Source of the DNA: Desulfobacterales bacterium
GTDB taxonomy: Bacteria > Desulfobacterota > Desulfobacteria > Desulfobacterales > UBA5852
Length of the DNA: 64,000 nt
Direction of reading: 5' to 3'
NCBI GenBank assembly: GCA_963674755.2
Contig: CAXXVS010000003.1
Location: forward strand, 1,344,001-1,408,000
Positions 1 to 64,000 of this stretch are shown here, piece by piece. Both the position numbers and the translations under genes were made by a program. Every line of letters begins with the position of its first letter. Positions within the stretch are counted from its first letter, which is position 1. Under the pieces are notes generated by a model that ran no database searches, was not told the origin of the DNA, and saw nothing but the letters and a program-made list of their open reading frames with translations.

Positions 1-2512
1 TGCCCGGCCAATGATAGCATTGCAATTGTCTTTCGGTTTCCGGGGAGAGGCCCAAAGCCGGGCGATTGTACTTACCGCAGAATCGTTCGACGAAGTGGCG
101 TGCCAGCCGAAGAATATCATGGCCCCGTTTGCGCAGGGGCGGCAGCGTGATGGGGATCACGTTCAATCGATAATAAAGATCCTCCCGGAATCGCCCGGCG
201 TTGACTTCACGGGCCAAATCGCGGTTGGTGGCCACGATGAGGCGAAAATTGGACGACAGGGTCCGGGTACCGCCGACGCGGACCATGGCCTTTTCCTGAA
301 GGGCCCGCAGCAGCTTGACCTGGATCGTCAAGGGGATTTCGCCGACTTCATCGATGAACAGGGATCCATTGTGCGCCAGTTCAAGCCGCCCCGCTCTTTG
401 GCGATCAGCGCCGGTAAAAGCCCCCTTTTCGTGGCCGAACAGCTCGCTTTCCACCAGGGTTTCCGGGATAGCCGTGGGATCGACGACCACCAAGGGATGT
501 TCCCGGCGGAGGCTGCCGGCATGAATCCGCCGGGCCAGCAGTTCCTTTCCAACGCCAGTTTCTCCGAGAATCAGGATAGTACTGTCTGTCGCGGCGATGC
601 GATCCACCTGATCCAGGAGGGATAGCATCACCGGGCTCCGGGCGATAATCTGCTTTTCGTCGACCTGGCCCATGCGACTGAGGCGCACCGTTGTTTTCTG
701 TTCCATCCTTCGGGTGAAGCGCAGCATGTGGGCGATGTACTGGGATAAGGATTGCGCCATGCGCACCAGTTGGGCCGGTGCGAACTGATCGAAGCAATCG
801 TCGACATAGGCATTGTCGTGGTAAAGCACGCCGCGCACCGTATCGTTTACCATGACGGGCACCGCCATCATGGCGCGGATCTGGCTCGGTAGGGAGGTCC
901 CCATCGCTGAAGGCCGCACCACATGGGAGCAGTTGTCGCGGAAGGCCTTGAAAATCAGCGAGAGGCTGGTGCGGAATTCTTCCGTTGTCACATCCGATTG
1001 AAAAAGGTTGCAGGCCGCCCGCAATTTTGGGCCGCGATTCCGGGCTTTTTCTTCAAACCAGAAGATTCCGCCCCGCTCGGCACCAAAAAAGCGATTGGTC
1101 GCCCTTACCATGCGCTCCAGAAGTTCGTCCGGATCGTCACTCGGCACCAGATCCTGAATCATGGCGCTGAACATTTCCACCAATTCGGCACGCGCAACCG
1201 CGTCGGGCTTCCCGTCAAAGGCCCTGTCCAGCAGGCGCCGCAGGTCGTCCGGATAAAACACATCGCCGTAACCCGAAAACCCCTTCCAGGCCTGTTGGGC
1301 CAGGCGGCGGCCGACCGTCAGGTGCCCCTGGCCAATCTTCAGGCGGGCCATGGCGATGCGCGTTTTGCCCAATTGCACCGGATCACCCGATCGGGACAGC
1401 AGGGTTTCACTCCGCTGCAGGTCGGCTTCAACGGTATCCGGCGGAGCCGTCCCATGGGCCAGCGCATCCAGCGCCCGGAGCCGCAAAGCGACGCCTTGCA
1501 GATGGATGTTCGGTTCGGCCATCAACCGGCGGCATTCGCCTTTGAACGTAAAATGAGGAAGCTGGGGCAGTCCATTACTGTGGTATTCGTAGAGGAGTTC
1601 AAGCACGAACGGCGATGCGTATTGACGGACTAGCCCGGCCGAAGCGCCATCTTTGACGGCCCGGTCCATCCACTTGTGGGATTCCTCCAGCCGCCCTTCC
1701 ATCATATGGTGGAACGCCAGTCCACCCTTGGCGAAATAGCTGGCCAGATAATTCTGGGTCTGGATGCTTTCCTGCAGCGCACCGGACAAATGGTAGCCGG
1801 CTTCCTTCGTCTTCTTTATTCTGACCAGGAAGATGCCCAGTACGGCTCTTAGGGTGGCAGCCAGGCTATGATCCTGTCGTTCCATGGCCAGACGGCGGTA
1901 GTAATCCAGTGTGCCGATCGCTTTGTGGTACTGGCCTAGAAAAGCGGCGCAGTAGCACAACCACATGGCACCGGAATGGCCGTGTTCGCCGGACTCGAAT
2001 TTTTTGGCCGCCTGTTCGAAGTAGGACATGGCTTCCGAAAAGCGCCCTTGGATGAAAAAATACAGACCGATCAACTCCGAGGCGTTGGTCAGGATGTCCT
2101 CATCACCGAGGGCTTCGACTTCCTTCTTGCCCTGCTCGAAGCTATCCAATGCCAGGGGACGCTGCTCACCGAAATAGTAGACCCTTCCCAGATGCAGCTT
2201 GATCATGGCGGCCGAGCGGCGGTCGCCGATACGGTCGGCGGAATCGAGCGCCTTTTTCAGGAACAGGCCAAGCTCGCCAAACCCCTTGCCCACCACAAAG
2301 CAGGCGCGGGCATATTCGATACTGGCATTGACAAACTGCACATCGCGCTCCGGCGATGCCGGCTGTTTCTCCAAATTGGGGAGAAGGCTGTTTAGATGGT
2401 CCCAGGCGGCCTCGAAAGCGCCTCTGCCGGTTGCATCTCCTATAGGTCTTACTTCCCGGTGCGAAGAAAGGTTCTCGGATAGCATGCGATCAGAAGGCAT
2501 GGTGCGTTTCAT
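1..2512 (-). CDS. sigma54-dependent enhancer-binding protein (TPR-like N-terminus, GAF, AAA+); 3' end lies outside the window
   Basis: Not in the ORF track because it has no stop in the window. Manual translation gives [11 protein letters not shown]..., a GAF-like [23 protein letters not shown], then [49 protein letters not shown] and YHWPG, all in one frame. Start is 2512 or 2500. Confidence 0.93.
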
Positions 2513-2622
2513 CCTTTACACGTGGCGAATTTCCCTATCTTGCCGGAAGGTTATCCAAGGTGTCGGAATCCCGGCGGTCCAATCGCATTTAGGCATTAAT
2601 CCCGCCGATTCGTCAAGGGAAA

Positions 2623-2660
2623 TGTCCGTATTTGGACATTTATTTGTCCGAATACGGACA
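2623..2660. promoter_or_regulatory. Twin TGT-N10-ACA palindromes, putative enhancer (UAS) for the adjacent activator
   Basis: TGTCCGTATTTGGACA (2623-2638) and TGTCCGAATACGGACA (2645-2660), 22 bp apart and upstream of a -24/-12 promoter. Confidence 0.75.
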
Positions 2661-2720
2661 CACTTAAACGGGTTATTTTATAATATGATTTATTTCAGTA
2701 TGTTATAAATATTTTTGATC

Positions 2721-2736
2721 TGGCATGTCGATTGCT
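2721..2736 (+). promoter_or_regulatory. sigma54 (-24/-12) promoter
   Basis: TGGCAT-GTCGA-TTGCT matches TGGCAY-N5-TTGCW. It is preceded by an AT-rich, IHF-like tract and lies next to a sigma54 activator gene. Confidence 0.85.
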
Positions 2737-2940
2737 CAATGTCACTGCAATAATCAAATGTCATTCATCTTCTGCATTTTAATACGGTTTATAGGGTTTG
2801 TTTGAATGGATCAAAGGACGCGTAGCGGTACAATTGTCCGGCCGGAACAATGCCGGATCGCTTGGTCCCATTACAGCCGCACCGCACGGCCGCGCATGGC
2901 TTAACTTCATCAACACCTAACGATGGAAAGGAACGCAACA

Positions 2941-3336
2941 ATGCCAGCCTTTAAAGACACCCCGCAGATGTATGAAATGTTGAGCGATCTATGGACCTAC
3001 GTCATCAAAGAAACCGACTTCGGGCCGAAACTCAAAGAGTACGACATCACCTATAAATTCGTTATCAAGGATCCCAACGGATATCTGTTTGTGGCCCACG
3101 ATCAAGTGCTTACGGGGGATGAAGCCAACCAGGATGCCGTGATCACCATGGAACTCTCCGGGGATACCATCCACAGCTTCTGGCTCGGCAAGATCAAGCT
3201 GCCGGTCGCGCTGGCCACGCGTAAAATCAAATCCAAAGGTCCGATTCCCAAAGTCCTCAAAATTCTCCCCTTCCTCAAACCGGTGTATGAACTTTACCCG
3301 CAGTACTGCGAGAAATACGGTTTGGCTGTGGATTGA
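2941..3336 (+). CDS. SCP2 sterol/lipid-binding domain protein
   Basis: ADAVITMELSGD...FWLGKIKLPVALATRKIKSKGPI pattern typical of SCP2; RBS AAGGAA before ATG 2941. Confidence 0.75.
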   Translation: MPAFKDTPQMYEMLSDLWTYVIKETDFGPKLKEYDITYKFVIKDPNGYLFVAHDQVLTGDEANQDAVITMELSGDTIHSFWLGKIKLPVALATRKIKSKGPIPKVLKILPFLKPVYELYPQYCEKYGLAVD

Positions 3337-3379
3337 CGTTTGAAGAAGACATCCGACACGCCGCCATGAGGAGGGAAAA

Positions 3380-4984
3380 ATGGCTGACGCAATCGTGCCC
3401 GGCATCTTCTCTTTCGAACTCGATGCCAAAGCAGAAAACAATCCAACGACCGAAATCGTCACCTTCGAAAACGGGTCCCACCCCGATGAAGTGCTCACCT
3501 ACGCGCAACTCGTCATCAAGGGCCGCAAGCTGGCGCATCAGCTGCTGTCGCACAATTTTACCAGGGGCGACGTGCTGGCGCTTGTCATGCGCAACCATCC
3601 CGAATTTATGATCGCCCTTTATGCGGCCAACAGCATAGGCGCTGTTTTACTGCCCATCGACCCTCGCACCAAAGGCGACCGGCTGCAATATGTACTCAAA
3701 GATTCCGCCGCCAAGGGCATTATCTTCACCAGCGAATTCTTACCGAACGTTGCGGCGCAGTTGCCGCAGCTGCCGGAATTGAAGGTCATCGGGGTGGCCT
3801 GCAAGGACGGCATGGATCATACCGTGTCCGGCTATCCCGACCTGCGTGAAATATGGGATAGGGCTGAAGCGCCTCCTCCGGACGTGCGCTGCGAGGATCC
3901 CGCCGCTCCCATGGAAATCATCTACACTTCCGGGACCACGGGCGACCCCAAGGGGGTGGTTCTCAAAAACGCCCGTCTGGCACCTTTCGGTCAATTGGCA
4001 CGTGGTGTTTTTCAGTACCGTCCGGACGATAAGCTTTACACCGGCCTCTCCCTGAGTCACGGCAATGCCCAGGCCGTCACGATGGTGCCGTCGCTTTTTC
4101 TGGGTATCCCGTCCGTCTTCAGCCGCAGCTTTACCAAAAGCCGCATCTGGGACGTCTGCCGCCATTATGGTTGCACGACCTTTTCCCTGCTGGGGGGCAT
4201 GATGATGGGCATCTACAGCGAGACGGAAAGACCGGAAGATTATGACAACCCCGTGCGCCTGGTCATCAGCGCCGGCACACCCCTGGCCATCTGGGAGGCT
4301 TTCGAGAAGCGCTTCGGCGTGCTCATTCACGAATGGTACGGCGCGGTGGAAGGCGGTTTCGCCCACAAGCCGCCGGGCATAGGTCCCATCGGATCCTTCG
4401 GCAAACCGCTGGACGGCCTTTTGGAGATGAAGGTCGTCCGCGAAGACGATTCCGAGTGCGCGCCCTTTGAAACCGGAGAGATCATCTGTCAGGTCAAGGG
4501 ACAGAAAACGGAAGTCAATTACATGGGCAAGCAAGAAGCCTCGGAAAAGAAAACCCGCGGCGGCTGGCTGCGCACCGGCGACATGGGGCACACCGATGAA
4601 AACGGCTGGTTCTTCTTTGATTTCCGAAAAGGGGGTGGCCTTCGCCGGGCCGGCGATTTCATCCAGCCTGACTACATCGAGGCGGCTCTGGCGGAAAATC
4701 CGGTCATTGCCGAAGTGTGTGTCTACGGGGTGCCGGCGGCATCCGGAGCGCCGGGCGAAAGCGACATCGTGGCGGCCGTTGTGGCGGCCCAGGGCCAGAC
4801 CATCGACGCCGGAGCGCTCTTCCAATACTGTCGGCAGCGTCTCGAAGGCAATGCCGTCCCATCCTATCTGCAAATCGTCCCGGAAATTCCCAAGACGGCT
4901 TCCGAAAAGAATCTGGACCGGCTGTTGAAAGACGAATTCGGAAAAGAGGCCGGCAATGTCGTTGCGCTGTCGGATTACGCCTGA
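3380..4984 (+). CDS. AMP-forming acyl-CoA ligase
   Basis: IIYTSGTTGDPKG, YGAVEGG, GWLRTGDMG and PKTASEK adenylation motifs. Confidence 0.92.
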   Translation: MADAIVPGIFSFELDAKAENNPTTEIVTFENGSHPDEVLTYAQLVIKGRKLAHQLLSHNFTRGDVLALVMRNHPEFMIALYAANSIGAVLLPIDPRTKGDRLQYVLKDSAAKGIIFTSEFLPNVAAQLPQLPELKVIGVACKDGMDHTVSGYPDLREIWDRAEAPPPDVRCEDPAAPMEIIYTSGTTGDPKGVVLKNARLAPFGQLARGVFQYRPDDKLYTGLSLSHGNAQAVTMVPSLFLGIPSVFSRSFTKSRIWDVCRHYGCTTFSLLGGMMMGIYSETERPEDYDNPVRLVISAGTPLAIWEAFEKRFGVLIHEWYGAVEGGFAHKPPGIGPIGSFGKPLDGLLEMKVVREDDSECAPFETGEIICQVKGQKTEVNYMGKQEASEKKTRGGWLRTGDMGHTDENGWFFFDFRKGGGLRRAGDFIQPDYIEAALAENPVIAEVCVYGVPAASGAPGESDIVAAVVAAQGQTIDAGALFQYCRQRLEGNAVPSYLQIVPEIPKTASEKNLDRLLKDEFGKEAGNVVALSDYA

Positions 4985-5023
4985 CAACGGGACGCCCACG
5001 CAACTGAAAGGAGAATAGCGTCA

Positions 5024-5824
5024 ATGAAACGATATGTGGAAGACCTTGATTTCCAGGGCGAAGAACGCATCAGCGATTGGACGCCCTGGTCCCCTCAGGA
5101 TATCCGACGCAAAAAAGGCGTTCTCGAAGCCGCCCGCCTGATGGTGAACGCCGCCCTGACGGCGCCTGCTGCCGGGGGCGTGCCCCAGGTCGAGGCGGAT
5201 ATCGTCTACGGACAGGAAGAAATCGAAGCCGTCGCCCGCAAGGTGGAAGAGATCGCCCATACCAACCCGGCCTGGAAAGAGCCCTTTCTCTACGAGGCCG
5301 TCATGGCCCGCGATTCGGACGTCCTGATCTTCCTGGGGAATACGCGCTGCCACGAAACGCCCCTCGACGCCGGATGCGGTATGTGCGGCGGCGGACTCGA
5401 CTGCTCCTATTTCTATGAAAAGGTCGAGCAGCGCTGCGGCCTGGTCGATATCACCGACCGCACCTCGCAAACCATGATCAAAGGCCCTCTGTGCACGGCC
5501 CGGGTGGACGACCTGGGTTATGCCGTGGGCAGCGCCCTGTGGATGGCCCATTCTCTTCTGGTGGACGCCCGCCCCTTTGCCAGCATGGGTATGGCGGCCC
5601 AGAAGCTGGGCTATTGTTCCAATTCAGGTCTGGTCGTGGCGGTACCGGTGGCCGCCAAGCCTAAAAATCCCTATGTGGATATCAACGTGGACTACCACCT
5701 GATCAACATGGACAAAGCGCTGGACAACACCCGCAAGATATTTCAAACCGCCCGATTGCTGCGGGGATTCGACTACCGCAAGTGGATTCCCAAACCCTCG
5801 GCGGAGAAAGAGGAGGAAGCCTAA
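5024..5824 (+). CDS. DUF2148-like ferredoxin-domain protein (nitroreductase-like fold), copy 1
   Basis: AALTAPAAGG, CGMCGGGLDC...GPLC and RVDDLGYAVGSA...VDAR motifs. Confidence 0.7.
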   Translation: MKRYVEDLDFQGEERISDWTPWSPQDIRRKKGVLEAARLMVNAALTAPAAGGVPQVEADIVYGQEEIEAVARKVEEIAHTNPAWKEPFLYEAVMARDSDVLIFLGNTRCHETPLDAGCGMCGGGLDCSYFYEKVEQRCGLVDITDRTSQTMIKGPLCTARVDDLGYAVGSALWMAHSLLVDARPFASMGMAAQKLGYCSNSGLVVAVPVAAKPKNPYVDINVDYHLINMDKALDNTRKIFQTARLLRGFDYRKWIPKPSAEKEEEA

Positions 5825-6660
5825 TGGGACATCTCATCGGAAAGGACTACCTCCAGGAGCATGTGCTGGAGGTGGCGAAGAATATCGTTTTAGCCATCCA
5901 CAAGGCACCCCAGATCACCGGCAAGACGCAGATCGAGGCCGAAATCCTGTGGGGTGAAGACCTGGTGCCCATTATCGAGATCCTCGAACCGATCGCCAAG
6001 GCGGTGCGCTATGTGCAGTGGGATTATCAGACCCTCAAGGGGTGCCTGGACAAGGGCGAATCGCCGTTCATCGTCGCTATTGGCGCCAAAGTGGACCGCT
6101 CCAACCTGGGCTGGGACTGCGGTGCCTGCGGACAGCCCACCTGCAAGGATTTTAATGCGTACGCCAAAGACCTGGGCGGCGGCGGACAACTCGGCGGACC
6201 GTGCTGCAACTGGAAAATTCTGGATTACGCCATTGCCTGCGACTGGGCCTGTGCCGCCGCCTGGCAAAATCGCGTCGACAACCGCATCATGGGGTCGGTG
6301 GGATTTGCCCTGCAGGCCTTCAACTACCTGCCCAACTCCTCGGTCAAACTCGGGCTGGCACTGGGTCCGCCGCGGGATATGGTCTACTACAGCCGCGAGG
6401 AGATGCACCGGCATATCACCTATGAAGAAGAAAAACAGGATATGCTTCACACGGTCCCCACCATGTTTACGACGTTTCCCGGTCCCGGGGATCCCATGTA
6501 CAAAACCAAAAACGACTGGTGGGCTCCACCGGAATATTTGAACGTGGATTACTCCGAGGCCAAAATGGACGGTCTGAATACCGTATTGTACGAACAGGTG
6601 CCCGAGATCGTCGTCAAGCACGCCGATGCCGTGGCTGCCCGCTATACAAAAAAATCCTAG
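5824..6660 (+). CDS. DUF2148-like ferredoxin-domain protein, copy 2
   Basis: AIHKAPQITG, DCGACGQPTC...GPCC and VDNRIMGSVG motifs; TAATG stop/start overlap with copy 1. Confidence 0.7.
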   Translation: MGHLIGKDYLQEHVLEVAKNIVLAIHKAPQITGKTQIEAEILWGEDLVPIIEILEPIAKAVRYVQWDYQTLKGCLDKGESPFIVAIGAKVDRSNLGWDCGACGQPTCKDFNAYAKDLGGGGQLGGPCCNWKILDYAIACDWACAAAWQNRVDNRIMGSVGFALQAFNYLPNSSVKLGLALGPPRDMVYYSREEMHRHITYEEEKQDMLHTVPTMFTTFPGPGDPMYKTKNDWWAPPEYLNVDYSEAKMDGLNTVLYEQVPEIVVKHADAVAARYTKKS

Positions 6661-6676
6661 CGATGGGGAGGGAGTG

Positions 6677-7921
6677 ATGAGTTATCTTGATTTGAACCTG
6701 AATCTTTCCAAAGAAGACCGAATGCTCAAACAGGCCGCCCACGAGTTCGCCCGGGATGTCATGCGGCCCGTAGCTGCGGAAATGGACAAGATGACCGCGG
6801 AAGAAGCCGTAGCGCCGGGCTCGCCCTTCTGGGACTTCAAGAAGAAGGCCTACGAGCTGGAATTGCATACCATCCTGATCCCCGATGCCTATGGCGGTCA
6901 GGGCCTGAGTCCCCTGCAACTCCATCTTGTCCTCGAAGAGCTGGCCTGGGGCAGCGTCGGGCTTACGGTGGACCTGGTGATTGCCTCTTTCCCGGCCTAT
7001 CTTGCCTCCATGGTGCCGGAAGAAGAGATCGTCGAAGAGATCATCGTGCCCTTTTGTGAGTGCCGCAACGGTAAGATCGCCGGATGCTGGGCCATCACCG
7101 AACCCATGCACGGTTCGGATACCCTGCTGCCCGGATACCCGAGTTTCCGTGATTCGGCCATTCCGGCCGACTGCACGGCCACCCTGGATGGCGACCATTA
7201 CGTGATCAACGGCCAGAAAGCGGCCTGGGTTTCCGGTGCCCCTTACGCTTCCCACGCCGCGCTGTTCTGTCAGGCCGATCCTGCCATGGGGCATGCCGGC
7301 GGCATCATTATTGTGGCGCCGCTGGATTTGCCAGGCGTCAAAAGAGGGGCTCCTCTGGAAAAAATGGGACAGCGCGATGACCCCCAGGGCGAGATCTTTT
7401 TCGACAACGTCCGGGTGCCGGCCAAATACCTCATCGCCGGTCCGGAAGCCTATGAAGCTATGCTGGAGATCGTGTTGTCGGCGACCACCGTCATGATGGG
7501 CATCCTGGCTACCGGCATCGGCCGGGCCGCGTTTGAAGAGGCCCTGGCCTATGCCAAAAAGCGGGTGCAGTGCGGCAAAGCCCTGGTGGAGCATCAGGAT
7601 GTCCAGAAGAAGCTCTATGATATGTTCGGTAAAGTAGAGATCTGCCGCCAGATAACCCGCAGCGTGCTGGCCTACAACCAGAATACCTCCACTCCGGCGG
7701 AAGAGTATTCGGTGCTCGGCAAAGTGTTTGCCTGCCAGTATGCCCTGGATGTCACCAATGAGGCGATTCAGATCTTCGGCGGCAACGGATTGAGCCGTGA
7801 GTACATTGTCGAAAAACTCTTCCGGGATGCACGCTCCATGCTGATCGAGGACGGCTCGAACGATGTGCTGGCCATTGCCGGGGGACATAAGGTGGTCCAG
7901 ACCTATCCGCGGCGTGATTGA
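6677..7921 (+). CDS. acyl-CoA dehydrogenase
   Basis: CWAITEPMHGSD, YVINGQKAAWVS, IFFDNVRVP, IQIFGGNG and EKLFRDAR motifs; RBS GGAGGGAG. Confidence 0.93.
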   Translation: MSYLDLNLNLSKEDRMLKQAAHEFARDVMRPVAAEMDKMTAEEAVAPGSPFWDFKKKAYELELHTILIPDAYGGQGLSPLQLHLVLEELAWGSVGLTVDLVIASFPAYLASMVPEEEIVEEIIVPFCECRNGKIAGCWAITEPMHGSDTLLPGYPSFRDSAIPADCTATLDGDHYVINGQKAAWVSGAPYASHAALFCQADPAMGHAGGIIIVAPLDLPGVKRGAPLEKMGQRDDPQGEIFFDNVRVPAKYLIAGPEAYEAMLEIVLSATTVMMGILATGIGRAAFEEALAYAKKRVQCGKALVEHQDVQKKLYDMFGKVEICRQITRSVLAYNQNTSTPAEEYSVLGKVFACQYALDVTNEAIQIFGGNGLSREYIVEKLFRDARSMLIEDGSNDVLAIAGGHKVVQTYPRRD

Positions 7922-8011
7922 TGAATTGGGTCGATATGGCGGGCCATCGGCCGTCTTGCCTGATAGGACGGCCGATCCGCTGATGCATTCCTTCCATACA
8001 GGGGGATTTCT

Positions 8012-9250
8012 ATGAACAACGTCTATATCATCGGCCTCGGTATGATCCGCTTCGGCAAGTACCCGGATCGGGGCGTGCGGGACATGGCCCACGAGGCGAT
8101 TCGGCTGGCCCTCGAAGATGCCGCCCTGGACCGCAAAGACCTTCAGGCGGCTTACTTTGCCAATACCTTCTGGGGCATGTTCGACAACCAGCACTCCATC
8201 AAGGGCCAGGTCGTGCTGCGTTCCATGGGAGTCGACCGGATTCCGGTGACCAATGTGGAAAATGCCTGCGCCGGTGCTTCGACGGCACTGCACCTGGCCT
8301 ACACCGGCATTCGGGCCGGTATGGTCGATGTGGCCCTGGCCGTCGGTTCGGAAAAGATCACCTCGCCGGACAAGGCCAAGTCCCTGGGCGCCTATGCCGC
8401 TTGTATGGATGTGGCCGGCTTCGAGGCGCACATCGCAAAGCTGACCGCCCTCAGCCAATCCTTCAACCTGGAGATTCCGGAAGAAAACACTCCCCCGGGG
8501 GCCGGCCGCAGCATCTTCATGGACGCCTACGCCACCTTCGCCCGCTGGCACATGAGCAGGTTCGGTTCCACCCAACAGCAGCTCGCGCGCATCGCTGCCA
8601 AAAATCACTGGCACGGTTCACTGAACCCCAAAGCCCAGTACCAGCAGGACATGACCATGGAGGCGGTGCTCAACGACGTTCCGGTCACCTATCCCCTGAC
8701 ACGCGCCATGTGCGCCCCAGTGGGCGACGGTGCGGCGGCAGCCATCGTCTGTTCCGAGGCCTTTCTTAAAAAGCTGACCGCGGCCCGGCCGGTGGAAATT
8801 CTGGCCTCGGTGCACGGATCGGGCTGCGACCGCGATATGGATGGCGAAGACATCGGCGAACGGCTTGCCAATCAGGCCTACGCCATGGCCGGTGTGGGCC
8901 CCAAGGACATCAGCCTGGCCGAACTGCACGACGCTACGGCTTACGGCGAACTGCACCAGGTGGAAGCCATGGGGTTTTGTCCGGTGGGCGAAGGAGGGCT
9001 ATGGGCCGAATCAGGCGCCACCCAGCTTGGCGGGCAACAGCCTGTGAATACCAGCGGCGGGCTGGAATGCCGCGGCCATCCCATCGGTGCTTCGGGTCTG
9101 GCCCAGATTTTCGAGCTGGGAACGCAGCTGCGCGGTGAGGCCGGCAAACGCCAGGTCGAGGGGGCCCGCATCGGGCTGGCGGAGAACGGCGGCGGCAATA
9201 TCGGCGTGGAGGAGGCGGCCATGTGCATCCATATCCTGGGAAAAGTGTAG
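8012..9250 (+). CDS. thiolase family protein (SCPx/lipid-transfer type)
   Basis: NVENACAGAS, ELHDA, GHPIGASG and ENGGG motifs. Confidence 0.9.
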   Translation: MNNVYIIGLGMIRFGKYPDRGVRDMAHEAIRLALEDAALDRKDLQAAYFANTFWGMFDNQHSIKGQVVLRSMGVDRIPVTNVENACAGASTALHLAYTGIRAGMVDVALAVGSEKITSPDKAKSLGAYAACMDVAGFEAHIAKLTALSQSFNLEIPEENTPPGAGRSIFMDAYATFARWHMSRFGSTQQQLARIAAKNHWHGSLNPKAQYQQDMTMEAVLNDVPVTYPLTRAMCAPVGDGAAAAIVCSEAFLKKLTAARPVEILASVHGSGCDRDMDGEDIGERLANQAYAMAGVGPKDISLAELHDATAYGELHQVEAMGFCPVGEGGLWAESGATQLGGQQPVNTSGGLECRGHPIGASGLAQIFELGTQLRGEAGKRQVEGARIGLAENGGGNIGVEEAAMCIHILGKV

Positions 9251-9262
9251 ACTGGAGGGCAA

Positions 9263-10042
9263 ATGGGTAAGCGCAAGTGCATTTTCATCACCGGGGCGGC
9301 ATCGGGTATCGGGCGGGCCACAGCGCACCTGTTTGCCCGCAAGGGCTGGTATCCCGGTATCGTTGACCTGAGTATGGAAGGGCTTCATTCGCTGGCGGAG
9401 GAGATCGGCGCCGAACACTGCTTTGTCCGGGGTGCGGATGTGACCGACCCGGATAATTATCGGCAGGCGGTGGCCGCCTTCGCGGAAGAGACCGGCGGAC
9501 AGATGGACGTCCTGTTCAACAACGCCGGCATCCTGCGGATGGGCCGCAATGAAACCATTGCCCTTAAGGAGCAGCACCGTACCGTCGATATCAACATCAA
9601 GGGCATCCTGAACGGCATCGACGCCGCTTTGCCGCTGCTAAAAAAAACGCCCGGGGCGCGCATCATTTCCATGTGCTCGACTTCTTCGGTTTATGGAATG
9701 CCGGAGCTGGCGGTTTACTCCGCCACCAAACATGCCGTTTGTGCTCTGACGGAAGCCTTCGATCTGGAACTGGAACGCTATGGCATCGGCGTGTGCGACA
9801 TCATGGCCCCCTATGTCGCCACGCCCATGGTCACGGAAGCCGTGCAGCAGGCCCACAGCGTGGCTTCCACCGGCGTCAATCTCACGGCCGAACAGATCGC
9901 GTCGCTGGTGTGGAAGGCGGCCCACGGCCATAAGCTCCATTGGAAAATTCATTATTTGACCCATGTCCTTTTTTTTGCTTTCTGGGCCCTGCCGTTTCTT
10001 AGGCGCCCGGTCGTCAAACATCTCTGTCTGTCCAAAGGTTAG
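9263..10042 (+). CDS. short-chain dehydrogenase/reductase
   Basis: TGAASGIG, NNAG and YSATK motifs. Confidence 0.92.
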   Translation: MGKRKCIFITGAASGIGRATAHLFARKGWYPGIVDLSMEGLHSLAEEIGAEHCFVRGADVTDPDNYRQAVAAFAEETGGQMDVLFNNAGILRMGRNETIALKEQHRTVDINIKGILNGIDAALPLLKKTPGARIISMCSTSSVYGMPELAVYSATKHAVCALTEAFDLELERYGIGVCDIMAPYVATPMVTEAVQQAHSVASTGVNLTAEQIASLVWKAAHGHKLHWKIHYLTHVLFFAFWALPFLRRPVVKHLCLSKG

Positions 10043-10140
10043 CAGCGAATGCGGCATAAGAACGCTTGACATTTTCCCCTGATTGCCGGGGGGCGCACAG
10101 GTCGTCGCCAACCATAGACATTTAAGCCAGGAGGTATTCG

Positions 10141-10570
10141 ATGCGTGTGCTGGTCACCGGGGCAGCTGGCTATATCGGTGGGAGAATGGTGGACGCTTTA
10201 TGCGCCCAAGACTGGGTCGAGGCCGTGAGCGGGACGGATATCCGCAAGCCGGGAGCAACCGGTTTCCGGCCCTACCTTTTACCAGCGCGATATTCGCGAC
10301 GACATGAGCGACCTCTTCGAGAAAGAGCGCATCGATACCGTGGTGCACACCGCCTATGTCCTACCGCCCATCCACGACAAGGTTCTCATGGAGGAGATCA
10401 ACAAGGGCGGTACCCGCAACATACTGAAATAGTCGGCCCGCGCCGGTGTCAAACAGATCTTGTACACCAGCTCCACTACGGCCTATGGGTTCTATCCGGA
10501 CAATGACCAGCCGCTAACCGAGGAAAGTTCCCTGCGGGGCAACGATGACTTCACCTATGCCAAGAATAAA
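10141..10570 (+). pseudogene. NAD-dependent epimerase/dehydratase (extended SDR) pseudogene
   Basis: Begins MRVLVTGAAGYIG and shifts frame near 10260-10275. It continues TFYQRDIRDD...VVHTAY...GGTRNILK, hits an in-frame TAG at 10430-10432, continues ...LYTSSTTAYG...YAKNK, and similarity ends there. Confidence 0.8.
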
Positions 10571-10768
10571 TTAGTACGATACCCGGGGCGCTTATCGTGA
10601 TTTCGTGGACTTCCTGATTTGAAGGCATCGATTGAGGTCGACGAGAACAGGCAAATCGTCGGCAGTGCCATATCGCCAATCCAAGGGCATCAGGCCCTTT
10701 CTCTTCAGCATGACGGCTTTAAACGTTATTGTATTCCCCTATGACTGGACTTCATATTGGCAGGGTAT

Positions 10769-11233
10769 CTAATTGAAGGCCGTTTTTGCCTTGTCGAAGG
10801 CCTCGTCCAGCTTTTTCATGGCGGCATCCATGCCCGCCTTGAGCTCATCCCAGGCCTGGCCGCCGGAGGCTTTCAATTTCTCGTACTGTTCGACGGCCCC
10901 TTCCTTTTGCGCTTTTAAGGTTTGCAGGCTTGCTTCGAGTTTGGCACGGGCCTCGGCCGTCATTTCATTCGTCCCAGCCTGGATTTTATCCCCCAGCGCT
11001 TCGATGTCCCGGTCCAGTTCTTTCAACCGGGTATCCATTTTTTGCATATAGGCGTCTTTTTGCTCCTGCGTATACATTTCGGCGGTTTCCATGGCCGCGG
11101 CCGCTTGTTGTTTGACGTCCTGGGCCGTCACCTCGGATTTGGGCTTGGTCGCTTCTTCCTGATTACCGCAGGCCGTCAGGAAGGCCAGTGCCAACAAAAT
11201 GCTTATGGCCATCAGGCTTGTGTTACGCTTCAT
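10769..11233 (-). CDS. helical coiled-coil lipoprotein (stress-protein-like)
   Basis: Signal peptide with LTAC lipobox; Ala/Glu/Lys-rich helices ending AWDELKAGMDAA. Confidence 0.8.
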   Translation of the reverse strand: MKRNTSLMAISILLALAFLTACGNQEEATKPKSEVTAQDVKQQAAAAMETAEMYTQEQKDAYMQKMDTRLKELDRDIEALGDKIQAGTNEMTAEARAKLEASLQTLKAQKEGAVEQYEKLKASGGQAWDELKAGMDAAMKKLDEAFDKAKTAFN

Positions 11234-11529
11234 TATTTCTCTCCTTCGTCGGTTTTAGCATGGTGTCAGGATTAAGCTTCGGCGCGGAACCAAACCGGGT
11301 GCAGCCGATGCTAAACTATTTGATCCTAAACAAGCGCTTAATGGCCGGCAATGAGGTCAATTGCTGATATTGCAGCTGCCGGGGGCTACTCCTCGACTAT
11401 CCGTTGCCTGGCCCTCTTGTGGCGTCTGCACCGCTGTTGCGGGTTAACCCCTCCAGGCTCGCAAAAAAGCGGGAGGTGTCACGAGCCCACGGACGATGGC
11501 CATATCCCGGTTCGCCGGGAACCAGCCGT

Positions 11530-14500
11530 TCAGGAAGATGGCATGCGGGAGGTATGGCGGCGATGGAAAAGGGAATAGACCGCCGGGATCAGGACCAGCG
11601 TTATCAGGGTGGAGCCGGTGAGTCCTCCCACCACGGCGCGCGCCAGCGGGGCCTGGGCGTCGGACCCCTCGCCGATGCCCAGCGCCAGGGGCAGGAGGCC
11701 CAGGATGGTGGTCAGGGTGGTCATCAGGATGGGTCGCAGACGGCGGCGGCCGGCTTCCATGAGGGCCTCGCGGGTGGGGCGGCCTTCCTGGATCAGGCGT
11801 CCGGCCTGATCCACCAGGAGGATGGCGTTGTTCACCACGATGCCGCCCAGCATGATGCAGCCGATGTAGGACTGCACATTCAAGGTCGTGCCCGTCAGGA
11901 ACAGGGTCACCAGCACACCGATCACGGCCAGGGGCACCGAGAACATGACCACCAGCGGATCCCGCAGGGATTCGTACTGGCAGGCCAAAACCATGTAGAC
12001 CAGAACCAGGGCCAGGACGAGGGAGGTCACCAGCTCCCGGAAGGCCTTCTGCTGCTCCTCGAATTTGCCGGCCACACTCAGGTCGTAGCCCACCGGGCGC
12101 GGAATGCCGTCGAGCAGGGTCTGTACGTCGGCCGCCACCGACCCCAGGTCGCGCCCGGCCACATTGGCCGTCACCGTCACCCGCCGCTGCTGGTCCTTGC
12201 GGTCGATCAGCACGGGCCCCCGGCTGGCCTCGACGGTCACGACATTGCGCAGGGCCACTTTCTCACCCGAATCGGTGGTTAGGGTAAGATCGAGAACGTC
12301 GTCCAGGCTGCGCTTTTCCGCATTTTTGAGCTGAACCAGAATCCGGTAGGCATGGCCTTCCCGGCGATATTCGCCGGCCTTGGTGCCGGCCACGGCCGTT
12401 TGCAGCATTTCGGTGACATCGCGGATGCTCAGGCCGAGGTCGGCCACTTTATCCCGGTTGATGCGGATGTCCTGCTGAGGGATGCCGGCCTCGAGGCTGG
12501 TGTCCAGATCCGTAACCCCCGGCACCGTTATGATGAGGGCCGCGGCCCGCCGGGCCAGCGCATCGAGGGTGGCCAGATCGTAGCCGCGGATCTCCACCGT
12601 CAGCCCCTCGTCGCCGCCCAGGATGCGGTCCAGAATGAACTGACCCTGGGGGGCCCGCACACGGATTTCCATGCCGGGTACCCGGCCCGCCAGCCGGCGC
12701 CGCAGGTCTTCGGCAATGGCCACATTGGAGCGGCGGCGTTGGGCGGCCGGCACCAGGGACAAGCGGATTTCCCCTTCGGATCCGGCATTCGTCCGCCAGC
12801 CGGTGGCCCCCACTCGGACCACCCAGGCCGAGGCTTCGGGGACGGCCGGCAGAACGATCTGTTCCATGAGGCGGGCCTGGCGGTCCACCAGCTCGAGGCG
12901 GGTGCCGACTTCCATTTTACCGGTGACGCGCACCTCGCCCTCGTCGCTGGGGGGCAGAAATTCCGTGCCGATCAAGGGCAGGAGCAGCAGGCTGGCGCCC
13001 AGCAGGGCCGCCGCCGCAACGATGGTGGCAGCGCGATGGTCCAGGATCCGAGCCAGCAGACGCAGGTAAGCCGCTTCGAGGCCGGCATAGGCGGACCGCG
13101 CCGCAGCGACCAGCTGGCCGGACCGCCCACCGGGTTTGCGGGAGGAAATCTTCCCATAGGTCAGCAGGCGCGAGGCCAGCATGGGGACCAGGCTCAGGGA
13201 CAGGACCAGGGAGCAGATCAGGGCAAAGATGATCACATAGGCCAATTCCTTGAAGAGGATGCCCGCCACGCCGCGTACGAAGATCAGGGGAATAAAGATG
13301 ACAAGGGTCGTGATGGTGCTGGCGATGATGGCCGGGCCCACCTCCTGGGCGCCTTCCACCGAGGCTTCCTCGGGCGTCAGCCCGTTCTCGCTGCGGCGGC
13401 GGAAGATGTTTTCGAGCACGACGATGGAACTGTCCACCATCATGCCCACCCCCAAGGCCAGGCCTCCCAAGGTCATCAGATTGAGGGTGAATCCGCCGAA
13501 ATAGATCAGGGCAAAGGTGGCGATGATGGAGATGGGGATCGAAAGGGAAATGACCAGGGTGCTGCGGATGCTGCGCAGAAAGAAGAGCAGTACGATGATC
13601 GCCAGTCCGCCGCCGTAGAGCACCGAGCGGGCCACGTTGGCGATGGAGCGCTCGATCAGGTTGCCCTGGTTGATCACCGGGACGACGGTGACCTGGGGAA
13701 AGGCCTGGTTGATGTCTTCGATCTCTTCCAGGATACGGCGGGCGACCTCCACCGTGTTGGCGTTGGCCTGTTTGCGGATGCCCACGTACAGACCGCGTTT
13801 GCCGTTGACCCGCACGATGCGGGTCTTTTTTTCATAGGTGTCCCGGACGTCGGCGATCTGCCCCAGCCGCACGGCGGCGCCATCCTTTTGCACAATGACC
13901 GTGTCCCGAATCTGGTCCAGGCGGGTGAATTCGGCCGGTGCCCGCAGGGTGACCTCGTAGCGCCCCTGTTCGATCTTGCCGGTGGGCAGGTCCAGGTTGG
14001 CGTCCTCGATGGCCGCGATGACCTTGTCCAGGGGCAGGCCGGCGGCCTTGATGCGTTCCGGGTCCAGTCCGATGCGGATTTCCCGGTTGTAGCCCCCCCA
14101 CAGGTCCACCTGGGCGACCCCCGGGATGCGGGCAAAGCGGTAGCGGATCTGGTCTTCGATGAGCTCCGTCATCTCCACGGGATCGAGGTTGCTGGAGATG
14201 CCCAGGATGACCACCGGAAAGCTGGCGATGTCGAATTTGCTGGTGCGGGGACCGACGATATCGTCCGGCAGTTCGTTGATTTCGTCTTCGAGTTTGCTCT
14301 GGACATCGATGGCCGCCGTGTCGATGTCCGTGCCCCACACAAAGGTGACCCGTACCGTGCTGCGCCCCTCCGAGGAAGTGGAGGTGATTTCCTCCACACC
14401 GGGCACTACGGCCACGATTTCTTCGATGATGCGGGTCACCAAACGTTCCATGACCTCGGGGCTGGCCCCCTCGTAGTCCGTCCGGACGGTCAGGGTGGGC

Positions 14501-14625
14501 AGCTCGATATCGGGCAGCATGTCGATCTGCAGGCGGCTTAAGGAAACCGATCCCAGAATGACCAGAATCAGGGTCACCATGGTGGTGAAAATCGGGCGTT
14601 GGACACTGAAACGGGGCAGCTTCAT
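11530..14625 (-). CDS. RND efflux permease (AcrB/AcrD/AcrF family)
   Basis: 1031 aa; [33 protein letters not shown] and RLRPILMTT motifs. Confidence 0.95.
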
Positions 14626-15842
14626 GGGGTCTCCGCCCCTTTGCGGTCGGCGGCCGGTGTTTCCTGATCGGATGCAATCGTAATGCGGGCGCCGTCATCC
14701 ACCAGTTGTTGTCCGATGACCACCACACGTCCCGTCAGTCCCCGGCCCTCCACCTGCACCCGGTCGCCCGCGCGGATGCCCACCGCCACTTCGCGCCAGC
14801 GCACGGACTGGCCGTCTCCGCTGACCACGAAAACCCCGGTCTGGTCGTTGCGCTCAGTCAGGGCCTGCTCCGGGACGATGACGGCATCGGCGATCCGGGC
14901 GAGTTCGACGGTGGCCTGGATGAACATGCCGGGTTTGAGACGATGTTGGGGGTTGTCGATGGTCATCTCGATGCGAGCCTGGCGGGTCGCCGTCCGGAAG
15001 ACCGGGGCGATACGCACGATGCGGCCGGCAAAAGTCTCCCCCGGAAAGGCCTCCGTGGTTAGGGACACGATTTGGCCGGGCTGCATACGGGCGTAGTCCC
15101 GCTCGGTCACGAAAACGACTCCCAGGATGGGATCCAGTTCGACGATCATCAGAATGGGCGCGTTGGCGGCCAAGGTCTGGCCCTCGTCCACGTAGCGTTC
15201 GGCCACCACCCGCTCCACGTCGTCCCCGCTCCAGCCGGCCGTCACCCGGGTGTAGCCCAGGCGGATGTTGGCGCTTTCCAGGGCCGAGACGGATTTCGTG
15301 GCCTGGGCCTCGGCCACGGCCAACTGAGCCCGTTTGACCAGCAGCTCCTGGCGGGCCGCATCGAGTTCCGAATCGGAAGCGATGCCCCGTTTGCGCAGGG
15401 ATTCGGTGCGTTTGAATTCGCGATTGGCGATCTCCAAGACGTTTTGGGCCTCGGAGAGATTGGCCTGGGCCACGGCCAGGTCGGCCCGGGCCTGGGCCAC
15501 GGCCTGGACATATTCGTCATTGTCGAGTTCGGCCACCACCTGGCCCTGCTGGACCGTATCGGCAATGTTGACCAGCACGCGCTCGACCCGGCCGCTGACT
15601 TTGGGGGCTACCACGAATTCCGCCAGGGCTTCCAGCTCGCCGCTGAAGACGCGCTTGAGGGCGATGGGGCCGTGTTCGATGGGAGCCACTTCTACCGGAG
15701 TGGGCCGTGCCGCCGGCCCCTGACCGTCGGTCGCCATGCGCTCCTGCACCGCACGGTAGGCGATCCAGCCTAAAACCGCGACGGCCATCAGAACCGCCGC
15801 CGGAATCATGCGTTTGGAAACGAACGATGTCATGAGCAACAT
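14622..15842 (-). CDS. RND periplasmic adaptor (membrane fusion protein)
   Basis: N-terminal TM segment, [12 protein letters not shown] lipoyl half, coiled coil, LKPGMF; overlaps the permease start. Confidence 0.92.
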
Positions 15843-16192
15843 CCTTTGGTCAGTGTCGGCATGGGGACCTCTTCAGAGAATCTTAGCGTGGCGGACGCCG
15901 CGCCGCCGTCAATGAACCGACCGGATCACCATCCCTTCCGGTGGCCGTATTGACACCGCAACATTGTGCTTTTTCATGAATCTTTGCAACGCAAAAATGG
16001 CGGCAAACGAAATGGCGAACGGAGGAGAAGGCCGCACTGGAAGAGCTTCGTGCCGGGCGGGTGATTCTCCCGGTAGTTTTTCATTGTCAGGATGAAGGCG
16101 GAACCGCTATAGGATGGCAACCGCTCCAATAACCGTTTGAAGGGTCGCCCCGGCATCCCCGGAGCAGGGGCGGCGCATGGGAACGATACCTG

Positions 16193-17833
16193 ATGTGGAT
16201 CCCCAATTGCCATCGTCCAGCCCTGTTGATGCTCGTCCTTCTTGTTTTGCCGATCGCAGCGTCCTGCGCGCTGACCGCCTATCCCGTCGACCGTATGGCG
16301 GGAGGGCCCAATGTGCCCGCCGATACGACGATCCGCATGACACCGCCGATGGACGATCAGGACTCGGCGCAAACGGCCTCCCCTTTGCCCCGGGGCCCCC
16401 TGAACCTCACGGTGACCGAAGCGATTTTGATGAGTCTTGAAAACAATCGCGCCCTGGTGGTCCAGCGTTTGAATCCCGCCATCACCCAGACTTTCGAGGA
16501 TCAGGCGCGCGCGGTTTTCGATCCGACGGTGGATGCCGAGATCTCCACGGGCCGGGTCAAAGGGCAGCGCCAGGCCCGCTCGGGGTCGCAAACCGAGGAT
16601 TACACCACGGACACCACCGAGGGGCTGATCGTGCTCGATCAGTATTTTCCGACCGGCACCACGGTGGCCCTGGAGGCGGACACGCGCGGGTCGGACTCCT
16701 CCCTCTACGACGATCCGTTTTACGCCACCCGCCTGGGGATGACGGTGACCCAGGCGCTGCTGCGTGGCTTGGGACCGGAGGCCAACCTCGCGCGCCTGCG
16801 CCAGGCCCGCCTGGATACCCGCCTGTCGGAATTCGAGCTGCGGGGGTATACCGAATCGCTGGTGGCGGACGTGGAACGCACTTGCTGGGACTATGCCCTG
16901 GCCCGGCGCCAGATCGAAATCGTCGAGGAATCCCTCAAGGTGGCCCGGCAGCAGCGCGACGAAACCCGGGAGCTGATCGCCGTGGGCCGTTTGGCCGAAG
17001 CCGAGCTGCCCGCGGTCCAGGCCGAGGTAGCGGCCCAGGAACAGGCCCTGATCGAAGCCCGGGCCAACAAGGAGTCCATCCGTCTTCAACTGCTGCGATT
17101 GCTCAACCCCCCCGGCCCCGGCATCTGGGAGCGTGAGGTGACGGTGGTCCACCCGCCGACCCTGCCGGACATCCCCCTGGAGGAAGTGACCCGCTATGTC
17201 GCCGTGGCCCAGCGCATGCGCCCGATTTTAAACGAGGCCCGGCTGAAGTTGCAGCGCGGCGATCTGGAACTCGTCAAAACCCGCAACGGGCTGTTGCCTT
17301 TGATGGATCTTTTCGTCACCCTCGGTAAAAGCGGCTATGCCGACGCCTTCGGGGACTCCGTCGACCACCTGGATGACGGCAACTACGACATCCTAGGCGG
17401 CGTACGCTTCCAGTATCCCTTCATCAATCGGGACGCTGAGGCCGCCCACCGGCGCGCCCGGCTGAGCCGCACCCAGTCCCAGGATGCCCTCGCCAATCTG
17501 TCCCAACTCGTGGAAGTGGATGTGCGTACGGCCTATATCGAAGTCACCCGCACCCAACAGCAGATCGCGGCCACCAAGGTCACCCGCCAGTTCAATGAGG
17601 AAAAACTGCGTACCGAAACCGAAAAGCTGCGTGTGGGGAAATCCATCAGCTTCCTGGTGGCGCAGGCCCAGCGGGACCTGCTGGCCAGCCGCATTGCCGA
17701 GGTGCAGGCCCTGGCCAACTATCTGAAGGCCCTCATCGATCTTTACCAGCAGGACGGCTCCCTCCTGGAGCGCCACGGCATCGTCGCGCCCGGCCGCGAG
17801 CCCGTTAAGCAGACGGACGCCCGCCATCCCTGA
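16193..17833 (+). CDS. TolC-family outer membrane factor
   Basis: LTVTEAILMSLENN, VTQALLRG and G.SISFLVAQAQRDL patterns of the two OEP repeats. Confidence 0.88.
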   Translation: MWIPNCHRPALLMLVLLVLPIAASCALTAYPVDRMAGGPNVPADTTIRMTPPMDDQDSAQTASPLPRGPLNLTVTEAILMSLENNRALVVQRLNPAITQTFEDQARAVFDPTVDAEISTGRVKGQRQARSGSQTEDYTTDTTEGLIVLDQYFPTGTTVALEADTRGSDSSLYDDPFYATRLGMTVTQALLRGLGPEANLARLRQARLDTRLSEFELRGYTESLVADVERTCWDYALARRQIEIVEESLKVARQQRDETRELIAVGRLAEAELPAVQAEVAAQEQALIEARANKESIRLQLLRLLNPPGPGIWEREVTVVHPPTLPDIPLEEVTRYVAVAQRMRPILNEARLKLQRGDLELVKTRNGLLPLMDLFVTLGKSGYADAFGDSVDHLDDGNYDILGGVRFQYPFINRDAEAAHRRARLSRTQSQDALANLSQLVEVDVRTAYIEVTRTQQQIAATKVTRQFNEEKLRTETEKLRVGKSISFLVAQAQRDLLASRIAEVQALANYLKALIDLYQQDGSLLERHGIVAPGREPVKQTDARHP

Positions 17834-18258
17834 TGGGCGATGAATAATGGCCTGGCCTCCGTGATCCTTTTTCGGCCCAATGTTACCGCTTAGATCTGAA
17901 ATTTTGATCTCCTAAAATACCTCACAGTTCCAACCCGAATAAGGTCTTTACCTCATACCCTTTTTTCCCGTTCTGGTTTCGCATATTCTTCATGGGCTGG
18001 CGGGGGTGTGCGTCAGGCTCCCCTTCCGCGCGTCCCGACGCTTCGGTCATACAAAGCAACTATATATAACGAATGGAGAGATGGAGATGGCCCTTTAACC
18101 ACCGGCAGAACCCGATTGGGGCGAGTCGTTTCGATAGGTGGGAGGCCCGCCGGCCGGGCTGCGGACCCCGCCTTTCATATGGGCGTCGTTGCACGCACCG
18201 CTACACGGTTTGATGCCCATCGGGGTTGCCGCTCAGACGCAATCCGGAGGCTGATGCC

Positions 18259-19437
18259 ATGGAAAGGATAGGGAACAGGGTACAGGGAGGGGCCCGGGCG
18301 GCGCCGATAAAAAAGTCCGGGGTGCAAGAAACCGTACAAAAAATATTTGCGCGAGCCGATGTCCGCCTGGATGGTGCGCGTCCATGGGATTTGCGTGTGC
18401 GCAACCCGGACTTTGCCGGCAGGTTGCTGGCCGGCGGTTCGCTTGCGCTGGGAGAGAGCTACATGGACGGCTGGTGGAGCTGCCAGGCGCTCGACCAATT
18501 GTTCGACCGCATCCTTAGGGCCGGCGTGGATCACGAAGCGCCCCGCAATGTCGCTTCCATTTGGCATGCGGCCAAAGCGAAAATTGTCAATCGGCAGTGC
18601 AAATCGAGAGCCGGGCTGGTCGGCAAGCGTCATTACGATCTCGGCAACCGGTTGTTCCGGCACATGCTCGATAAACGCATGATCTACTCCTGCGCTTTCT
18701 GGGATCATGCGTCGACCCTGGATGAAGCCCAGGAAAACAAGCTGGAGCTCATCTGCCGGAAGATCGATTTGAAACCCGGCATGCGGGTGCTGGACATCGG
18801 CTGTGGCTGGGGCGGATTCGCCCGCTGGGCGGCTGAAAAATACGATGCCCGCGTGCTGGGTCTGACGGTTTCGCGTGAACAGGCGACCTATGCCAGGGAG
18901 CACAGCCGCGGCCTCGATGTCGCCATCGAACTCAAGGATTACCGTGACCTGGAGGGCCAGTTCGACCGGGTCGTATCCATCGGGATGATGGAGCACGTGG
19001 GCGCGAAAAACTATCGCACCTACATGCAGGTGCTGCATCGCAGCTTGAAGCCGAGCGGGCTGTGCCTGGTGCAGACGATCGGGGGCAATACCTCGGTGAG
19101 CACCACCGACCCCTGGATCGACCGCTACATCTTCCCCAACTCGATGCTGCCCTCCATCCGTCAGATCGCCGCGGCCAGCGAAGGTCTGCTGGTGATGGAA
19201 GACTGGCACAGCTTCGGCACCCACTACGACCGAACCCTGATGGCCTGGCATCGCAATTTCACCCGCAACTGGTCGAATCTCAAAGACCTATACGATGAAC
19301 GCTTCTACCGTATGTGGACCTATTATCTCCTCTCCTGTGCAGGCAGCTTCCGCGCACGCCGGAATCAATTGTGGCAGATCGTTTTTTCCAAAGACGGCCT
19401 GCGGGGGGGATATGCCTATCACCGTGCGCTCGGATGA
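18259..19437 (+). CDS. cfa: cyclopropane-fatty-acyl-phospholipid synthase
   Basis: GSLALGESYMDGWW, HYDLGN, VLDIGCGWGG, DPWIDRYIFPN and FYRMWTYYLLSCAGSFRAR; RBS GGAGG. Confidence 0.95.
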   Translation: MERIGNRVQGGARAAPIKKSGVQETVQKIFARADVRLDGARPWDLRVRNPDFAGRLLAGGSLALGESYMDGWWSCQALDQLFDRILRAGVDHEAPRNVASIWHAAKAKIVNRQCKSRAGLVGKRHYDLGNRLFRHMLDKRMIYSCAFWDHASTLDEAQENKLELICRKIDLKPGMRVLDIGCGWGGFARWAAEKYDARVLGLTVSREQATYAREHSRGLDVAIELKDYRDLEGQFDRVVSIGMMEHVGAKNYRTYMQVLHRSLKPSGLCLVQTIGGNTSVSTTDPWIDRYIFPNSMLPSIRQIAAASEGLLVMEDWHSFGTHYDRTLMAWHRNFTRNWSNLKDLYDERFYRMWTYYLLSCAGSFRARRNQLWQIVFSKDGLRGGYAYHRALG

Positions 19438-19552
19438 GGGTGCCTGCTCTGGCCCCGGGCGATGTCGCGCCTGGTTGGGGAGGGAAAACCGGTGTCGGAT
19501 CGAACAAGTGGGATGGTCCTCCTAGGAGGACGTGGGATGATGGCGACCGCCC

Positions 19553-19888
19553 TCAGGTATCCTTCAGGCGTTCCAGGATGCGGACCCCTACCAACCGGAC
19601 CCCTTTGTAGCGGCTATGTTCTTTATCGGTGATGTGGCGAATTTGGACTTTATAGGCCCCATGGGGTTTCGCACCCTGGGGGGAGATAAAGTTGACCTCC
19701 ATCACCTGACCGACCTCGATCAGCTTGAGGAAGGCCGAGCTTTCATGGACCACGAGTCCCGCCCCCTGCGGGGAGACATCGGCGACCTTGAACTGGTAGA
19801 TCGGCTGGGCCACCAGCTTGATTTCAGCCCGGTGGTTCCTGAGCTTGGGGGAGCGGATCTCGGAGCGCTTTTCTTCTTCCATGGCCAT
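19553..19888 (-). CDS. PilZ-domain (c-di-GMP-binding) protein
   Basis: KRSEIR (RxxxR) and DVSPQG (DxSxxG) motifs. Confidence 0.7.
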   Translation of the reverse strand: MAMEEEKRSEIRSPKLRNHRAEIKLVAQPIYQFKVADVSPQGAGLVVHESSAFLKLIEVGQVMEVNFISPQGAKPHGAYKVQIRHITDKEHSRYKGVRLVGVRILERLKDT

Positions 19889-20490
19889 CGTGCGATCGTA
19901 AGTCTTGCCGTCGATTCGCTTCAACGTGCGTGTCAGGTTTCGTGGGGTATGCGCCTGACCACCCTTGGGGGTATTGTCCCATTGGATACCATCGTTTGGG
20001 CGTCGGTTCAAATGGAAAATGCGCCTGACGAGCGCCCTGCAAGCTCGTTGCGCCGTGCCCAAGGCCGTCTGTTGTGCAGAAGGCGCCGCACTCGAACCTG
20101 ATGGTCACCGATCCGAAGGGGCAGGGGAAGAAAAGCAGGGGGCCCTTAAATCCAGCGCGATTGTCCTTCCAGAGGAGCTGTCGCAAGACCATATGAGGAG
20201 GTTGAAAAGGAAGCTATTTTGCCGTTGGCGGCAAAAGATCAAACGGCTATGTGGCCCGTAACCCAACGTTATATCATCCGTTTTATTTTCAGATGACGTG
20301 GACTATAGCGAAATTTGATAGTGCTAAATGGAACCTGATCCCGCGCCCGGGCGAAACAACAGGTGAAGAAACGGATTGCCCCGCGGCCGGCAGTGGTCTA
20401 ATCTAACGATATCTCCGTAATGACAGCGCCGTTGGCGAAACATCCTAGCGAGGTCTCAGTTTGCCTTTTCCCCCTGGTCCCACATCCATC

Positions 20491-22410
20491 ATGAAGAACG
20501 GCATTTCCCTGCGGTCGGAGCCTCTGAAGAGCAATCTCCTCTATGGCGCGTTTGCCGGTGTAACGGTGGTTTCTTTATATGCCGTTCACCTTTACAGCTT
20601 TTTGTTGTTTCACGTCCTGGTCGAAATTTTCAGCGTCGTCGTGGCCTTCGCGATTTTTATGTTTGCCTGGAACACCCGGGATAAAATCGCCAACAAGAGT
20701 CTCATTCTGCTGGGGGCGGCGTATCTGGCCATCGGCGTCCTCGATCTGCTGCACACCTTCAGCTATAAAGGGATGGGCGTATTCGCAAACTACGGGGCCA
20801 ATACCGCGACCCAGTTGTGGATCGCCGCCCGCTATATGGAAAGTATCACGCTGGCCATCGCGCCCCTGCTGGTCGCGCGCAAAATCACCATGCCCCGTGC
20901 CCTGGCCGCTTATCTTACGCTGCTGGCGCTGATCATCGCGACGATTTTTATCGGGCCGGTTTTCCCCACCTGTTATGTGGACGGCGTGGGGCTGACCCGC
21001 TTTAAGGTGGTCAGCGAGTATATCATTACCGCCATCCTGTTGATCAGCCTGGTCAGTCTGGCGGCTCAAAAAAAACATTTTGACGGCGGTATTTTTCGCA
21101 TGCTGACCGTTTCGATCGTGTTGACCATGGTCTCCGAGCTGATGTTCACATTTTACATCAGCGTCTACGGCATCTCCAACCTCGTGGGGCATTTCTTCAA
21201 ACTGGGTTCCTTCGTCCTGATCTACAGGGCGATCATCGAAACAGGCCTGCAGCGGCCCTACAAGCTGCTTTTCAGGGAGTTGGCCCAAAGCGAGAAACGC
21301 TATCGGCAGCTGGTGGATACGCTGCCCACCGGCCTTTGTGAAATCGATCCCGCTTTTCACATCCGCTATATCAATCCGGCCGGGTTGGCCCTTATCGGCT
21401 ATGACGCGGAAGATATCGAGCGCGGCGTTCACTTGAACACGCTGCTGGATTCGGAAGACCGGGCCAAGGCGCAACGGCGGTTGGCGATGCTGCGCCGCGA
21501 CCGGCCCATCGTCAGCACCGAATACCGGCTTTGCCGCAAGAATGGGAAAACGGCCGAGGTCCTCGTCAATTCGACGCCGATCGTGCAGGACGGCGAACTC
21601 AAGGCCATCCAGACCAGTTTAACCGATGTGACCGAACTCCACCATCTGCAACGGCGGCTGTATGAGGCCCGCAAGATGGAGGCCGTGACGATTCTGGCCG
21701 GCGGCATGGCGCACGAGATCAACAATGTATTGATGGGCGTCATTGGCGGCATCGATCTCATCCGATTGTGTGCGGTCGATCACACGCTGGAGGAATCCGA
21801 TTTCGAGGATGTGCATAAGGGCTGCGCCCGTATTGCCGAGTTGGTGCGAAAGCTTCTGGCCTATTCCCAGGGCGGCCGCTACCGCTTGGAAGTCATCGAT
21901 CTGCGGGAATTCATGCCCGAGGCGTTGTCCGAATTGGCGAAAACCGTCAACCCCGGGATTTCTCTGACCTGTCACCTGGACGACCACATGCCCCCCATAC
22001 AGGCCGATCCGTTGCAATTGCAGCTCGTATTGAACGAGATCGTCGCCAATGCCAAAGAGGCCCTCGACGATGCGGGGCAGATCGAGATTGATTTCCAACC
22101 CCGCACGGTAGATGCCGATCAGGCCCGGCAGCGTCCGGGGATGCAGCCGGGACACTATATCCGCCTCCGTGTGCGGGATGACGGTAAAGGCATGGACCGC
22201 GAAACGCGATCCCATATTTTCGAGCCGTTTTTTTCGACCCATTTCCCCGGCCGCGGCATGGGAATGGCCGCGGTTTACGGGATTGTCAAGAATCACGGCG
22301 GCTGGATCGGGGTCGACTCACACAAGGGCCGGGGAACGACGGTACGTGTCTATTTGCCGGTGGCCTATGAATTCCCGCAGGCCCAAGGACAGCGTCAAGC
22401 CGCGGGATAA
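20491..22410 (+). CDS. MASE3-PAS sensor histidine kinase
   Basis: Multi-TM N-terminus FLLFHVLVEIFSVVVA...DLLHTFSYKGM, PAS domain, AGGMAHEINN H-box, NAKEA, DDGKGM and FEPFFST. Confidence 0.9.
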   Translation: MKNGISLRSEPLKSNLLYGAFAGVTVVSLYAVHLYSFLLFHVLVEIFSVVVAFAIFMFAWNTRDKIANKSLILLGAAYLAIGVLDLLHTFSYKGMGVFANYGANTATQLWIAARYMESITLAIAPLLVARKITMPRALAAYLTLLALIIATIFIGPVFPTCYVDGVGLTRFKVVSEYIITAILLISLVSLAAQKKHFDGGIFRMLTVSIVLTMVSELMFTFYISVYGISNLVGHFFKLGSFVLIYRAIIETGLQRPYKLLFRELAQSEKRYRQLVDTLPTGLCEIDPAFHIRYINPAGLALIGYDAEDIERGVHLNTLLDSEDRAKAQRRLAMLRRDRPIVSTEYRLCRKNGKTAEVLVNSTPIVQDGELKAIQTSLTDVTELHHLQRRLYEARKMEAVTILAGGMAHEINNVLMGVIGGIDLIRLCAVDHTLEESDFEDVHKGCARIAELVRKLLAYSQGGRYRLEVIDLREFMPEALSELAKTVNPGISLTCHLDDHMPPIQADPLQLQLVLNEIVANAKEALDDAGQIEIDFQPRTVDADQARQRPGMQPGHYIRLRVRDDGKGMDRETRSHIFEPFFSTHFPGRGMGMAAVYGIVKNHGGWIGVDSHKGRGTTVRVYLPVAYEFPQAQGQRQAAG

Positions 22411-22528
22411 GCGCCGCTTCAGCGGCGGATGGTCTCTCCCGTCCCTCATGGGATCAAGGCAGGATGGATTTGATCCCGACGACATCATTTCCCGCCAGGG
22501 GCCTAAAGATGCCATTTATGGCGAGGCC

Positions 22529-23101
22529 CTATTTGAATGCGGCGTGGCAGTCCTTTTTCAGCTGATCGATGTCGGCACAGGCCGCCTTGAACGCCTCCCA
22601 GCGTTTGGCCTCGAAAGCTTCCGCCAGTCGGCGGCAGGCTTCACGATAGGCGGAATAACAGGATTCGCCGTATTTTTCACCTGGAAAGGACATCATCAAT
22701 CCGGAATCGGATAGGAAGGCGTTCATGATGGCCGGCTCCGGAAGTTTTTGAGCCGCGAGGGATTCCCCGATGTCCCGGAAGGATGATTTCAGTCTTTTCT
22801 TCAGCGATTTGTAGTTGACCTCAGGTTGTGCGGCCGGGGCGGCGTTCTCCTCTCCGTGCGCGCCGCTGCATTCCGCTTCCGGATTCTCCGGCGGTTCGGC
22901 TTTGATCTTGATCTTTATCTCCCAGCCATTGTCCCGGGCCTTGCCCCTGACTTCCAGCTTGACGATGGGCTCGGGCAGATCGGCCAGTTCGGCGGGCAGG
23001 CCATCGGTCTGCTTCTCAAGCGCATGGGCCAGCTGGCGCAGATAGGACGGCAGGTTTTCAAACGGCATTTCCTGTTTTATTTTGCGTTCCGAAGCTTTCA
23101 T
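22529..23101 (-). CDS. GAK-system XXXCH-domain protein with amphi-Trp-like N-terminus
   Basis: YKSLKKRLKSSF helix and C-terminal LKKDCHAAFK; divergent from the GAK operon. Confidence 0.8.
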   Translation of the reverse strand: MKASERKIKQEMPFENLPSYLRQLAHALEKQTDGLPAELADLPEPIVKLEVRGKARDNGWEIKIKIKAEPPENPEAECSGAHGEENAAPAAQPEVNYKSLKKRLKSSFRDIGESLAAQKLPEPAIMNAFLSDSGLMMSFPGEKYGESCYSAYREACRRLAEAFEAKRWEAFKAACADIDQLKKDCHAAFK

Positions 23102-23384
23102 GGTCTTCCCCCATTTTCCCAGTCTGATTTCCATGACCCGACAGGGCTTGCCGGAACGTTGCGGTCCCATTGCGATCCGTGCCCTGAGGTTTCTTCCCGT
23201 CGGAGGTCGTCTGCTGCCCGCCTTCTGCAAGAAACCGTCTTTTTTGGTCGAGCCCCGATTGGCAGTGCACTCCTATTTGCCTGCCGCTGGTTAGATTGGC
23301 ATTAGGACGGGCCATCAGAGAGAGACATCAGAAAAATTTGTTATTCTAGCACGGCGCTAACATGGAGCGAGCAAATTCGATGCT

Positions 23385-24626
23385 TTGGAAATAATTCATA
23401 CGCAAACACAGGTGGCCCAAGATGCATCGCCCGAACTTCGATCCGCTAGGTTTCGCCCAATGACCCGGTTACAAGCGCCCCAAAAAACCGAATGGTTTTC
23501 AGTCATTCCCGATAAGATCCCCGAAGCCGTCACCGAAGGTGATGCCAAGATTTTCGATGCGATTACCGCCGTCCATCTCTCCAAAGTCCAGGAGCAGCGG
23601 ATCAGCGAGCCCGAGCGGGTTTTCCCGCAGCAGGAGAATGTGCTGGCCATCCACTGGCATCCCGAATTCGTCCCCATGCCGCTGATCACCAAGCGTATCG
23701 AGAGCATGTATCCGGACAAGCGTTGCTCATTGGTCATCCCGACCCAGCACAATGCCGTCACCACTTACGGTGACTATGCCGGGGTCGAAGTCGATTGCTA
23801 TTCACGCGGCTTCAACCAAAAGGTTCAGCTCCTGCTGCATTTTGTCAAAGCGCGCCTGGATAGTGCTGATCTGTTCAAGTCCATCTTGGCCCACACCTTC
23901 AAATACCGCTCATCCCAATTGTTTGAATTCATGCATACGATCACCAAACCGGTGGAAGCGCGCATTACCGCGGCGGCGCGGGAAACCGGGGCCAACGAAG
24001 CCCTGATCCGCTTCACGCGTGTCTACGTCAAAAAGATCGAGCAGCTGCTGGCAACCAAGGGTGGGGACCTGCCCCCCGAGATGATCAAGAATAAGATCCT
24101 GCGCAATTTTTTCGATGGATTGCGGGAGCAGTATGGCGATGCCCTTATCGATCGCACCCAAACCTACCTCAAGGCCGTCAAGGCCTGGGTAAAAGCCGAG
24201 TTCCCGCTGCCGTATTTTTACCGGACTTCGGAAGTGATCGAGGAGGCGCGGGCCCTGGGGGCCGGTATCGTCATCCCGCATCCCGAGCAATTCTGGCCCA
24301 TTTTGCTGGCCGACTACGATGTGGATGGCATCGAGGTCTGGAACCCGCAGTCGCGCACCTATACGGAATTTTTAATATCGGTGATCAACCGCAAGAACCG
24401 CTGCGGTGTCGGACTTTCGAAGCGCAACCTTCTGATTTTTATGGGAGACGACACCCATATGGCGGAAAAGACGCGCGATCCTAAGATTCAGGATCCTGAA
24501 AAGGCCTCCCGCGAGATCGGCTTTCAGCCGGCCTGGGAGGATTTCAGCATTCGCAAGGCGCTCATCCGAGCCGATGCCAGTCGCCGCAAGGTCATTCAGG
24601 AATACAAGCAACGCCTGGGGCAGTAG
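23385..24626 (+). CDS. divergent PHP-family metallophosphoesterase-like protein
   Basis: Ordered PHP-like motifs IHWH, TQHN, GVEVDC, IPHP, GIEVWN and GDDTH. Start may be 23460. Confidence 0.65.
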   Translation: MEIIHTQTQVAQDASPELRSARFRPMTRLQAPQKTEWFSVIPDKIPEAVTEGDAKIFDAITAVHLSKVQEQRISEPERVFPQQENVLAIHWHPEFVPMPLITKRIESMYPDKRCSLVIPTQHNAVTTYGDYAGVEVDCYSRGFNQKVQLLLHFVKARLDSADLFKSILAHTFKYRSSQLFEFMHTITKPVEARITAAARETGANEALIRFTRVYVKKIEQLLATKGGDLPPEMIKNKILRNFFDGLREQYGDALIDRTQTYLKAVKAWVKAEFPLPYFYRTSEVIEEARALGAGIVIPHPEQFWPILLADYDVDGIEVWNPQSRTYTEFLISVINRKNRCGVGLSKRNLLIFMGDDTHMAEKTRDPKIQDPEKASREIGFQPAWEDFSIRKALIRADASRRKVIQEYKQRLGQ

Positions 24627-24650
24627 GCATGTGAGGAGGAAGGCGAGGCC

Positions 24651-24917
24651 ATGGCCGATTACGGCAGTTTCGAGTATGAGTCCTACCAGGATCTGGATAC
24701 CATCCAGAAGTTTTTTGAATCGCTCAACCAGGGTTTCGCCAAGGAGCGGATCATCTTCAGCTCGGGCGACGATATCATCGAGCTGGAGCCCAAAAATCTC
24801 CTCAGGTTTTCCGTGCAGGCCAAGAAGAAAGAAGACAAAACCAAACTGAGCATCAAGATTTCCTGGAAAGAAGGTAAGATCAAGGCGACCAAGACCGATC
24901 TGGAAATCGGATCCTGA
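24651..24917 (+). CDS. amphi-Trp domain protein
   Basis: 88 aa; amphipathic helix, IELEP and KLSIKISW with terminal Trp. Confidence 0.85.
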   Translation: MADYGSFEYESYQDLDTIQKFFESLNQGFAKERIIFSSGDDIIELEPKNLLRFSVQAKKKEDKTKLSIKISWKEGKIKATKTDLEIGS

Positions 24918-24920
24918 GTG

Positions 24921-26558
24921 ATGATTACCTTCGAAACCCTTGAAGAAAACCTCAAATTCCTGGTGCTGGAAGTCGAAAGCCAGATTATCTTGACCTTCCG
25001 TCTGCTCAACGATGCCGAGCCGGATTTGCTGGAAAAGGTCAACGCCAAAGATGACTACGTCGACAACTTGAAGACGATCATCGAAAACGAGTGTTTTTCC
25101 CGCCTGCACTGCGAAGCGGGGGAGGGCGCCGATGGGATCAAGATGCTTCGCGCGGCCCAGGCGATTGCCGTCAATCTGGAGCGCATCGCCGATTTTTGCG
25201 TCAATATCGCCCGTCAAACCGAGTATTTGATCGAATTCACCCAGCTGCACCAGTCCAATTTTCAGGAAATGTTCATCCTGATCCAGGAAAGCACCCAACA
25301 TATTCTGCCTGCCCTGCAGAAGCGGGATCTTGCGGAAGCGCTGACGATTTGCCGGTCCGAGCAGCAGCTGGATGAACTCTACAAGGAGAATTTCGACTGG
25401 ATCATGGCCCGCCTGCGAACCGGGCACTATGTCGAGGACCTGATCACCACCCTTTTTATTTTCCGCTATCTGGAGCGCATCGGCGACTCCTTGCTGAACA
25501 TCGGCGAAGCCCTGTTATTCGCCGCCACCGGCGAACGGATCAAGATCGAGCAGTTCGATGCGCTCAAAGCGGTCCTGGCCCACGCCGGTCTGAAAGAACC
25601 GCTGAGCGGGGCGGAATTCAAAGCCATCTGGGGATCGCGCTCGGGCTGTCGGATCGGCCGGGTGGGGATTGCCGATCCGCAATCCGAATCGGTGCAGGGG
25701 CTTTTCAAAGAAGGCAACAAGGCCAAAATCCGCAAGGAAAAGGAAAACATCGAGCAATGGGAGAAAATTCGGCCGGGGCTGGCACCGCGTATTTTGGGCT
25801 ATCGGGAAAACGGCGATAAAGCGTCCATGCTGGTCCAGTTCCTGCCGGGCCTTACCCTGGACGCGGTCATTTTGGGAAGTGATGACAAGACCTTGCAGCA
25901 GGCCATGACCGCCCTTGAAAAAACCCTGCTGGACGTGTGGCAGCACACCCTTGATGTCGAACCGGTCGCAACGGACTACATGGGGCAGCTCAAGACCCGC
26001 CTGGAAACCGTGCGGCGCGTGCATCCCGGCTTCAGACGCATCGGAAAGGCGATCGAAACCTTCGAAATCCGTTCTTCCGAGAAACTCATCGACCGCTGCG
26101 CCGCCATCGAAAAGACCTACCCGGCGCCTTTCAGTATCCAGATTCATGGCGACTTCAATACGAACAATGTCATTTTCAATACCGAAAACGACCACGTCAA
26201 CTATATCGATTTCCACCGCTCCCGGAAGGCCGATTATATCCAGGACGTTTCGGTCTTCCTGGTGTCCAATTTCCGGATGCCGGTCTTCGAGGCCACCCTG
26301 CGGGAGCGTATCAACCAGGTCACCCGCCGCTTTTTTGACTTCAGCCTCCGGTTTGCCCGTCAGCATGACGATCAGGCCTTCGAGCTGCGTCTGGCCCTGG
26401 CCTTGGCCCGTTCGTTTTACACCTCCACCCGTTTCGAGCTGAACCAGACCTTTTCCCATGACATGTTCACCCGCGCCCATTACCTGATGGAAAAAGTGCT
26501 GGACCACCAGAAACCGGCGGATTCCTTTTGCCTGAAACGTGAGGTGCTCTTCTATTGA
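24921..26558 (+). CDS. PhoU-domain / APH-like phosphotransferase fusion
   Basis: PhoU repeats (KDDYVDNL, LERIADFCVNIA, YLERIGDSLLNIGE) followed by IHGDFNTNNV and YIDF kinase motifs. Confidence 0.85.
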   Translation: MITFETLEENLKFLVLEVESQIILTFRLLNDAEPDLLEKVNAKDDYVDNLKTIIENECFSRLHCEAGEGADGIKMLRAAQAIAVNLERIADFCVNIARQTEYLIEFTQLHQSNFQEMFILIQESTQHILPALQKRDLAEALTICRSEQQLDELYKENFDWIMARLRTGHYVEDLITTLFIFRYLERIGDSLLNIGEALLFAATGERIKIEQFDALKAVLAHAGLKEPLSGAEFKAIWGSRSGCRIGRVGIADPQSESVQGLFKEGNKAKIRKEKENIEQWEKIRPGLAPRILGYRENGDKASMLVQFLPGLTLDAVILGSDDKTLQQAMTALEKTLLDVWQHTLDVEPVATDYMGQLKTRLETVRRVHPGFRRIGKAIETFEIRSSEKLIDRCAAIEKTYPAPFSIQIHGDFNTNNVIFNTENDHVNYIDFHRSRKADYIQDVSVFLVSNFRMPVFEATLRERINQVTRRFFDFSLRFARQHDDQAFELRLALALARSFYTSTRFELNQTFSHDMFTRAHYLMEKVLDHQKPADSFCLKREVLFY

Positions 26559-26644
26559 GCGTCCGGCACGGGGAAAATGGGCCTGGCACGGCAGGCGGTT
26601 CATCAGGAGCGGGATTGGGAACACGACGCATGGAAAGGAACGGC

Positions 26645-27523
26645 ATGCAACCAAAAATAGGCGTCGTCGGCACGCCGGGCGGGTGGTCCTCGGAGAAGCT
26701 CGCGGATACGGTGGCCGACATGACAGGCTGCCGTCTCCTGATCGATATGGCCCGCCTGACGCTGGATTTCGTCGACGGCCGGGCCTGGTTCGAAGATACG
26801 GATATCAGCGCTTTGGATGCCCTGATTATCAAGAAGATCGGTGCCTGGTATTCGCCCGATCTTCTTGATCGGTTGGAGATGCTGCGTTTTTTGAACCAGC
26901 GGGGCCTGCCGATTTTTTCTTCACCGTTCAATATCATGCGGGTGTTGGACCGCTTGAGCTGCACAGTTACCTTGCAGCTGGCGGATATCCCCATGCCGCC
27001 CACGACCATCACCGAGGACGTCGATGCGGCCACGGCGGCCGTTGCGCGCTACGGCGAGGCCGTGTTCAAACCCCTCTACTCCACCAAAGCCAAAGGCATG
27101 CTGCTGCTGCGCCACGGGCCGGAGGTGAAGAAAATGGTCGCGGCCTATCATAACGAGAATCCCATCATGTATATCCAGCAAAAATTGGACGTTCCTGGCA
27201 AAGATCTGGGAATCGCCTTTCTAGGGGGCCGGTACCTGACGACCTATGCCAGGGTCAAAGGGCAGGGCGCCTGGAATACCACGACCCGCTCCGGGGGGCA
27301 CTACGCGCCGTTCGAGCCTTCGGCCGACCTGATCGACCTGGCGTATAAGGCCCAGGCGCCTTTCGGCCTGGATTTTACCTGCGTCGATGTGGCCGAAACG
27401 CCGGACGGGCCGATCGTATTCGAAGTATCGGCCTTTGGCGGTTTCCGCGGTATCGAGACGGCCAGCGGCATCGATGCCGCCCGACGCTATGTTGAATTTG
27501 TATTGGAAAGGATCCGGTCATGA
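26645..27523 (+). CDS. GAK-system ATP-grasp ligase (RimK-like)
   Basis: KIGVVGTPGGWSSEKLAD, VFKPLYSTKAKGM, WNTTTRSGG and VFEVSAFGGF; RBS AAAGGAA. Confidence 0.88.
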   Translation: MQPKIGVVGTPGGWSSEKLADTVADMTGCRLLIDMARLTLDFVDGRAWFEDTDISALDALIIKKIGAWYSPDLLDRLEMLRFLNQRGLPIFSSPFNIMRVLDRLSCTVTLQLADIPMPPTTITEDVDAATAAVARYGEAVFKPLYSTKAKGMLLLRHGPEVKKMVAAYHNENPIMYIQQKLDVPGKDLGIAFLGGRYLTTYARVKGQGAWNTTTRSGGHYAPFEPSADLIDLAYKAQAPFGLDFTCVDVAETPDGPIVFEVSAFGGFRGIETASGIDAARRYVEFVLERIRS

Positions 27524-28614
27524 AGGTCTTGTATGAGAGCCGCCAGGCCCTTGTGGCCCGCATCCGGGAGGAACTGCCCGCCGACCGGCCGCTTTATCTG
27601 CGCTTCGGCCGGTGTGTGCTGGCTGTTTATGCCAACCGGACGGAGATCGTCGAGGGCCTGGAACGCTATTTCAAGCCTTTTGTCAGCGAAAGCCGCGATG
27701 CCGCGATCCGGATCAGCGTCCACGACTCGCCGGAATACCGGCTGCCCGTCAACTACACGGTGAAAACGCCCGATCCCGGGAAGACCAAGATCAAGGAAGA
27801 ATATGTCGACCTGGACGATGGCCGCATCGTGCGCAAACGGTTGACCGGTATGCTGTTTGTCTTCGGCGGAGGTCAAAACGTGGCGGTGGGGCCCTGCGGC
27901 GCAAACCTCAACCAGGTCATCAACTTCATCAACAACCGCTATATCGAGTGGCTGTTATGCCAGGCCTGCCTGTTGGGCCATGCCGCCGGGGTGATCCTCA
28001 ACGGCCGGGGACTGGCCCTGGCCGGTTTTTCCGGGGCGGGCAAATCGACCCTGGCCCTGCATCTCATGAACGAAGGGGCCACCTTCATCTCCAACGACCG
28101 GCTGATGATCCAAAAGCGCCAAAACGGATTGGTGATGCACGGCGTGGCCAAAATGCCGCGCATCAACCCGGGCACGGCCCTCAACAACCCTTACCTCAAG
28201 AAAATCATGAGCGCCGAGGAGCAGGATCGTTTCGCATCTTTGCCCGAAGACGCGCTTTGGGACCTGGAGCATAAATACGATGCCCTCATCACGGACTGTT
28301 ATGGCCCGAACCGTTTCGAGCTGCAGGCCGCCATGCGCGGCCTGGTGCTGCTGAACTGGCGGCGTGACGGGGGGGCGACCGAGGTCGTACAGGTGGATCT
28401 GGACGAGCGCCGGGACCTGCTGCCGGCCTTCATGAAAAACGTCGGCCTTTTTTTTCTGCCTGCCCCAAGGTGCCAAATGCCGCCGCCCAAGGAAGAAACA
28501 TATATCGATTTCCTGTCGCGTTGCCGTGTGCTTGAAATCAGAGGCGGGGTCGATTTTGACGTCGCCACCCGGGCGTGTCTGCGGTTCGTTCGCAGCGAAC
28601 CGGAATTGGTATAG
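27520..28614 (+). CDS. HprK-related kinase B (GAK system)
   Basis: LGHAAGV...GFSGAGKSTLA...ISNDRL; ATGA overlap with the ATP-grasp gene. Confidence 0.85.
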   Translation: MKVLYESRQALVARIREELPADRPLYLRFGRCVLAVYANRTEIVEGLERYFKPFVSESRDAAIRISVHDSPEYRLPVNYTVKTPDPGKTKIKEEYVDLDDGRIVRKRLTGMLFVFGGGQNVAVGPCGANLNQVINFINNRYIEWLLCQACLLGHAAGVILNGRGLALAGFSGAGKSTLALHLMNEGATFISNDRLMIQKRQNGLVMHGVAKMPRINPGTALNNPYLKKIMSAEEQDRFASLPEDALWDLEHKYDALITDCYGPNRFELQAAMRGLVLLNWRRDGGATEVVQVDLDERRDLLPAFMKNVGLFFLPAPRCQMPPPKEETYIDFLSRCRVLEIRGGVDFDVATRACLRFVRSEPELV

Positions 28615-28621
28615 GCGGCCC

Positions 28622-29827
28622 GTGCAGATCGAGATCACCCACACCGTTGACCTCCCCGACCCGCGTCGTATGGAGCTCTTGCGCCGCAACCCCGACCTGG
28701 GGCCGCGTATTTTGTTCTTCAGCGGCGGCAACGCCCTGCGCAAGACCAGCGAAGAACTGGTCTACTACACCCACAATTCGATCCATCTCATCACGCCGGT
28801 GGATTCGGGCGGCAGCTCGGCCGTGTTGCGGGAGGCCTTCCAAATGCCGGCCATCGGCGACATTCGCAATCGGCTGATGGCACTGGCCGACCGCGGGTTG
28901 GCCGGCAATCCGGAAATCTTCAGACTCTTCGCCTATCGGCTGCCCCGGACGGCGGACCAGTCAACTCTGGAGGATGAGCTGGCCCAAATGGCCCAGGGGA
29001 ACCATCGCCTGGTGCAACGGGTGCAGGACCCGATGCGCAAGATCGTGCGCAATTTTCTGCAGTCTTTTCTCGAAATGATGTCAGGCGCCGATCTTCCGCA
29101 GCGGTTTGACCTGCGCGGCGCCAGTATCGGCAACCTGATCCTGACGGCCGGCTATCTTATGAACCGCCGGCATTTCGATCCGGCGATCTTTATCTTTTCG
29201 AAGCTGGTCAATGTCCGTGGCACGGTGCGTCCCATCGTCAATGCCAATTTGCATCTGGTGGCGGAATTGGAGGATGGGCAGATTCTCGTCGGGCAACACC
29301 TGTTGACCGGTAAAGAGGTGCCGCCTATCGATGCCCGGGTTAAAACCGTGTTTCTGAGCGAGTCGCGGAAGGCGCCCGTGGCCACCAACCTGTCCATCCG
29401 GGAGAAGATGGACGCGCTTATCCGCTCTGCGGATTTGATCTGCTACCCGATGGGCAGTTTTTACTCCAGCCTGCTGTCGAACGTCATGCTGGGCGGGGTG
29501 GCCAACGCCATCCGGCGCAATCCATGCTCCAAGGTCTTCATTCCCAACACCGGGACCGACCCCGAACTCTTCGGCCACAGCCTGGCCGATCAGGTCGAGA
29601 CCCTGCTGGAAACCCTGAAAAGAGGTGATCCCGTACCTATCGAGGATTCCGACGTCCTTAACTATATTCTTGTGGACGAGCGCAACGGCAATTATCCCGG
29701 CCGCATCGAACGGGACGCGCTGGCCCGCCGGGGAATCCATATGATCAACTGCCGGCTGGTGAGTCTGCGCAGCCAGCCCTACATTGACGAAAAGATGCTG
29801 GTGCCGATCCTGCTGTCGCTTGCCTGA
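28622..29827 (+). CDS. GAK-system CofD/YvcK(UPF0052)-like protein
   Basis: FFSGGNAL, TPVDSGGSS, IGDIRNRL, ASIGNL and ADLICYPMGSFYSSL; GTG start. Confidence 0.88.
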   Translation: MQIEITHTVDLPDPRRMELLRRNPDLGPRILFFSGGNALRKTSEELVYYTHNSIHLITPVDSGGSSAVLREAFQMPAIGDIRNRLMALADRGLAGNPEIFRLFAYRLPRTADQSTLEDELAQMAQGNHRLVQRVQDPMRKIVRNFLQSFLEMMSGADLPQRFDLRGASIGNLILTAGYLMNRRHFDPAIFIFSKLVNVRGTVRPIVNANLHLVAELEDGQILVGQHLLTGKEVPPIDARVKTVFLSESRKAPVATNLSIREKMDALIRSADLICYPMGSFYSSLLSNVMLGGVANAIRRNPCSKVFIPNTGTDPELFGHSLADQVETLLETLKRGDPVPIEDSDVLNYILVDERNGNYPGRIERDALARRGIHMINCRLVSLRSQPYIDEKMLVPILLSLA

Positions 29828-29894
29828 GATGGGGCGCGGCCCGATCGACAATATGCGTATATAAACTGGACATCAACTGAGAGGAGGTAAAACG

Positions 29895-30191
29895 ATGGGG
29901 GACAACAAGATAGGCTACAAACGCATGGTCGACATCAACGAGGCGGTTAGCTATCTGGAGGCGCTGGCCCAGAGTTTGCGGGACGGCCGGATCGTCGTCC
30001 AGCATGGCGAAAAGGCCCTGGAGTTGACACCGCCGACGGTCGTGGGGCTTGAGATCGAGGCCAAACAAAAGAAGGACAAAACCAAATTCGGATTTGAAAT
30101 TGCTTGGAAGTACACGGCGGATCAGGACGGCGGTGAAGCGCTTGAAATTACCTCCGCGGCCGCTGGTGGTGAATTGCCGCCGGAGGCCTGA
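29895..30191 (+). CDS. amphi-Trp domain protein
   Basis: AVSYLEALAQSLRDGRI...LELTP...KFGFEIAW; RBS GAGGAGG. Confidence 0.85.
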   Translation: MGDNKIGYKRMVDINEAVSYLEALAQSLRDGRIVVQHGEKALELTPPTVVGLEIEAKQKKDKTKFGFEIAWKYTADQDGGEALEITSAAAGGELPPEA

Positions 30192-30233
30192 GCGCCGCCA
30201 TCGCGCCGATTGGCAGACCGTTCACATTAAAAG

Positions 30234-30264
30234 GCCGCCCCGTGCTGAGACGGGGCGGCTTTCT
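30234..30264 (+). terminator. intrinsic terminator between the GAK operon and phnW (possibly bidirectional)
   Basis: GCCGCCCCGT-GCTGAG-ACGGGGCGGC followed by TTTCT, with AAAA on the other side. Confidence 0.65.
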
Positions 30265-30401
30265 GCTGGAATGCTTCCACCCCCGGTCAGGCGAAGGACG
30301 CCGGCGGCCCTGAAAATCTCCGCCGGGAGGATCGTTGCCGCTTGGCTGTTTCAGCCGGCGGTGCCAACCAGCGAGGCGGGACGCCTATGGCTGCGCCCCA
30401 T

Positions 30402-31511
30402 TCAAACGGCCCCTATCTGCCCCACGGCCTCGATCAGACGATGGATGTCCGCGGCATGAAGGTCGCCGATATTGCCGATGCGGAAGGTGGCCTGATCGGT
30501 CACTTTACCCGGATAGATCACAAAGCCCCGCGTTTTTAACGCATCATAGAAGCGTTTGAATTCCCAATCCTCCCGGTGGGGATATAGAAAGGCCGTGATG
30601 ATGGGCGATTGCCAGCGGGCCGGCAGCAGCGGCGGGAACCCGTGCCGCTCCATCCCTTCCACCAGAATACGATGATTCTCCGCATAGCGCGCATGCCGGG
30701 CGGCGATGCCGCCCTCGTCTTCCAGTTCGCGCAGGGCCTGGGAAAAGGCCCGCACCACATGGGTGGGTGAGGTGAAGCGCCATTTGCCGCCGTGATCTTC
30801 CATGGTCCGCCACTGGTCGTGGAGATCCAGGCTCAGGGAGCGGGCCTGGCCCGCGGTCGTTGCCAGAACAGACTTGCGCGCGATCACGAATCCGAAACCC
30901 GGGACGCCTTGGATGCATTTGTTGGCGCTGCTGATCAGGTAGTCCGTGCCAATGGCATTCCAATCCAGGGGAATGCCGCCAAAGCTGCTCATGGCATCCA
31001 CGATCAGACATCTGCCACTCGCTTTGACCAGGCGGCCGACCGCTTCGACGGGGTTGAGCATCCCGGTGGTGGTTTCGCAATGGACCACCGCGACATGGGT
31101 GATGGACGAATCGGACTGCAGCGCTGCCTCCAGGAGCTTCAGATCAGGGGGCGCGCATTCGTCGCCCTCCTGGGACAAGTGGTCGAGCCCGCTGCGCCGG
31201 GCGATTTCGACCATCCGTCGTCCATAGGCCCCATTGGCCAGCACCAGCAGTTTGCCCGTGGTCGGCACAGCCGTGGTGAGGGCCGCCTCCACGCAGAAGG
31301 TTCCGCTGCCCTGCATGAGGACGCTGGTAAAGGTATCGCCGGCGCTGGCCAATTGGACGAGGGCTTGCCGGATTTGCTGGACGAGGTCGTTGTAGTCGCG
31401 GTCCCAGGTGCACCAGTCCCGGTGCATGGCAGCCTTCACGGTTTTGGTCGTGCTCAGGGGGCCCGGAGTGAGCAGCAGGTAAGGATTGTCGGGCAGCGAT
31501 TCAGGATTCAT
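30402..31511 (-). CDS. phnW: 2-aminoethylphosphonate-pyruvate transaminase
   Basis: LLLTPGPLSTT, DWCTWD, HCETTTGMLNP, SSANKCIQGVPG, WRFTSPTH and GFVIYPGKV. Confidence 0.95.
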   Translation of the reverse strand: MNPESLPDNPYLLLTPGPLSTTKTVKAAMHRDWCTWDRDYNDLVQQIRQALVQLASAGDTFTSVLMQGSGTFCVEAALTTAVPTTGKLLVLANGAYGRRMVEIARRSGLDHLSQEGDECAPPDLKLLEAALQSDSSITHVAVVHCETTTGMLNPVEAVGRLVKASGRCLIVDAMSSFGGIPLDWNAIGTDYLISSANKCIQGVPGFGFVIARKSVLATTAGQARSLSLDLHDQWRTMEDHGGKWRFTSPTHVVRAFSQALRELEDEGGIAARHARYAENHRILVEGMERHGFPPLLPARWQSPIITAFLYPHREDWEFKRFYDALKTRGFVIYPGKVTDQATFRIGNIGDLHAADIHRLIEAVGQIGAV

Positions 31512-31582
31512 GATCCCCCTTGTCGGGATTAAGGGTTTGACGGCGGCTCCAATGATGGCCATGGGCTGCGGTTGGCTCCGGG

Positions 31583-32425
31583 TCAGGAACCGTTGGGGTG
31601 GTCACCGTTCTTGACGCGCCGGCTGATATCCTCGATCACCGCCAGGCAGTCCCAGATGCCCTCCACCACGAAGTGGGCGCCGGCTTCCCGCATGCGGCCT
31701 TCGATGGCGGACAGCCGCTGCGCCAGTTCTTCACGGGGCAGGGCGTCGGCCTGGGCTTCGGTCAAGCCCAGTTCGTTGCCCGACCGGGTCAGGCCAACCG
31801 TCCACATGCCGGCGTTGCGGCCTTCCGCGACATCGCTGAGCGTATCGCCGATCTTGACCATGGCTTCAAACGGGTGGACCTGGAGCTGGATGGCGTTCTG
31901 GTAGCACATCCAGGGCCAAGGGCGGCCAGCCGGCACATCGGACGCACACACAGTGCAATCCGGTGCGTAGCCGCGTCGGGCGGCTTCCGGGACCAGCACG
32001 TCCATCATCGGTGCCGTATAGCCTGTGCAAGAGCCGATTTTGATGTTCCGGGCCTGCATGGCCTCCACAAAGGGCAGCAGCCCCGGGATGGGGTCGGCGT
32101 GGCTGACAATCGATGCCACCATCATGGGTTCGGTTTTTCCGTAGAGCCTGGCCACGTCGTCTTCGTCCGGCAATCGGCCGTATCGTTCCTGCCATTGTTG
32201 GCCAACCCCGGGCAGCTGGCACATGCTGCGGATATGGTCTTTTTTGGCGATCCCCATGAACTGCCGGGCTTCGGCCGAAGTGACCGTGATGTCGAAGGCC
32301 GCGAACACGCGCACGAAGACGTCGGCCGGTCCCATGCAGCCATAGTCGACTGCCGTCCCGGCCCAGTCCAGAACGACGGCCTTCAGCGGCCCGGTATAAG
32401 GATATTGCGGAATGAAGGCGGACAT
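31583..32425 (-). CDS. phnX: phosphonoacetaldehyde hydrolase
   Basis: HAD motifs LDWAGTAVDYGC, MGIAKKDHI, GRPWPWM and VKIGDT; adjacent to phnW. Confidence 0.95.
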   Translation of the reverse strand: MSAFIPQYPYTGPLKAVVLDWAGTAVDYGCMGPADVFVRVFAAFDITVTSAEARQFMGIAKKDHIRSMCQLPGVGQQWQERYGRLPDEDDVARLYGKTEPMMVASIVSHADPIPGLLPFVEAMQARNIKIGSCTGYTAPMMDVLVPEAARRGYAPDCTVCASDVPAGRPWPWMCYQNAIQLQVHPFEAMVKIGDTLSDVAEGRNAGMWTVGLTRSGNELGLTEAQADALPREELAQRLSAIEGRMREAGAHFVVEGIWDCLAVIEDISRRVKNGDHPNGS

Positions 32426-32893
32426 AACAGGAATTTCCTTTCAGCAGGGTCCGTTTCAACCTTTGAAGGAAGCGGAGTTGTTAATGGATTCACCCACTCA
32501 ATTTACGGGCTTGACCGGTAGCCGTTTGGCCGATCCTGCGGCGACACGAACATTGTCTATATTGCCGGTCAAGTCGGAAAAAGTCCGTCTCATGAGGACC
32601 GGTTCGAATTCCGGCCAGCCAGCCATCTCGTGACAGGCGGGCGGATCTGTCGACAATTTACAAAAAGGGGTTCGGAAATAAATAGGTCCGTGTTGGAATT
32701 GAATGAGCGCAATTTCGTACACTATATCGAACGTGTTGACTTCTGTGCTTTTATTGGCCTTTGGCGATGCGGTCTTTGCCAAAGGGCGTATCCCGCATCA
32801 TACCCGACAGGCCGAAATGTTCCAGCGCATGGCGGCCCGAATACCGGGCGCGTAAAATGAACTCCCTCGCGAACCAGGCCTCCCTGCGCAGAT

Positions 32894-32920
32894 TAACACG
32901 TTTCTAACATGACCCTAACA
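32894..32920. promoter_or_regulatory. three TAACA direct repeats at an 11-bp period (Pho-box/OmpR-family-like site)
   Basis: TAACA at 32894, 32905 and 32916 (TGTTA-N6-TGTTA-N6-TGTTA on the minus strand). Confidence 0.5.
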
Positions 32921-33053
32921 AAAAGGGCATAGAGCATTCGTGCAGGGCATCGATCCGGTGCTTCTTACGGCATTCGCGCCTCGAATTGGATATCCCGGCG
33001 CCACGCCAAGATGGCTGCAGACCTTGTTCCAGAAGCTGTCAAGGGGAGGGAAA

Positions 33054-33359
33054 ATGATCTCAGACCGCTGTGATTTCGAAGAGTTTGTATCGATTGCGGA
33101 TAAATGGGAATATCAGGACATCATCACCAGGGCCGACCGCGAGGCCACGGAAGCCGAGCGGCGGTACTACCATTCAACCACCCCGGAAAACGAGAAGGCG
33201 CACTGCGGACAGGAATATGCGGAGCGTCTCAAGGGATTCATCGCGTTCATGCGTTACGGCGTCAAACCATCCCGCCTCAACCCGGAAGTCCTGTTGCACT
33301 TTGGCCGCATCCGGGAGGAAGCCCGGCAGATGATGCCACGGCCGCACGTGGTCCATTAG
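33054..33359 (+). CDS. hypothetical protein (~101 aa)
   Basis: Strong RBS GGGGAGGG before ATG 33054; protein-like composition. Confidence 0.7.
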   Translation: MISDRCDFEEFVSIADKWEYQDIITRADREATEAERRYYHSTTPENEKAHCGQEYAERLKGFIAFMRYGVKPSRLNPEVLLHFGRIREEARQMMPRPHVVH

Positions 33360-33440
33360 GCCCCGACCTCAGGTATCCTTTCTAAGAATCGCCCCGATAC
33401 GATCCGACGCCCGCCGGCTGGTTCCCCGCTGGTGAGACCG

Positions 33441-34379
33441 TCACGAGGGCTTGCCACCCGCCGGGGAGGCGGTTTGCCCGGCGCTGGCCACGGTCCAGGC
33501 GCTGAAGGTGGCCTCGGGCTTGAACCCCACCCCCACCGCACCGTCCTGCATATAGAGTACCCAGGCGTAGCGGCGTTCATAGGCGCTGGTGGTGGCGGAC
33601 CAGTACCCCTCCTGGGCATCCCGGAAAGGATGCGACGCCGGAAGGGCGGGGGAGTGGCGGGCCAGGTCCACCAGGCTCTCCAGCTCGCGGATGTTGGGCA
33701 GCCGCCAGTCGGTACGCCCGCCGTATTTGTCCCGATTCAAGGCGGACGGCGCCCGCAGGGCATCCTCCCAGGTCATTTGTGCGCAGCCGGTGCGGGCGCT
33801 TGGTGTCCACCACAGTTCCGTCAGACGATCTTCCACCGCTAGACCCTGGACGCGAAAGCGCTGCGCGGGCGGTAGCGGATGCCACCCGGAACCGGCGACC
33901 GGCCACACCAGGCAGGCCCCTTGCTGCCTGCCCCGGTAGACCCGGCCGCCGCCCAGATGAATATACCAGGCCTGATCCGACAGGCGCGCACAGGGCGTCG
34001 CCGTCCAATAGTAGCCGTGGAATACATTGCGAAAGGGATGACCCTGCGGGAGAGCAGGATTGATGAGGCGGTGGCTGATGAGGGAGAACAGCTCCCGCCG
34101 GGAGGGCAGACGCCAGTCCTCCCGGCCATGCGTCCGGGACCGGTTCAGACCGGCGATCAGATCGAAGGCCTCCTCCCAGGAATAGGGAAATTCAAAGGGA
34201 TTGGCGTCCCGGCTCCAGCGCAGGCCGGTGAGGGTATCGAGGACCATCGCGCCGCGAACCTCGAAGCGCTTGGCAGGGGGCTGCCCGGCTGCCCGCCCGG
34301 AGGACGCGCAGGGCATTGCTTCCCCCGGGGCGTCGAAGCACGCTTGCTGGTCGGTGGTGAGGGGCCATGGATAGCGCAT
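33441..34379 (-). CDS. tandem DUF1566 (Lcl-type) domain protein
   Basis: Two copies of V.D.LT.L.W...WRLP..REL.SL...YW..T...AW. Confidence 0.85.
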   Translation of the reverse strand: MRYPWPLTTDQQACFDAPGEAMPCASSGRAAGQPPAKRFEVRGAMVLDTLTGLRWSRDANPFEFPYSWEEAFDLIAGLNRSRTHGREDWRLPSRRELFSLISHRLINPALPQGHPFRNVFHGYYWTATPCARLSDQAWYIHLGGGRVYRGRQQGACLVWPVAGSGWHPLPPAQRFRVQGLAVEDRLTELWWTPSARTGCAQMTWEDALRAPSALNRDKYGGRTDWRLPNIRELESLVDLARHSPALPASHPFRDAQEGYWSATTSAYERRYAWVLYMQDGAVGVGFKPEATFSAWTVASAGQTASPAGGKPS

Positions 34380-34463
34380 GGTGTCCGCTGCCGGCCGTTG
34401 CGGCCCGGTTTTGTGGACCGGTGCGACCGCAATGGTTAGGGGCGCTTTCGCCTTACCTTGCCG

Positions 34464-34727
34464 TTACGACAACACGTGGGCCGGCAGAAGATCTTCGATT
34501 ACCGACCAGCCCGGTGCATCCACCACCACTGCCGGGTCGGCACCGGCAAAGGGGTAGGTCTCGCAAAACGTGCCGATTTCCGGATGGGCCTTCACGAGGT
34601 TATGCCACACCTGTTCAGGCTGCTTGGCGGCACACAGGGCCTGGATGGCATCCACCACAGACACCTTTCCTTCGGGGGTGAAGCGGATATCGGTTCCGCC
34701 CAGGTCGACAAGATAAGTCTTGGCCAT
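34464..34727 (-). CDS. small hypothetical protein, BRO-N-like
   Basis: RBS AAAGGAGG; IRFTPEGKVSVVDAI...W..L...HPE...C...F.G pattern. Confidence 0.6.
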   Translation of the reverse strand: MAKTYLVDLGGTDIRFTPEGKVSVVDAIQALCAAKQPEQVWHNLVKAHPEIGTFCETYPFAGADPAVVVDAPGWSVIEDLLPAHVLS

Positions 34728-35165
34728 AGCGCCTCCTTTGGATTCCCGTAAATGACGATTGGGCTGGGAAGCCCATGCCCCGCACGCTTTGTGCGGCTTG
34801 ATGGGGGCGTCTGCAGGTACTGTTCCGGATCGTGATGGTCATTTACCACATCGCCTCCGGTGAGCGTGCAAGCACCCGTTCATACGTCAGGGGCAACCCC
34901 AGATGGCCTGGACGTTAGCCGACCGGCTGACCGGACGCTATAATGGAAAGGGATTATTCAGGATAGGAAAAGGCTTTATTCCGCGGCCGGCTGGCCCTGA
35001 GTCCGGACTGAAAAAAATCCATTTACATCCCGGCTGGTTTGGCTTAGTCTCTCAGCAACCAGTACCAGTACCTCGAAGGGGCAGGATGGCCGCCGCCCTC
35101 CCCACACGGCTGCACGAAGAGGGCCGTGAACGCGATGATCACTTTTCCCAGGAGAAACCATTATC

Positions 35166-35831
35166 ATGGAGAAGCAAATAAAAGTCGTCATTGCCGAAGA
35201 TCATCAATTGTTTCGAGAGGGCCTCAAGGCCATGCTCATGGCCCGGGGCGATCTGGAACTCGTCGGAGAAGCCGGTGACGGGCTGGACGCCATTCGCATG
35301 GTGCAGCGCCTGCAGCCCGAGCTTCTGTTGCTCGATCTTTCCATGCCGCGCTTGAGCGGCATCAGCGTCATGAAAGACGTCAAACGCCAGTTTCCGGAAA
35401 CGATCATTCTGGCGCTCACCATTCACGAATCCGACCAGTATGTCCTGGAAGCCTTCGATGCCGGTGCTAACGGGTACTGCATCAAGGACGCCAGCCGCAA
35501 GGAGTTGATGATGGCCATCGACAGTGTCCTGGCCGGTAAAACTTACATCAGCCCGGGCGTGGCCGACAATGTTATGGAAGGCTATCTGGAAGGGCGCAAA
35601 CGTCTCAAGGAAAAAACGTCCTGGGACACCATCACCCAGCGTGAGCGGGAAGTTTTGAAGCTGCTGGCCGAAGGCCACACCAACAAGGAAATCGCCGATT
35701 TCCTCAATATCAGCGTGAAGACCGTGGAGAAGCACCGGGCCAACATTATGCAAAAAACCGATTTGCACAATGCCTCCGCCCTGACAGCCTACGCCATCGA
35801 AAAAGGCTTGGTCAGCCCTCAAAAGGCCTGA
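35166..35831 (+). CDS. NarL/LuxR-family response regulator
   Basis: AEDHQLFREGL, LLDLSMP and ITQREREVLKLLAEGHTNKEIA...TVEKHRANIM. Confidence 0.95.
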   Translation: MEKQIKVVIAEDHQLFREGLKAMLMARGDLELVGEAGDGLDAIRMVQRLQPELLLLDLSMPRLSGISVMKDVKRQFPETIILALTIHESDQYVLEAFDAGANGYCIKDASRKELMMAIDSVLAGKTYISPGVADNVMEGYLEGRKRLKEKTSWDTITQREREVLKLLAEGHTNKEIADFLNISVKTVEKHRANIMQKTDLHNASALTAYAIEKGLVSPQKA

Positions 35832-36036
35832 GGGCGCATCGGTTCTTCCGCCACCATCCCGGGTCCCCGTTTACGCCCCCGTGGTGGAAACGCCCCATAC
35901 CCAACCGCTACACCTCTTCCGGTCGCCCTCTACCGGATCTCCCCCATTTCCGTTCGGTCGTTCGCGGCCGTGCGTGGCACGGCCGACTTCCTGCAAGCGC
36001 GCCGACGGGCGATTCCGCGTGCGTCTATTTCTTTTT

Positions 36037-37191
36037 TTAGGCGGGCAGAAAAGCGCGAACGAGCGTCCCCTGGCCTTCACGGGAGCGAATCGCAAAGCAG
36101 CCGTTGCAGATTTCGATGCGTTCACGCATGCTGTTGAGGCCGAAACCGCCGAGCGTATTTTCAGCGTCCAGGGCATGCTCTAGATCGAAACCGCAACCAT
36201 CGTCGCGCACGGACATCTCGAGGTAGTCCCCCGAGCGGGTGATACGGACCTGAATATCTTTCGCCCCGCTGTGCTTGGCGGCATTGTTGAGGGCTTCCTG
36301 CATGACGCGATAGAAGACGATCTTGTGGGCTTCCTGGATATCCTCTTCGTCTACTTCGAAACGGGATATGATGCGGATGCCGGTGTAGCGTTCGGCAAGA
36401 TCGCGGCAGAACCACCGGGCCGTGGCCAGAAATCCCAGATCGTCGAGGGTCGAGGGACGCAGGTCGGCGGATATGCGTTTGGTTTCTTTGATCGTCTCCA
36501 CAATGTGGGCGATGATGCGCTCGAAAGAGATTTCGCGTGACGGCAACCGGTTTCCATAAACTTCCAGCCATCCTTCCAAAGAAAACTTGATGGCCGCCAG
36601 GCTTGCGCCGATGCTGTCATGCAGTTCCTTGGCAATCACCTGGCGGTCGCTTTCCAGCAATTCCAGCGTTTTCCGGCTCAAAACGCACAACTGCCGGCGG
36701 GACAGGCGCAATTCATTCGCGATACCGCGGCCTTCTTCGATTTCCACCGGCCCGTCCTTCGCGCTTCGATCCTGGGGGGTGTCCTGTGAGCCGGCGTTGC
36801 GCTCCCGGATGCGTTCCGCACGGTCCGGGGAGGACTCCCCGGGGTTTGCTTCCCTGAAGGTCAGCGCCACCCAGGCATGGTCGGCGTTATTGGGGTGAAG
36901 GAGGGAGAGGGCCATGCGAACCGGTATCGGACGGGCGTCCCGGGTCTCCAACTCCGAGGCGGCGGTCACGACACACTCGCCCCGCAGGCAGGCTTGCAGC
37001 CACTGGGTCTGTTCCCGGCGTCGATGGGCCGGCACCAAGTGGTCTAAATCGAGGCGCTCCGCCTCCTCCGCGCTGTAGTCCAGGAGATGGCGCAAGGCCG
37101 GATTGGCCAGGACCAGGCGGCCCTTGGGGTCGGCAATGGCCACCGGCTCCCGAAGCGTATTGCAGAATCTGATGAGGCCGTCTACCGACAT
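36037..37191 (-). CDS. PAS sensor histidine kinase (HisKA_3, NarX-like)
   Basis: IAKELHDSIG, LRPSTLDDLG, QEALNNAAKHS, DDGCGF and GFGLNSMRER. Confidence 0.92.
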   Translation of the reverse strand: MSVDGLIRFCNTLREPVAIADPKGRLVLANPALRHLLDYSAEEAERLDLDHLVPAHRRREQTQWLQACLRGECVVTAASELETRDARPIPVRMALSLLHPNNADHAWVALTFREANPGESSPDRAERIRERNAGSQDTPQDRSAKDGPVEIEEGRGIANELRLSRRQLCVLSRKTLELLESDRQVIAKELHDSIGASLAAIKFSLEGWLEVYGNRLPSREISFERIIAHIVETIKETKRISADLRPSTLDDLGFLATARWFCRDLAERYTGIRIISRFEVDEEDIQEAHKIVFYRVMQEALNNAAKHSGAKDIQVRITRSGDYLEMSVRDDGCGFDLEHALDAENTLGGFGLNSMRERIEICNGCFAIRSREGQGTLVRAFLPA

Positions 37192-37703
37192 GGCATCCTC
37201 TCCAATGCCTGCTCAGGTCGAGAGCGATGGGGACCCTCAGGCCGCCGCCAAACCGAGTCATAACTCAAATCAGGGCCAACCTGTGTGCGGTGCTGGGTTC
37301 GTTGCGATGCTGCGCACCCGCCGGCTAGTGAATCCAATGGAGCGCGCCCCGGTTTTGCAGCCGCTGGAGGGTTCCCTTTTCATCCTTTTTCCTGGAGAGG
37401 AAACATATGTTGCCTGGTCGAGGACTGCCTATGGGGTGCAGACCCTATATTCATCCACGGTCCTCGTGAAATTTTTCCTGAAACCATGTGATTCAGCATC
37501 GTGAGGGCGGCCGTGCGGTATCGCTTTCCGCGGTTTCGGCGGCACGGGGAGCGGAATACAGGCGATGGCGGCGGTAAATAGGGACAGGACCATATTTCAG
37601 GCCGGACCATACGGGCGCAGAATTATGCCCAACACCGGCCGTTGGGGAGGAGGCGCTGTATCTCTTGGACGCCCGGGAACACACGCTGGAAGGAGCGACC
37701 ACC

Positions 37704-37991
37704 ATGACAGATAGGGACGCGACCCGGGCGGATATCGAAGCCCGCCTGGTGACGCTCGGTCAGATCCTTGCCACGCTGCGGATCAAAGCCGGGCAGCATC
37801 AGGAAAAATTCGCGGCACCGCTGGGCAGAACGCTGGATGTCATCGAAAGCAAACGGGGCGAGGTCGAAAGCCGGCTGGGGGAATTGACGGCCTTGGACGA
37901 CAATTCCTGGTCGGCCGCCATCGCCAAACTGAACAGCCATCTCGATGATATCGACGCCGGGCTTCGCAAGGCACTGGCCCATTTCGGATAG
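37704..37991 (+). CDS. small coiled-coil protein
   Basis: RBS AAGGAG; helical, and resembles the C-terminal part of the 10769-11233 protein. Confidence 0.7.
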   Translation: MTDRDATRADIEARLVTLGQILATLRIKAGQHQEKFAAPLGRTLDVIESKRGEVESRLGELTALDDNSWSAAIAKLNSHLDDIDAGLRKALAHFG

Positions 37992-38068
37992 TGGGCTCTA
38001 TACAACGCAGCGGATCGACGGCTTCGCCGCGACAAGGGTTCGTCCGCCGTTGCTGAAAGTGGTCTGGT

Positions 38069-38464
38069 ATGCCAACGCCTCCAAGGATATTGCTGGTGGA
38101 CAGCGACACGACTTTTCGCCACATGGTCAACGTGCTGATACGGCGTCATTATCCACATGCCATCGTCCGTGAGGCGTCCAACCAACAGGATGCGCTGCGG
38201 CAGATCGGGTGTTTTTCGCCATGTTTGATTCTGACGGAAGTCGATTTGTCCGGCCGCCGTTGCATGGACCTGCCGCGCAAGATGCTCGCCATTCATCCCG
38301 AAAGCGTCGTCGTGGTCCTGACCAGCTACGATCTTCCGGAATACCGTGAAGCGCTTTTTCAGGCCGGGACGCACCATTTCATCTCCAAGTCCCTGCCCAG
38401 CGCCCCGGCCATCCTGGCCATTGTCGGAGAGGAGCTGAACGCATCCCATCCCGCCCCATGCTAA
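38069..38464 (+). CDS. single-domain (atypical) response regulator receiver
   Basis: RILLVDSD, LILTEVDL, VVVLTSYD and FISK. Confidence 0.75.
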   Translation: MPTPPRILLVDSDTTFRHMVNVLIRRHYPHAIVREASNQQDALRQIGCFSPCLILTEVDLSGRRCMDLPRKMLAIHPESVVVVLTSYDLPEYREALFQAGTHHFISKSLPSAPAILAIVGEELNASHPAPC

Positions 38465-38642
38465 GAAAAGCGCCAACGATGGGCCCAGGGAATGGAAACC
38501 ATCCGCGAGGCGATGGCGCTACGACTCGGAGCATGTCCCCGGAGTGCCGCCCCTTGGCCACCGGTCCTGCCCCAGGCCGTCCCGTCAACCGGGGGGGGTA
38601 TGGAGGGGTTGCCGGCCCCAGCCCCGAGACCTACCTTGGGCT

Positions 38643-40769
38643 GTGAAAACGCTATTCCAGCCATCGCAAAATTGCTTCCGTGTCGCGCCGGCCCATCGGG
38701 CGGCCGTTATCATCGACGGCGAGGCCTATTTCCGGGCGCTGCACGAGGCCTTGCGCCGCGCCCGTCGATCCATTTTCATCATTGGCTGGGATTTGCACAG
38801 CGAAGTTCGTCTGGTGCGCAACCGTGACGAGGAAGATTATCCTACCCGCCTGGGCGCGCTTCTCGACGCCTTGGTGGATCGACGGCCCCGCCTGGAAGCC
38901 TATCTCCTGAGTTGGGATTTCGCCATGATTTACGCCATGGAGCGGGAATTCTTCCCTCGCTACAAGCTCAAGTGGCGCACCAACAGGCGCGTGCATTTCA
39001 GCCTCGACGGCCACCACCCCGTGGGCGGCTCCCAACACCAGAAGCTGGTGGTCATCGATGACATCCTCGCCTTTGTCGGTGGTCTCGACGTAAGCCAGTG
39101 GCGCTGGGACACCCGCCGGCACAGGGTGCGCGACGATCGCCGCACCGATCCGGGGGGCAAGCCCTACCCGCCGTTTCATGACGTTCAGATGGCTGTAGAC
39201 GGGCCGGCCGCCGCCGCTTTGGGCGAACTGGCCCGCGAGCGCTGGCGGCGCTGTGAAGGGACACGACCGGGTGCTGATGCGCTGGCCGTGGATTCAGATC
39301 CCTGGCCGTCCAGCGTTGTCCCCGATTTCCGCGAGGTGCCGGTGGCCATCGCCCGCACGCTGCCGGCGTATCAATCCCAACCCCCGGTCAGCGAGGTCGA
39401 GCAGCTATATCAGGACAGCATCGCCGCCGCGCGGCGCTATATATACATCGAAAATCAATACCTGAGCGCCCATCGCATTGGCGAGGCCCTGGCAACCCGT
39501 TTGCAGGAGAAAGACGGCCCCGAGGTCGTCATCGTCATGCCGGAGAAAACTGGCGGCTGGCTGGAACAGCACACCATGGACGTGCTGCGGGGCCGCCTGG
39601 TGGACCGTCTTCAGGAGGCCGACGTCCACGACCGCCTGCGCATCTGCTACCCCCGACTCGCCAAGGATCCCCACACGTCCCTTATGGTGCATGCCAAGGT
39701 GATGGTGATCGACGACGCTTTCCTGCGTGTGGGATCGTCCAACCTGAGCAATCGCTCCATGGGGCTCGATTCGGAATGCGACCTGGTCATAGCCGTCCAA
39801 CCCGGTAAAGAGGGGCTGCAGAAAACGATCGCCGGGATCCGGTCGCGGCTGCTGGCCGAACACCTGGGCTGCACGGTCGAGGAGGTGGCCCGGGCTATGG
39901 AAGATCATGATGGCCTCATCGCGGCCGTGGAAGCCCTGTGCGGGGGCGAACGCACACTGATGCCGCTTGCGGTGGAGATCTCCCCGGAAGTCGACAACTG
40001 GGTGCCGGATGCCGAGATCCTCGATCCGGAAAAGCCGGTCTCCCCTGAGAAACTGTTGAATCTCTTCGTAAGTCCCCGGGAGCAGCCCGCGGCCTTCCGC
40101 CACGCCGTAAAAATCATTGCGCTCGTGGCCGTCGTGGCGGGGCTGGCCGCGCTGTGGCGCTGGACCCCCCTGGGCGACCAGGTCGATCTGGATTCCGCCC
40201 GCGCCGTGGCCGGCTGGATTCAGCAGCAGCCCCTGGCGCCGCTGCTGGTGGCGGTGGCATACGTTCTGGGCGGCATTGTCGCCTTGCCGGTCACCCTGAT
40301 GATGATCGCCACGGTCCTGGTTTTCGACACCTGGCTGGGCCTGCTGTACGCCCTGGCGGGGTCCTGGCTGAGCGCCCTGGCCGTTTTCGGCCTCGGCCGC
40401 TGGATGGGCCGCGCGACCGTGCGACGTTTCGCCGGCAGCCTGATCAACCGATTGAGCCGCCGGCTTTCCGAAAAAGGCCTGCTAGCGGTGATCACGTTAC
40501 GCATCGTCCCGGTGGCGCCCTTCTCGGTCATCAACCTCATCGCGGGCGTTTCCGAAATCCGCTGGCGCGATTTTGCCCTGGGATCCCTGGTGGGGATGCT
40601 GCCCGGTGTGATCGCCGTGGTCCTGCTGGCGGATCGCATTGCCGCCTCCCTGCGCAACCCCGAACCCGGGCAGGTGTTCCTCCTTCTCGGGACGATTGCT
40701 TTGGTGGGGCTTGGGCTGGTGGGACTGCGGCGCTGGCTCCAGCGTAAGCCTTCCGCGGCATCGTCCTGA
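38643..40769 (+). CDS. phospholipase D-family protein fused to a VTT/DedA membrane domain
   Basis: Two HKD motifs (HQKLVVIDD, HAKVMVIDD...GSSN) and C-terminal LRIVPVAPFSVIN; start approximate. Confidence 0.9.
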   Translation: MKTLFQPSQNCFRVAPAHRAAVIIDGEAYFRALHEALRRARRSIFIIGWDLHSEVRLVRNRDEEDYPTRLGALLDALVDRRPRLEAYLLSWDFAMIYAMEREFFPRYKLKWRTNRRVHFSLDGHHPVGGSQHQKLVVIDDILAFVGGLDVSQWRWDTRRHRVRDDRRTDPGGKPYPPFHDVQMAVDGPAAAALGELARERWRRCEGTRPGADALAVDSDPWPSSVVPDFREVPVAIARTLPAYQSQPPVSEVEQLYQDSIAAARRYIYIENQYLSAHRIGEALATRLQEKDGPEVVIVMPEKTGGWLEQHTMDVLRGRLVDRLQEADVHDRLRICYPRLAKDPHTSLMVHAKVMVIDDAFLRVGSSNLSNRSMGLDSECDLVIAVQPGKEGLQKTIAGIRSRLLAEHLGCTVEEVARAMEDHDGLIAAVEALCGGERTLMPLAVEISPEVDNWVPDAEILDPEKPVSPEKLLNLFVSPREQPAAFRHAVKIIALVAVVAGLAALWRWTPLGDQVDLDSARAVAGWIQQQPLAPLLVAVAYVLGGIVALPVTLMMIATVLVFDTWLGLLYALAGSWLSALAVFGLGRWMGRATVRRFAGSLINRLSRRLSEKGLLAVITLRIVPVAPFSVINLIAGVSEIRWRDFALGSLVGMLPGVIAVVLLADRIAASLRNPEPGQVFLLLGTIALVGLGLVGLRRWLQRKPSAASS

Positions 40770-40782
40770 GCGGAGTCCGGCC

Positions 40783-41469
40783 ATGGGATTTCGCATCGCC
40801 ACCTACAACATTCATCGCTGCATCGGCCGCGACGGCATCGCCAACCCCCGGCGCATCGCCGGCGTACTGCAGGCCCTGAACGCCGATCTGGTGGCTCTCC
40901 AGGAGCTGGCTTTCAATCCTGGCGCGTCCGGCAACGTGCTGCAAATTCTGGCCGAAGCCGTAGACGCCCGCGCCATCGCGGGACCGACCCTGCTCGATGC
41001 CGGAGGGCGCTACGGCAATGCCGTGCTGTCCCGGATCGCGCCGCGCGAGGTGCGACGGATGGATATCAGCGTACCGGGGCGCGAGCCGCGCGGGGTCCTC
41101 CAAGTGGTACTGGAGACTTCCGCCATCTCGGTCGCGGTGCTGGCCACCCACCTGGGGCTGTCCATTGAAGAACGGCGCCGCCAGATGGTTCGCATTGCTC
41201 TGCTTCTGGAAAAGCAGGCGGCCGAAGTCACGGTCCTTTTGGGGGATTTCAACGAATGGCGGCCCTGGGGGCGTTCACTGCGCTCACTGAAACGCGGCTT
41301 CGCCCCTGGGGCGGCACCGCCCACCTTTCCCAGCCGCCGCCCGTTGCTGGCTCTCGACCGGATTTGGGTCCGTCCGGCCCACCGATTGAAGTCTCTCCAG
41401 GTATTCCAAGGCGCCCAAGCCCGGCTGGCCTCCGACCATCTGCCGCTGGTGGCCGAACTGGCCCTCTGA
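40783..41469 (+). CDS. endonuclease/exonuclease/phosphatase family protein
   Basis: ATYNIH, ALQE, ATHLGL, GDFNEW, LDRIW and SDHLP. Confidence 0.92.
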   Translation: MGFRIATYNIHRCIGRDGIANPRRIAGVLQALNADLVALQELAFNPGASGNVLQILAEAVDARAIAGPTLLDAGGRYGNAVLSRIAPREVRRMDISVPGREPRGVLQVVLETSAISVAVLATHLGLSIEERRRQMVRIALLLEKQAAEVTVLLGDFNEWRPWGRSLRSLKRGFAPGAAPPTFPSRRPLLALDRIWVRPAHRLKSLQVFQGAQARLASDHLPLVAELAL

Positions 41470-41839
41470 GGGCCGTGCGGGGGATGCCGCCCCTTGCCAA
41501 GATCGGAATCCGGTGCTTATTTTCCCTGTAAGTGGTGCGCGGCACCGCAGCGGCCCGGCGAACCCTGATCCCCAGTGGTGGATTGCGGGATGTCTTGGCG
41601 AGCGCTTCGGGCGGCGGCGTTTGGGGTCTATGGCTTTTCTTCAATATTATCCGGCCCGAAGGACCAAACCCCCGCTTCCACGGCATACCGGTCTGCCGTG
41701 TGCGATTTGCCTGATGGACCTTATTGTCACCGAGCGCCCGGTTCCTTACCCTAAGGTTCGAATCGCAAGCCACTCATCAGCGGCACCAAATGGGGGAATG
41801 CCCGCCGGGTGCCGCGGCCGCGCTCGAAAGGAGCTCATC

Positions 41840-42586
41840 ATGATACACAGTGTAAACGCCATCCTGAATGCCAATCTGCAGGCCACGGACGGCAAGATCG
41901 GCCGTTGCGCGGATTTTCTCTTCGACGACAAGTTCTGGACCCTCCGCTACATGGTGGCCGACACCCATAAATGGCTTCCGGGACGCAAGGTCTTGATTTC
42001 TCCCAGTGCCTTACAGGACTGGGATTGGCGCGCCGATATGCTTCCCGTCAATCTCAGCCGGGACGAGATCCGGCAAAGCCCGTCCCTTTCCAGCCACATG
42101 CCGGTCTCCCGGCAGTACGAGACGCAACTGGTGGAGTATTACAACTGGTATCCCTACTGGGAGGGGCCCCATGCCTGGGGACCGGTCATGACGCCCTTTG
42201 CGACGGCGGCGGTCCGGACCGAACCCATCCAGGCCATCGAGGCCGGGGGGAAGAGCCACCTGCGCTCCGTCCGGGAGGTGGACGGCTACCATCTTCAAGC
42301 CCTGGATGACACGATCGGCCATGTGGACGACTTTCTGCTGGAGGCCATGACCTGGGCGATTCGCTATCTGGTCGTGGATACGCGCAATTGGCTGCCCGGA
42401 CGCAAGGTGCTCATTCCGCCGGCCTGGGCCAGCAACATCGACTGGAAACGATCCCGCCTGCAGGTTCAGGTGGCCCGCCGGACGATTGAAAACAGCCCGG
42501 TCTACGACAAGGAACGTCCGCTGACCCGTGAGGATGAAATGGCCCTTTACGAGCATTACGACGTGAAACCTTACTGGTTGGCATAA
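41840..42586 (+). CDS. tandem PRC-barrel domain protein
   Basis: Two repeats of A.D..IG...DFL.....W..RY.V.DT..WLPGRKVLI.P; RBS AAGGAG. Confidence 0.9.
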   Translation: MIHSVNAILNANLQATDGKIGRCADFLFDDKFWTLRYMVADTHKWLPGRKVLISPSALQDWDWRADMLPVNLSRDEIRQSPSLSSHMPVSRQYETQLVEYYNWYPYWEGPHAWGPVMTPFATAAVRTEPIQAIEAGGKSHLRSVREVDGYHLQALDDTIGHVDDFLLEAMTWAIRYLVVDTRNWLPGRKVLIPPAWASNIDWKRSRLQVQVARRTIENSPVYDKERPLTREDEMALYEHYDVKPYWLA

Positions 42587-42792
42587 AAGAGCGGCAACGG
42601 TGTGCGCGGTGCAGGAATGCTGCCCGGGATTCGCCGGAGGCAGGGAATTGCCGGACGCAGAGGGGAGGCAGGGGATCGACCGGAAAGGGATGGCCTGAAC
42701 CCGGCCCCCCTATCCCGCGACATCGCGCAGGACAACGGCCGCCACGCGCATGAGGAGTATCACCCCGAACAGGATGTTGAGGGAGAATAGCG

Positions 42793-43266
42793 ATGAGCGG
42801 CAGCCCACACAAGGAAGGCATGCATCGATCCTCTTGCCAATCCCGGGAGGGATTTCTATCGGTGCAGGACGCCTTGATCGTTTTGGCCATCCGGATGATA
42901 GGCGGCGATATCCGCCGAAATCCATCGGCTCGGCAGCATATCATCGCCCTGGCGCGGGCCACGCCCCTGTTTCTGATGGAGGACTACGATGAGACCAAGG
43001 GGCGCCTTGATGGCTTCCTCAGCCGAGCCGGAACGACGGCCATGGACGATATCTTCGCCCGTGCGTTGGACCGACTCAAAGGGGCCTGTCGCCGCGAGGC
43101 GCTGGCATGGTCTGCCAGCAATGCGGTCATCCAGCAACCCACGGATGAAAAGAGCGCCATGCTGTATCATATCGGCAAAGCCCTCGGGTTCTCCATCTCC
43201 GAGGTGGAGGAAAGCCTGGTGCAGGCACGGCGGAAGCCCGCCGGCCCTGCGGCGGCGGATGACTGA
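42793..43266 (+). CDS. hypothetical protein, possibly TerB-like
   Basis: Helical, ending EKSAMLYHIGKALGFSISEVEE; start uncertain. Confidence 0.45.
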   Translation: MSGSPHKEGMHRSSCQSREGFLSVQDALIVLAIRMIGGDIRRNPSARQHIIALARATPLFLMEDYDETKGRLDGFLSRAGTTAMDDIFARALDRLKGACRREALAWSASNAVIQQPTDEKSAMLYHIGKALGFSISEVEESLVQARRKPAGPAAADD

Positions 43267-43353
43267 GCCGCCCGCTGGGGAGCGGCGGGGCAGAAGCTCG
43301 CCGTCCCCGGGCGGTGGTGCCCCCGGACCCACGACGGAAGAAAGGAGATCGCC

Positions 43354-44079
43354 ATGCAAAGACGTGTAGCGCTTGTGACCGGCGCCAACCGCGGACTGGG
43401 ATTTGAAATTGCCCGCCAGCTGGCCGACTTCGGGATCACGGTGGTGATCGGGGCACGTGATGCGGCCCAGGGTGAGGCGGCGGCCCAATCTCTTCTGAAT
43501 GACCGCCGCAGCGTTTACAGCCGGATGCTCGACGTGACCAGAGCCGTCACGATTCAGGCGGCCGTCGCCGATATCATCGATCGTTACGGCCGTCTCGATG
43601 TTCTGGTCAACAATGCCGGGATCATGATCGATGCCGAAACTTCCATTCTGGAGCTCGATCCCACGCTGTTCCAGAACACGCTGGAAACCAACGCCCTGGG
43701 GCCGCTTCTGCTGAGTCAGGCCTGCATCCCTTACATGCGCGACAACCAGTATGGACGCATCGTCAATATCTCCAGCACCCTGGGATCCCTCAACGATATT
43801 GCCACACCGGATTCCGAATACGCCGTCATGCTGTCGCCGGCCTACCGGCTTTCCAAAAGCCTGCTGAACGGCCTGACCGTTCTGCTGGCCAAGGAACTGC
43901 GGGGAACCAATATCCTGGTGAATTCGGCCTGCCCGGGCTGGGTGCGCACCCGGCTGGGGGGCGAGCGGGCGCCGCTCATGCCGGCCCAGGGGGCGGAAAC
44001 CCCCGTTTGGCTGGCCACCCTGCCGGACGACGGCCCTACCGGCGGTTTTTTCCGCGAGAAACGTCCTATCCCCTGGTAG
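43354..44079 (+). CDS. short-chain dehydrogenase/reductase (carbonyl-reductase-like)
   Basis: TGANRGLG, NNAG, YRLSK and CPGWVRT. Confidence 0.93.
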   Translation: MQRRVALVTGANRGLGFEIARQLADFGITVVIGARDAAQGEAAAQSLLNDRRSVYSRMLDVTRAVTIQAAVADIIDRYGRLDVLVNNAGIMIDAETSILELDPTLFQNTLETNALGPLLLSQACIPYMRDNQYGRIVNISSTLGSLNDIATPDSEYAVMLSPAYRLSKSLLNGLTVLLAKELRGTNILVNSACPGWVRTRLGGERAPLMPAQGAETPVWLATLPDDGPTGGFFREKRPIPW

Positions 44080-44127
44080 CCAGGCATCTTGACAGCGTTG
44101 CTATCGGGCGATACACCCACCAACGCG

Positions 44128-44173
44128 ACCCCCCTTGCCGCCCATGCGGCCGAGGGGGTTTTCGTTTTTTTTT
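44128..44173 (+). terminator. intrinsic terminator-like hairpin
   Basis: CCCCC-TT-GCCGC-CCAT-GCGGC-CGA-GGGGG followed by TTTTCGTTTTTTTT. Confidence 0.6.
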
Positions 44174-44202
44174 ACCGCCACCGATCAGAAAGGGGGGTAT
44201 CC

Positions 44203-45129
44203 TTGCCGATTCATTTGCCGGAAAGGGTCAAGCGTCGGCTGGCCCTGCCGCCCGGGGCCATGATCGCGCGTTTTGGCTGGCAGCAGTTCATGATTTCCCT
44301 GGGCGCTGTGATATCGGCCCTGGCGTACGTCGTCTTCCAGCTGCCTTACAATATCGCGGCCGGCGGGGTCAGCGGCCTGGGGATCATCGTCCACCACTGG
44401 ACGGGGTTTCCGGTGGGGCTGTTTTTCCTGCTGTTGAACATCCCCTTGTTCGGGCTGGGATTTTTCGTGCTGGGGCGCTGGCGTTTTCTCTGGTCGAGTA
44501 CCCTTGCCGTGCTGGTCTTTTCGGTCGCCACCGACTATCTGGTTCATGCCCTGCCGGGATGGCTGGACCCTTATCCGGTGACGTCCGAACCGTTGCTGGC
44601 CTGCATCTATGCCGGTATCCTCTACGGCCTGGGAACCGGACTCGTCTACCGCTACGGCGGCACCATCGGGGGCACGTCGATTCCGGCCCGCATCATTTAC
44701 AACAAGACCGGCTTTCCCCTGAGCCAGTCCTACCTGTTTACCGACCTGGCAATCATTGCCCTGGCCGGTGTGGTCTTCACGCTGGAAACCGCTCTCCTGG
44801 CGGTGCTGACCCTCCTTCTGGTGGGGCTCTTTTCCGATTTCGTGCTCGAAGGCAGCAGCCAGATGCGCACCCTGATGATCATCACCGAGAAGCCCGGCCC
44901 CATCTGCGATGCCATCATGTACGAGCTTCAGCGAGGGGTGACCCACTGGGAGGTCACGGGGGGCTATTCCCGGAAAAAGCGCACCATGCTTTACCTGACG
45001 GCCCTGCGTTCGCGCATCTACGACGTGAAGTACATCATCGCCCGCATCGATCCTGAGGCGTTCATGGTGGTGGGTGTCTCCCAGCAGACCTGGGGCGGCT
45101 ACAACGCCCCCAAAATAGACCGGCGCTGA
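44203..45129 (+). CDS. YitT-family membrane protein
   Basis: IAAGGVSGLGII, LNIPLF, YGGTIGGT, LQRGVT...GGYS and IDPEAFMVV; TTG start approximate. Confidence 0.88.
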   Translation: MPIHLPERVKRRLALPPGAMIARFGWQQFMISLGAVISALAYVVFQLPYNIAAGGVSGLGIIVHHWTGFPVGLFFLLLNIPLFGLGFFVLGRWRFLWSSTLAVLVFSVATDYLVHALPGWLDPYPVTSEPLLACIYAGILYGLGTGLVYRYGGTIGGTSIPARIIYNKTGFPLSQSYLFTDLAIIALAGVVFTLETALLAVLTLLLVGLFSDFVLEGSSQMRTLMIITEKPGPICDAIMYELQRGVTHWEVTGGYSRKKRTMLYLTALRSRIYDVKYIIARIDPEAFMVVGVSQQTWGGYNAPKIDRR

Positions 45130-45157
45130 GGGGCGATCCGGACGGATTTGCGATGGC

Positions 45158-46294
45158 CTAACGGCGCAGCCGGGTGACCGCTTCGATGAGGACCGGCAGG
45201 GCTGCGTCGATCTCTTCCCGGGTCGTGGTCCGCCCGACGCTGAAGCGCACCGTGCCACGGGCACGGTCCTGGGGGAGCTGCATGGCGGCCAGCACGTGGG
45301 AGACGGCCACGCTGTCGGCGTGGCAGGCAGCCCCGGCCGAGGCGGCGAGGGTGCCCTGGACGGCGGTCAGCAGGTCGTTGGCATCGATGCCCGCAAAGGC
45401 CAGACTGAGGGTGTTGGGCAGCCGTTGGTCCGGGTGGCCGTTCAGGGTCACGCCTTCCAGGCGGTCGGCCAATCCCCGGTGCAGGCGCTCGCGCATCGCC
45501 TGCATGTGTCCGCGGTGCTGTTCGAGTTCCCGGGCGGCGATTTCGCAAGCCTTCCCCAGCCCCGCGATCAAGGCCACATTTTCGGTGCCGGCCCGGCGGC
45601 CGTTCTCCTGCCCGGCCCCGTGGCAGAAATTCTCAAGAGTGATTCCCGCGCGTACATATAAAGCCCCAACGCCCTTGGGAGCGTAGAGCTTGTGGCCGGC
45701 CAGGGAGAGCAGATCCACGCCCAGCTCGTCCACCCGGGTGGGCACCTTGCCCACGGATTGGGCCGCATCCGTATGAAAAGGGATGCCGTAAGACCGGGCG
45801 ATGGCGCCAATCTCAGCAATGGGCTGGAGGGTGCCCACTTCGTTGTTGGCATGCATGATGGAGATCAGGCGGGTGTCCGGCCGGATCGCAGCCCCCACCG
45901 TGGCCGGGTCCACCCGACAGGCCGCATCCACCGGCAGAACGGTCAGCTCCACCCCGAAGCGCATCAGGAAAAGACAGACCTCCAGCACGGCCGAATGCTC
46001 CACGGCGCTCGTGATGATGTGCCCGCCGCGGTGGTCGGCCATCAGGATGCCCTTGAGGGCATGGTTGTTGGCTTCGGTGCCGCCGCTGGTGAAGATGATT
46101 TCTTCAGGGTGGCATCCCAGCAAATCAGCCACCTGCTGCCGTGCTTCGGCCACGGCGGCCCGGGGGCGGCGGCCGTAGACATGGCCGCTGGAGGGGTTGC
46201 CGAAGGCATCGCCCCAGTAAGGCTGCATGGTCCGGACCACTTCGGGATCCAGGGGGGTGGTACCGTTATAATCGAAATAAATGGGTTCTGGCAT
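45158..46294 (-). CDS. cysteine desulfurase (NifS/IscS family)
   Basis: YFDYNGTTP, GNPSS, HANNEVG, HTDAAQS, GHKLYAPKGVG, RAGTEN and SAGAACH. Confidence 0.92.
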   Translation of the reverse strand: MPEPIYFDYNGTTPLDPEVVRTMQPYWGDAFGNPSSGHVYGRRPRAAVAEARQQVADLLGCHPEEIIFTSGGTEANNHALKGILMADHRGGHIITSAVEHSAVLEVCLFLMRFGVELTVLPVDAACRVDPATVGAAIRPDTRLISIMHANNEVGTLQPIAEIGAIARSYGIPFHTDAAQSVGKVPTRVDELGVDLLSLAGHKLYAPKGVGALYVRAGITLENFCHGAGQENGRRAGTENVALIAGLGKACEIAARELEQHRGHMQAMRERLHRGLADRLEGVTLNGHPDQRLPNTLSLAFAGIDANDLLTAVQGTLAASAGAACHADSVAVSHVLAAMQLPQDRARGTVRFSVGRTTTREEIDAALPVLIEAVTRLRR

Positions 46295-46519
46295 GGCGTG
46301 ACGCACGGCCTCCTTTGTCGCGATACAGACGGGAACAGAAGCATCGCATCGCTACGGTCATGGGTGAGGTCTGCCGGAGCGCTTTTGGCAATGCTCCGGT
46401 AATGGGAAGAAATCGAATTTGCGCTCGTTTCTCTTTTTTACGCATCTCCGCAGCGCTCGTCAAATGGGGTCCTTCTCGCAAGACCGATGCGGGCACGGCT
46501 GATGCCGTCATGGGGATTC

Positions 46520-46548
46520 TTGACTTCCAAGAGAGGATGCCATAGGCT
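46520..46548 (+). promoter_or_regulatory. sigma70-type promoter
   Basis: TTGACT-N17-TAGGCT upstream of the deacetylase operon. Confidence 0.45.
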
Positions 46549-46683
46549 CATAATCACTTATCATTTCACCGGATTGCCGCCCAAACGCGCATTGTCGCGC
46601 AGGTGAGTGCGGATTTTCTTCCGGATTCCCGATCGAGCGTTCCAACCCCGGCGGGGCTTGCCGGAGGAGATAGGACAAACGCC

Positions 46684-47691
46684 ATGGCGACAGCCCATGC
46701 ACACGGCAGCGGACCACAGCGCGGGGCTTTTGGGCTGGGGCTGGCGCTTGCGTTATGCCTGGTGGCAGGCGCCACCCTGGGCGGCTGCGGCCTCTACCGA
46801 TCCGATGACTATATCATTTGCCAGCTGAAAAGCGATACCACCTCCGAGGCCCTGGCCGAACGTTTTCTCCAGGATCCCCGGCGGTCATGGGTGATCGAAG
46901 AGGCCAATCCCGGGGCCGTCTTCCAGAAAGGCAAGACGGTGATCATCCCCCTCCAAGACGACAACCGCGCCGGGCTGTTCCGGGAAGGGTTCCAGGTGGT
47001 GCCGATCCTCTGTTATCATCGTTTCGCGGCCGCCTGTCGATCCGCCCTGTGCGTATCGGAATCCGCCTTCCGCGCGCAGCTGGCCTATCTCAAAGAAAAC
47101 GGTTATCGCACCATTCGTCTGGAAGACCTCTACGCCTTCCTCTCCTATCGGCGGGCGATCCCGCTGCGCTCGGTGGTCATCACCATCGATGACGGCTATC
47201 GCTCCAGCTACGACACGGCCTTTCCGCTGCTCAAGGAATACGGATTCACGGCCACGCTTTTCATTTATACGGATTTTGTGGAAGCCACACCCCTGTCCAT
47301 CTCCTGGGACCAGTTGCGGGAAATGAAGGCCGCCGGGTTCGAAGTCGCATCCCACAGCGTCAGCCACTGCGATCTGACTATGAGGCAGGCCGGCGAGTCC
47401 GAGACGGCCTATGAAGCGCGCATCATGGGGGAGCTGACGGCGTCCAAGGCCATTCTGGACCGGGAGCTCCAGCAGGACACCCGTTTTCTGGCCTATCCCT
47501 TCAGTAAATACGACCGCTGGGTCCTGGGCCAGGTCGAAGCGGCAGGCTACGATCTGGGACTTACCCTGGAACGGGGCGCCATCCCCTTTTTTGCGGATCC
47601 CCTGGTCCTTAAGCGTATCACGGTCCAGGAGGAAGGCCTTCATGATTTCGGCCGCCGCATTTCCACCCTAACGCCTGTTTTGCTGGAGTGA
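46684..47691 (+). CDS. polysaccharide deacetylase lipoprotein with LysM-like N-terminal region
   Basis: LGGC lipobox, VPILCYHRF, ITIDDGY, SHSVSH and LAYPF. Confidence 0.88.
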   Translation: MATAHAHGSGPQRGAFGLGLALALCLVAGATLGGCGLYRSDDYIICQLKSDTTSEALAERFLQDPRRSWVIEEANPGAVFQKGKTVIIPLQDDNRAGLFREGFQVVPILCYHRFAAACRSALCVSESAFRAQLAYLKENGYRTIRLEDLYAFLSYRRAIPLRSVVITIDDGYRSSYDTAFPLLKEYGFTATLFIYTDFVEATPLSISWDQLREMKAAGFEVASHSVSHCDLTMRQAGESETAYEARIMGELTASKAILDRELQQDTRFLAYPFSKYDRWVLGQVEAAGYDLGLTLERGAIPFFADPLVLKRITVQEEGLHDFGRRISTLTPVLLE

Positions 47692-47695
47692 GACC

Positions 47696-48808
47696 ATGAA
47701 AACGATCCTGCGACCACTTGGCATCGGCCTTGTCATGGTGTTGCTGGCGGCGGGATGCGCCGCCGCGGGTCAGTCGGTCGGCGAGGATCCCGCCGGACCG
47801 GCCCAGGCCTATTACGCGGAGGGTCAAGCCCAGGAAGCGGCCGGTCATGTGGTGGAGGCCGCGCGTATGTACAAACTGGCGCTCACCCTGACCCCGGGAT
47901 CCAGTGAAATCGTCTCCGCTCTGGAACACGTGGAAAGCCGGCGGCGACAGATGGCGGAAGAACGCTATCAGATCGGTGAGCGGGACTATGCGGCCGGACG
48001 GTTCCTGGAGAGCAAGATCGCCTACCTGGCCGCTTTGCGGCTGTGGCCGGAGCATGCCGGTGCCCTGGAGCGGTTGCGTTCCCGGGAGAAAATAACGGCC
48101 GTCCACCAAACCCGGCATGTTGTCCAGAAAGGCGAAACCCTGACCAATATTGCCGAGAAGTATTACGGCGATTATAAGAAGTTTAAGTTGCTGGCCGCCT
48201 ATAATCAGCTGGCCGACCCCACCCGGATCAAGATCGGACAACTGATTTTGATCCCCGCCGTCGGTGCGGGAACGGCGACCGCGGCCGGCGGTCCAGCGCC
48301 CGCCGGAGACGACCGGCACTTCACGGCAACCGTCGAGGCACGCATTTTCGAAACGGCGCAGATTCAGGTGGCCAACTACCGCAATGACGGGCAAGAGATG
48401 CTTCAGGCGGGTGATTATGAGGCCGCCATCGTATCATTCGGCAAAGTCTTGAAGGCCGTTCCCAAAGATACGAAGGCCCGCCTCGCCATCGTCAGGGCCC
48501 ACGATGCCTATGGGCGCCAGTTGTGGGACCGGCAGGAAATCGAGCCGGCCCGCAAGCAATTCCAGGCCTGCCTTGCCTTCCGGGAAGGTTGCCGGTCCTG
48601 CGGTAAGGCGGTGGCCGCCTGTGAAAACAGCTACAAGACGCGCCTTTACAATCGCGGCATCGTTTTCTTCAAAGCCGGGGACGCTGCCGCGGCTTTAGGG
48701 GAATGGGAAATCCTGCAGGCCATGGATCCCGGCTATCGCAACGTTCAGGGCTATATCCGAAAAGCTAAAACAATGGATGCGCCGCCTGCCGGAATGGACA
48801 ATCAATAG
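47696..48808 (+). CDS. TPR + LysM lipoprotein
   Basis: AAGC lipobox, HVVQKGETLTNIAEKYYG...IKIGQLILIP, flanking TPR-like repeats. Confidence 0.85.
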   Translation: MKTILRPLGIGLVMVLLAAGCAAAGQSVGEDPAGPAQAYYAEGQAQEAAGHVVEAARMYKLALTLTPGSSEIVSALEHVESRRRQMAEERYQIGERDYAAGRFLESKIAYLAALRLWPEHAGALERLRSREKITAVHQTRHVVQKGETLTNIAEKYYGDYKKFKLLAAYNQLADPTRIKIGQLILIPAVGAGTATAAGGPAPAGDDRHFTATVEARIFETAQIQVANYRNDGQEMLQAGDYEAAIVSFGKVLKAVPKDTKARLAIVRAHDAYGRQLWDRQEIEPARKQFQACLAFREGCRSCGKAVAACENSYKTRLYNRGIVFFKAGDAAAALGEWEILQAMDPGYRNVQGYIRKAKTMDAPPAGMDNQ

Positions 48809-48816
48809 AGAACGCC

Positions 48817-49764
48817 ATGAAGCATGCGTGTGAGGTCCTCGTTATCGGCCGCAGCTGCGTCGATCACATCGCTGTGGTGGAGACTTTCCCCCTTGAAAAC
48901 ACCAAAGCGGCCATTACCCATCGGCTGGTGGAGGGCGGCGGACAGGGGGGGACGGCCGCGGCCTGTATCGCCGGGTTAGGGGGGCGGGTCTGCTATGTGG
49001 GACGTTTGGGAGACGATGCGTCCAGCCGGATTTGCCTGCAGCGTTTGGCCGCCTTCGGCGTGGACACCCGCCATGTCCAGATCCTTCCCGGTGGCCGGAC
49101 CCCGGATGCGTTTATTTTTGTTACGGCCGCCACTGGTGATCGCACCATTTTTTACGAACCCAACCGCCTGCCGCGCCTGGAAGCCTGTGACCTGCCCGAG
49201 GGGCTGTTCGCCCGGGCGTCGGTCCTGCTCCTGGACCCCGAAACCACTTACCTGGCCGATCTGCTACCGGAAAAGGGCGGATTGCAGGTGGTCTATGATG
49301 CCGAACGCTGGCGGGATGGAATGGACGCCATGATGCAACGGGCCGATTATTTCATCCCCAGCCGGGATTTTTTGGACGACGCGCACGCCGGCTGCGGTGC
49401 TGGTCCGCTGACGGACCGTCTGAACACCCTGCAGGCACGGGTCGGGGGCCGGCTGGTGGTCACGGACGGGTCCCGGGGGGCCTATTACGTCCAGCAGGGA
49501 CGACTGATGCAGATTCCGGCCCCGGTGATCACGGTGCGTGACACCATCGGCGCAGGGGACAATTTCCACGCGGCCTTTGCCCTGGCCTTGAGCCGGGGGG
49601 CCGATCTGCCGGAGGCCGTCCGGCTGGCGGTGGCCGTGGCCTCCCTCTCCTGCCGGGCCTTTGGCGGCCGCAACGGCATCCCGTCCCTGGCCGAAGCCCA
49701 TCGCCTGGCGGCCACCCTGATCCCGCGACCGCTCTCCCCCGGCCATCCGCCGCACGCTTCCTGA
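48817..49764 (+). CDS. PfkB-family carbohydrate kinase
   Basis: GGGQGGTAA, VTDGSRGA and DTIGAGDNFHAAF. Confidence 0.9.
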   Translation: MKHACEVLVIGRSCVDHIAVVETFPLENTKAAITHRLVEGGGQGGTAAACIAGLGGRVCYVGRLGDDASSRICLQRLAAFGVDTRHVQILPGGRTPDAFIFVTAATGDRTIFYEPNRLPRLEACDLPEGLFARASVLLLDPETTYLADLLPEKGGLQVVYDAERWRDGMDAMMQRADYFIPSRDFLDDAHAGCGAGPLTDRLNTLQARVGGRLVVTDGSRGAYYVQQGRLMQIPAPVITVRDTIGAGDNFHAAFALALSRGADLPEAVRLAVAVASLSCRAFGGRNGIPSLAEAHRLAATLIPRPLSPGHPPHAS

Positions 49765-49913
49765 GACCAGGCGCCGGCATCCCCTTGTTGCCTGCCGGCC
49801 GCCAATCCCATACCGAATCATAAGCGCCTAAGGTTTTCGATAAAAACGCCGAAAAAAGAGACAGGTCCGGCGCCGATCGGCCGCAGGCCATTTACAGGGG
49901 GAACAATTCGCGC

Positions 49914-51146
49914 ATGGTGTTCAACGACAATCATCACCTGATCGACATCGGGCGGCTATTCGAGTACATGCCCTCGCTGTTCATCGGGCTCGGGGACGAA
50001 GACCGCGTCCTTTTATGGAATGCCCGGGCCGAGCAGATTCTGGGCTGCCGCGCCGCGGATGCGGTGGGATTCCCGCTGGAAGCCTGCCCGCTGCCATGGG
50101 ACCGGAAGCGGATGGCCGAGGGACTTGTCCGCTGCGGCCGGTCGGGCGAACCGGTCCGTATCGACGGCATGCTTTGCAACGGTCCCGGCGATGGTCGGAA
50201 GGAGCTGGGGCTGACGCTGATCCCCCTTGGCGACAGCCCCCTGTATGGCTTGCGAACGCTCATCAACGGGGCTGATATCACCACGCGGCGTCTGCTGGAA
50301 GAGCAACTGGCCCGGGCCCAGAAGATGCAGGCCATCGGCCACCTGGCGGCCGGTATCGCCCACGAAATCAGCACCCCGGCCCAGTTCGTGGGAGACAACA
50401 CCCATTTTCTGCGGGAAGCCTTTGACGACCTCCATCAGATTTTAAACCGGTTTCAGGCCGTGGCATCGGCGGTGCAGGAAGGCAAAGCCCCGGCCGAAGC
50501 GCTGGCGGCGGCCGAGGCCGCGGTCCGGGACATGGATCTGGCCTATCTGGAAACGGAAATCCCCCTGGCCATTGCCCATATCTTGGACGGGGTGGGGCGC
50601 ATCTCTAAAATCGTGCGTTCCATGAAGTTTTTCGCCCATCCCGGCGATACGGCCAAGACGCCCCTGGACCTCAATGAAGCCATCGAGAGCACGATCATCA
50701 TCTCGCGCAATGCCTGGAAATACGTGGCCGATGTCGAAACGGACCTGGACCCGGACCTGCCCCCGGTACCCGGACAGCGCGGTGAGATCAATCAGGTGCT
50801 CCTGAACCTGATCACCAACGCCGCCCATGCCATTGCCGAAAAATTGGGCCCCGGCGCCACGGACAAGGGGCGCATCCGGATCGCCTCCGGCCGGCGGGAG
50901 GGCTGGGCCGAAATACGCATCCGGGATTCCGGGGCCGGCATCCCGGAGGCCATCCGGCACCAGGTGTTCGACCTGTTTTTCACCACCAAGGAAGAGGGGC
51001 TGGGCTCCGGCCAGGGGCTGGCCATCGCCCATTCCGTGATCGTCGAAAAGCATGGCGGTGTACTGACCTTCGACAGTGCGCCGGGGGCGGGCACCACCTT
51101 TATCATCCGGCTGCCCGTAAACGGGGAGGCCTTGTCCAATGGATAG
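49914..51146 (+). CDS. PAS sensor histidine kinase
   Basis: LAAGIAHEISTP, NLITNAAHA, DSGAGI and FFTTKEEGLGSGQGL. Confidence 0.93.
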   Translation: MVFNDNHHLIDIGRLFEYMPSLFIGLGDEDRVLLWNARAEQILGCRAADAVGFPLEACPLPWDRKRMAEGLVRCGRSGEPVRIDGMLCNGPGDGRKELGLTLIPLGDSPLYGLRTLINGADITTRRLLEEQLARAQKMQAIGHLAAGIAHEISTPAQFVGDNTHFLREAFDDLHQILNRFQAVASAVQEGKAPAEALAAAEAAVRDMDLAYLETEIPLAIAHILDGVGRISKIVRSMKFFAHPGDTAKTPLDLNEAIESTIIISRNAWKYVADVETDLDPDLPPVPGQRGEINQVLLNLITNAAHAIAEKLGPGATDKGRIRIASGRREGWAEIRIRDSGAGIPEAIRHQVFDLFFTTKEEGLGSGQGLAIAHSVIVEKHGGVLTFDSAPGAGTTFIIRLPVNGEALSNG

Positions 51147-52347
51147 AAAACGCCTGCTTTTCGTGGATGACGATGCCATGGTGCTGCAGGGCCTCCGGCG
51201 TTCCCTGCGCAAAATGCGCGACGAATGGGATGTATATTATGCCGAGAGCGGCGCGGCGGCCCTGGCCCAACTGGCATCCCGTCCGGTGGACGTGGTGATT
51301 TCCGATATGCGCATGCCGGGCATGGATGGCGTGGCGCTGCTCTCCGCGGTGAAGGAGCGCTTCCCCCAGATCATACGCATTATTCTGAGCGGCCAACTGG
51401 ATCGGGACATGACGTTGAAGTCCGTCACCGTGGCCCACCAGTTGCTGGCCAAACCCTGCGATGTGGGCGTGCTGCGTAAGATCCTGCACAAAACCCTGGC
51501 CCTCAACCAGGTCCTGGCCGACGATGCCATCCGGCGCGTGGTGGCGCGCATCGACACCCTGCCCAGCATGCCCGCCAGCTGCCTGGCGATCATGGCGGAA
51601 CTGCAGTCCGAGGAGGCCTCGATTCAGCAGGTGGCCGGCCTGATCGCCGGGGATCTGGGAATGGCGGCCAAAATTCTGCAGATGGTCAACTCGGCCTTTT
51701 TCGGGCTTTACCGTCGGGTGAACGACGTGAAGGATGCGGTGATGCTGCTGGGCCTGGATGCCATCAAAGCCCTGGTGCTCTCCATCAACGTGTTCTCCGC
51801 GTTCAATCCCCGGCAAATGCCGTTTCTGGATGTGGGGCTGCTCTGGGAGCACAGCCTGGCCACAGGCGGGTATGCCAAGCAGATCGTGACATATCGCCGG
51901 CTGGGGCGCGAACAGGCCACGGCGGCCTTTCTGGCCGGCATGCTGCACGACATCGGTAAACTGGTCCTGGCGGTCAACTTCAGCGATGTTTACCGCCGAT
52001 TCCTCGGGACGGCCCCGGCGGCGCCGGACCAACGGCTGGCAAGGGAGCGTGAAGCGATCGGGACCAGCCACGCCGAAATCGGGGCCTACCTCATGGGGCT
52101 GTGGGGGCTGGAACCGACGATTCTTAGCGCCATTGCCTTCCACCATCGCCCCCTGGACAGTCAGACGGCCTCCTTCGGACCGCTGACGGCCGTGCATGTC
52201 GCCAACGGATTCGATCATGGCCTGCGGGCATCCTCCACCGACGGCGGGGAATTTCTCGAAACGGCCTACCTGACCGCCCTCCAACTCGCCGATCAGGTTC
52301 CGGCCTGGCGGCAGGCCTGCGCGGCTATGGAGGCCGCGGTGCCATGA
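51139..52347 (+). CDS. receiver + HDOD domain protein
   Basis: SDMRMPGMDG receiver; LPSMP, KILQMVNSAFFG, LWEHS and GMLHDIGKL. Confidence 0.92.
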   Translation: MDRKRLLFVDDDAMVLQGLRRSLRKMRDEWDVYYAESGAAALAQLASRPVDVVISDMRMPGMDGVALLSAVKERFPQIIRIILSGQLDRDMTLKSVTVAHQLLAKPCDVGVLRKILHKTLALNQVLADDAIRRVVARIDTLPSMPASCLAIMAELQSEEASIQQVAGLIAGDLGMAAKILQMVNSAFFGLYRRVNDVKDAVMLLGLDAIKALVLSINVFSAFNPRQMPFLDVGLLWEHSLATGGYAKQIVTYRRLGREQATAAFLAGMLHDIGKLVLAVNFSDVYRRFLGTAPAAPDQRLAREREAIGTSHAEIGAYLMGLWGLEPTILSAIAFHHRPLDSQTASFGPLTAVHVANGFDHGLRASSTDGGEFLETAYLTALQLADQVPAWRQACAAMEAAVP

Positions 52348-53492
52348 AACCCCGAATCCTTCTGGTGGACGACGACCCTCTGCTTCTGGCCGGCCTTAGA
52401 CGCCAACTCCGGCGGCAATTCCATATCGAAACGGCGCCGGGAGCCGGGGAGGCGCTGCAGATGGTGACGGGCCATGATCCCTATACGGTGGTGGTGTCCG
52501 ATTTCCGGATGCCGGGGATGAACGGCATCGACCTGCTGGCCCGCATCAAGGCGCTGCAGCCCGACACGGTGCGCATGATGCTGACCGGCTCCACCGACCT
52601 GGCCACGGCGGTCAAGGCGGTGAACGAGGGCCACATCTTCCAGTTCCACCTCAAGCCCTGTCCGGCCGATGCCCTGGCCCGGGCCATTCAGGAGGGCGTG
52701 GCCCACTACGAGGAAGCCGCGACCCGGACCTCCCAGATCCGGGCCATGGAAAAAACCATGGCCCAGGCCAGCGAAGTGCAGCGCAATTTGATGCCCAGGG
52801 ATCATTTTGCGGCCGAAGGGTTGGAAGTCGCCGGGCAAAGCCAGTGGTGCGATGAAACCGGGGGCGACTACTACGACTTCTTCCCCCGCCAGGTGGATGG
52901 ACAGGCCCGTACGGGCATCGTGATCGGCGACGTGACCGGCCACGGGATTCCCTCGGCCCTTTTGATGACCACCGCCCGGGCCTTCCTGCGGGAGCGGATC
53001 AAGGCCCCGGGCTCGACGGCGGACATCATGACGGACGTCAACCGGCACCTGGCCCGCGACGTGGAAGGGACCAACCGCTTCATGAGCATGTTCTACTGTG
53101 AGATCGAAGCGGTCCGCCGGCGTATTTGCTGGACCCGCGCCGGTCACGATCCGGCCCTGATCTACACCCCCGGATCGGAAGCCGTGGACGAATTGGCGGG
53201 CCCCGGATTCCCGCTGCCCCTGGGCGTTATGGAAAGCGCCGTCTACGAGGAGGGCGGCCGCGATCTGCAGGCCGGCCAGGTGGTTGTGATCGGCACCGAC
53301 GGCATCTGGGAGGCCCGCAACCCCCGCGGGGAGTATTTCGGCAAGAACCGCCTGATGGACCTGATCAAAACCCGGGCGGATCGATCCGCCCGGGAAATGG
53401 CCCACGCCCTTGTCGAGGCGCTGGACGCCTTTCGCCATCCCCACCCCCCGGAGGACGATGCCACCCTGGTGGTGATCAAGATGACGGATTGA
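52344..53492 (+). CDS. receiver + PP2C/SpoIIE phosphatase
   Basis: SDFRMPGMNG receiver; GGDYYD, GDVTGHG, AGH, TDGIWEA and DDATLV. Confidence 0.92.
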   Translation: MKPRILLVDDDPLLLAGLRRQLRRQFHIETAPGAGEALQMVTGHDPYTVVVSDFRMPGMNGIDLLARIKALQPDTVRMMLTGSTDLATAVKAVNEGHIFQFHLKPCPADALARAIQEGVAHYEEAATRTSQIRAMEKTMAQASEVQRNLMPRDHFAAEGLEVAGQSQWCDETGGDYYDFFPRQVDGQARTGIVIGDVTGHGIPSALLMTTARAFLRERIKAPGSTADIMTDVNRHLARDVEGTNRFMSMFYCEIEAVRRRICWTRAGHDPALIYTPGSEAVDELAGPGFPLPLGVMESAVYEEGGRDLQAGQVVVIGTDGIWEARNPRGEYFGKNRLMDLIKTRADRSAREMAHALVEALDAFRHPHPPEDDATLVVIKMTD

Positions 53493-53687
53493 GAGAGATT
53501 GGCCGCGGCGCGAGGCCGCGTTTTTCGCGGGGGATTACGGCGGAAGGCGCATATCCCTTTTAAGGCGGGGATGAGGCGCCCTTCGACGGCCTGGGGCTGG
53601 ATTGGTTTGGCGATGCTGCCCGGGGGTGGGTTCTTCCCCAGGGGGTTCGGCAGGCTAGCGGTTTTCCGCGCAGGAAACCCTGCCGCA

Positions 53688-54227
53688 TCATTCCGGCATT
53701 GTGCCGGCCGAGATGGCTTTTGCGCGATGGCGCTTTCCGGCGGGCGTCTTTGCCGATGCGGCCGCCGGTTCCTGATGACGCAACCAGGGGAAGCGGCGCA
53801 CCGCTGCGGGCTGCAGCAGGGTTTGCAACGTCGGGCGGGCCGGGTGCCACAGCATGACGGCAGCCAGGGCGGCCACTACGGTTTCCGGCGCGAGGGTGCC
53901 CAGGTGGTCCACCGGCCCATAGATCAAGCGGCAGGCGGCAGCTACCTCGTCCTTGCGCCCCCAGGCCAGGCAAGTCTGCATGAGTCTGCGGCCCACGGCG
54001 GCCGTGAGCGCGCACTGACCCTTGCACAGGGCCCCCACCAGGGCGCGCACCGGGCGCCCGCCCAAGCCGACCCATTGGTGGAAGTCCGTGACCGTCAATT
54101 CCGGTGATCGCCCGCTGCGGGGATCACGGGCCATGTGACCGTCCATCAGGACCACCAGTCCACGGCAGCAGATGATGGTCTCCCGGTCGCTAAGGGCGGT
54201 GATGGTTTCGCGCAGGTCGGCTTGCAT
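53688..54227 (-). CDS. hypothetical protein (179 aa)
   Basis: Only plausible ORF in this gap; ATG lies just downstream of a -24/-12 element. Confidence 0.5.
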   Translation of the reverse strand: MQADLRETITALSDRETIICCRGLVVLMDGHMARDPRSGRSPELTVTDFHQWVGLGGRPVRALVGALCKGQCALTAAVGRRLMQTCLAWGRKDEVAAACRLIYGPVDHLGTLAPETVVAALAAVMLWHPARPTLQTLLQPAAVRRFPWLRHQEPAAASAKTPAGKRHRAKAISAGTMPE

Positions 54228-54240
54228 AGAGGTATCTAAC

Positions 54241-54256
54241 GCACAAGACGTGCCAA
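54241..54256 (-). promoter_or_regulatory. sigma54 (-24/-12) promoter candidate
   Basis: Minus strand TTGGCAC-GTCTT-GTGC, with correct GG-to-GC spacing. Confidence 0.6.
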
Positions 54257-54440
54257 TAGAACCGCGCCACTCCCCGGAAAATGAGCATGCTCCCATTTCC
54301 CTATGTCCGCCGGGTGGGACGGCTTTATAGAATCTTCTTCCCGGGCAAAGCGGTGAGGCCCTGTTTGTTAATCTTCTTGGCGGTTGATCGTTAAGATGAT
54401 TGACACCCGGGCATCCGGCGAAGACGTTCTTCTCCTGTCT

Positions 54441-55646
54441 TCATTCCGGCACGATACCAGGCAGGGCCCGGCGCATCTGCCGCAGGGCCTGGCGAATGCG
54501 GTGCTCGTTTTCCACCAGGGCCAGGCGCAGGTAGCCTTCCCCCTCCTCGCCGAAGCCGATGCCCGGTGCGACCGCCACGTTGCCTTCTTCCATCAAGCGC
54601 AGAGCGAATTCCATGGAGCCCATGGCATCGTAAGGCGCCGGCAGTTTGGCCCACACGAACATGCCGGCCCGGGGGCGGGTGATCTCCCATCCCATTTTCT
54701 GCAACCCTTCACAGAGGATGTCCCGCCGCAGTTGGTACTTCTCTACCTGTTCCTCGATTTCAGCATCGCAGTGGCGCAGGGCCATGATCCCCGCCACCTG
54801 AATGGCGGAAAAAATGCCGTAATCATAGTACCCTTTGATCTTGGCCAGTCCTGCAATAATCTGTCGATTGCCGACGCAATACCCCAGACGCCAGCCGGCC
54901 ATGTTGTAGGTCTTGGAGAAGCTGCCGAACTCGACACCCACCTCCCGGGCTCCGGGAACTTCCAGGAAGCTGGGCGGCTGATAGCCGTCGAAGGCGATCT
55001 TGGCATAGGCGAAATCATGGATGACCATGAAGTCGTAGCGTTGGGCCAGGCGCACGATCTCCCGGAAGAGATCCCGGCTGCCGAGCATGGCGGTGGGGTT
55101 GTGGGGGTAGTTGAGGATCAGCAGTTTGGGCCGCGGGGAGACATTGCGGCACATGTCGGCGATGCGGCGCACGAAGACCTCGTCTTCATCCAGCATGATG
55201 CGGATCACGCTGCCCCCGGCAATGATGGCGGCGTAGATGTGCACCGGAAAGGCCGGGGCCGGGACCAGGACGGTGTCCCCCGGTCCCACCAGGGCCAGGC
55301 AGAGGTGGGAGATGCCCTCCTTGGAGCCGATGGTGCAGATGACTTCGGCATCGCTGTCCAATTCGACGCCGTAATCGGCCTGGTAGCGCAGGGCGATTTC
55401 CCGGCGCAGGCTGCGCAGGCCGTCGGCGGCCGGGTAGCGGTGGGTCTTGGGATCCCGGGCCACCTCGCTCAGTTTTTCGCTCACTGTGGTGGGGGCCGGA
55501 TCGATGGGGTTGCCCATGCCGAGATCGATGACGTCGTCCCCCCGCCGGCGTTTTTCCATTTTCGATTTGTTGATCATGCCGAAGAGGTAGGGCGGGAGCT
55601 GGCTCATGCGTTGGGCGAAACGGATGGTGGGCGGGTGATCGTTCAT
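54441..55646 (-). CDS. alaC: class I/II PLP aminotransferase, AlaC (glutamate-pyruvate aminotransferase)-like
   Basis: LPPYLF, MGNP, TIGSKEG, PVHIY, HDFAY, SKTYNMAGWRLG, YDYGIF, MGSMEFA and ALVENEHRIRQA closely follow E. coli AlaC as I recall it. Confidence 0.75.
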   Translation of the reverse strand: MNDHPPTIRFAQRMSQLPPYLFGMINKSKMEKRRRGDDVIDLGMGNPIDPAPTTVSEKLSEVARDPKTHRYPAADGLRSLRREIALRYQADYGVELDSDAEVICTIGSKEGISHLCLALVGPGDTVLVPAPAFPVHIYAAIIAGGSVIRIMLDEDEVFVRRIADMCRNVSPRPKLLILNYPHNPTAMLGSRDLFREIVRLAQRYDFMVIHDFAYAKIAFDGYQPPSFLEVPGAREVGVEFGSFSKTYNMAGWRLGYCVGNRQIIAGLAKIKGYYDYGIFSAIQVAGIMALRHCDAEIEEQVEKYQLRRDILCEGLQKMGWEITRPRAGMFVWAKLPAPYDAMGSMEFALRLMEEGNVAVAPGIGFGEEGEGYLRLALVENEHRIRQALRQMRRALPGIVPE

Positions 55647-55694
55647 GGCCATTTTCCTTTTTTGATAAGGGTGAGTGTTTCCCGATCGTCCAAT

Positions 55695-55731
55695 AAAAAA
55701 CCCCGGGCCGTTCATGCTCGGCCCGGGGTTT
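55695..55731 (-). terminator. attenuator terminator 2
   Basis: Minus strand AAACCCCGGGCCG-AGCATGAA-CGGCCCGGGGTTT followed by TTTATT. Confidence 0.85.
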
Positions 55732-55766
55732 AAAAAAAGCCATGGGCCGATTGGCCAGCCCATGGC
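55732..55766 (-). terminator. attenuator hairpin/terminator 1
   Basis: Minus strand GCCATGGGCTGG-CCAA-TCGGCCCATGGC followed by TTTTTTT. Confidence 0.8.
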
Positions 55767-55790
55767 GACGGTTACAGCATCTATGCTTGT

Positions 55791-55868
55791 TTAGCTGCTG
55801 TCGACCGCATCAAGGGCTGGCACCCCGGCTGCGGCCGCTGCAGCTGATGTCAACATCAGCGTTGTCAT
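55791..55868 (-). CDS. Ala-rich leader peptide MTTLMLTSAAAAAAGVPALDAVDSS (25 aa)
   Basis: RBS AAAAAGGAAA upstream of ATG; six consecutive Ala codons GCT GCA GCG GCC GCA GCC; TAA stop just before the terminator hairpins. Confidence 0.8.
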   Translation of the reverse strand: MTTLMLTSAAAAAAGVPALDAVDSS

Positions 55869-55901
55869 TGGATGGATTTCCTTTTTGAACGAAACGCCGT
55901 C

Positions 55902-55930
55902 ACCTTAAGGAAATTCGTCCATCCTGTCAA
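55902..55930 (-). promoter_or_regulatory. sigma70 promoter for the leader-alaC transcript
   Basis: Minus strand TTGACA-N17-TAAGGT. Confidence 0.7.
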
Positions 55931-56418
55931 ATGCAAACTTGTTGCCAGCCCTTCGGCAGGTCGCTTGCGGCCAGCCCTAACGTTTCAGCGAAGGCCTTCA
56001 GTTGGTAGGCCGTGCAATTGACGGCGCCGGGTGGTCGCCCGTGGGCCACGTCATCGGTTTCAACCGCCAGGAACCTCGCCAGGGCTTGGGCCGCCGCCTG
56101 ACGGTGGGGTGTGGTATCACGGCCTTCCCGTTCGCAGAAGCGGGTCAGGCGCTGCCAGTTCGCGATGGCTCGGGCCAACCCCCGATAGATGGAACGGTCG
56201 CGGAAGCGCGGGTTGAGATCCCGCAGGAGGATGCGCTGATAGCGCTGCTCCACGGCATCCTTCAGCGACGCGATGTCTTCCGGCGTCAGATCCAGACAGG
56301 GCCCGCCACGATCCTCCTGGAGATCGTAGAGCGCGGTATGCAGGGCGACTTCGGGCATTTCCCCCGAGTGGTGAATGGCGAAAACTTCCTCTTCGATCAA
56401 ACTGTGGTGATCCGTCAT
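55927..56418 (-). CDS. conserved-looking hypothetical protein
   Basis: 163 aa; RBS AGGAGG. Confidence 0.75.
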   Translation of the reverse strand: MTDHHSLIEEEVFAIHHSGEMPEVALHTALYDLQEDRGGPCLDLTPEDIASLKDAVEQRYQRILLRDLNPRFRDRSIYRGLARAIANWQRLTRFCEREGRDTTPHRQAAAQALARFLAVETDDVAHGRPPGAVNCTAYQLKAFAETLGLAASDLPKGWQQVCI

Positions 56419-56742
56419 GGTGCGATAGGCCTCCTGAGGGGATGACGGCCAAGGTGCCGCGCGGATAGAGCCCCAAATGGCTTGAAACTTGCAAATTTTA
56501 CAGTGCAGGACAAAAGCAATGCCCGGTATGTTGTAGGAAAGCGATATGATTACAGTATGTTGGTGTTATCAATAAAAGAGCTCGGGTGAACAGACGAACA
56601 CCCCGACAGGCGTGTTCTGTATCTTTTATAATACGGCCTGTCAATCCGGCTTTGCCGCACCAAGGGCAGCGCCCGTATTGAGTGTCTATCCAAAGATGCC
56701 ATTGATGGATGCGCACTATGCATCGCGAAAGGGTGGAGTACC

Positions 56743-57684
56743 ATGCTGGTCCATGTCATCGGGAATGCATCGCCAACCCAACTGGAAACGCCGCTCAAGG
56801 CCAAGGGGGACGCCCCTGTTCTGCGGGAAAAGGTTTTCGGCCTGCCGGTGGACCGCGATATCCTGTTCGCCGACGAACACAACATCTACCAGCCCGCCAT
56901 CGAAAAACGGCAGCGCAAATGGATCGTGAAACTGTCCTTTTTAAAACCGTTTCTGCTGTCCGGCGAACGCATCCTGCGCATTACCCCGGCCCGTTCGCCC
57001 ATCCGCTGGCGCGAACAGCTGGTCACCGGCGGCTTGTTCCTGAACCTCGAACGGGCTTTCCTCATTTTTACCAGCTATCGCATTCTGCACATTCCCACCG
57101 GCAGTGACTTCGCCTACCGTCAGTGCATCGCCCAGGTCCGCTACAGGGATATCCGCAGCATCCGCCTGGGCTGGCAGGGCCTTGTCATGGATTACAAAAA
57201 CGGCCGCCGGGAGTGCTTCGGCGGAATTCCCCGGCGCGAAAAAAAGAAAATCCGCCAGCTGCTGCCGGCCCTGCCCCTGGTCAAACAGACGCTCCAGCCG
57301 GTGGGCCGCCGGCACCTTTGCCCCCGTTGCACCGCTGTCCTCTCGGAGCGCACCATGCGCTGCCGGCGGTGTGCCCTTCCCTTCAAGTCCCGCAAAATCG
57401 CCGCCCTGATGGCAGTCCTCTTCCCTGGCGGGGGCTATGTCTATCTACGCTTGATTTTCCCGGCCATCGTTCTCGGCCTTCTCGAAGTATTGGTGCTGGC
57501 GGCCTTCGTGGCGACCGAGGCGCATGTCGTGCCGGTAGAAGCGAACCGCTTTCTGATATTGGCCGGCCTGGGCCTGATCTGGGTTGCCATCAAGACGGCC
57601 GGATGGCTGCACGCCGGTCATTTCATCAAGCAGTATATTCCTCGCAAGGTCCGCCTGGGCCATTGGTCGCCATCCGGATCCTGA
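56743..57684 (+). CDS. hypothetical membrane protein with zinc-ribbon motif
   Basis: CPRC...CRRC followed by FPGGGYVY and C-terminal TM helices; RBS GGAG. Confidence 0.75.
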   Translation: MLVHVIGNASPTQLETPLKAKGDAPVLREKVFGLPVDRDILFADEHNIYQPAIEKRQRKWIVKLSFLKPFLLSGERILRITPARSPIRWREQLVTGGLFLNLERAFLIFTSYRILHIPTGSDFAYRQCIAQVRYRDIRSIRLGWQGLVMDYKNGRRECFGGIPRREKKKIRQLLPALPLVKQTLQPVGRRHLCPRCTAVLSERTMRCRRCALPFKSRKIAALMAVLFPGGGYVYLRLIFPAIVLGLLEVLVLAAFVATEAHVVPVEANRFLILAGLGLIWVAIKTAGWLHAGHFIKQYIPRKVRLGHWSPSGS

Positions 57685-57903
57685 ACTTAACCGTTTGTGC
57701 CGCTGGCATGGCGCGCGGGATGGGGGGGGTGCTGAAAAGGGAGGTTCCCCGGCTGCGGCAGAACAGCCGGGGAACGGGCTTCGATGACGGAGGCGAATGC
57801 CTCGTCGGCAGAAATTTGGGCAATGTCTCCTGTGGGGTGTATCGACACAACCACTCGGTGATCCCAGCCAATATCGGGATCAATCGCATCCTATTTTTAT
57901 CCG

Positions 57904-58075
57904 TTGTTCATTTTCTTTCGCGTGAAAGAAAACGGAACCAAAAGAAAACGCCCGTGCTCCGCTTTTTCCTGCGCGTCGTCGCCACAACCGGAGCACGCGG
58001 AAACTCGCTTCGCTCAAACAGTCCGCGCGCTTTTTTCCGGTTGCATCGCCGATGCTCGGCGCGGAGCAAAGGGAT
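57904..58075. repeat. structured intergenic repeat, copy 1
   Basis: Shares blocks such as TTGTTCATTTTCTT, CCTGCGCGTCGTCGC, CCGGAGCACGCGGAAAC, ACAGTCCGCGCGCTTT and GCCGATGCTCGGCGCGG with 61079-61293. Confidence 0.85.
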
Positions 58076-58192
58076 AAACCCACTAACTTCTTACAGAGTT
58101 CCCACCTGAATTGAAGGTATAAAGTATGCCGATTTTGTAGTGAGAGACTCGCTCAGAGAAGAAATAAAAGGGCTTTAAGGTTCGCATTGATA

Positions 58193-58226
58193 CTCGAATC
58201 CTCGACCCCTTGGCCCCTGGAACCCT
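58193..58226. repeat. degenerate 8-bp tandem repeats
   Basis: CTCGAATC CTCGACCC CTTGGCCC CTGGAACC. Confidence 0.55.
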
Positions 58227-58233
58227 TTCCTTC

Positions 58234-58617
58234 TCAAGCCGCCTTTTTGTCTTCTCCCGATGCGGCCTTGCGGGGTTTGCGCCGGACTTCTCCCTGCAGA
58301 ATCAGCTCTTCGCGGACGATTGCCGGGCGTCGGTAGACCGTCTCCTGCCGGAGGCAGCTCTTGGGGCAGGCGGCCACACAGATGCCGCAGCCGATGCAGG
58401 CCATGGGGTCCAGAGTCCAGGTGGCAGCGGCCTTGTCCACCGAAATGCATTGGGACGGGCATTTACGGGCGCAGGCCCCGCAAAAGATGCAGTCTTCCAC
58501 CGCATTGGCCAGTTCGCCCCGGGCGCGTTCAAACGGCTCGCGCTGCTCGATGGGGTAGAGACGGGTGGCGCTTTTGCTGAACAAATTTTTCAGGATGTGG
58601 GGCGTCATGAACATCAT
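58234..58617 (-). CDS. echF: Ech hydrogenase 2x[4Fe-4S] subunit
   Basis: CIFCGACARKCP and CIGCGICVAACP; operon position. Confidence 0.9.
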   Translation of the reverse strand: MMFMTPHILKNLFSKSATRLYPIEQREPFERARGELANAVEDCIFCGACARKCPSQCISVDKAAATWTLDPMACIGCGICVAACPKSCLRQETVYRRPAIVREELILQGEVRRKPRKAASGEDKKAA

Positions 58618-58629
58618 GGTGGCGTTCTC

Positions 58630-59706
58630 CTATCGTTCGGTGCAGCTGATGCAGGGGTCAATGGACAGGACGATCACCGGCACGTCCGCCAGCTGGCAGC
58701 CGGGCAGCATGGCCAGCAGGGGGGCGATATTGGCGAAGGTGGGCGTGCGGATGCGCAGGCGCTCCAGGTGTTTGGACCCGTCGCACTTCATGTAGTAGAG
58801 CAGTTCCCCCCGGGGCTGCTCCACACGGCTGACCATCTCCCCTTCGGGGAAGCCCTTGACCTTGACGTTGATTTCGCCGGCCGGCAGCTTGTCGATGGCC
58901 TGGCGCACCAGGTCGATAGACTGCAGGGTTTCCCGGAAGCGCACTGCCCCTCGGGCGTAGGCATCCCCGTCGGTTTCCACCACCGGTTCGAAATCCAGCT
59001 CGTCGAAGGCAGCGTAGCGCAGCTGGCGCATGTCCTGGGCCCAGCCGCTGGCCCGCAGGGTGGGACCGGCCGCGCCCAATTCATAGGCTTGAGCCTTGTC
59101 GAGCACCCCCTTGCCCACCGTGCGCTTCTTGACGGTGTAGTCATTGAGCATGGTGGTCTGGATGGCCTTCAATTCTTTTTCCACGAGGTCCAGCTCCTTC
59201 AGGATCCACTGCTGTTGTTCGACGGGAATGTCGTAGCGCACGCCGCCGATGACGTTTACCGAAACGATCACCCGGTTGCCGCTGGTAGCCTCGTTGATGT
59301 CCATGATGCGTTCGCGGATTTTCCACAGCTGCATGAACAGGCTCTCGAAGCCGAAGGCATCGGCATAGAGTCCCAGCCAGAGGAGGTGGCTGTGCATGCG
59401 GTGCAGCTCGGACCAGACGACTCGCAGGAGACGGGCCCGGGGAGGCGCTGTCACGTCCATTTGTTTCTCGATGGCCTGGCAATAGCACATGGCGTGAATC
59501 ATGGAGCAGATGCCGCAGACCCGTTCCACCACCTGGATCATCTGGTGGATGTCGCGGATTTCGCAAAGTTTTTCCAGGCCGCGATGTACGAATCCGATCT
59601 GGGGGATGGCTTCGGTAACGATTTCGTCTTCCATCACCAGTTTCAAGTGCAGCGGTTCCGGTAGAACGGGATGCTGAGGGCCGAAAGGGATCGTCATTTT
59701 GGACAT
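58630..59706 (-). CDS. echE: Ech [NiFe]-hydrogenase large subunit
   Basis: PFGPQHP, ERVCGICS and terminal DPCISCTER with no C-terminal extension. Confidence 0.93.
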   Translation of the reverse strand: MSKMTIPFGPQHPVLPEPLHLKLVMEDEIVTEAIPQIGFVHRGLEKLCEIRDIHQMIQVVERVCGICSMIHAMCYCQAIEKQMDVTAPPRARLLRVVWSELHRMHSHLLWLGLYADAFGFESLFMQLWKIRERIMDINEATSGNRVIVSVNVIGGVRYDIPVEQQQWILKELDLVEKELKAIQTTMLNDYTVKKRTVGKGVLDKAQAYELGAAGPTLRASGWAQDMRQLRYAAFDELDFEPVVETDGDAYARGAVRFRETLQSIDLVRQAIDKLPAGEINVKVKGFPEGEMVSRVEQPRGELLYYMKCDGSKHLERLRIRTPTFANIAPLLAMLPGCQLADVPVIVLSIDPCISCTER

Positions 59707-59991
59707 GCGTCTACCTCGTCTGGGGGGTGAAGGCGGCCGGCGTGTCCTGGCGAAGACGACGCCGGCCGCGTTCGGGTATAACGGACGGCCGTGGGGCCGC
59801 TGTTGTGTGGAACATTTCGCATGGACGGGCTTGCGCCGCGGTGTTTTGGGAACAAAGGAGGCGGTCCCGCCGGCCGTCCGTTAATCGGTGTTGACTTCAT
59901 GCTGAATCGCTCGTTGTCGCCTTTGCAAAAGCGTTCACCACGAAGGGCACGAAGAGAGAAAAGAATCTTTGTACGGTTTCGTGGCATTTTT

Positions 59992-60384
59992 CTATCGGCC
60001 CTGCTTGGCCGATGAGGACCGGGTAGCTTTGACGACGCCATATTTGCAAAAGGGCGTCCGCCCGACCTCCTCTTCCAGGTAGAGGCCGGCCTCGTAGTCC
60101 AGGGCCAGGCCATCGAAGCGCAGGCCGAACTGATCCTGGATCTCGTTTTCCACCAGAACAGCAGCGAAATAGGCCCCGGAAATGCTGGGAACCGGGCGAT
60201 TCTTGCTGACATTCACCCGGAAGTGCTGCAAGGTGATCTCCCGGTCGAAGTGATAGATCAGGTCCACCTCGTGCGCGTTGAGATCCACTGCCGTCAGGGT
60301 CACCAGGCGGTAGCCGGCCTGTTTCATCCGTTTGGCGGCAGGGATGATTTCGTCGGTGGTGATGGAAGACATGTTGTCGATCAT
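59992..60384 (-). CDS. echD: Ech hydrogenase subunit D (NuoC-like)
   Basis: LIYHFD and VPSISGAYFAAVLVENEIQDQFG. Confidence 0.88.
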   Translation of the reverse strand: MIDNMSSITTDEIIPAAKRMKQAGYRLVTLTAVDLNAHEVDLIYHFDREITLQHFRVNVSKNRPVPSISGAYFAAVLVENEIQDQFGLRFDGLALDYEAGLYLEEEVGRTPFCKYGVVKATRSSSAKQGR

Positions 60385-60528
60385 GTTCGGTTTTTCCTTT
60401 TTAGGATTCTTCGCGCGTTGTTTCGGGGCGCCGTGGGATTCAGGGCATAAAGACCGGAATAGCGGAGTGCTTCATCCAAATTACTTGGGTGGAAAGGCTT
60501 TACAACCCACCTTCCTGTCTGTCTTTCA

Positions 60529-60566
60529 CCCGATCCCCTGGGGCCTTGAACCCTCGGCCCCCTGAA
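60529..60566. repeat. degenerate 8-bp tandem repeats
   Basis: CCCGATCC CCTGGGGC CTTGAACC CTCGGCCC CCTGAA; same family as 58193-58226. Confidence 0.5.
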
Positions 60567-60567
60567 G

Positions 60568-61011
60568 TCACGCCGCCTCCCGGGCCTTGCTCTTGAAGAC
60601 TTCGATGGCCTGCACCACGCCGTCGATGATGGCCTCCGGTTTGGGGGGGCAGCCGTAGACATAGACGTCCACCGGGATCACCTTGTCGATGCCCCCCACC
60701 ACATTGTAGGCCTCCCGGAAGATGCCGCCGGACAACCCGCAGGCCCCGATGGCGATGACGGCCTTGGGGTCCGGAATCTGGTCGTAGATCTTCTTCAGGA
60801 CATGCTTGTTGCGGTGGTTCACCGTGCCGGTCACCATGAGGATGTCGGCGTGCTTGGGGTTGCCCACGTTGACCACCCCGAAGCGCTCCACGTCGTAGAC
60901 GGGTGTCAGGCAGGCCAGCGTCTCGATGTCGCACCCGTTGCAGCTGCCGCAGTCGAAGTGCACGATCCAGGGTGACTTGGCGCGCGCTTTTTCGATAAAG
61001 TCTTTAATCAT
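60568..61011 (-). CDS. echC: Ech hydrogenase small subunit
   Basis: SPWIVHFDCGSCNGCDIE, GNPKHADI, IGAC and GCPPKPEAI. Confidence 0.92.
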   Translation of the reverse strand: MIKDFIEKARAKSPWIVHFDCGSCNGCDIETLACLTPVYDVERFGVVNVGNPKHADILMVTGTVNHRNKHVLKKIYDQIPDPKAVIAIGACGLSGGIFREAYNVVGGIDKVIPVDVYVYGCPPKPEAIIDGVVQAIEVFKSKAREAA

Positions 61012-61078
61012 GATATATCTTTTATCCTCCCGGACGCTAAAATTTCCGTATCGTATTGCCAATCTTGCGACGTTTTGT

Positions 61079-61293
61079 TTGTTCATTTTCTTCCACGTGG
61101 AAGAAAACGAACCAATCACGCCACGGCGTGACAGGCTTCAGACGCCCGTGTCCCGCTTCATCCTGCGCGTCGTCGCGTCGGCCGGAGCACGCGGAAACAC
61201 GCTCCGCCTTCGCTCTGGCTACGGCAGAGCTCAGACAGTCCGCGCGCTTTATTCCGTCCGCCCAGCCGATGCTCGGCGCGGGACAAATGGGAT
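61079..61293. repeat. structured intergenic repeat, copy 2 (inside the ech operon)
   Basis: Diverged copy of 57904-58075 with two extra inserted hairpins. Confidence 0.85.
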
Positions 61294-61495
61294 CAAATCA
61301 AAAATCGTGAACAGCATTTTTTAACCAGGACAAAACCATATCCAATCTTATAGGGTCGATGCAGAAAAGAGGATTTTTGATCCTGATCAAGGCCGCACAA
61401 GGGTTTTGCTGTGAGGCGTACATCGGTACGCCGCAGCAGGAAAACCCGCTGCGACCGGCCGAGCAGGCTCATAAAGACCTTTTCTGGTCGGCTCC

Positions 61496-62347
61496 TCATT
61501 TGGTGTAGAGCCATATGATATTGATGATTGACATGGCCAATCCCACGCTCCACACGTAGCCCAGCATCCAGCGCCAGGTCATGCGCGCCATGGCATTGTC
61601 CACGATCAACTCCGCAAAATAGGTTATGCCGACGAGCAGCAGCATGCCCGCCGCGCTGGTGGCCCAAAACAGGGCGCACAGTCCCAAAATCAAAACGGTT
61701 TCGTACCAGTGGCCGATTTCGATCAGGCCAAGAATGGGGCCGGAATGTTCGGTCAAAACGCCCTTGACGATTTCCTGGTGCCCGTGGTGCGAAGTCGAAA
61801 AGTCGAAGGGTGACTTGCGCAGCTTGATGGTGAGCGCATAGGTCAGGACCAAGAAGATCAGTGGCAGCTCCTTGAGCAACGGCGTAGCATGGCCGTAGAC
61901 GGCGGAGATCTTGAAGCTGCCGGTCACCGAGTAGATGGTGACGAACACCAGAATAAGAAGGGGTTCGTAGGTCAGCACCTGGATCAGCTCCCGCTGAGCG
62001 CCCACCTGGGCGTAGGGCGAGGGCACGGCCATGCCCCCCAGCACCAGGAAGACCGCACCCACGGCCTGCACGAAAAAGATCAGCAGGAGGTCCGATTGCA
62101 GAAAGAAGAGCACCACCGAGAGCACCGCCCCCACCAGGTAGACATAGGCGCAGAAGACCTGCCAGGCATTGGGCACGATCATCTGTTTGCCGAAGAGTTT
62201 GGCCACGTCGTAAAAGGGCTGCAGGATAGGCGGGCCGAAGCGGGCCTGCAGGCGGGCCGTGATGCGGCGGTCGATGCCGGCGATAAGCCCGCCCAACAGC
62301 GGCGCGCCCCCCAGGGCGAACAGAATCAGCAGGGTATCCTTGATCAC
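61496..62347 (-). CDS. echB: Ech hydrogenase membrane subunit B (NuoH-like)
   Basis: GIDRRITARLQARFGPPILQPFYD and KLRKSPFDFSTSHHGHQE; GTG start overlaps the echA TGA. Confidence 0.9.
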   Translation of the reverse strand: MIKDTLLILFALGGAPLLGGLIAGIDRRITARLQARFGPPILQPFYDVAKLFGKQMIVPNAWQVFCAYVYLVGAVLSVVLFFLQSDLLLIFFVQAVGAVFLVLGGMAVPSPYAQVGAQRELIQVLTYEPLLILVFVTIYSVTGSFKISAVYGHATPLLKELPLIFLVLTYALTIKLRKSPFDFSTSHHGHQEIVKGVLTEHSGPILGLIEIGHWYETVLILGLCALFWATSAAGMLLLVGITYFAELIVDNAMARMTWRWMLGYVWSVGLAMSIINIIWLYTK

Positions 62348-64000
62348 AGGGCACCTCCCATCATCAGTACCAGCAACGCCACGGCCACGTTGTTGACCCA
62401 GAAGGTCAGGCGCTCTTCCCCGAAGAGCCGGGTCAGATAGTAGTTGCCGGTTTCGATCCGGACGATCCGGTTCATGGGGCCGCGGAAGGTTTCGTCGTCC
62501 GGTCCGCCGCTGTGGAGCCCGGACATGTACATGGGGGCCACGTGACGGGCGCGGGTCTTCTGGGCCTGCTTCAGGGCGGCCACGAAGCCCAGGGCCAGGA
62601 TGATGAAGATGGGGATGACGGTAAACCCGCCGATGGGGCTGTCGAGGCTTCCGAAGCTCACCTGATACGGCGCAAAAGCCAGCATAGGGCGCACCAGCAG
62701 GCTGTAAATCCAGGGCAGGACCAGGCTGAAGAGGACCGCGCCGCCGGCCAGCACGTTCAAGGGCCCGATGGTGAAGGCGGACATGGGCTCCGGCGTGAGC
62801 CCCTTTTTGTAGGAGGCACTCATCAGGATACCCGCCCAGCGGCCCCAGACCACGAACCCCAGGGCACTGCCCATGGCGATCATCCCCACCGCGGGCAGGT
62901 TGTTGGAGGCGGCCTCGATAGCCATCCATTTGCTGATCAGCACGCCGAAGGGCGGCAGCAGCATGGTCATGATGCCGATCACGGTGATGACCGCGATGCG
63001 GGGCTTGATGGCGAACAGCCCCCGCATATCCTCGATGTCGCGGCTGCCGATCTCCTGTTCGATGGTGCCGACGCACAGAAACAGCAGGGCCTTGGAGACG
63101 GCGTGGAAGATGATCAGCAGGATGCCGGCCGTGAGCGCGGTGGGCGTGTTGATGCCGGCGCAGGCGATGATCAGGCCCAGGTTGGAAATGGTGGAATAGG
63201 CCAGGATCTTCTTGGCGTTGCGCTGGCCCAGGGCCAGGGCGATGGTTACCAGGAAGGTGAAGGCCCCCACGATGGCCAGCCCCTGGCTGAAAAAGGTACC
63301 GGCAAAGACAGGTGCAAAGCGGAAGATGACGTAGACGCCGGCCTTGACCATGGTACTCGAGTGCAGCAGGGCGCTGACCGGGGTGGGCGCCACCATGGCG
63401 CCCAACAGCCAGCTCTGGAAGGGCACCTGGGCCGACTTGGTGAACCCGGCCAGGCAGAACAGGGCCATGGGCACCAGCAGGGCGGCGGCCGGGCCGGCGG
63501 CCACGATCTGCTGGATGTCGGTGGTGCCGGTGATCTGGTGGACGCCGATCATGCCGGCGACAAAGGCCACGCCGCCCAGGGCGTTCATCCACAGGGCCCG
63601 CAGCGCGTTTTGGACGGCCAATTCGGTGCCGTCATGGCCGATCAGCAGGAAGGAGCACAGGGTGGTGACCTCGAAAAAGAAGTAGAGCCAGACGATGTCA
63701 TTGGAAAGTGCCAGCCCGTTCATGGCGCCCAGGAAAGCCAGCAGCAGGAAGAAAAAGCGTGGCTGTCGGGAGTGAGCCGGCTTCTGGTGATCTTCGTGGC
63801 GCTGCATGTAGGGCAGGGCGAACACACAGATCAGCGATCCCACGATGGAGACTATCAGGGTGATGATAAGCGAAAGGTTGTCGCCGTAGAAGCCGGCCGC
63901 CGGAGCTTTGTGATCGATCAGAAAGAGTTCGAAGAACATCAGGGGCAGGGCCTGCAGGGCCACCAGGACCATGATGAGTTTATGGCGGTGCCGGCGAGCG
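62344..64000 (-). CDS. echA: Ech hydrogenase antiporter-like subunit A (5' end outside the window)
   Basis: KSAQVPFQSWLLGAMVAPTPVSALLHSSTMVKAG and KKILAYSTISNLG; the frame is open to the window edge. Confidence 0.92.
   Translation of the reverse strand, partial: ARRHRHKLIMVLVALQALPLMFFELFLIDHKAPAAGFYGDNLSLIITLIVSIVGSLICVFALPYMQRHEDHQKPAHSRQPRFFFLLLAFLGAMNGLALSNDIVWLYFFFEVTTLCSFLLIGHDGTELAVQNALRALWMNALGGVAFVAGMIGVHQITGTTDIQQIVAAGPAAALLVPMALFCLAGFTKSAQVPFQSWLLGAMVAPTPVSALLHSSTMVKAGVYVIFRFAPVFAGTFFSQGLAIVGAFTFLVTIALALGQRNAKKILAYSTISNLGLIIACAGINTPTALTAGILLIIFHAVSKALLFLCVGTIEQEIGSRDIEDMRGLFAIKPRIAVITVIGIMTMLLPPFGVLISKWMAIEAASNNLPAVGMIAMGSALGFVVWGRWAGILMSASYKKGLTPEPMSAFTIGPLNVLAGGAVLFSLVLPWIYSLLVRPMLAFAPYQVSFGSLDSPIGGFTVIPIFIILALGFVAALKQAQKTRARHVAPMYMSGLHSGGPDDETFRGPMNRIVRIETGNYYLTRLFGEERLTFWVNNVAVALLVLMMGGAL

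Follow-up and report, generated by a model that had tools for sequence, protein, structure and literature searches.

The window, a 64,000-nt stretch of a Desulfobacterales bacterium genome (GenBank assembly GCA_963674755.2, contig CAXXVS010000003.1, positions 1,344,001 to 1,408,000), carries on its minus strand a gene for an AlaC-like aminotransferase, preceded by a short ORF with six tandem alanine codons and by two hairpins with U-tracts. The initial annotation had listed a promoter, a ribosome-binding site, a 25-codon ORF, its Ala run, two hairpins, and a set of pairings between them, and each of these was found at its given position in the sequence and in the hairpin listing. The features, in window coordinates, are as follows.

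55902..55930, minus strand: candidate sigma-70 promoter TTGACA-N17-TAAGGT (TTGACA, 55930-55925; TAAGGT, 55907-55902; spacer, 17 nt), putative, from the sequence
55879..55883, minus strand: Shine-Dalgarno-like AAGGA, 10 nt before the leader ATG, from the sequence
55791..55868, minus strand: leader ORF of 25 codons, MTTLMLTSAAAAAAGVPALDAVDSS, from translation, with a conserved in-frame ATG
55827..55844, minus strand: six tandem Ala control codons (codons 9-14), holding RNA segment 1 (55837-55830)
55802..55821, minus strand: segment 2, consisting of GCCAGCCC (55821-55814), which pairs with segment 3, and TGCGGTCG (55809-55802), which pairs with the Ala codons, from the MFE fold
55739..55766, minus strand: hairpin 3:4 (segments 3 and 4), 12 pairs, followed by U7 (55738-55732), from the hairpin listing; putative anti-antiterminator, perhaps also the first terminator
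55718..55750, minus strand: putative antiterminator 4:5, TCGGCCC (55750-55744) with GGGCCGA (55724-55718), from covariation and masked folding
55692..55731, minus strand: hairpin 5:6 (13 pairs, 55731-55698) and U-tract, candidate intrinsic terminator
54441..55646, minus strand: class I/II PLP aminotransferase of 401 aa, AlaC-like subfamily, from family and structure matches

The Ala codons (55844-55827) read GCT GCA GCG GCC GCA GCC. Among 11 short ATG-started ORFs with at least five tandem Ala codons in the 6.7-Mb genome, only this leader is followed within 220 nt by a T5 tract. The upstream gene, DUF7826 (55927-56418, minus strand), ends inside the candidate -35 hexamer, its stop codon being the TGA within TTGACA (55930-55925). 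A consensus promoter scan listed 0 promoters and missed the TTGACA-N17-TAAGGT site. TTGAC is present at most 110 nt upstream of the upstream ORF (uORF) in 36 of 40 leaders, and a TA...T hexamer follows it after 16-18 nt in 23 of the 40. The closest relative (95%; L001:1100-1275) keeps the leader, but its upstream sequence is unrelated and has no TTGACA, which suggests a promoter rearrangement there. Elsewhere in the window, at 58234-63972 (minus strand), lies an Ech-type membrane-bound hydrogenase-like gene cluster, named from ORF reading.

Conservation of the poly-alanine leader

An order-wide search of 301 genomes yielded 49 orthologues of the aminotransferase at 64-100% identity, versus a paralogue group near 50%. 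Left out were L054 (a duplicate with no upstream DNA), L077 (wrong side), L011-L014 (the same loci as L002-L005), and the outgroups L007 and L010. In this order-wide sample a short upstream ORF with at least four tandem Ala codons precedes 30 of the 49 orthologues, and in two more the run, in the same RNA frame, is degenerate (ATAT in L026 and AASA in L046). The Ala leader is absent from the other 17, among which L020 keeps the hairpins and L058 is poorly judgeable. Among 401 genomes, six orthologues belong to other orders of the phylum, and every one of them carries the Ala leader; a run of at least four Ala in a short ORF was found in 0 of 37 paralogue upstream regions used as controls. The poly-Ala uORFs that the initial annotation expected upstream of orthologous genes are thus conserved in the order and outside it, and are lacking from the paralogue controls. 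A FastTree tree of 97 proteins groups 10 of the leaderless orthologues in a single clade and places six of the remaining seven among or beside leader-bearing ones. Since the branch separating leader-bearing from leaderless proteins is weakly supported (0.36), the tree does not decide between gain and loss of the leader.

Metagenomes were searched with a pattern made of the hairpins alone, with no Ala information. This search returned 53 loci, 40 of them upstream of an AlaC-like aminotransferase, and 37 of these 40 have at least four tandem Ala codons; because some of the leaders share species with the genome set and the hairpin pattern was derived from that set, the search is independent only in its choice of matches. 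The other 13 loci comprise one Ala leader without downstream DNA, three loci before an EamA transporter, and nine chance-like matches. The three EamA-family loci (L144, L167, and L175) show the hairpin pattern of 3:4 and 5 together with a sequence resembling segment 2, and have no Ala run. At a further locus (L128; G095:C188:167452-167614, plus strand), an intact Ala leader precedes a 144-aa aminotransferase ORF in which the start is fused to the end, through either an internal deletion or an assembly collapse.

The Ala run is kept as codons. In an alignment of 40 leaders, whose rows were picked for leader presence, the four core codons (columns 34-45) encode Ala in 155 of 160 cases, with entropies of 0.23, 0.15, and 1.59 bits at codon positions 1, 2, and 3, respectively. 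The N-terminal codons of the leader peptide (columns 4-30) are free. Because the first two positions are fixed while the third and the N-terminal codons are free, selection, as read from the aligned sequences, is on alanine and not on peptide sequence or RNA alone. With helix 2:3 as the sole anchor, 29 of 35 distinct metagenome leaders have AAAA at the four expected codons, the others being three near misses and three mis-anchored rows counted as misses. Of these 35 hairpin-selected leaders, 34 have an open ATG in frame with the Ala codons, versus 1 and 2 in the other frames. A short leader ORF with a conserved in-frame start and tandem control codons kept as such are both found in classical attenuators.

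These data also bear on a reading in which the leader works as RNA alone, as a riboswitch or by binding a protein, and GC-rich pairing has produced the GCN run incidentally. Pairing of the run with segment 2 and the strong structure of the leader fit this; however, the free third positions beside fixed first and second ones, and the ATG held open in the Ala frame, are at odds with such an origin, and there is no conserved unpaired core. An Rfam scan likewise returned no family at the gathering threshold, its 11 weak matches (best, 28.7 bits versus 70) including no leader, T-box, or riboswitch. We regard an RNA-only switch as extremely unlikely.

Alternative helices and ribosome position

The fold of the 179-nt leader has a free energy of -95.1 kcal/mol (z, -7.58), which 0 of 200 shuffles equalled. 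In this fold the Ala codons at 55837-55830 pair with 55809-55802 in the 3' half of the ORF. This helix, 1:2, had been overlooked in the initial annotation, whose other pairings are present, and with it the leader divides into six segments, as the his leader can be described. The segments form two mutually exclusive states, 1:2 with 3:4 and 5:6 (termination) and 2:3 with 4:5 (read-through). The helices were named by hand and then counted over the alignment, because RNAalifold, unaided, returned only parts of 3:4 and 5:6 and predicted neither helix 1:2 nor the read-through state.

In the termination state 81.9% of the alignment cells are paired, with changes on both sides in 15 of 34 pairs; in the read-through state the values are 88.1% and 12 of 17. 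Each state beat 500 of 500 shuffles on both percent paired and covariation score, counts that overstate significance because the alignment rows are related, and slid controls gave 21-48% paired. Helix 1:2 is the weakest (66.6% of cells paired), whereas 2:3 is 88.6% paired with both-side changes in 7 of 10 pairs, 4:5 is 87.5% paired with both-side changes in 5 of 7, and 5:6 is 90.7% paired with both-side changes in 8 of 11. For hairpin 3:4 the values are 89.6% and 86.7% paired. Terminator and antiterminator helices that exclude each other, both covarying, are a further property of classical attenuators, and the covarying stems sought in the initial annotation are found in both RNA states. Hairpin 3:4 is followed by a U-tract in 31 of 40 leaders and hairpin 5:6 in 36; 27 leaders have one after each of them, and all 40 after at least one of the two. 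The hairpin that terminates may differ between species. As a sequence feature, then, each leader has a U-tailed candidate intrinsic terminator before the gene.

The effect of ribosome position was modelled by folding 40 leaders under a ribosome mask, on transcripts ending at segment 5. With the ribosome stalled on the Ala run, 2:3 formed in 30 of 40 leaders and 4:5 in 25, and with the ribosome at the stop codon 3:4 formed in 32 of 40 and 4:5 in 3. When the A site was moved codon by codon along the window leader with an 11-nt footprint, 2:3 reached 0.70-1.0 at codons 6-13 and 0 from codon 14; with a 14-nt footprint it was lost one codon earlier. Helix 4:5 was strong with the A site at codon 8 and at codons 11-13 and weak at codons 9-10 (0.06-0.12). 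In these models the antiterminator is favored only with the ribosome at or just before the Ala run. The masked folding suggested by the initial annotation, on such truncated transcripts, gives the outcome it predicted, in which a stall at the control codons favors the antiterminator as in classical attenuators.

On full-length transcripts the terminator wins despite a stalled ribosome in 33 of 40 leaders, including the window leader. The E. coli his leader, folded as a control, behaves in the same way under the mask, and its terminator also wins at full length. Because this control behaves alike, equilibrium folding of the full leader, which shows no switching, was taken as uninformative. The direct refolding barrier to the full-length fold has a median of 11.6 kcal/mol from the stalled state (21 rows in which both states were resolved), versus 4.3 kcal/mol from the stop state (40 rows). 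Since the full-length equilibrium fold is the terminator even when the ribosome is stalled, the switch is predicted to be kinetic.

The observed ORF, its conservation and codon pattern, the covarying helices, and the link to one gene, together with the modelled dependence of the fold on ribosome position, make it very probable that this is a transcription attenuator that is read by the ribosome, measures charged alanyl-tRNA, and controls the AlaC-like aminotransferase gene. This is the leader-peptide attenuator of the initial annotation, which gains support from conservation, variation by codon type, covariation of both states, and masked folding. When alanine is plentiful, a ribosome translating the leader would clear it and cover segment 2, hairpins 3:4 and 5:6 would form, and one or both of these U-tailed hairpins would stop RNA polymerase. 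A shortage of Ala-tRNA would instead hold the ribosome at the Ala codons, over segment 1, and leave segment 2 free; formation of 2:3 would then break up the first hairpin and 4:5 would keep the second from forming, so that RNA polymerase would read on into the aminotransferase gene.

Related leaders and the aminotransferase

A covariance model was used to look for the Ala leader upstream of other genes. It gave 8 matches in the genome studied here (order, 52 of 151 genomes; phylum, 8 of 151), and none of the 14 order and 7 phylum weak matches that were read is an Ala leader preceding a different gene. The strong matches all lie before an AlaC-like aminotransferase. Among the weak matches are Phe, Tyr, Trp, and Ile/Leu/Val leaders of Desulfobacterota, which share the layout of the Ala leader, an ORF followed by two U-tailed hairpins, but differ from it in their control codons and downstream enzymes; these leaders are likewise predictions. 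In the genome studied here, three DAHP synthase genes, L220 (G000:C2:571425, plus strand), L108 (C2:661272, plus strand), and L223 (C3:567591, minus strand), are preceded by leader ORFs rich in different aromatic residues (Trp, Phe, Tyr) and then by two U-tailed hairpins. A Phe-rich leader ORF with two U-tailed hairpins (L221; G000:C2:886087, plus strand) precedes a gene for the phenylacetate-CoA ligase PaaK (648.6 bits; cut-off, 646.3), an arrangement that would fit phenylalanine being made from phenylacetate. An Ile/Leu/Val-rich leader ORF with one terminator-like hairpin (L222; G000:C2:2027975, plus strand) precedes ilvD. Other Desulfobacterota (L130, L138, L139, L141, L131, and L203-L209) have Tyr-rich leaders before a gene for a DeoC/LacD-family aldolase and before an aroE-like gene, leaders rich in Trp upstream of trpE-like and PALP-family genes, and an Ile/Leu/Val leader upstream of a gene for a TPP enzyme.

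The enzyme itself was called AlaC-like in the initial annotation, and AlaC is indeed its best family match. The best NCBIfam model is the alanine transaminase PRK08175, at 504.8 bits and below the cut-off of 647; the match does not reach the 647 bits of the AlaC equivalog NF006033. The closer AlaC match of this genome is a paralogue upstream of a homoserine dehydrogenase gene (hom, named from ORF reading), with 59% identity to E. coli AlaC and 637.3 bits, and this paralogue has no leader. The LL-diaminopimelate (LL-DAP) aminotransferase models come next, at 475, 455, 452, and 442 bits, about 30-60 bits below PRK08175. Identity as an LL-DAP aminotransferase, which the initial annotation had named as contrary to its reading, was rejected, the scores lying below the cut-offs of TIGR03542 (144.9 versus 364.7), TIGR03540 (441.9 versus 593.25), and PRK09276 (455.4 versus 507). 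A separate true DapL is encoded in the genome (585.5 bits; cut-off, 364.7), so the need for lysine is met elsewhere.

The best structure match is PDB 2x5d, which is called PaAlaC in PMC4094517. The enzyme shares 49% identity with E. coli AlaC, including 109 invariant columns and the motifs LPPY, GSKEG, and the catalytic Lys motif, and forms its own clade on a long branch from the AlaC group. By manual count, 20 conserved columns differ from AlaC and the paralogues, among them P72, F133, and G272, where AlaC and the paralogues carry S, Y, and S. Two alanine dehydrogenases are encoded elsewhere in the genome; given these and the closer AlaC match, alanine supply does not obviously depend on the AlaC-like enzyme. 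Many JGI records label the orthologues alanine-synthesizing transaminase, by automatic annotation.

The attenuator might sense Ala-tRNA while the main substrate of the enzyme is another, with alanine serving as a proxy for pyruvate or nitrogen status. The score below the AlaC cut-off with LL-DAP aminotransferase models close behind, the long branch with its three substitutions, and the other alanine routes all leave room for this; the best family and structure matches, the 109 columns in common with E. coli AlaC, the DapL elsewhere, and the agreement of the other leaders of the genome with the product of their pathway speak against it, and we consider it unlikely. The enzyme is instead predicted to make alanine, a substrate assignment that is drawn in part from the leader, the enzyme being a separate AlaC-like paralogue below the family cut-off. 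It gains weight because the Trp-, Phe-, Tyr-, and Ile/Leu/Val-rich leaders of the same genome match their pathways.

Comparison with known attenuators

The Ala leader resembles the enterobacterial his leader (hisL; RF00514) and other classical attenuators in its short ORF, tandem codons, and alternative helices ending in an intrinsic terminator. It differs from them in having Ala control codons, no Rfam leader match, a single transaminase gene, and a place in Desulfobacterota, and in that both termination-state hairpins are U-tailed in 27 of 40 leaders. Attenuators in delta-proteobacteria were reportedly predicted by Lopatovskaya et al. in 2010, and Hauser and Hatfield are said to have reported in 1984 that Ala codons play a part in the ilvB leader of E. 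coli. E. coli alaC has no poly-Ala ORF in the 376 nt upstream of it; E. coli AlaC and P. aeruginosa PA4715 (PDB 2x5d) are the best family and structure matches, yet the enzyme falls below the equivalog cut-off and in a separate clade. No account of a dedicated tandem-Ala leader placed immediately upstream of a transaminase gene came up in a literature search, which did not cover the supplement of PMC11109978; that supplement may bear on novelty. PMC11109978 gives eight uORF candidates and an unrelated-looking aspC motif, and the word "alanine" is absent from the main text of PMC2965389 and PMC4833913.

The initial annotation had held that no Ala-codon leader attenuator was characterized. This does not stand, since the alanine-responsive whiB7 uORF of mycobacteria is one (PMC10274678). 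According to two sources (PMC10274678; bioRxiv 10.1101/2025.10.10.681568), this uORF is enriched in Ala (83 aa in M. smegmatis, 24% Ala) and attenuates transcription. It responds to antibiotics as well as to many amino acids and exerts feedback on AspC, an alanine aminotransferase; the authors leave open the reason for sensing alanine. The likeness to the present leader lies in the Ala-enriched uORF and, for whiB7 as described there, in a stall that leads to antitermination and more alanine aminotransferase (AspC). The whiB7 uORF is long and acts through a transcription factor, whereas the ORF here has 16-26 codons and a tandem run and lies directly before the enzyme.

The present leader could by this likeness be a general sensor of translation stress or nascent-peptide arrest, not specific to alanine. 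The breadth of the response described for whiB7 (PMC10274678), the modelled stalls at codons 6-8 that also favor 2:3, and the degenerate runs in two leaders would be compatible with such a role. An arrest peptide that acts through its sequence would be expected to keep residues outside the Ala run, but these are free here (columns 4-30); the leader ORF is also short, and no residue other than Ala is maintained in the switching window. A general sensor thus seems highly improbable.

We consider it likely that the leader is a dedicated poly-alanine attenuator directly before an uncharacterized AlaC-like transaminase subfamily across Desulfobacterota, extending the classical attenuators to alanine. 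It would be one of a set of two-terminator leaders in the phylum with pathway-dependent control codons, so that the leader names the product of an unannotated enzyme. Classical attenuators cover a short list of amino acids, and the sole tested alanine case found is the broad, indirect whiB7 uORF. A compact alanine-only leader would allow a clean test of whether Ala-tRNA charging is usable as a signal, and could serve directly as an alanine sensor in reporter constructs. The leader also predicts a function for a subfamily of aminotransferases left unplaced by family models, and, as predicted from the leaders, several pathways of Desulfobacterota may be under ribosome-read attenuation.
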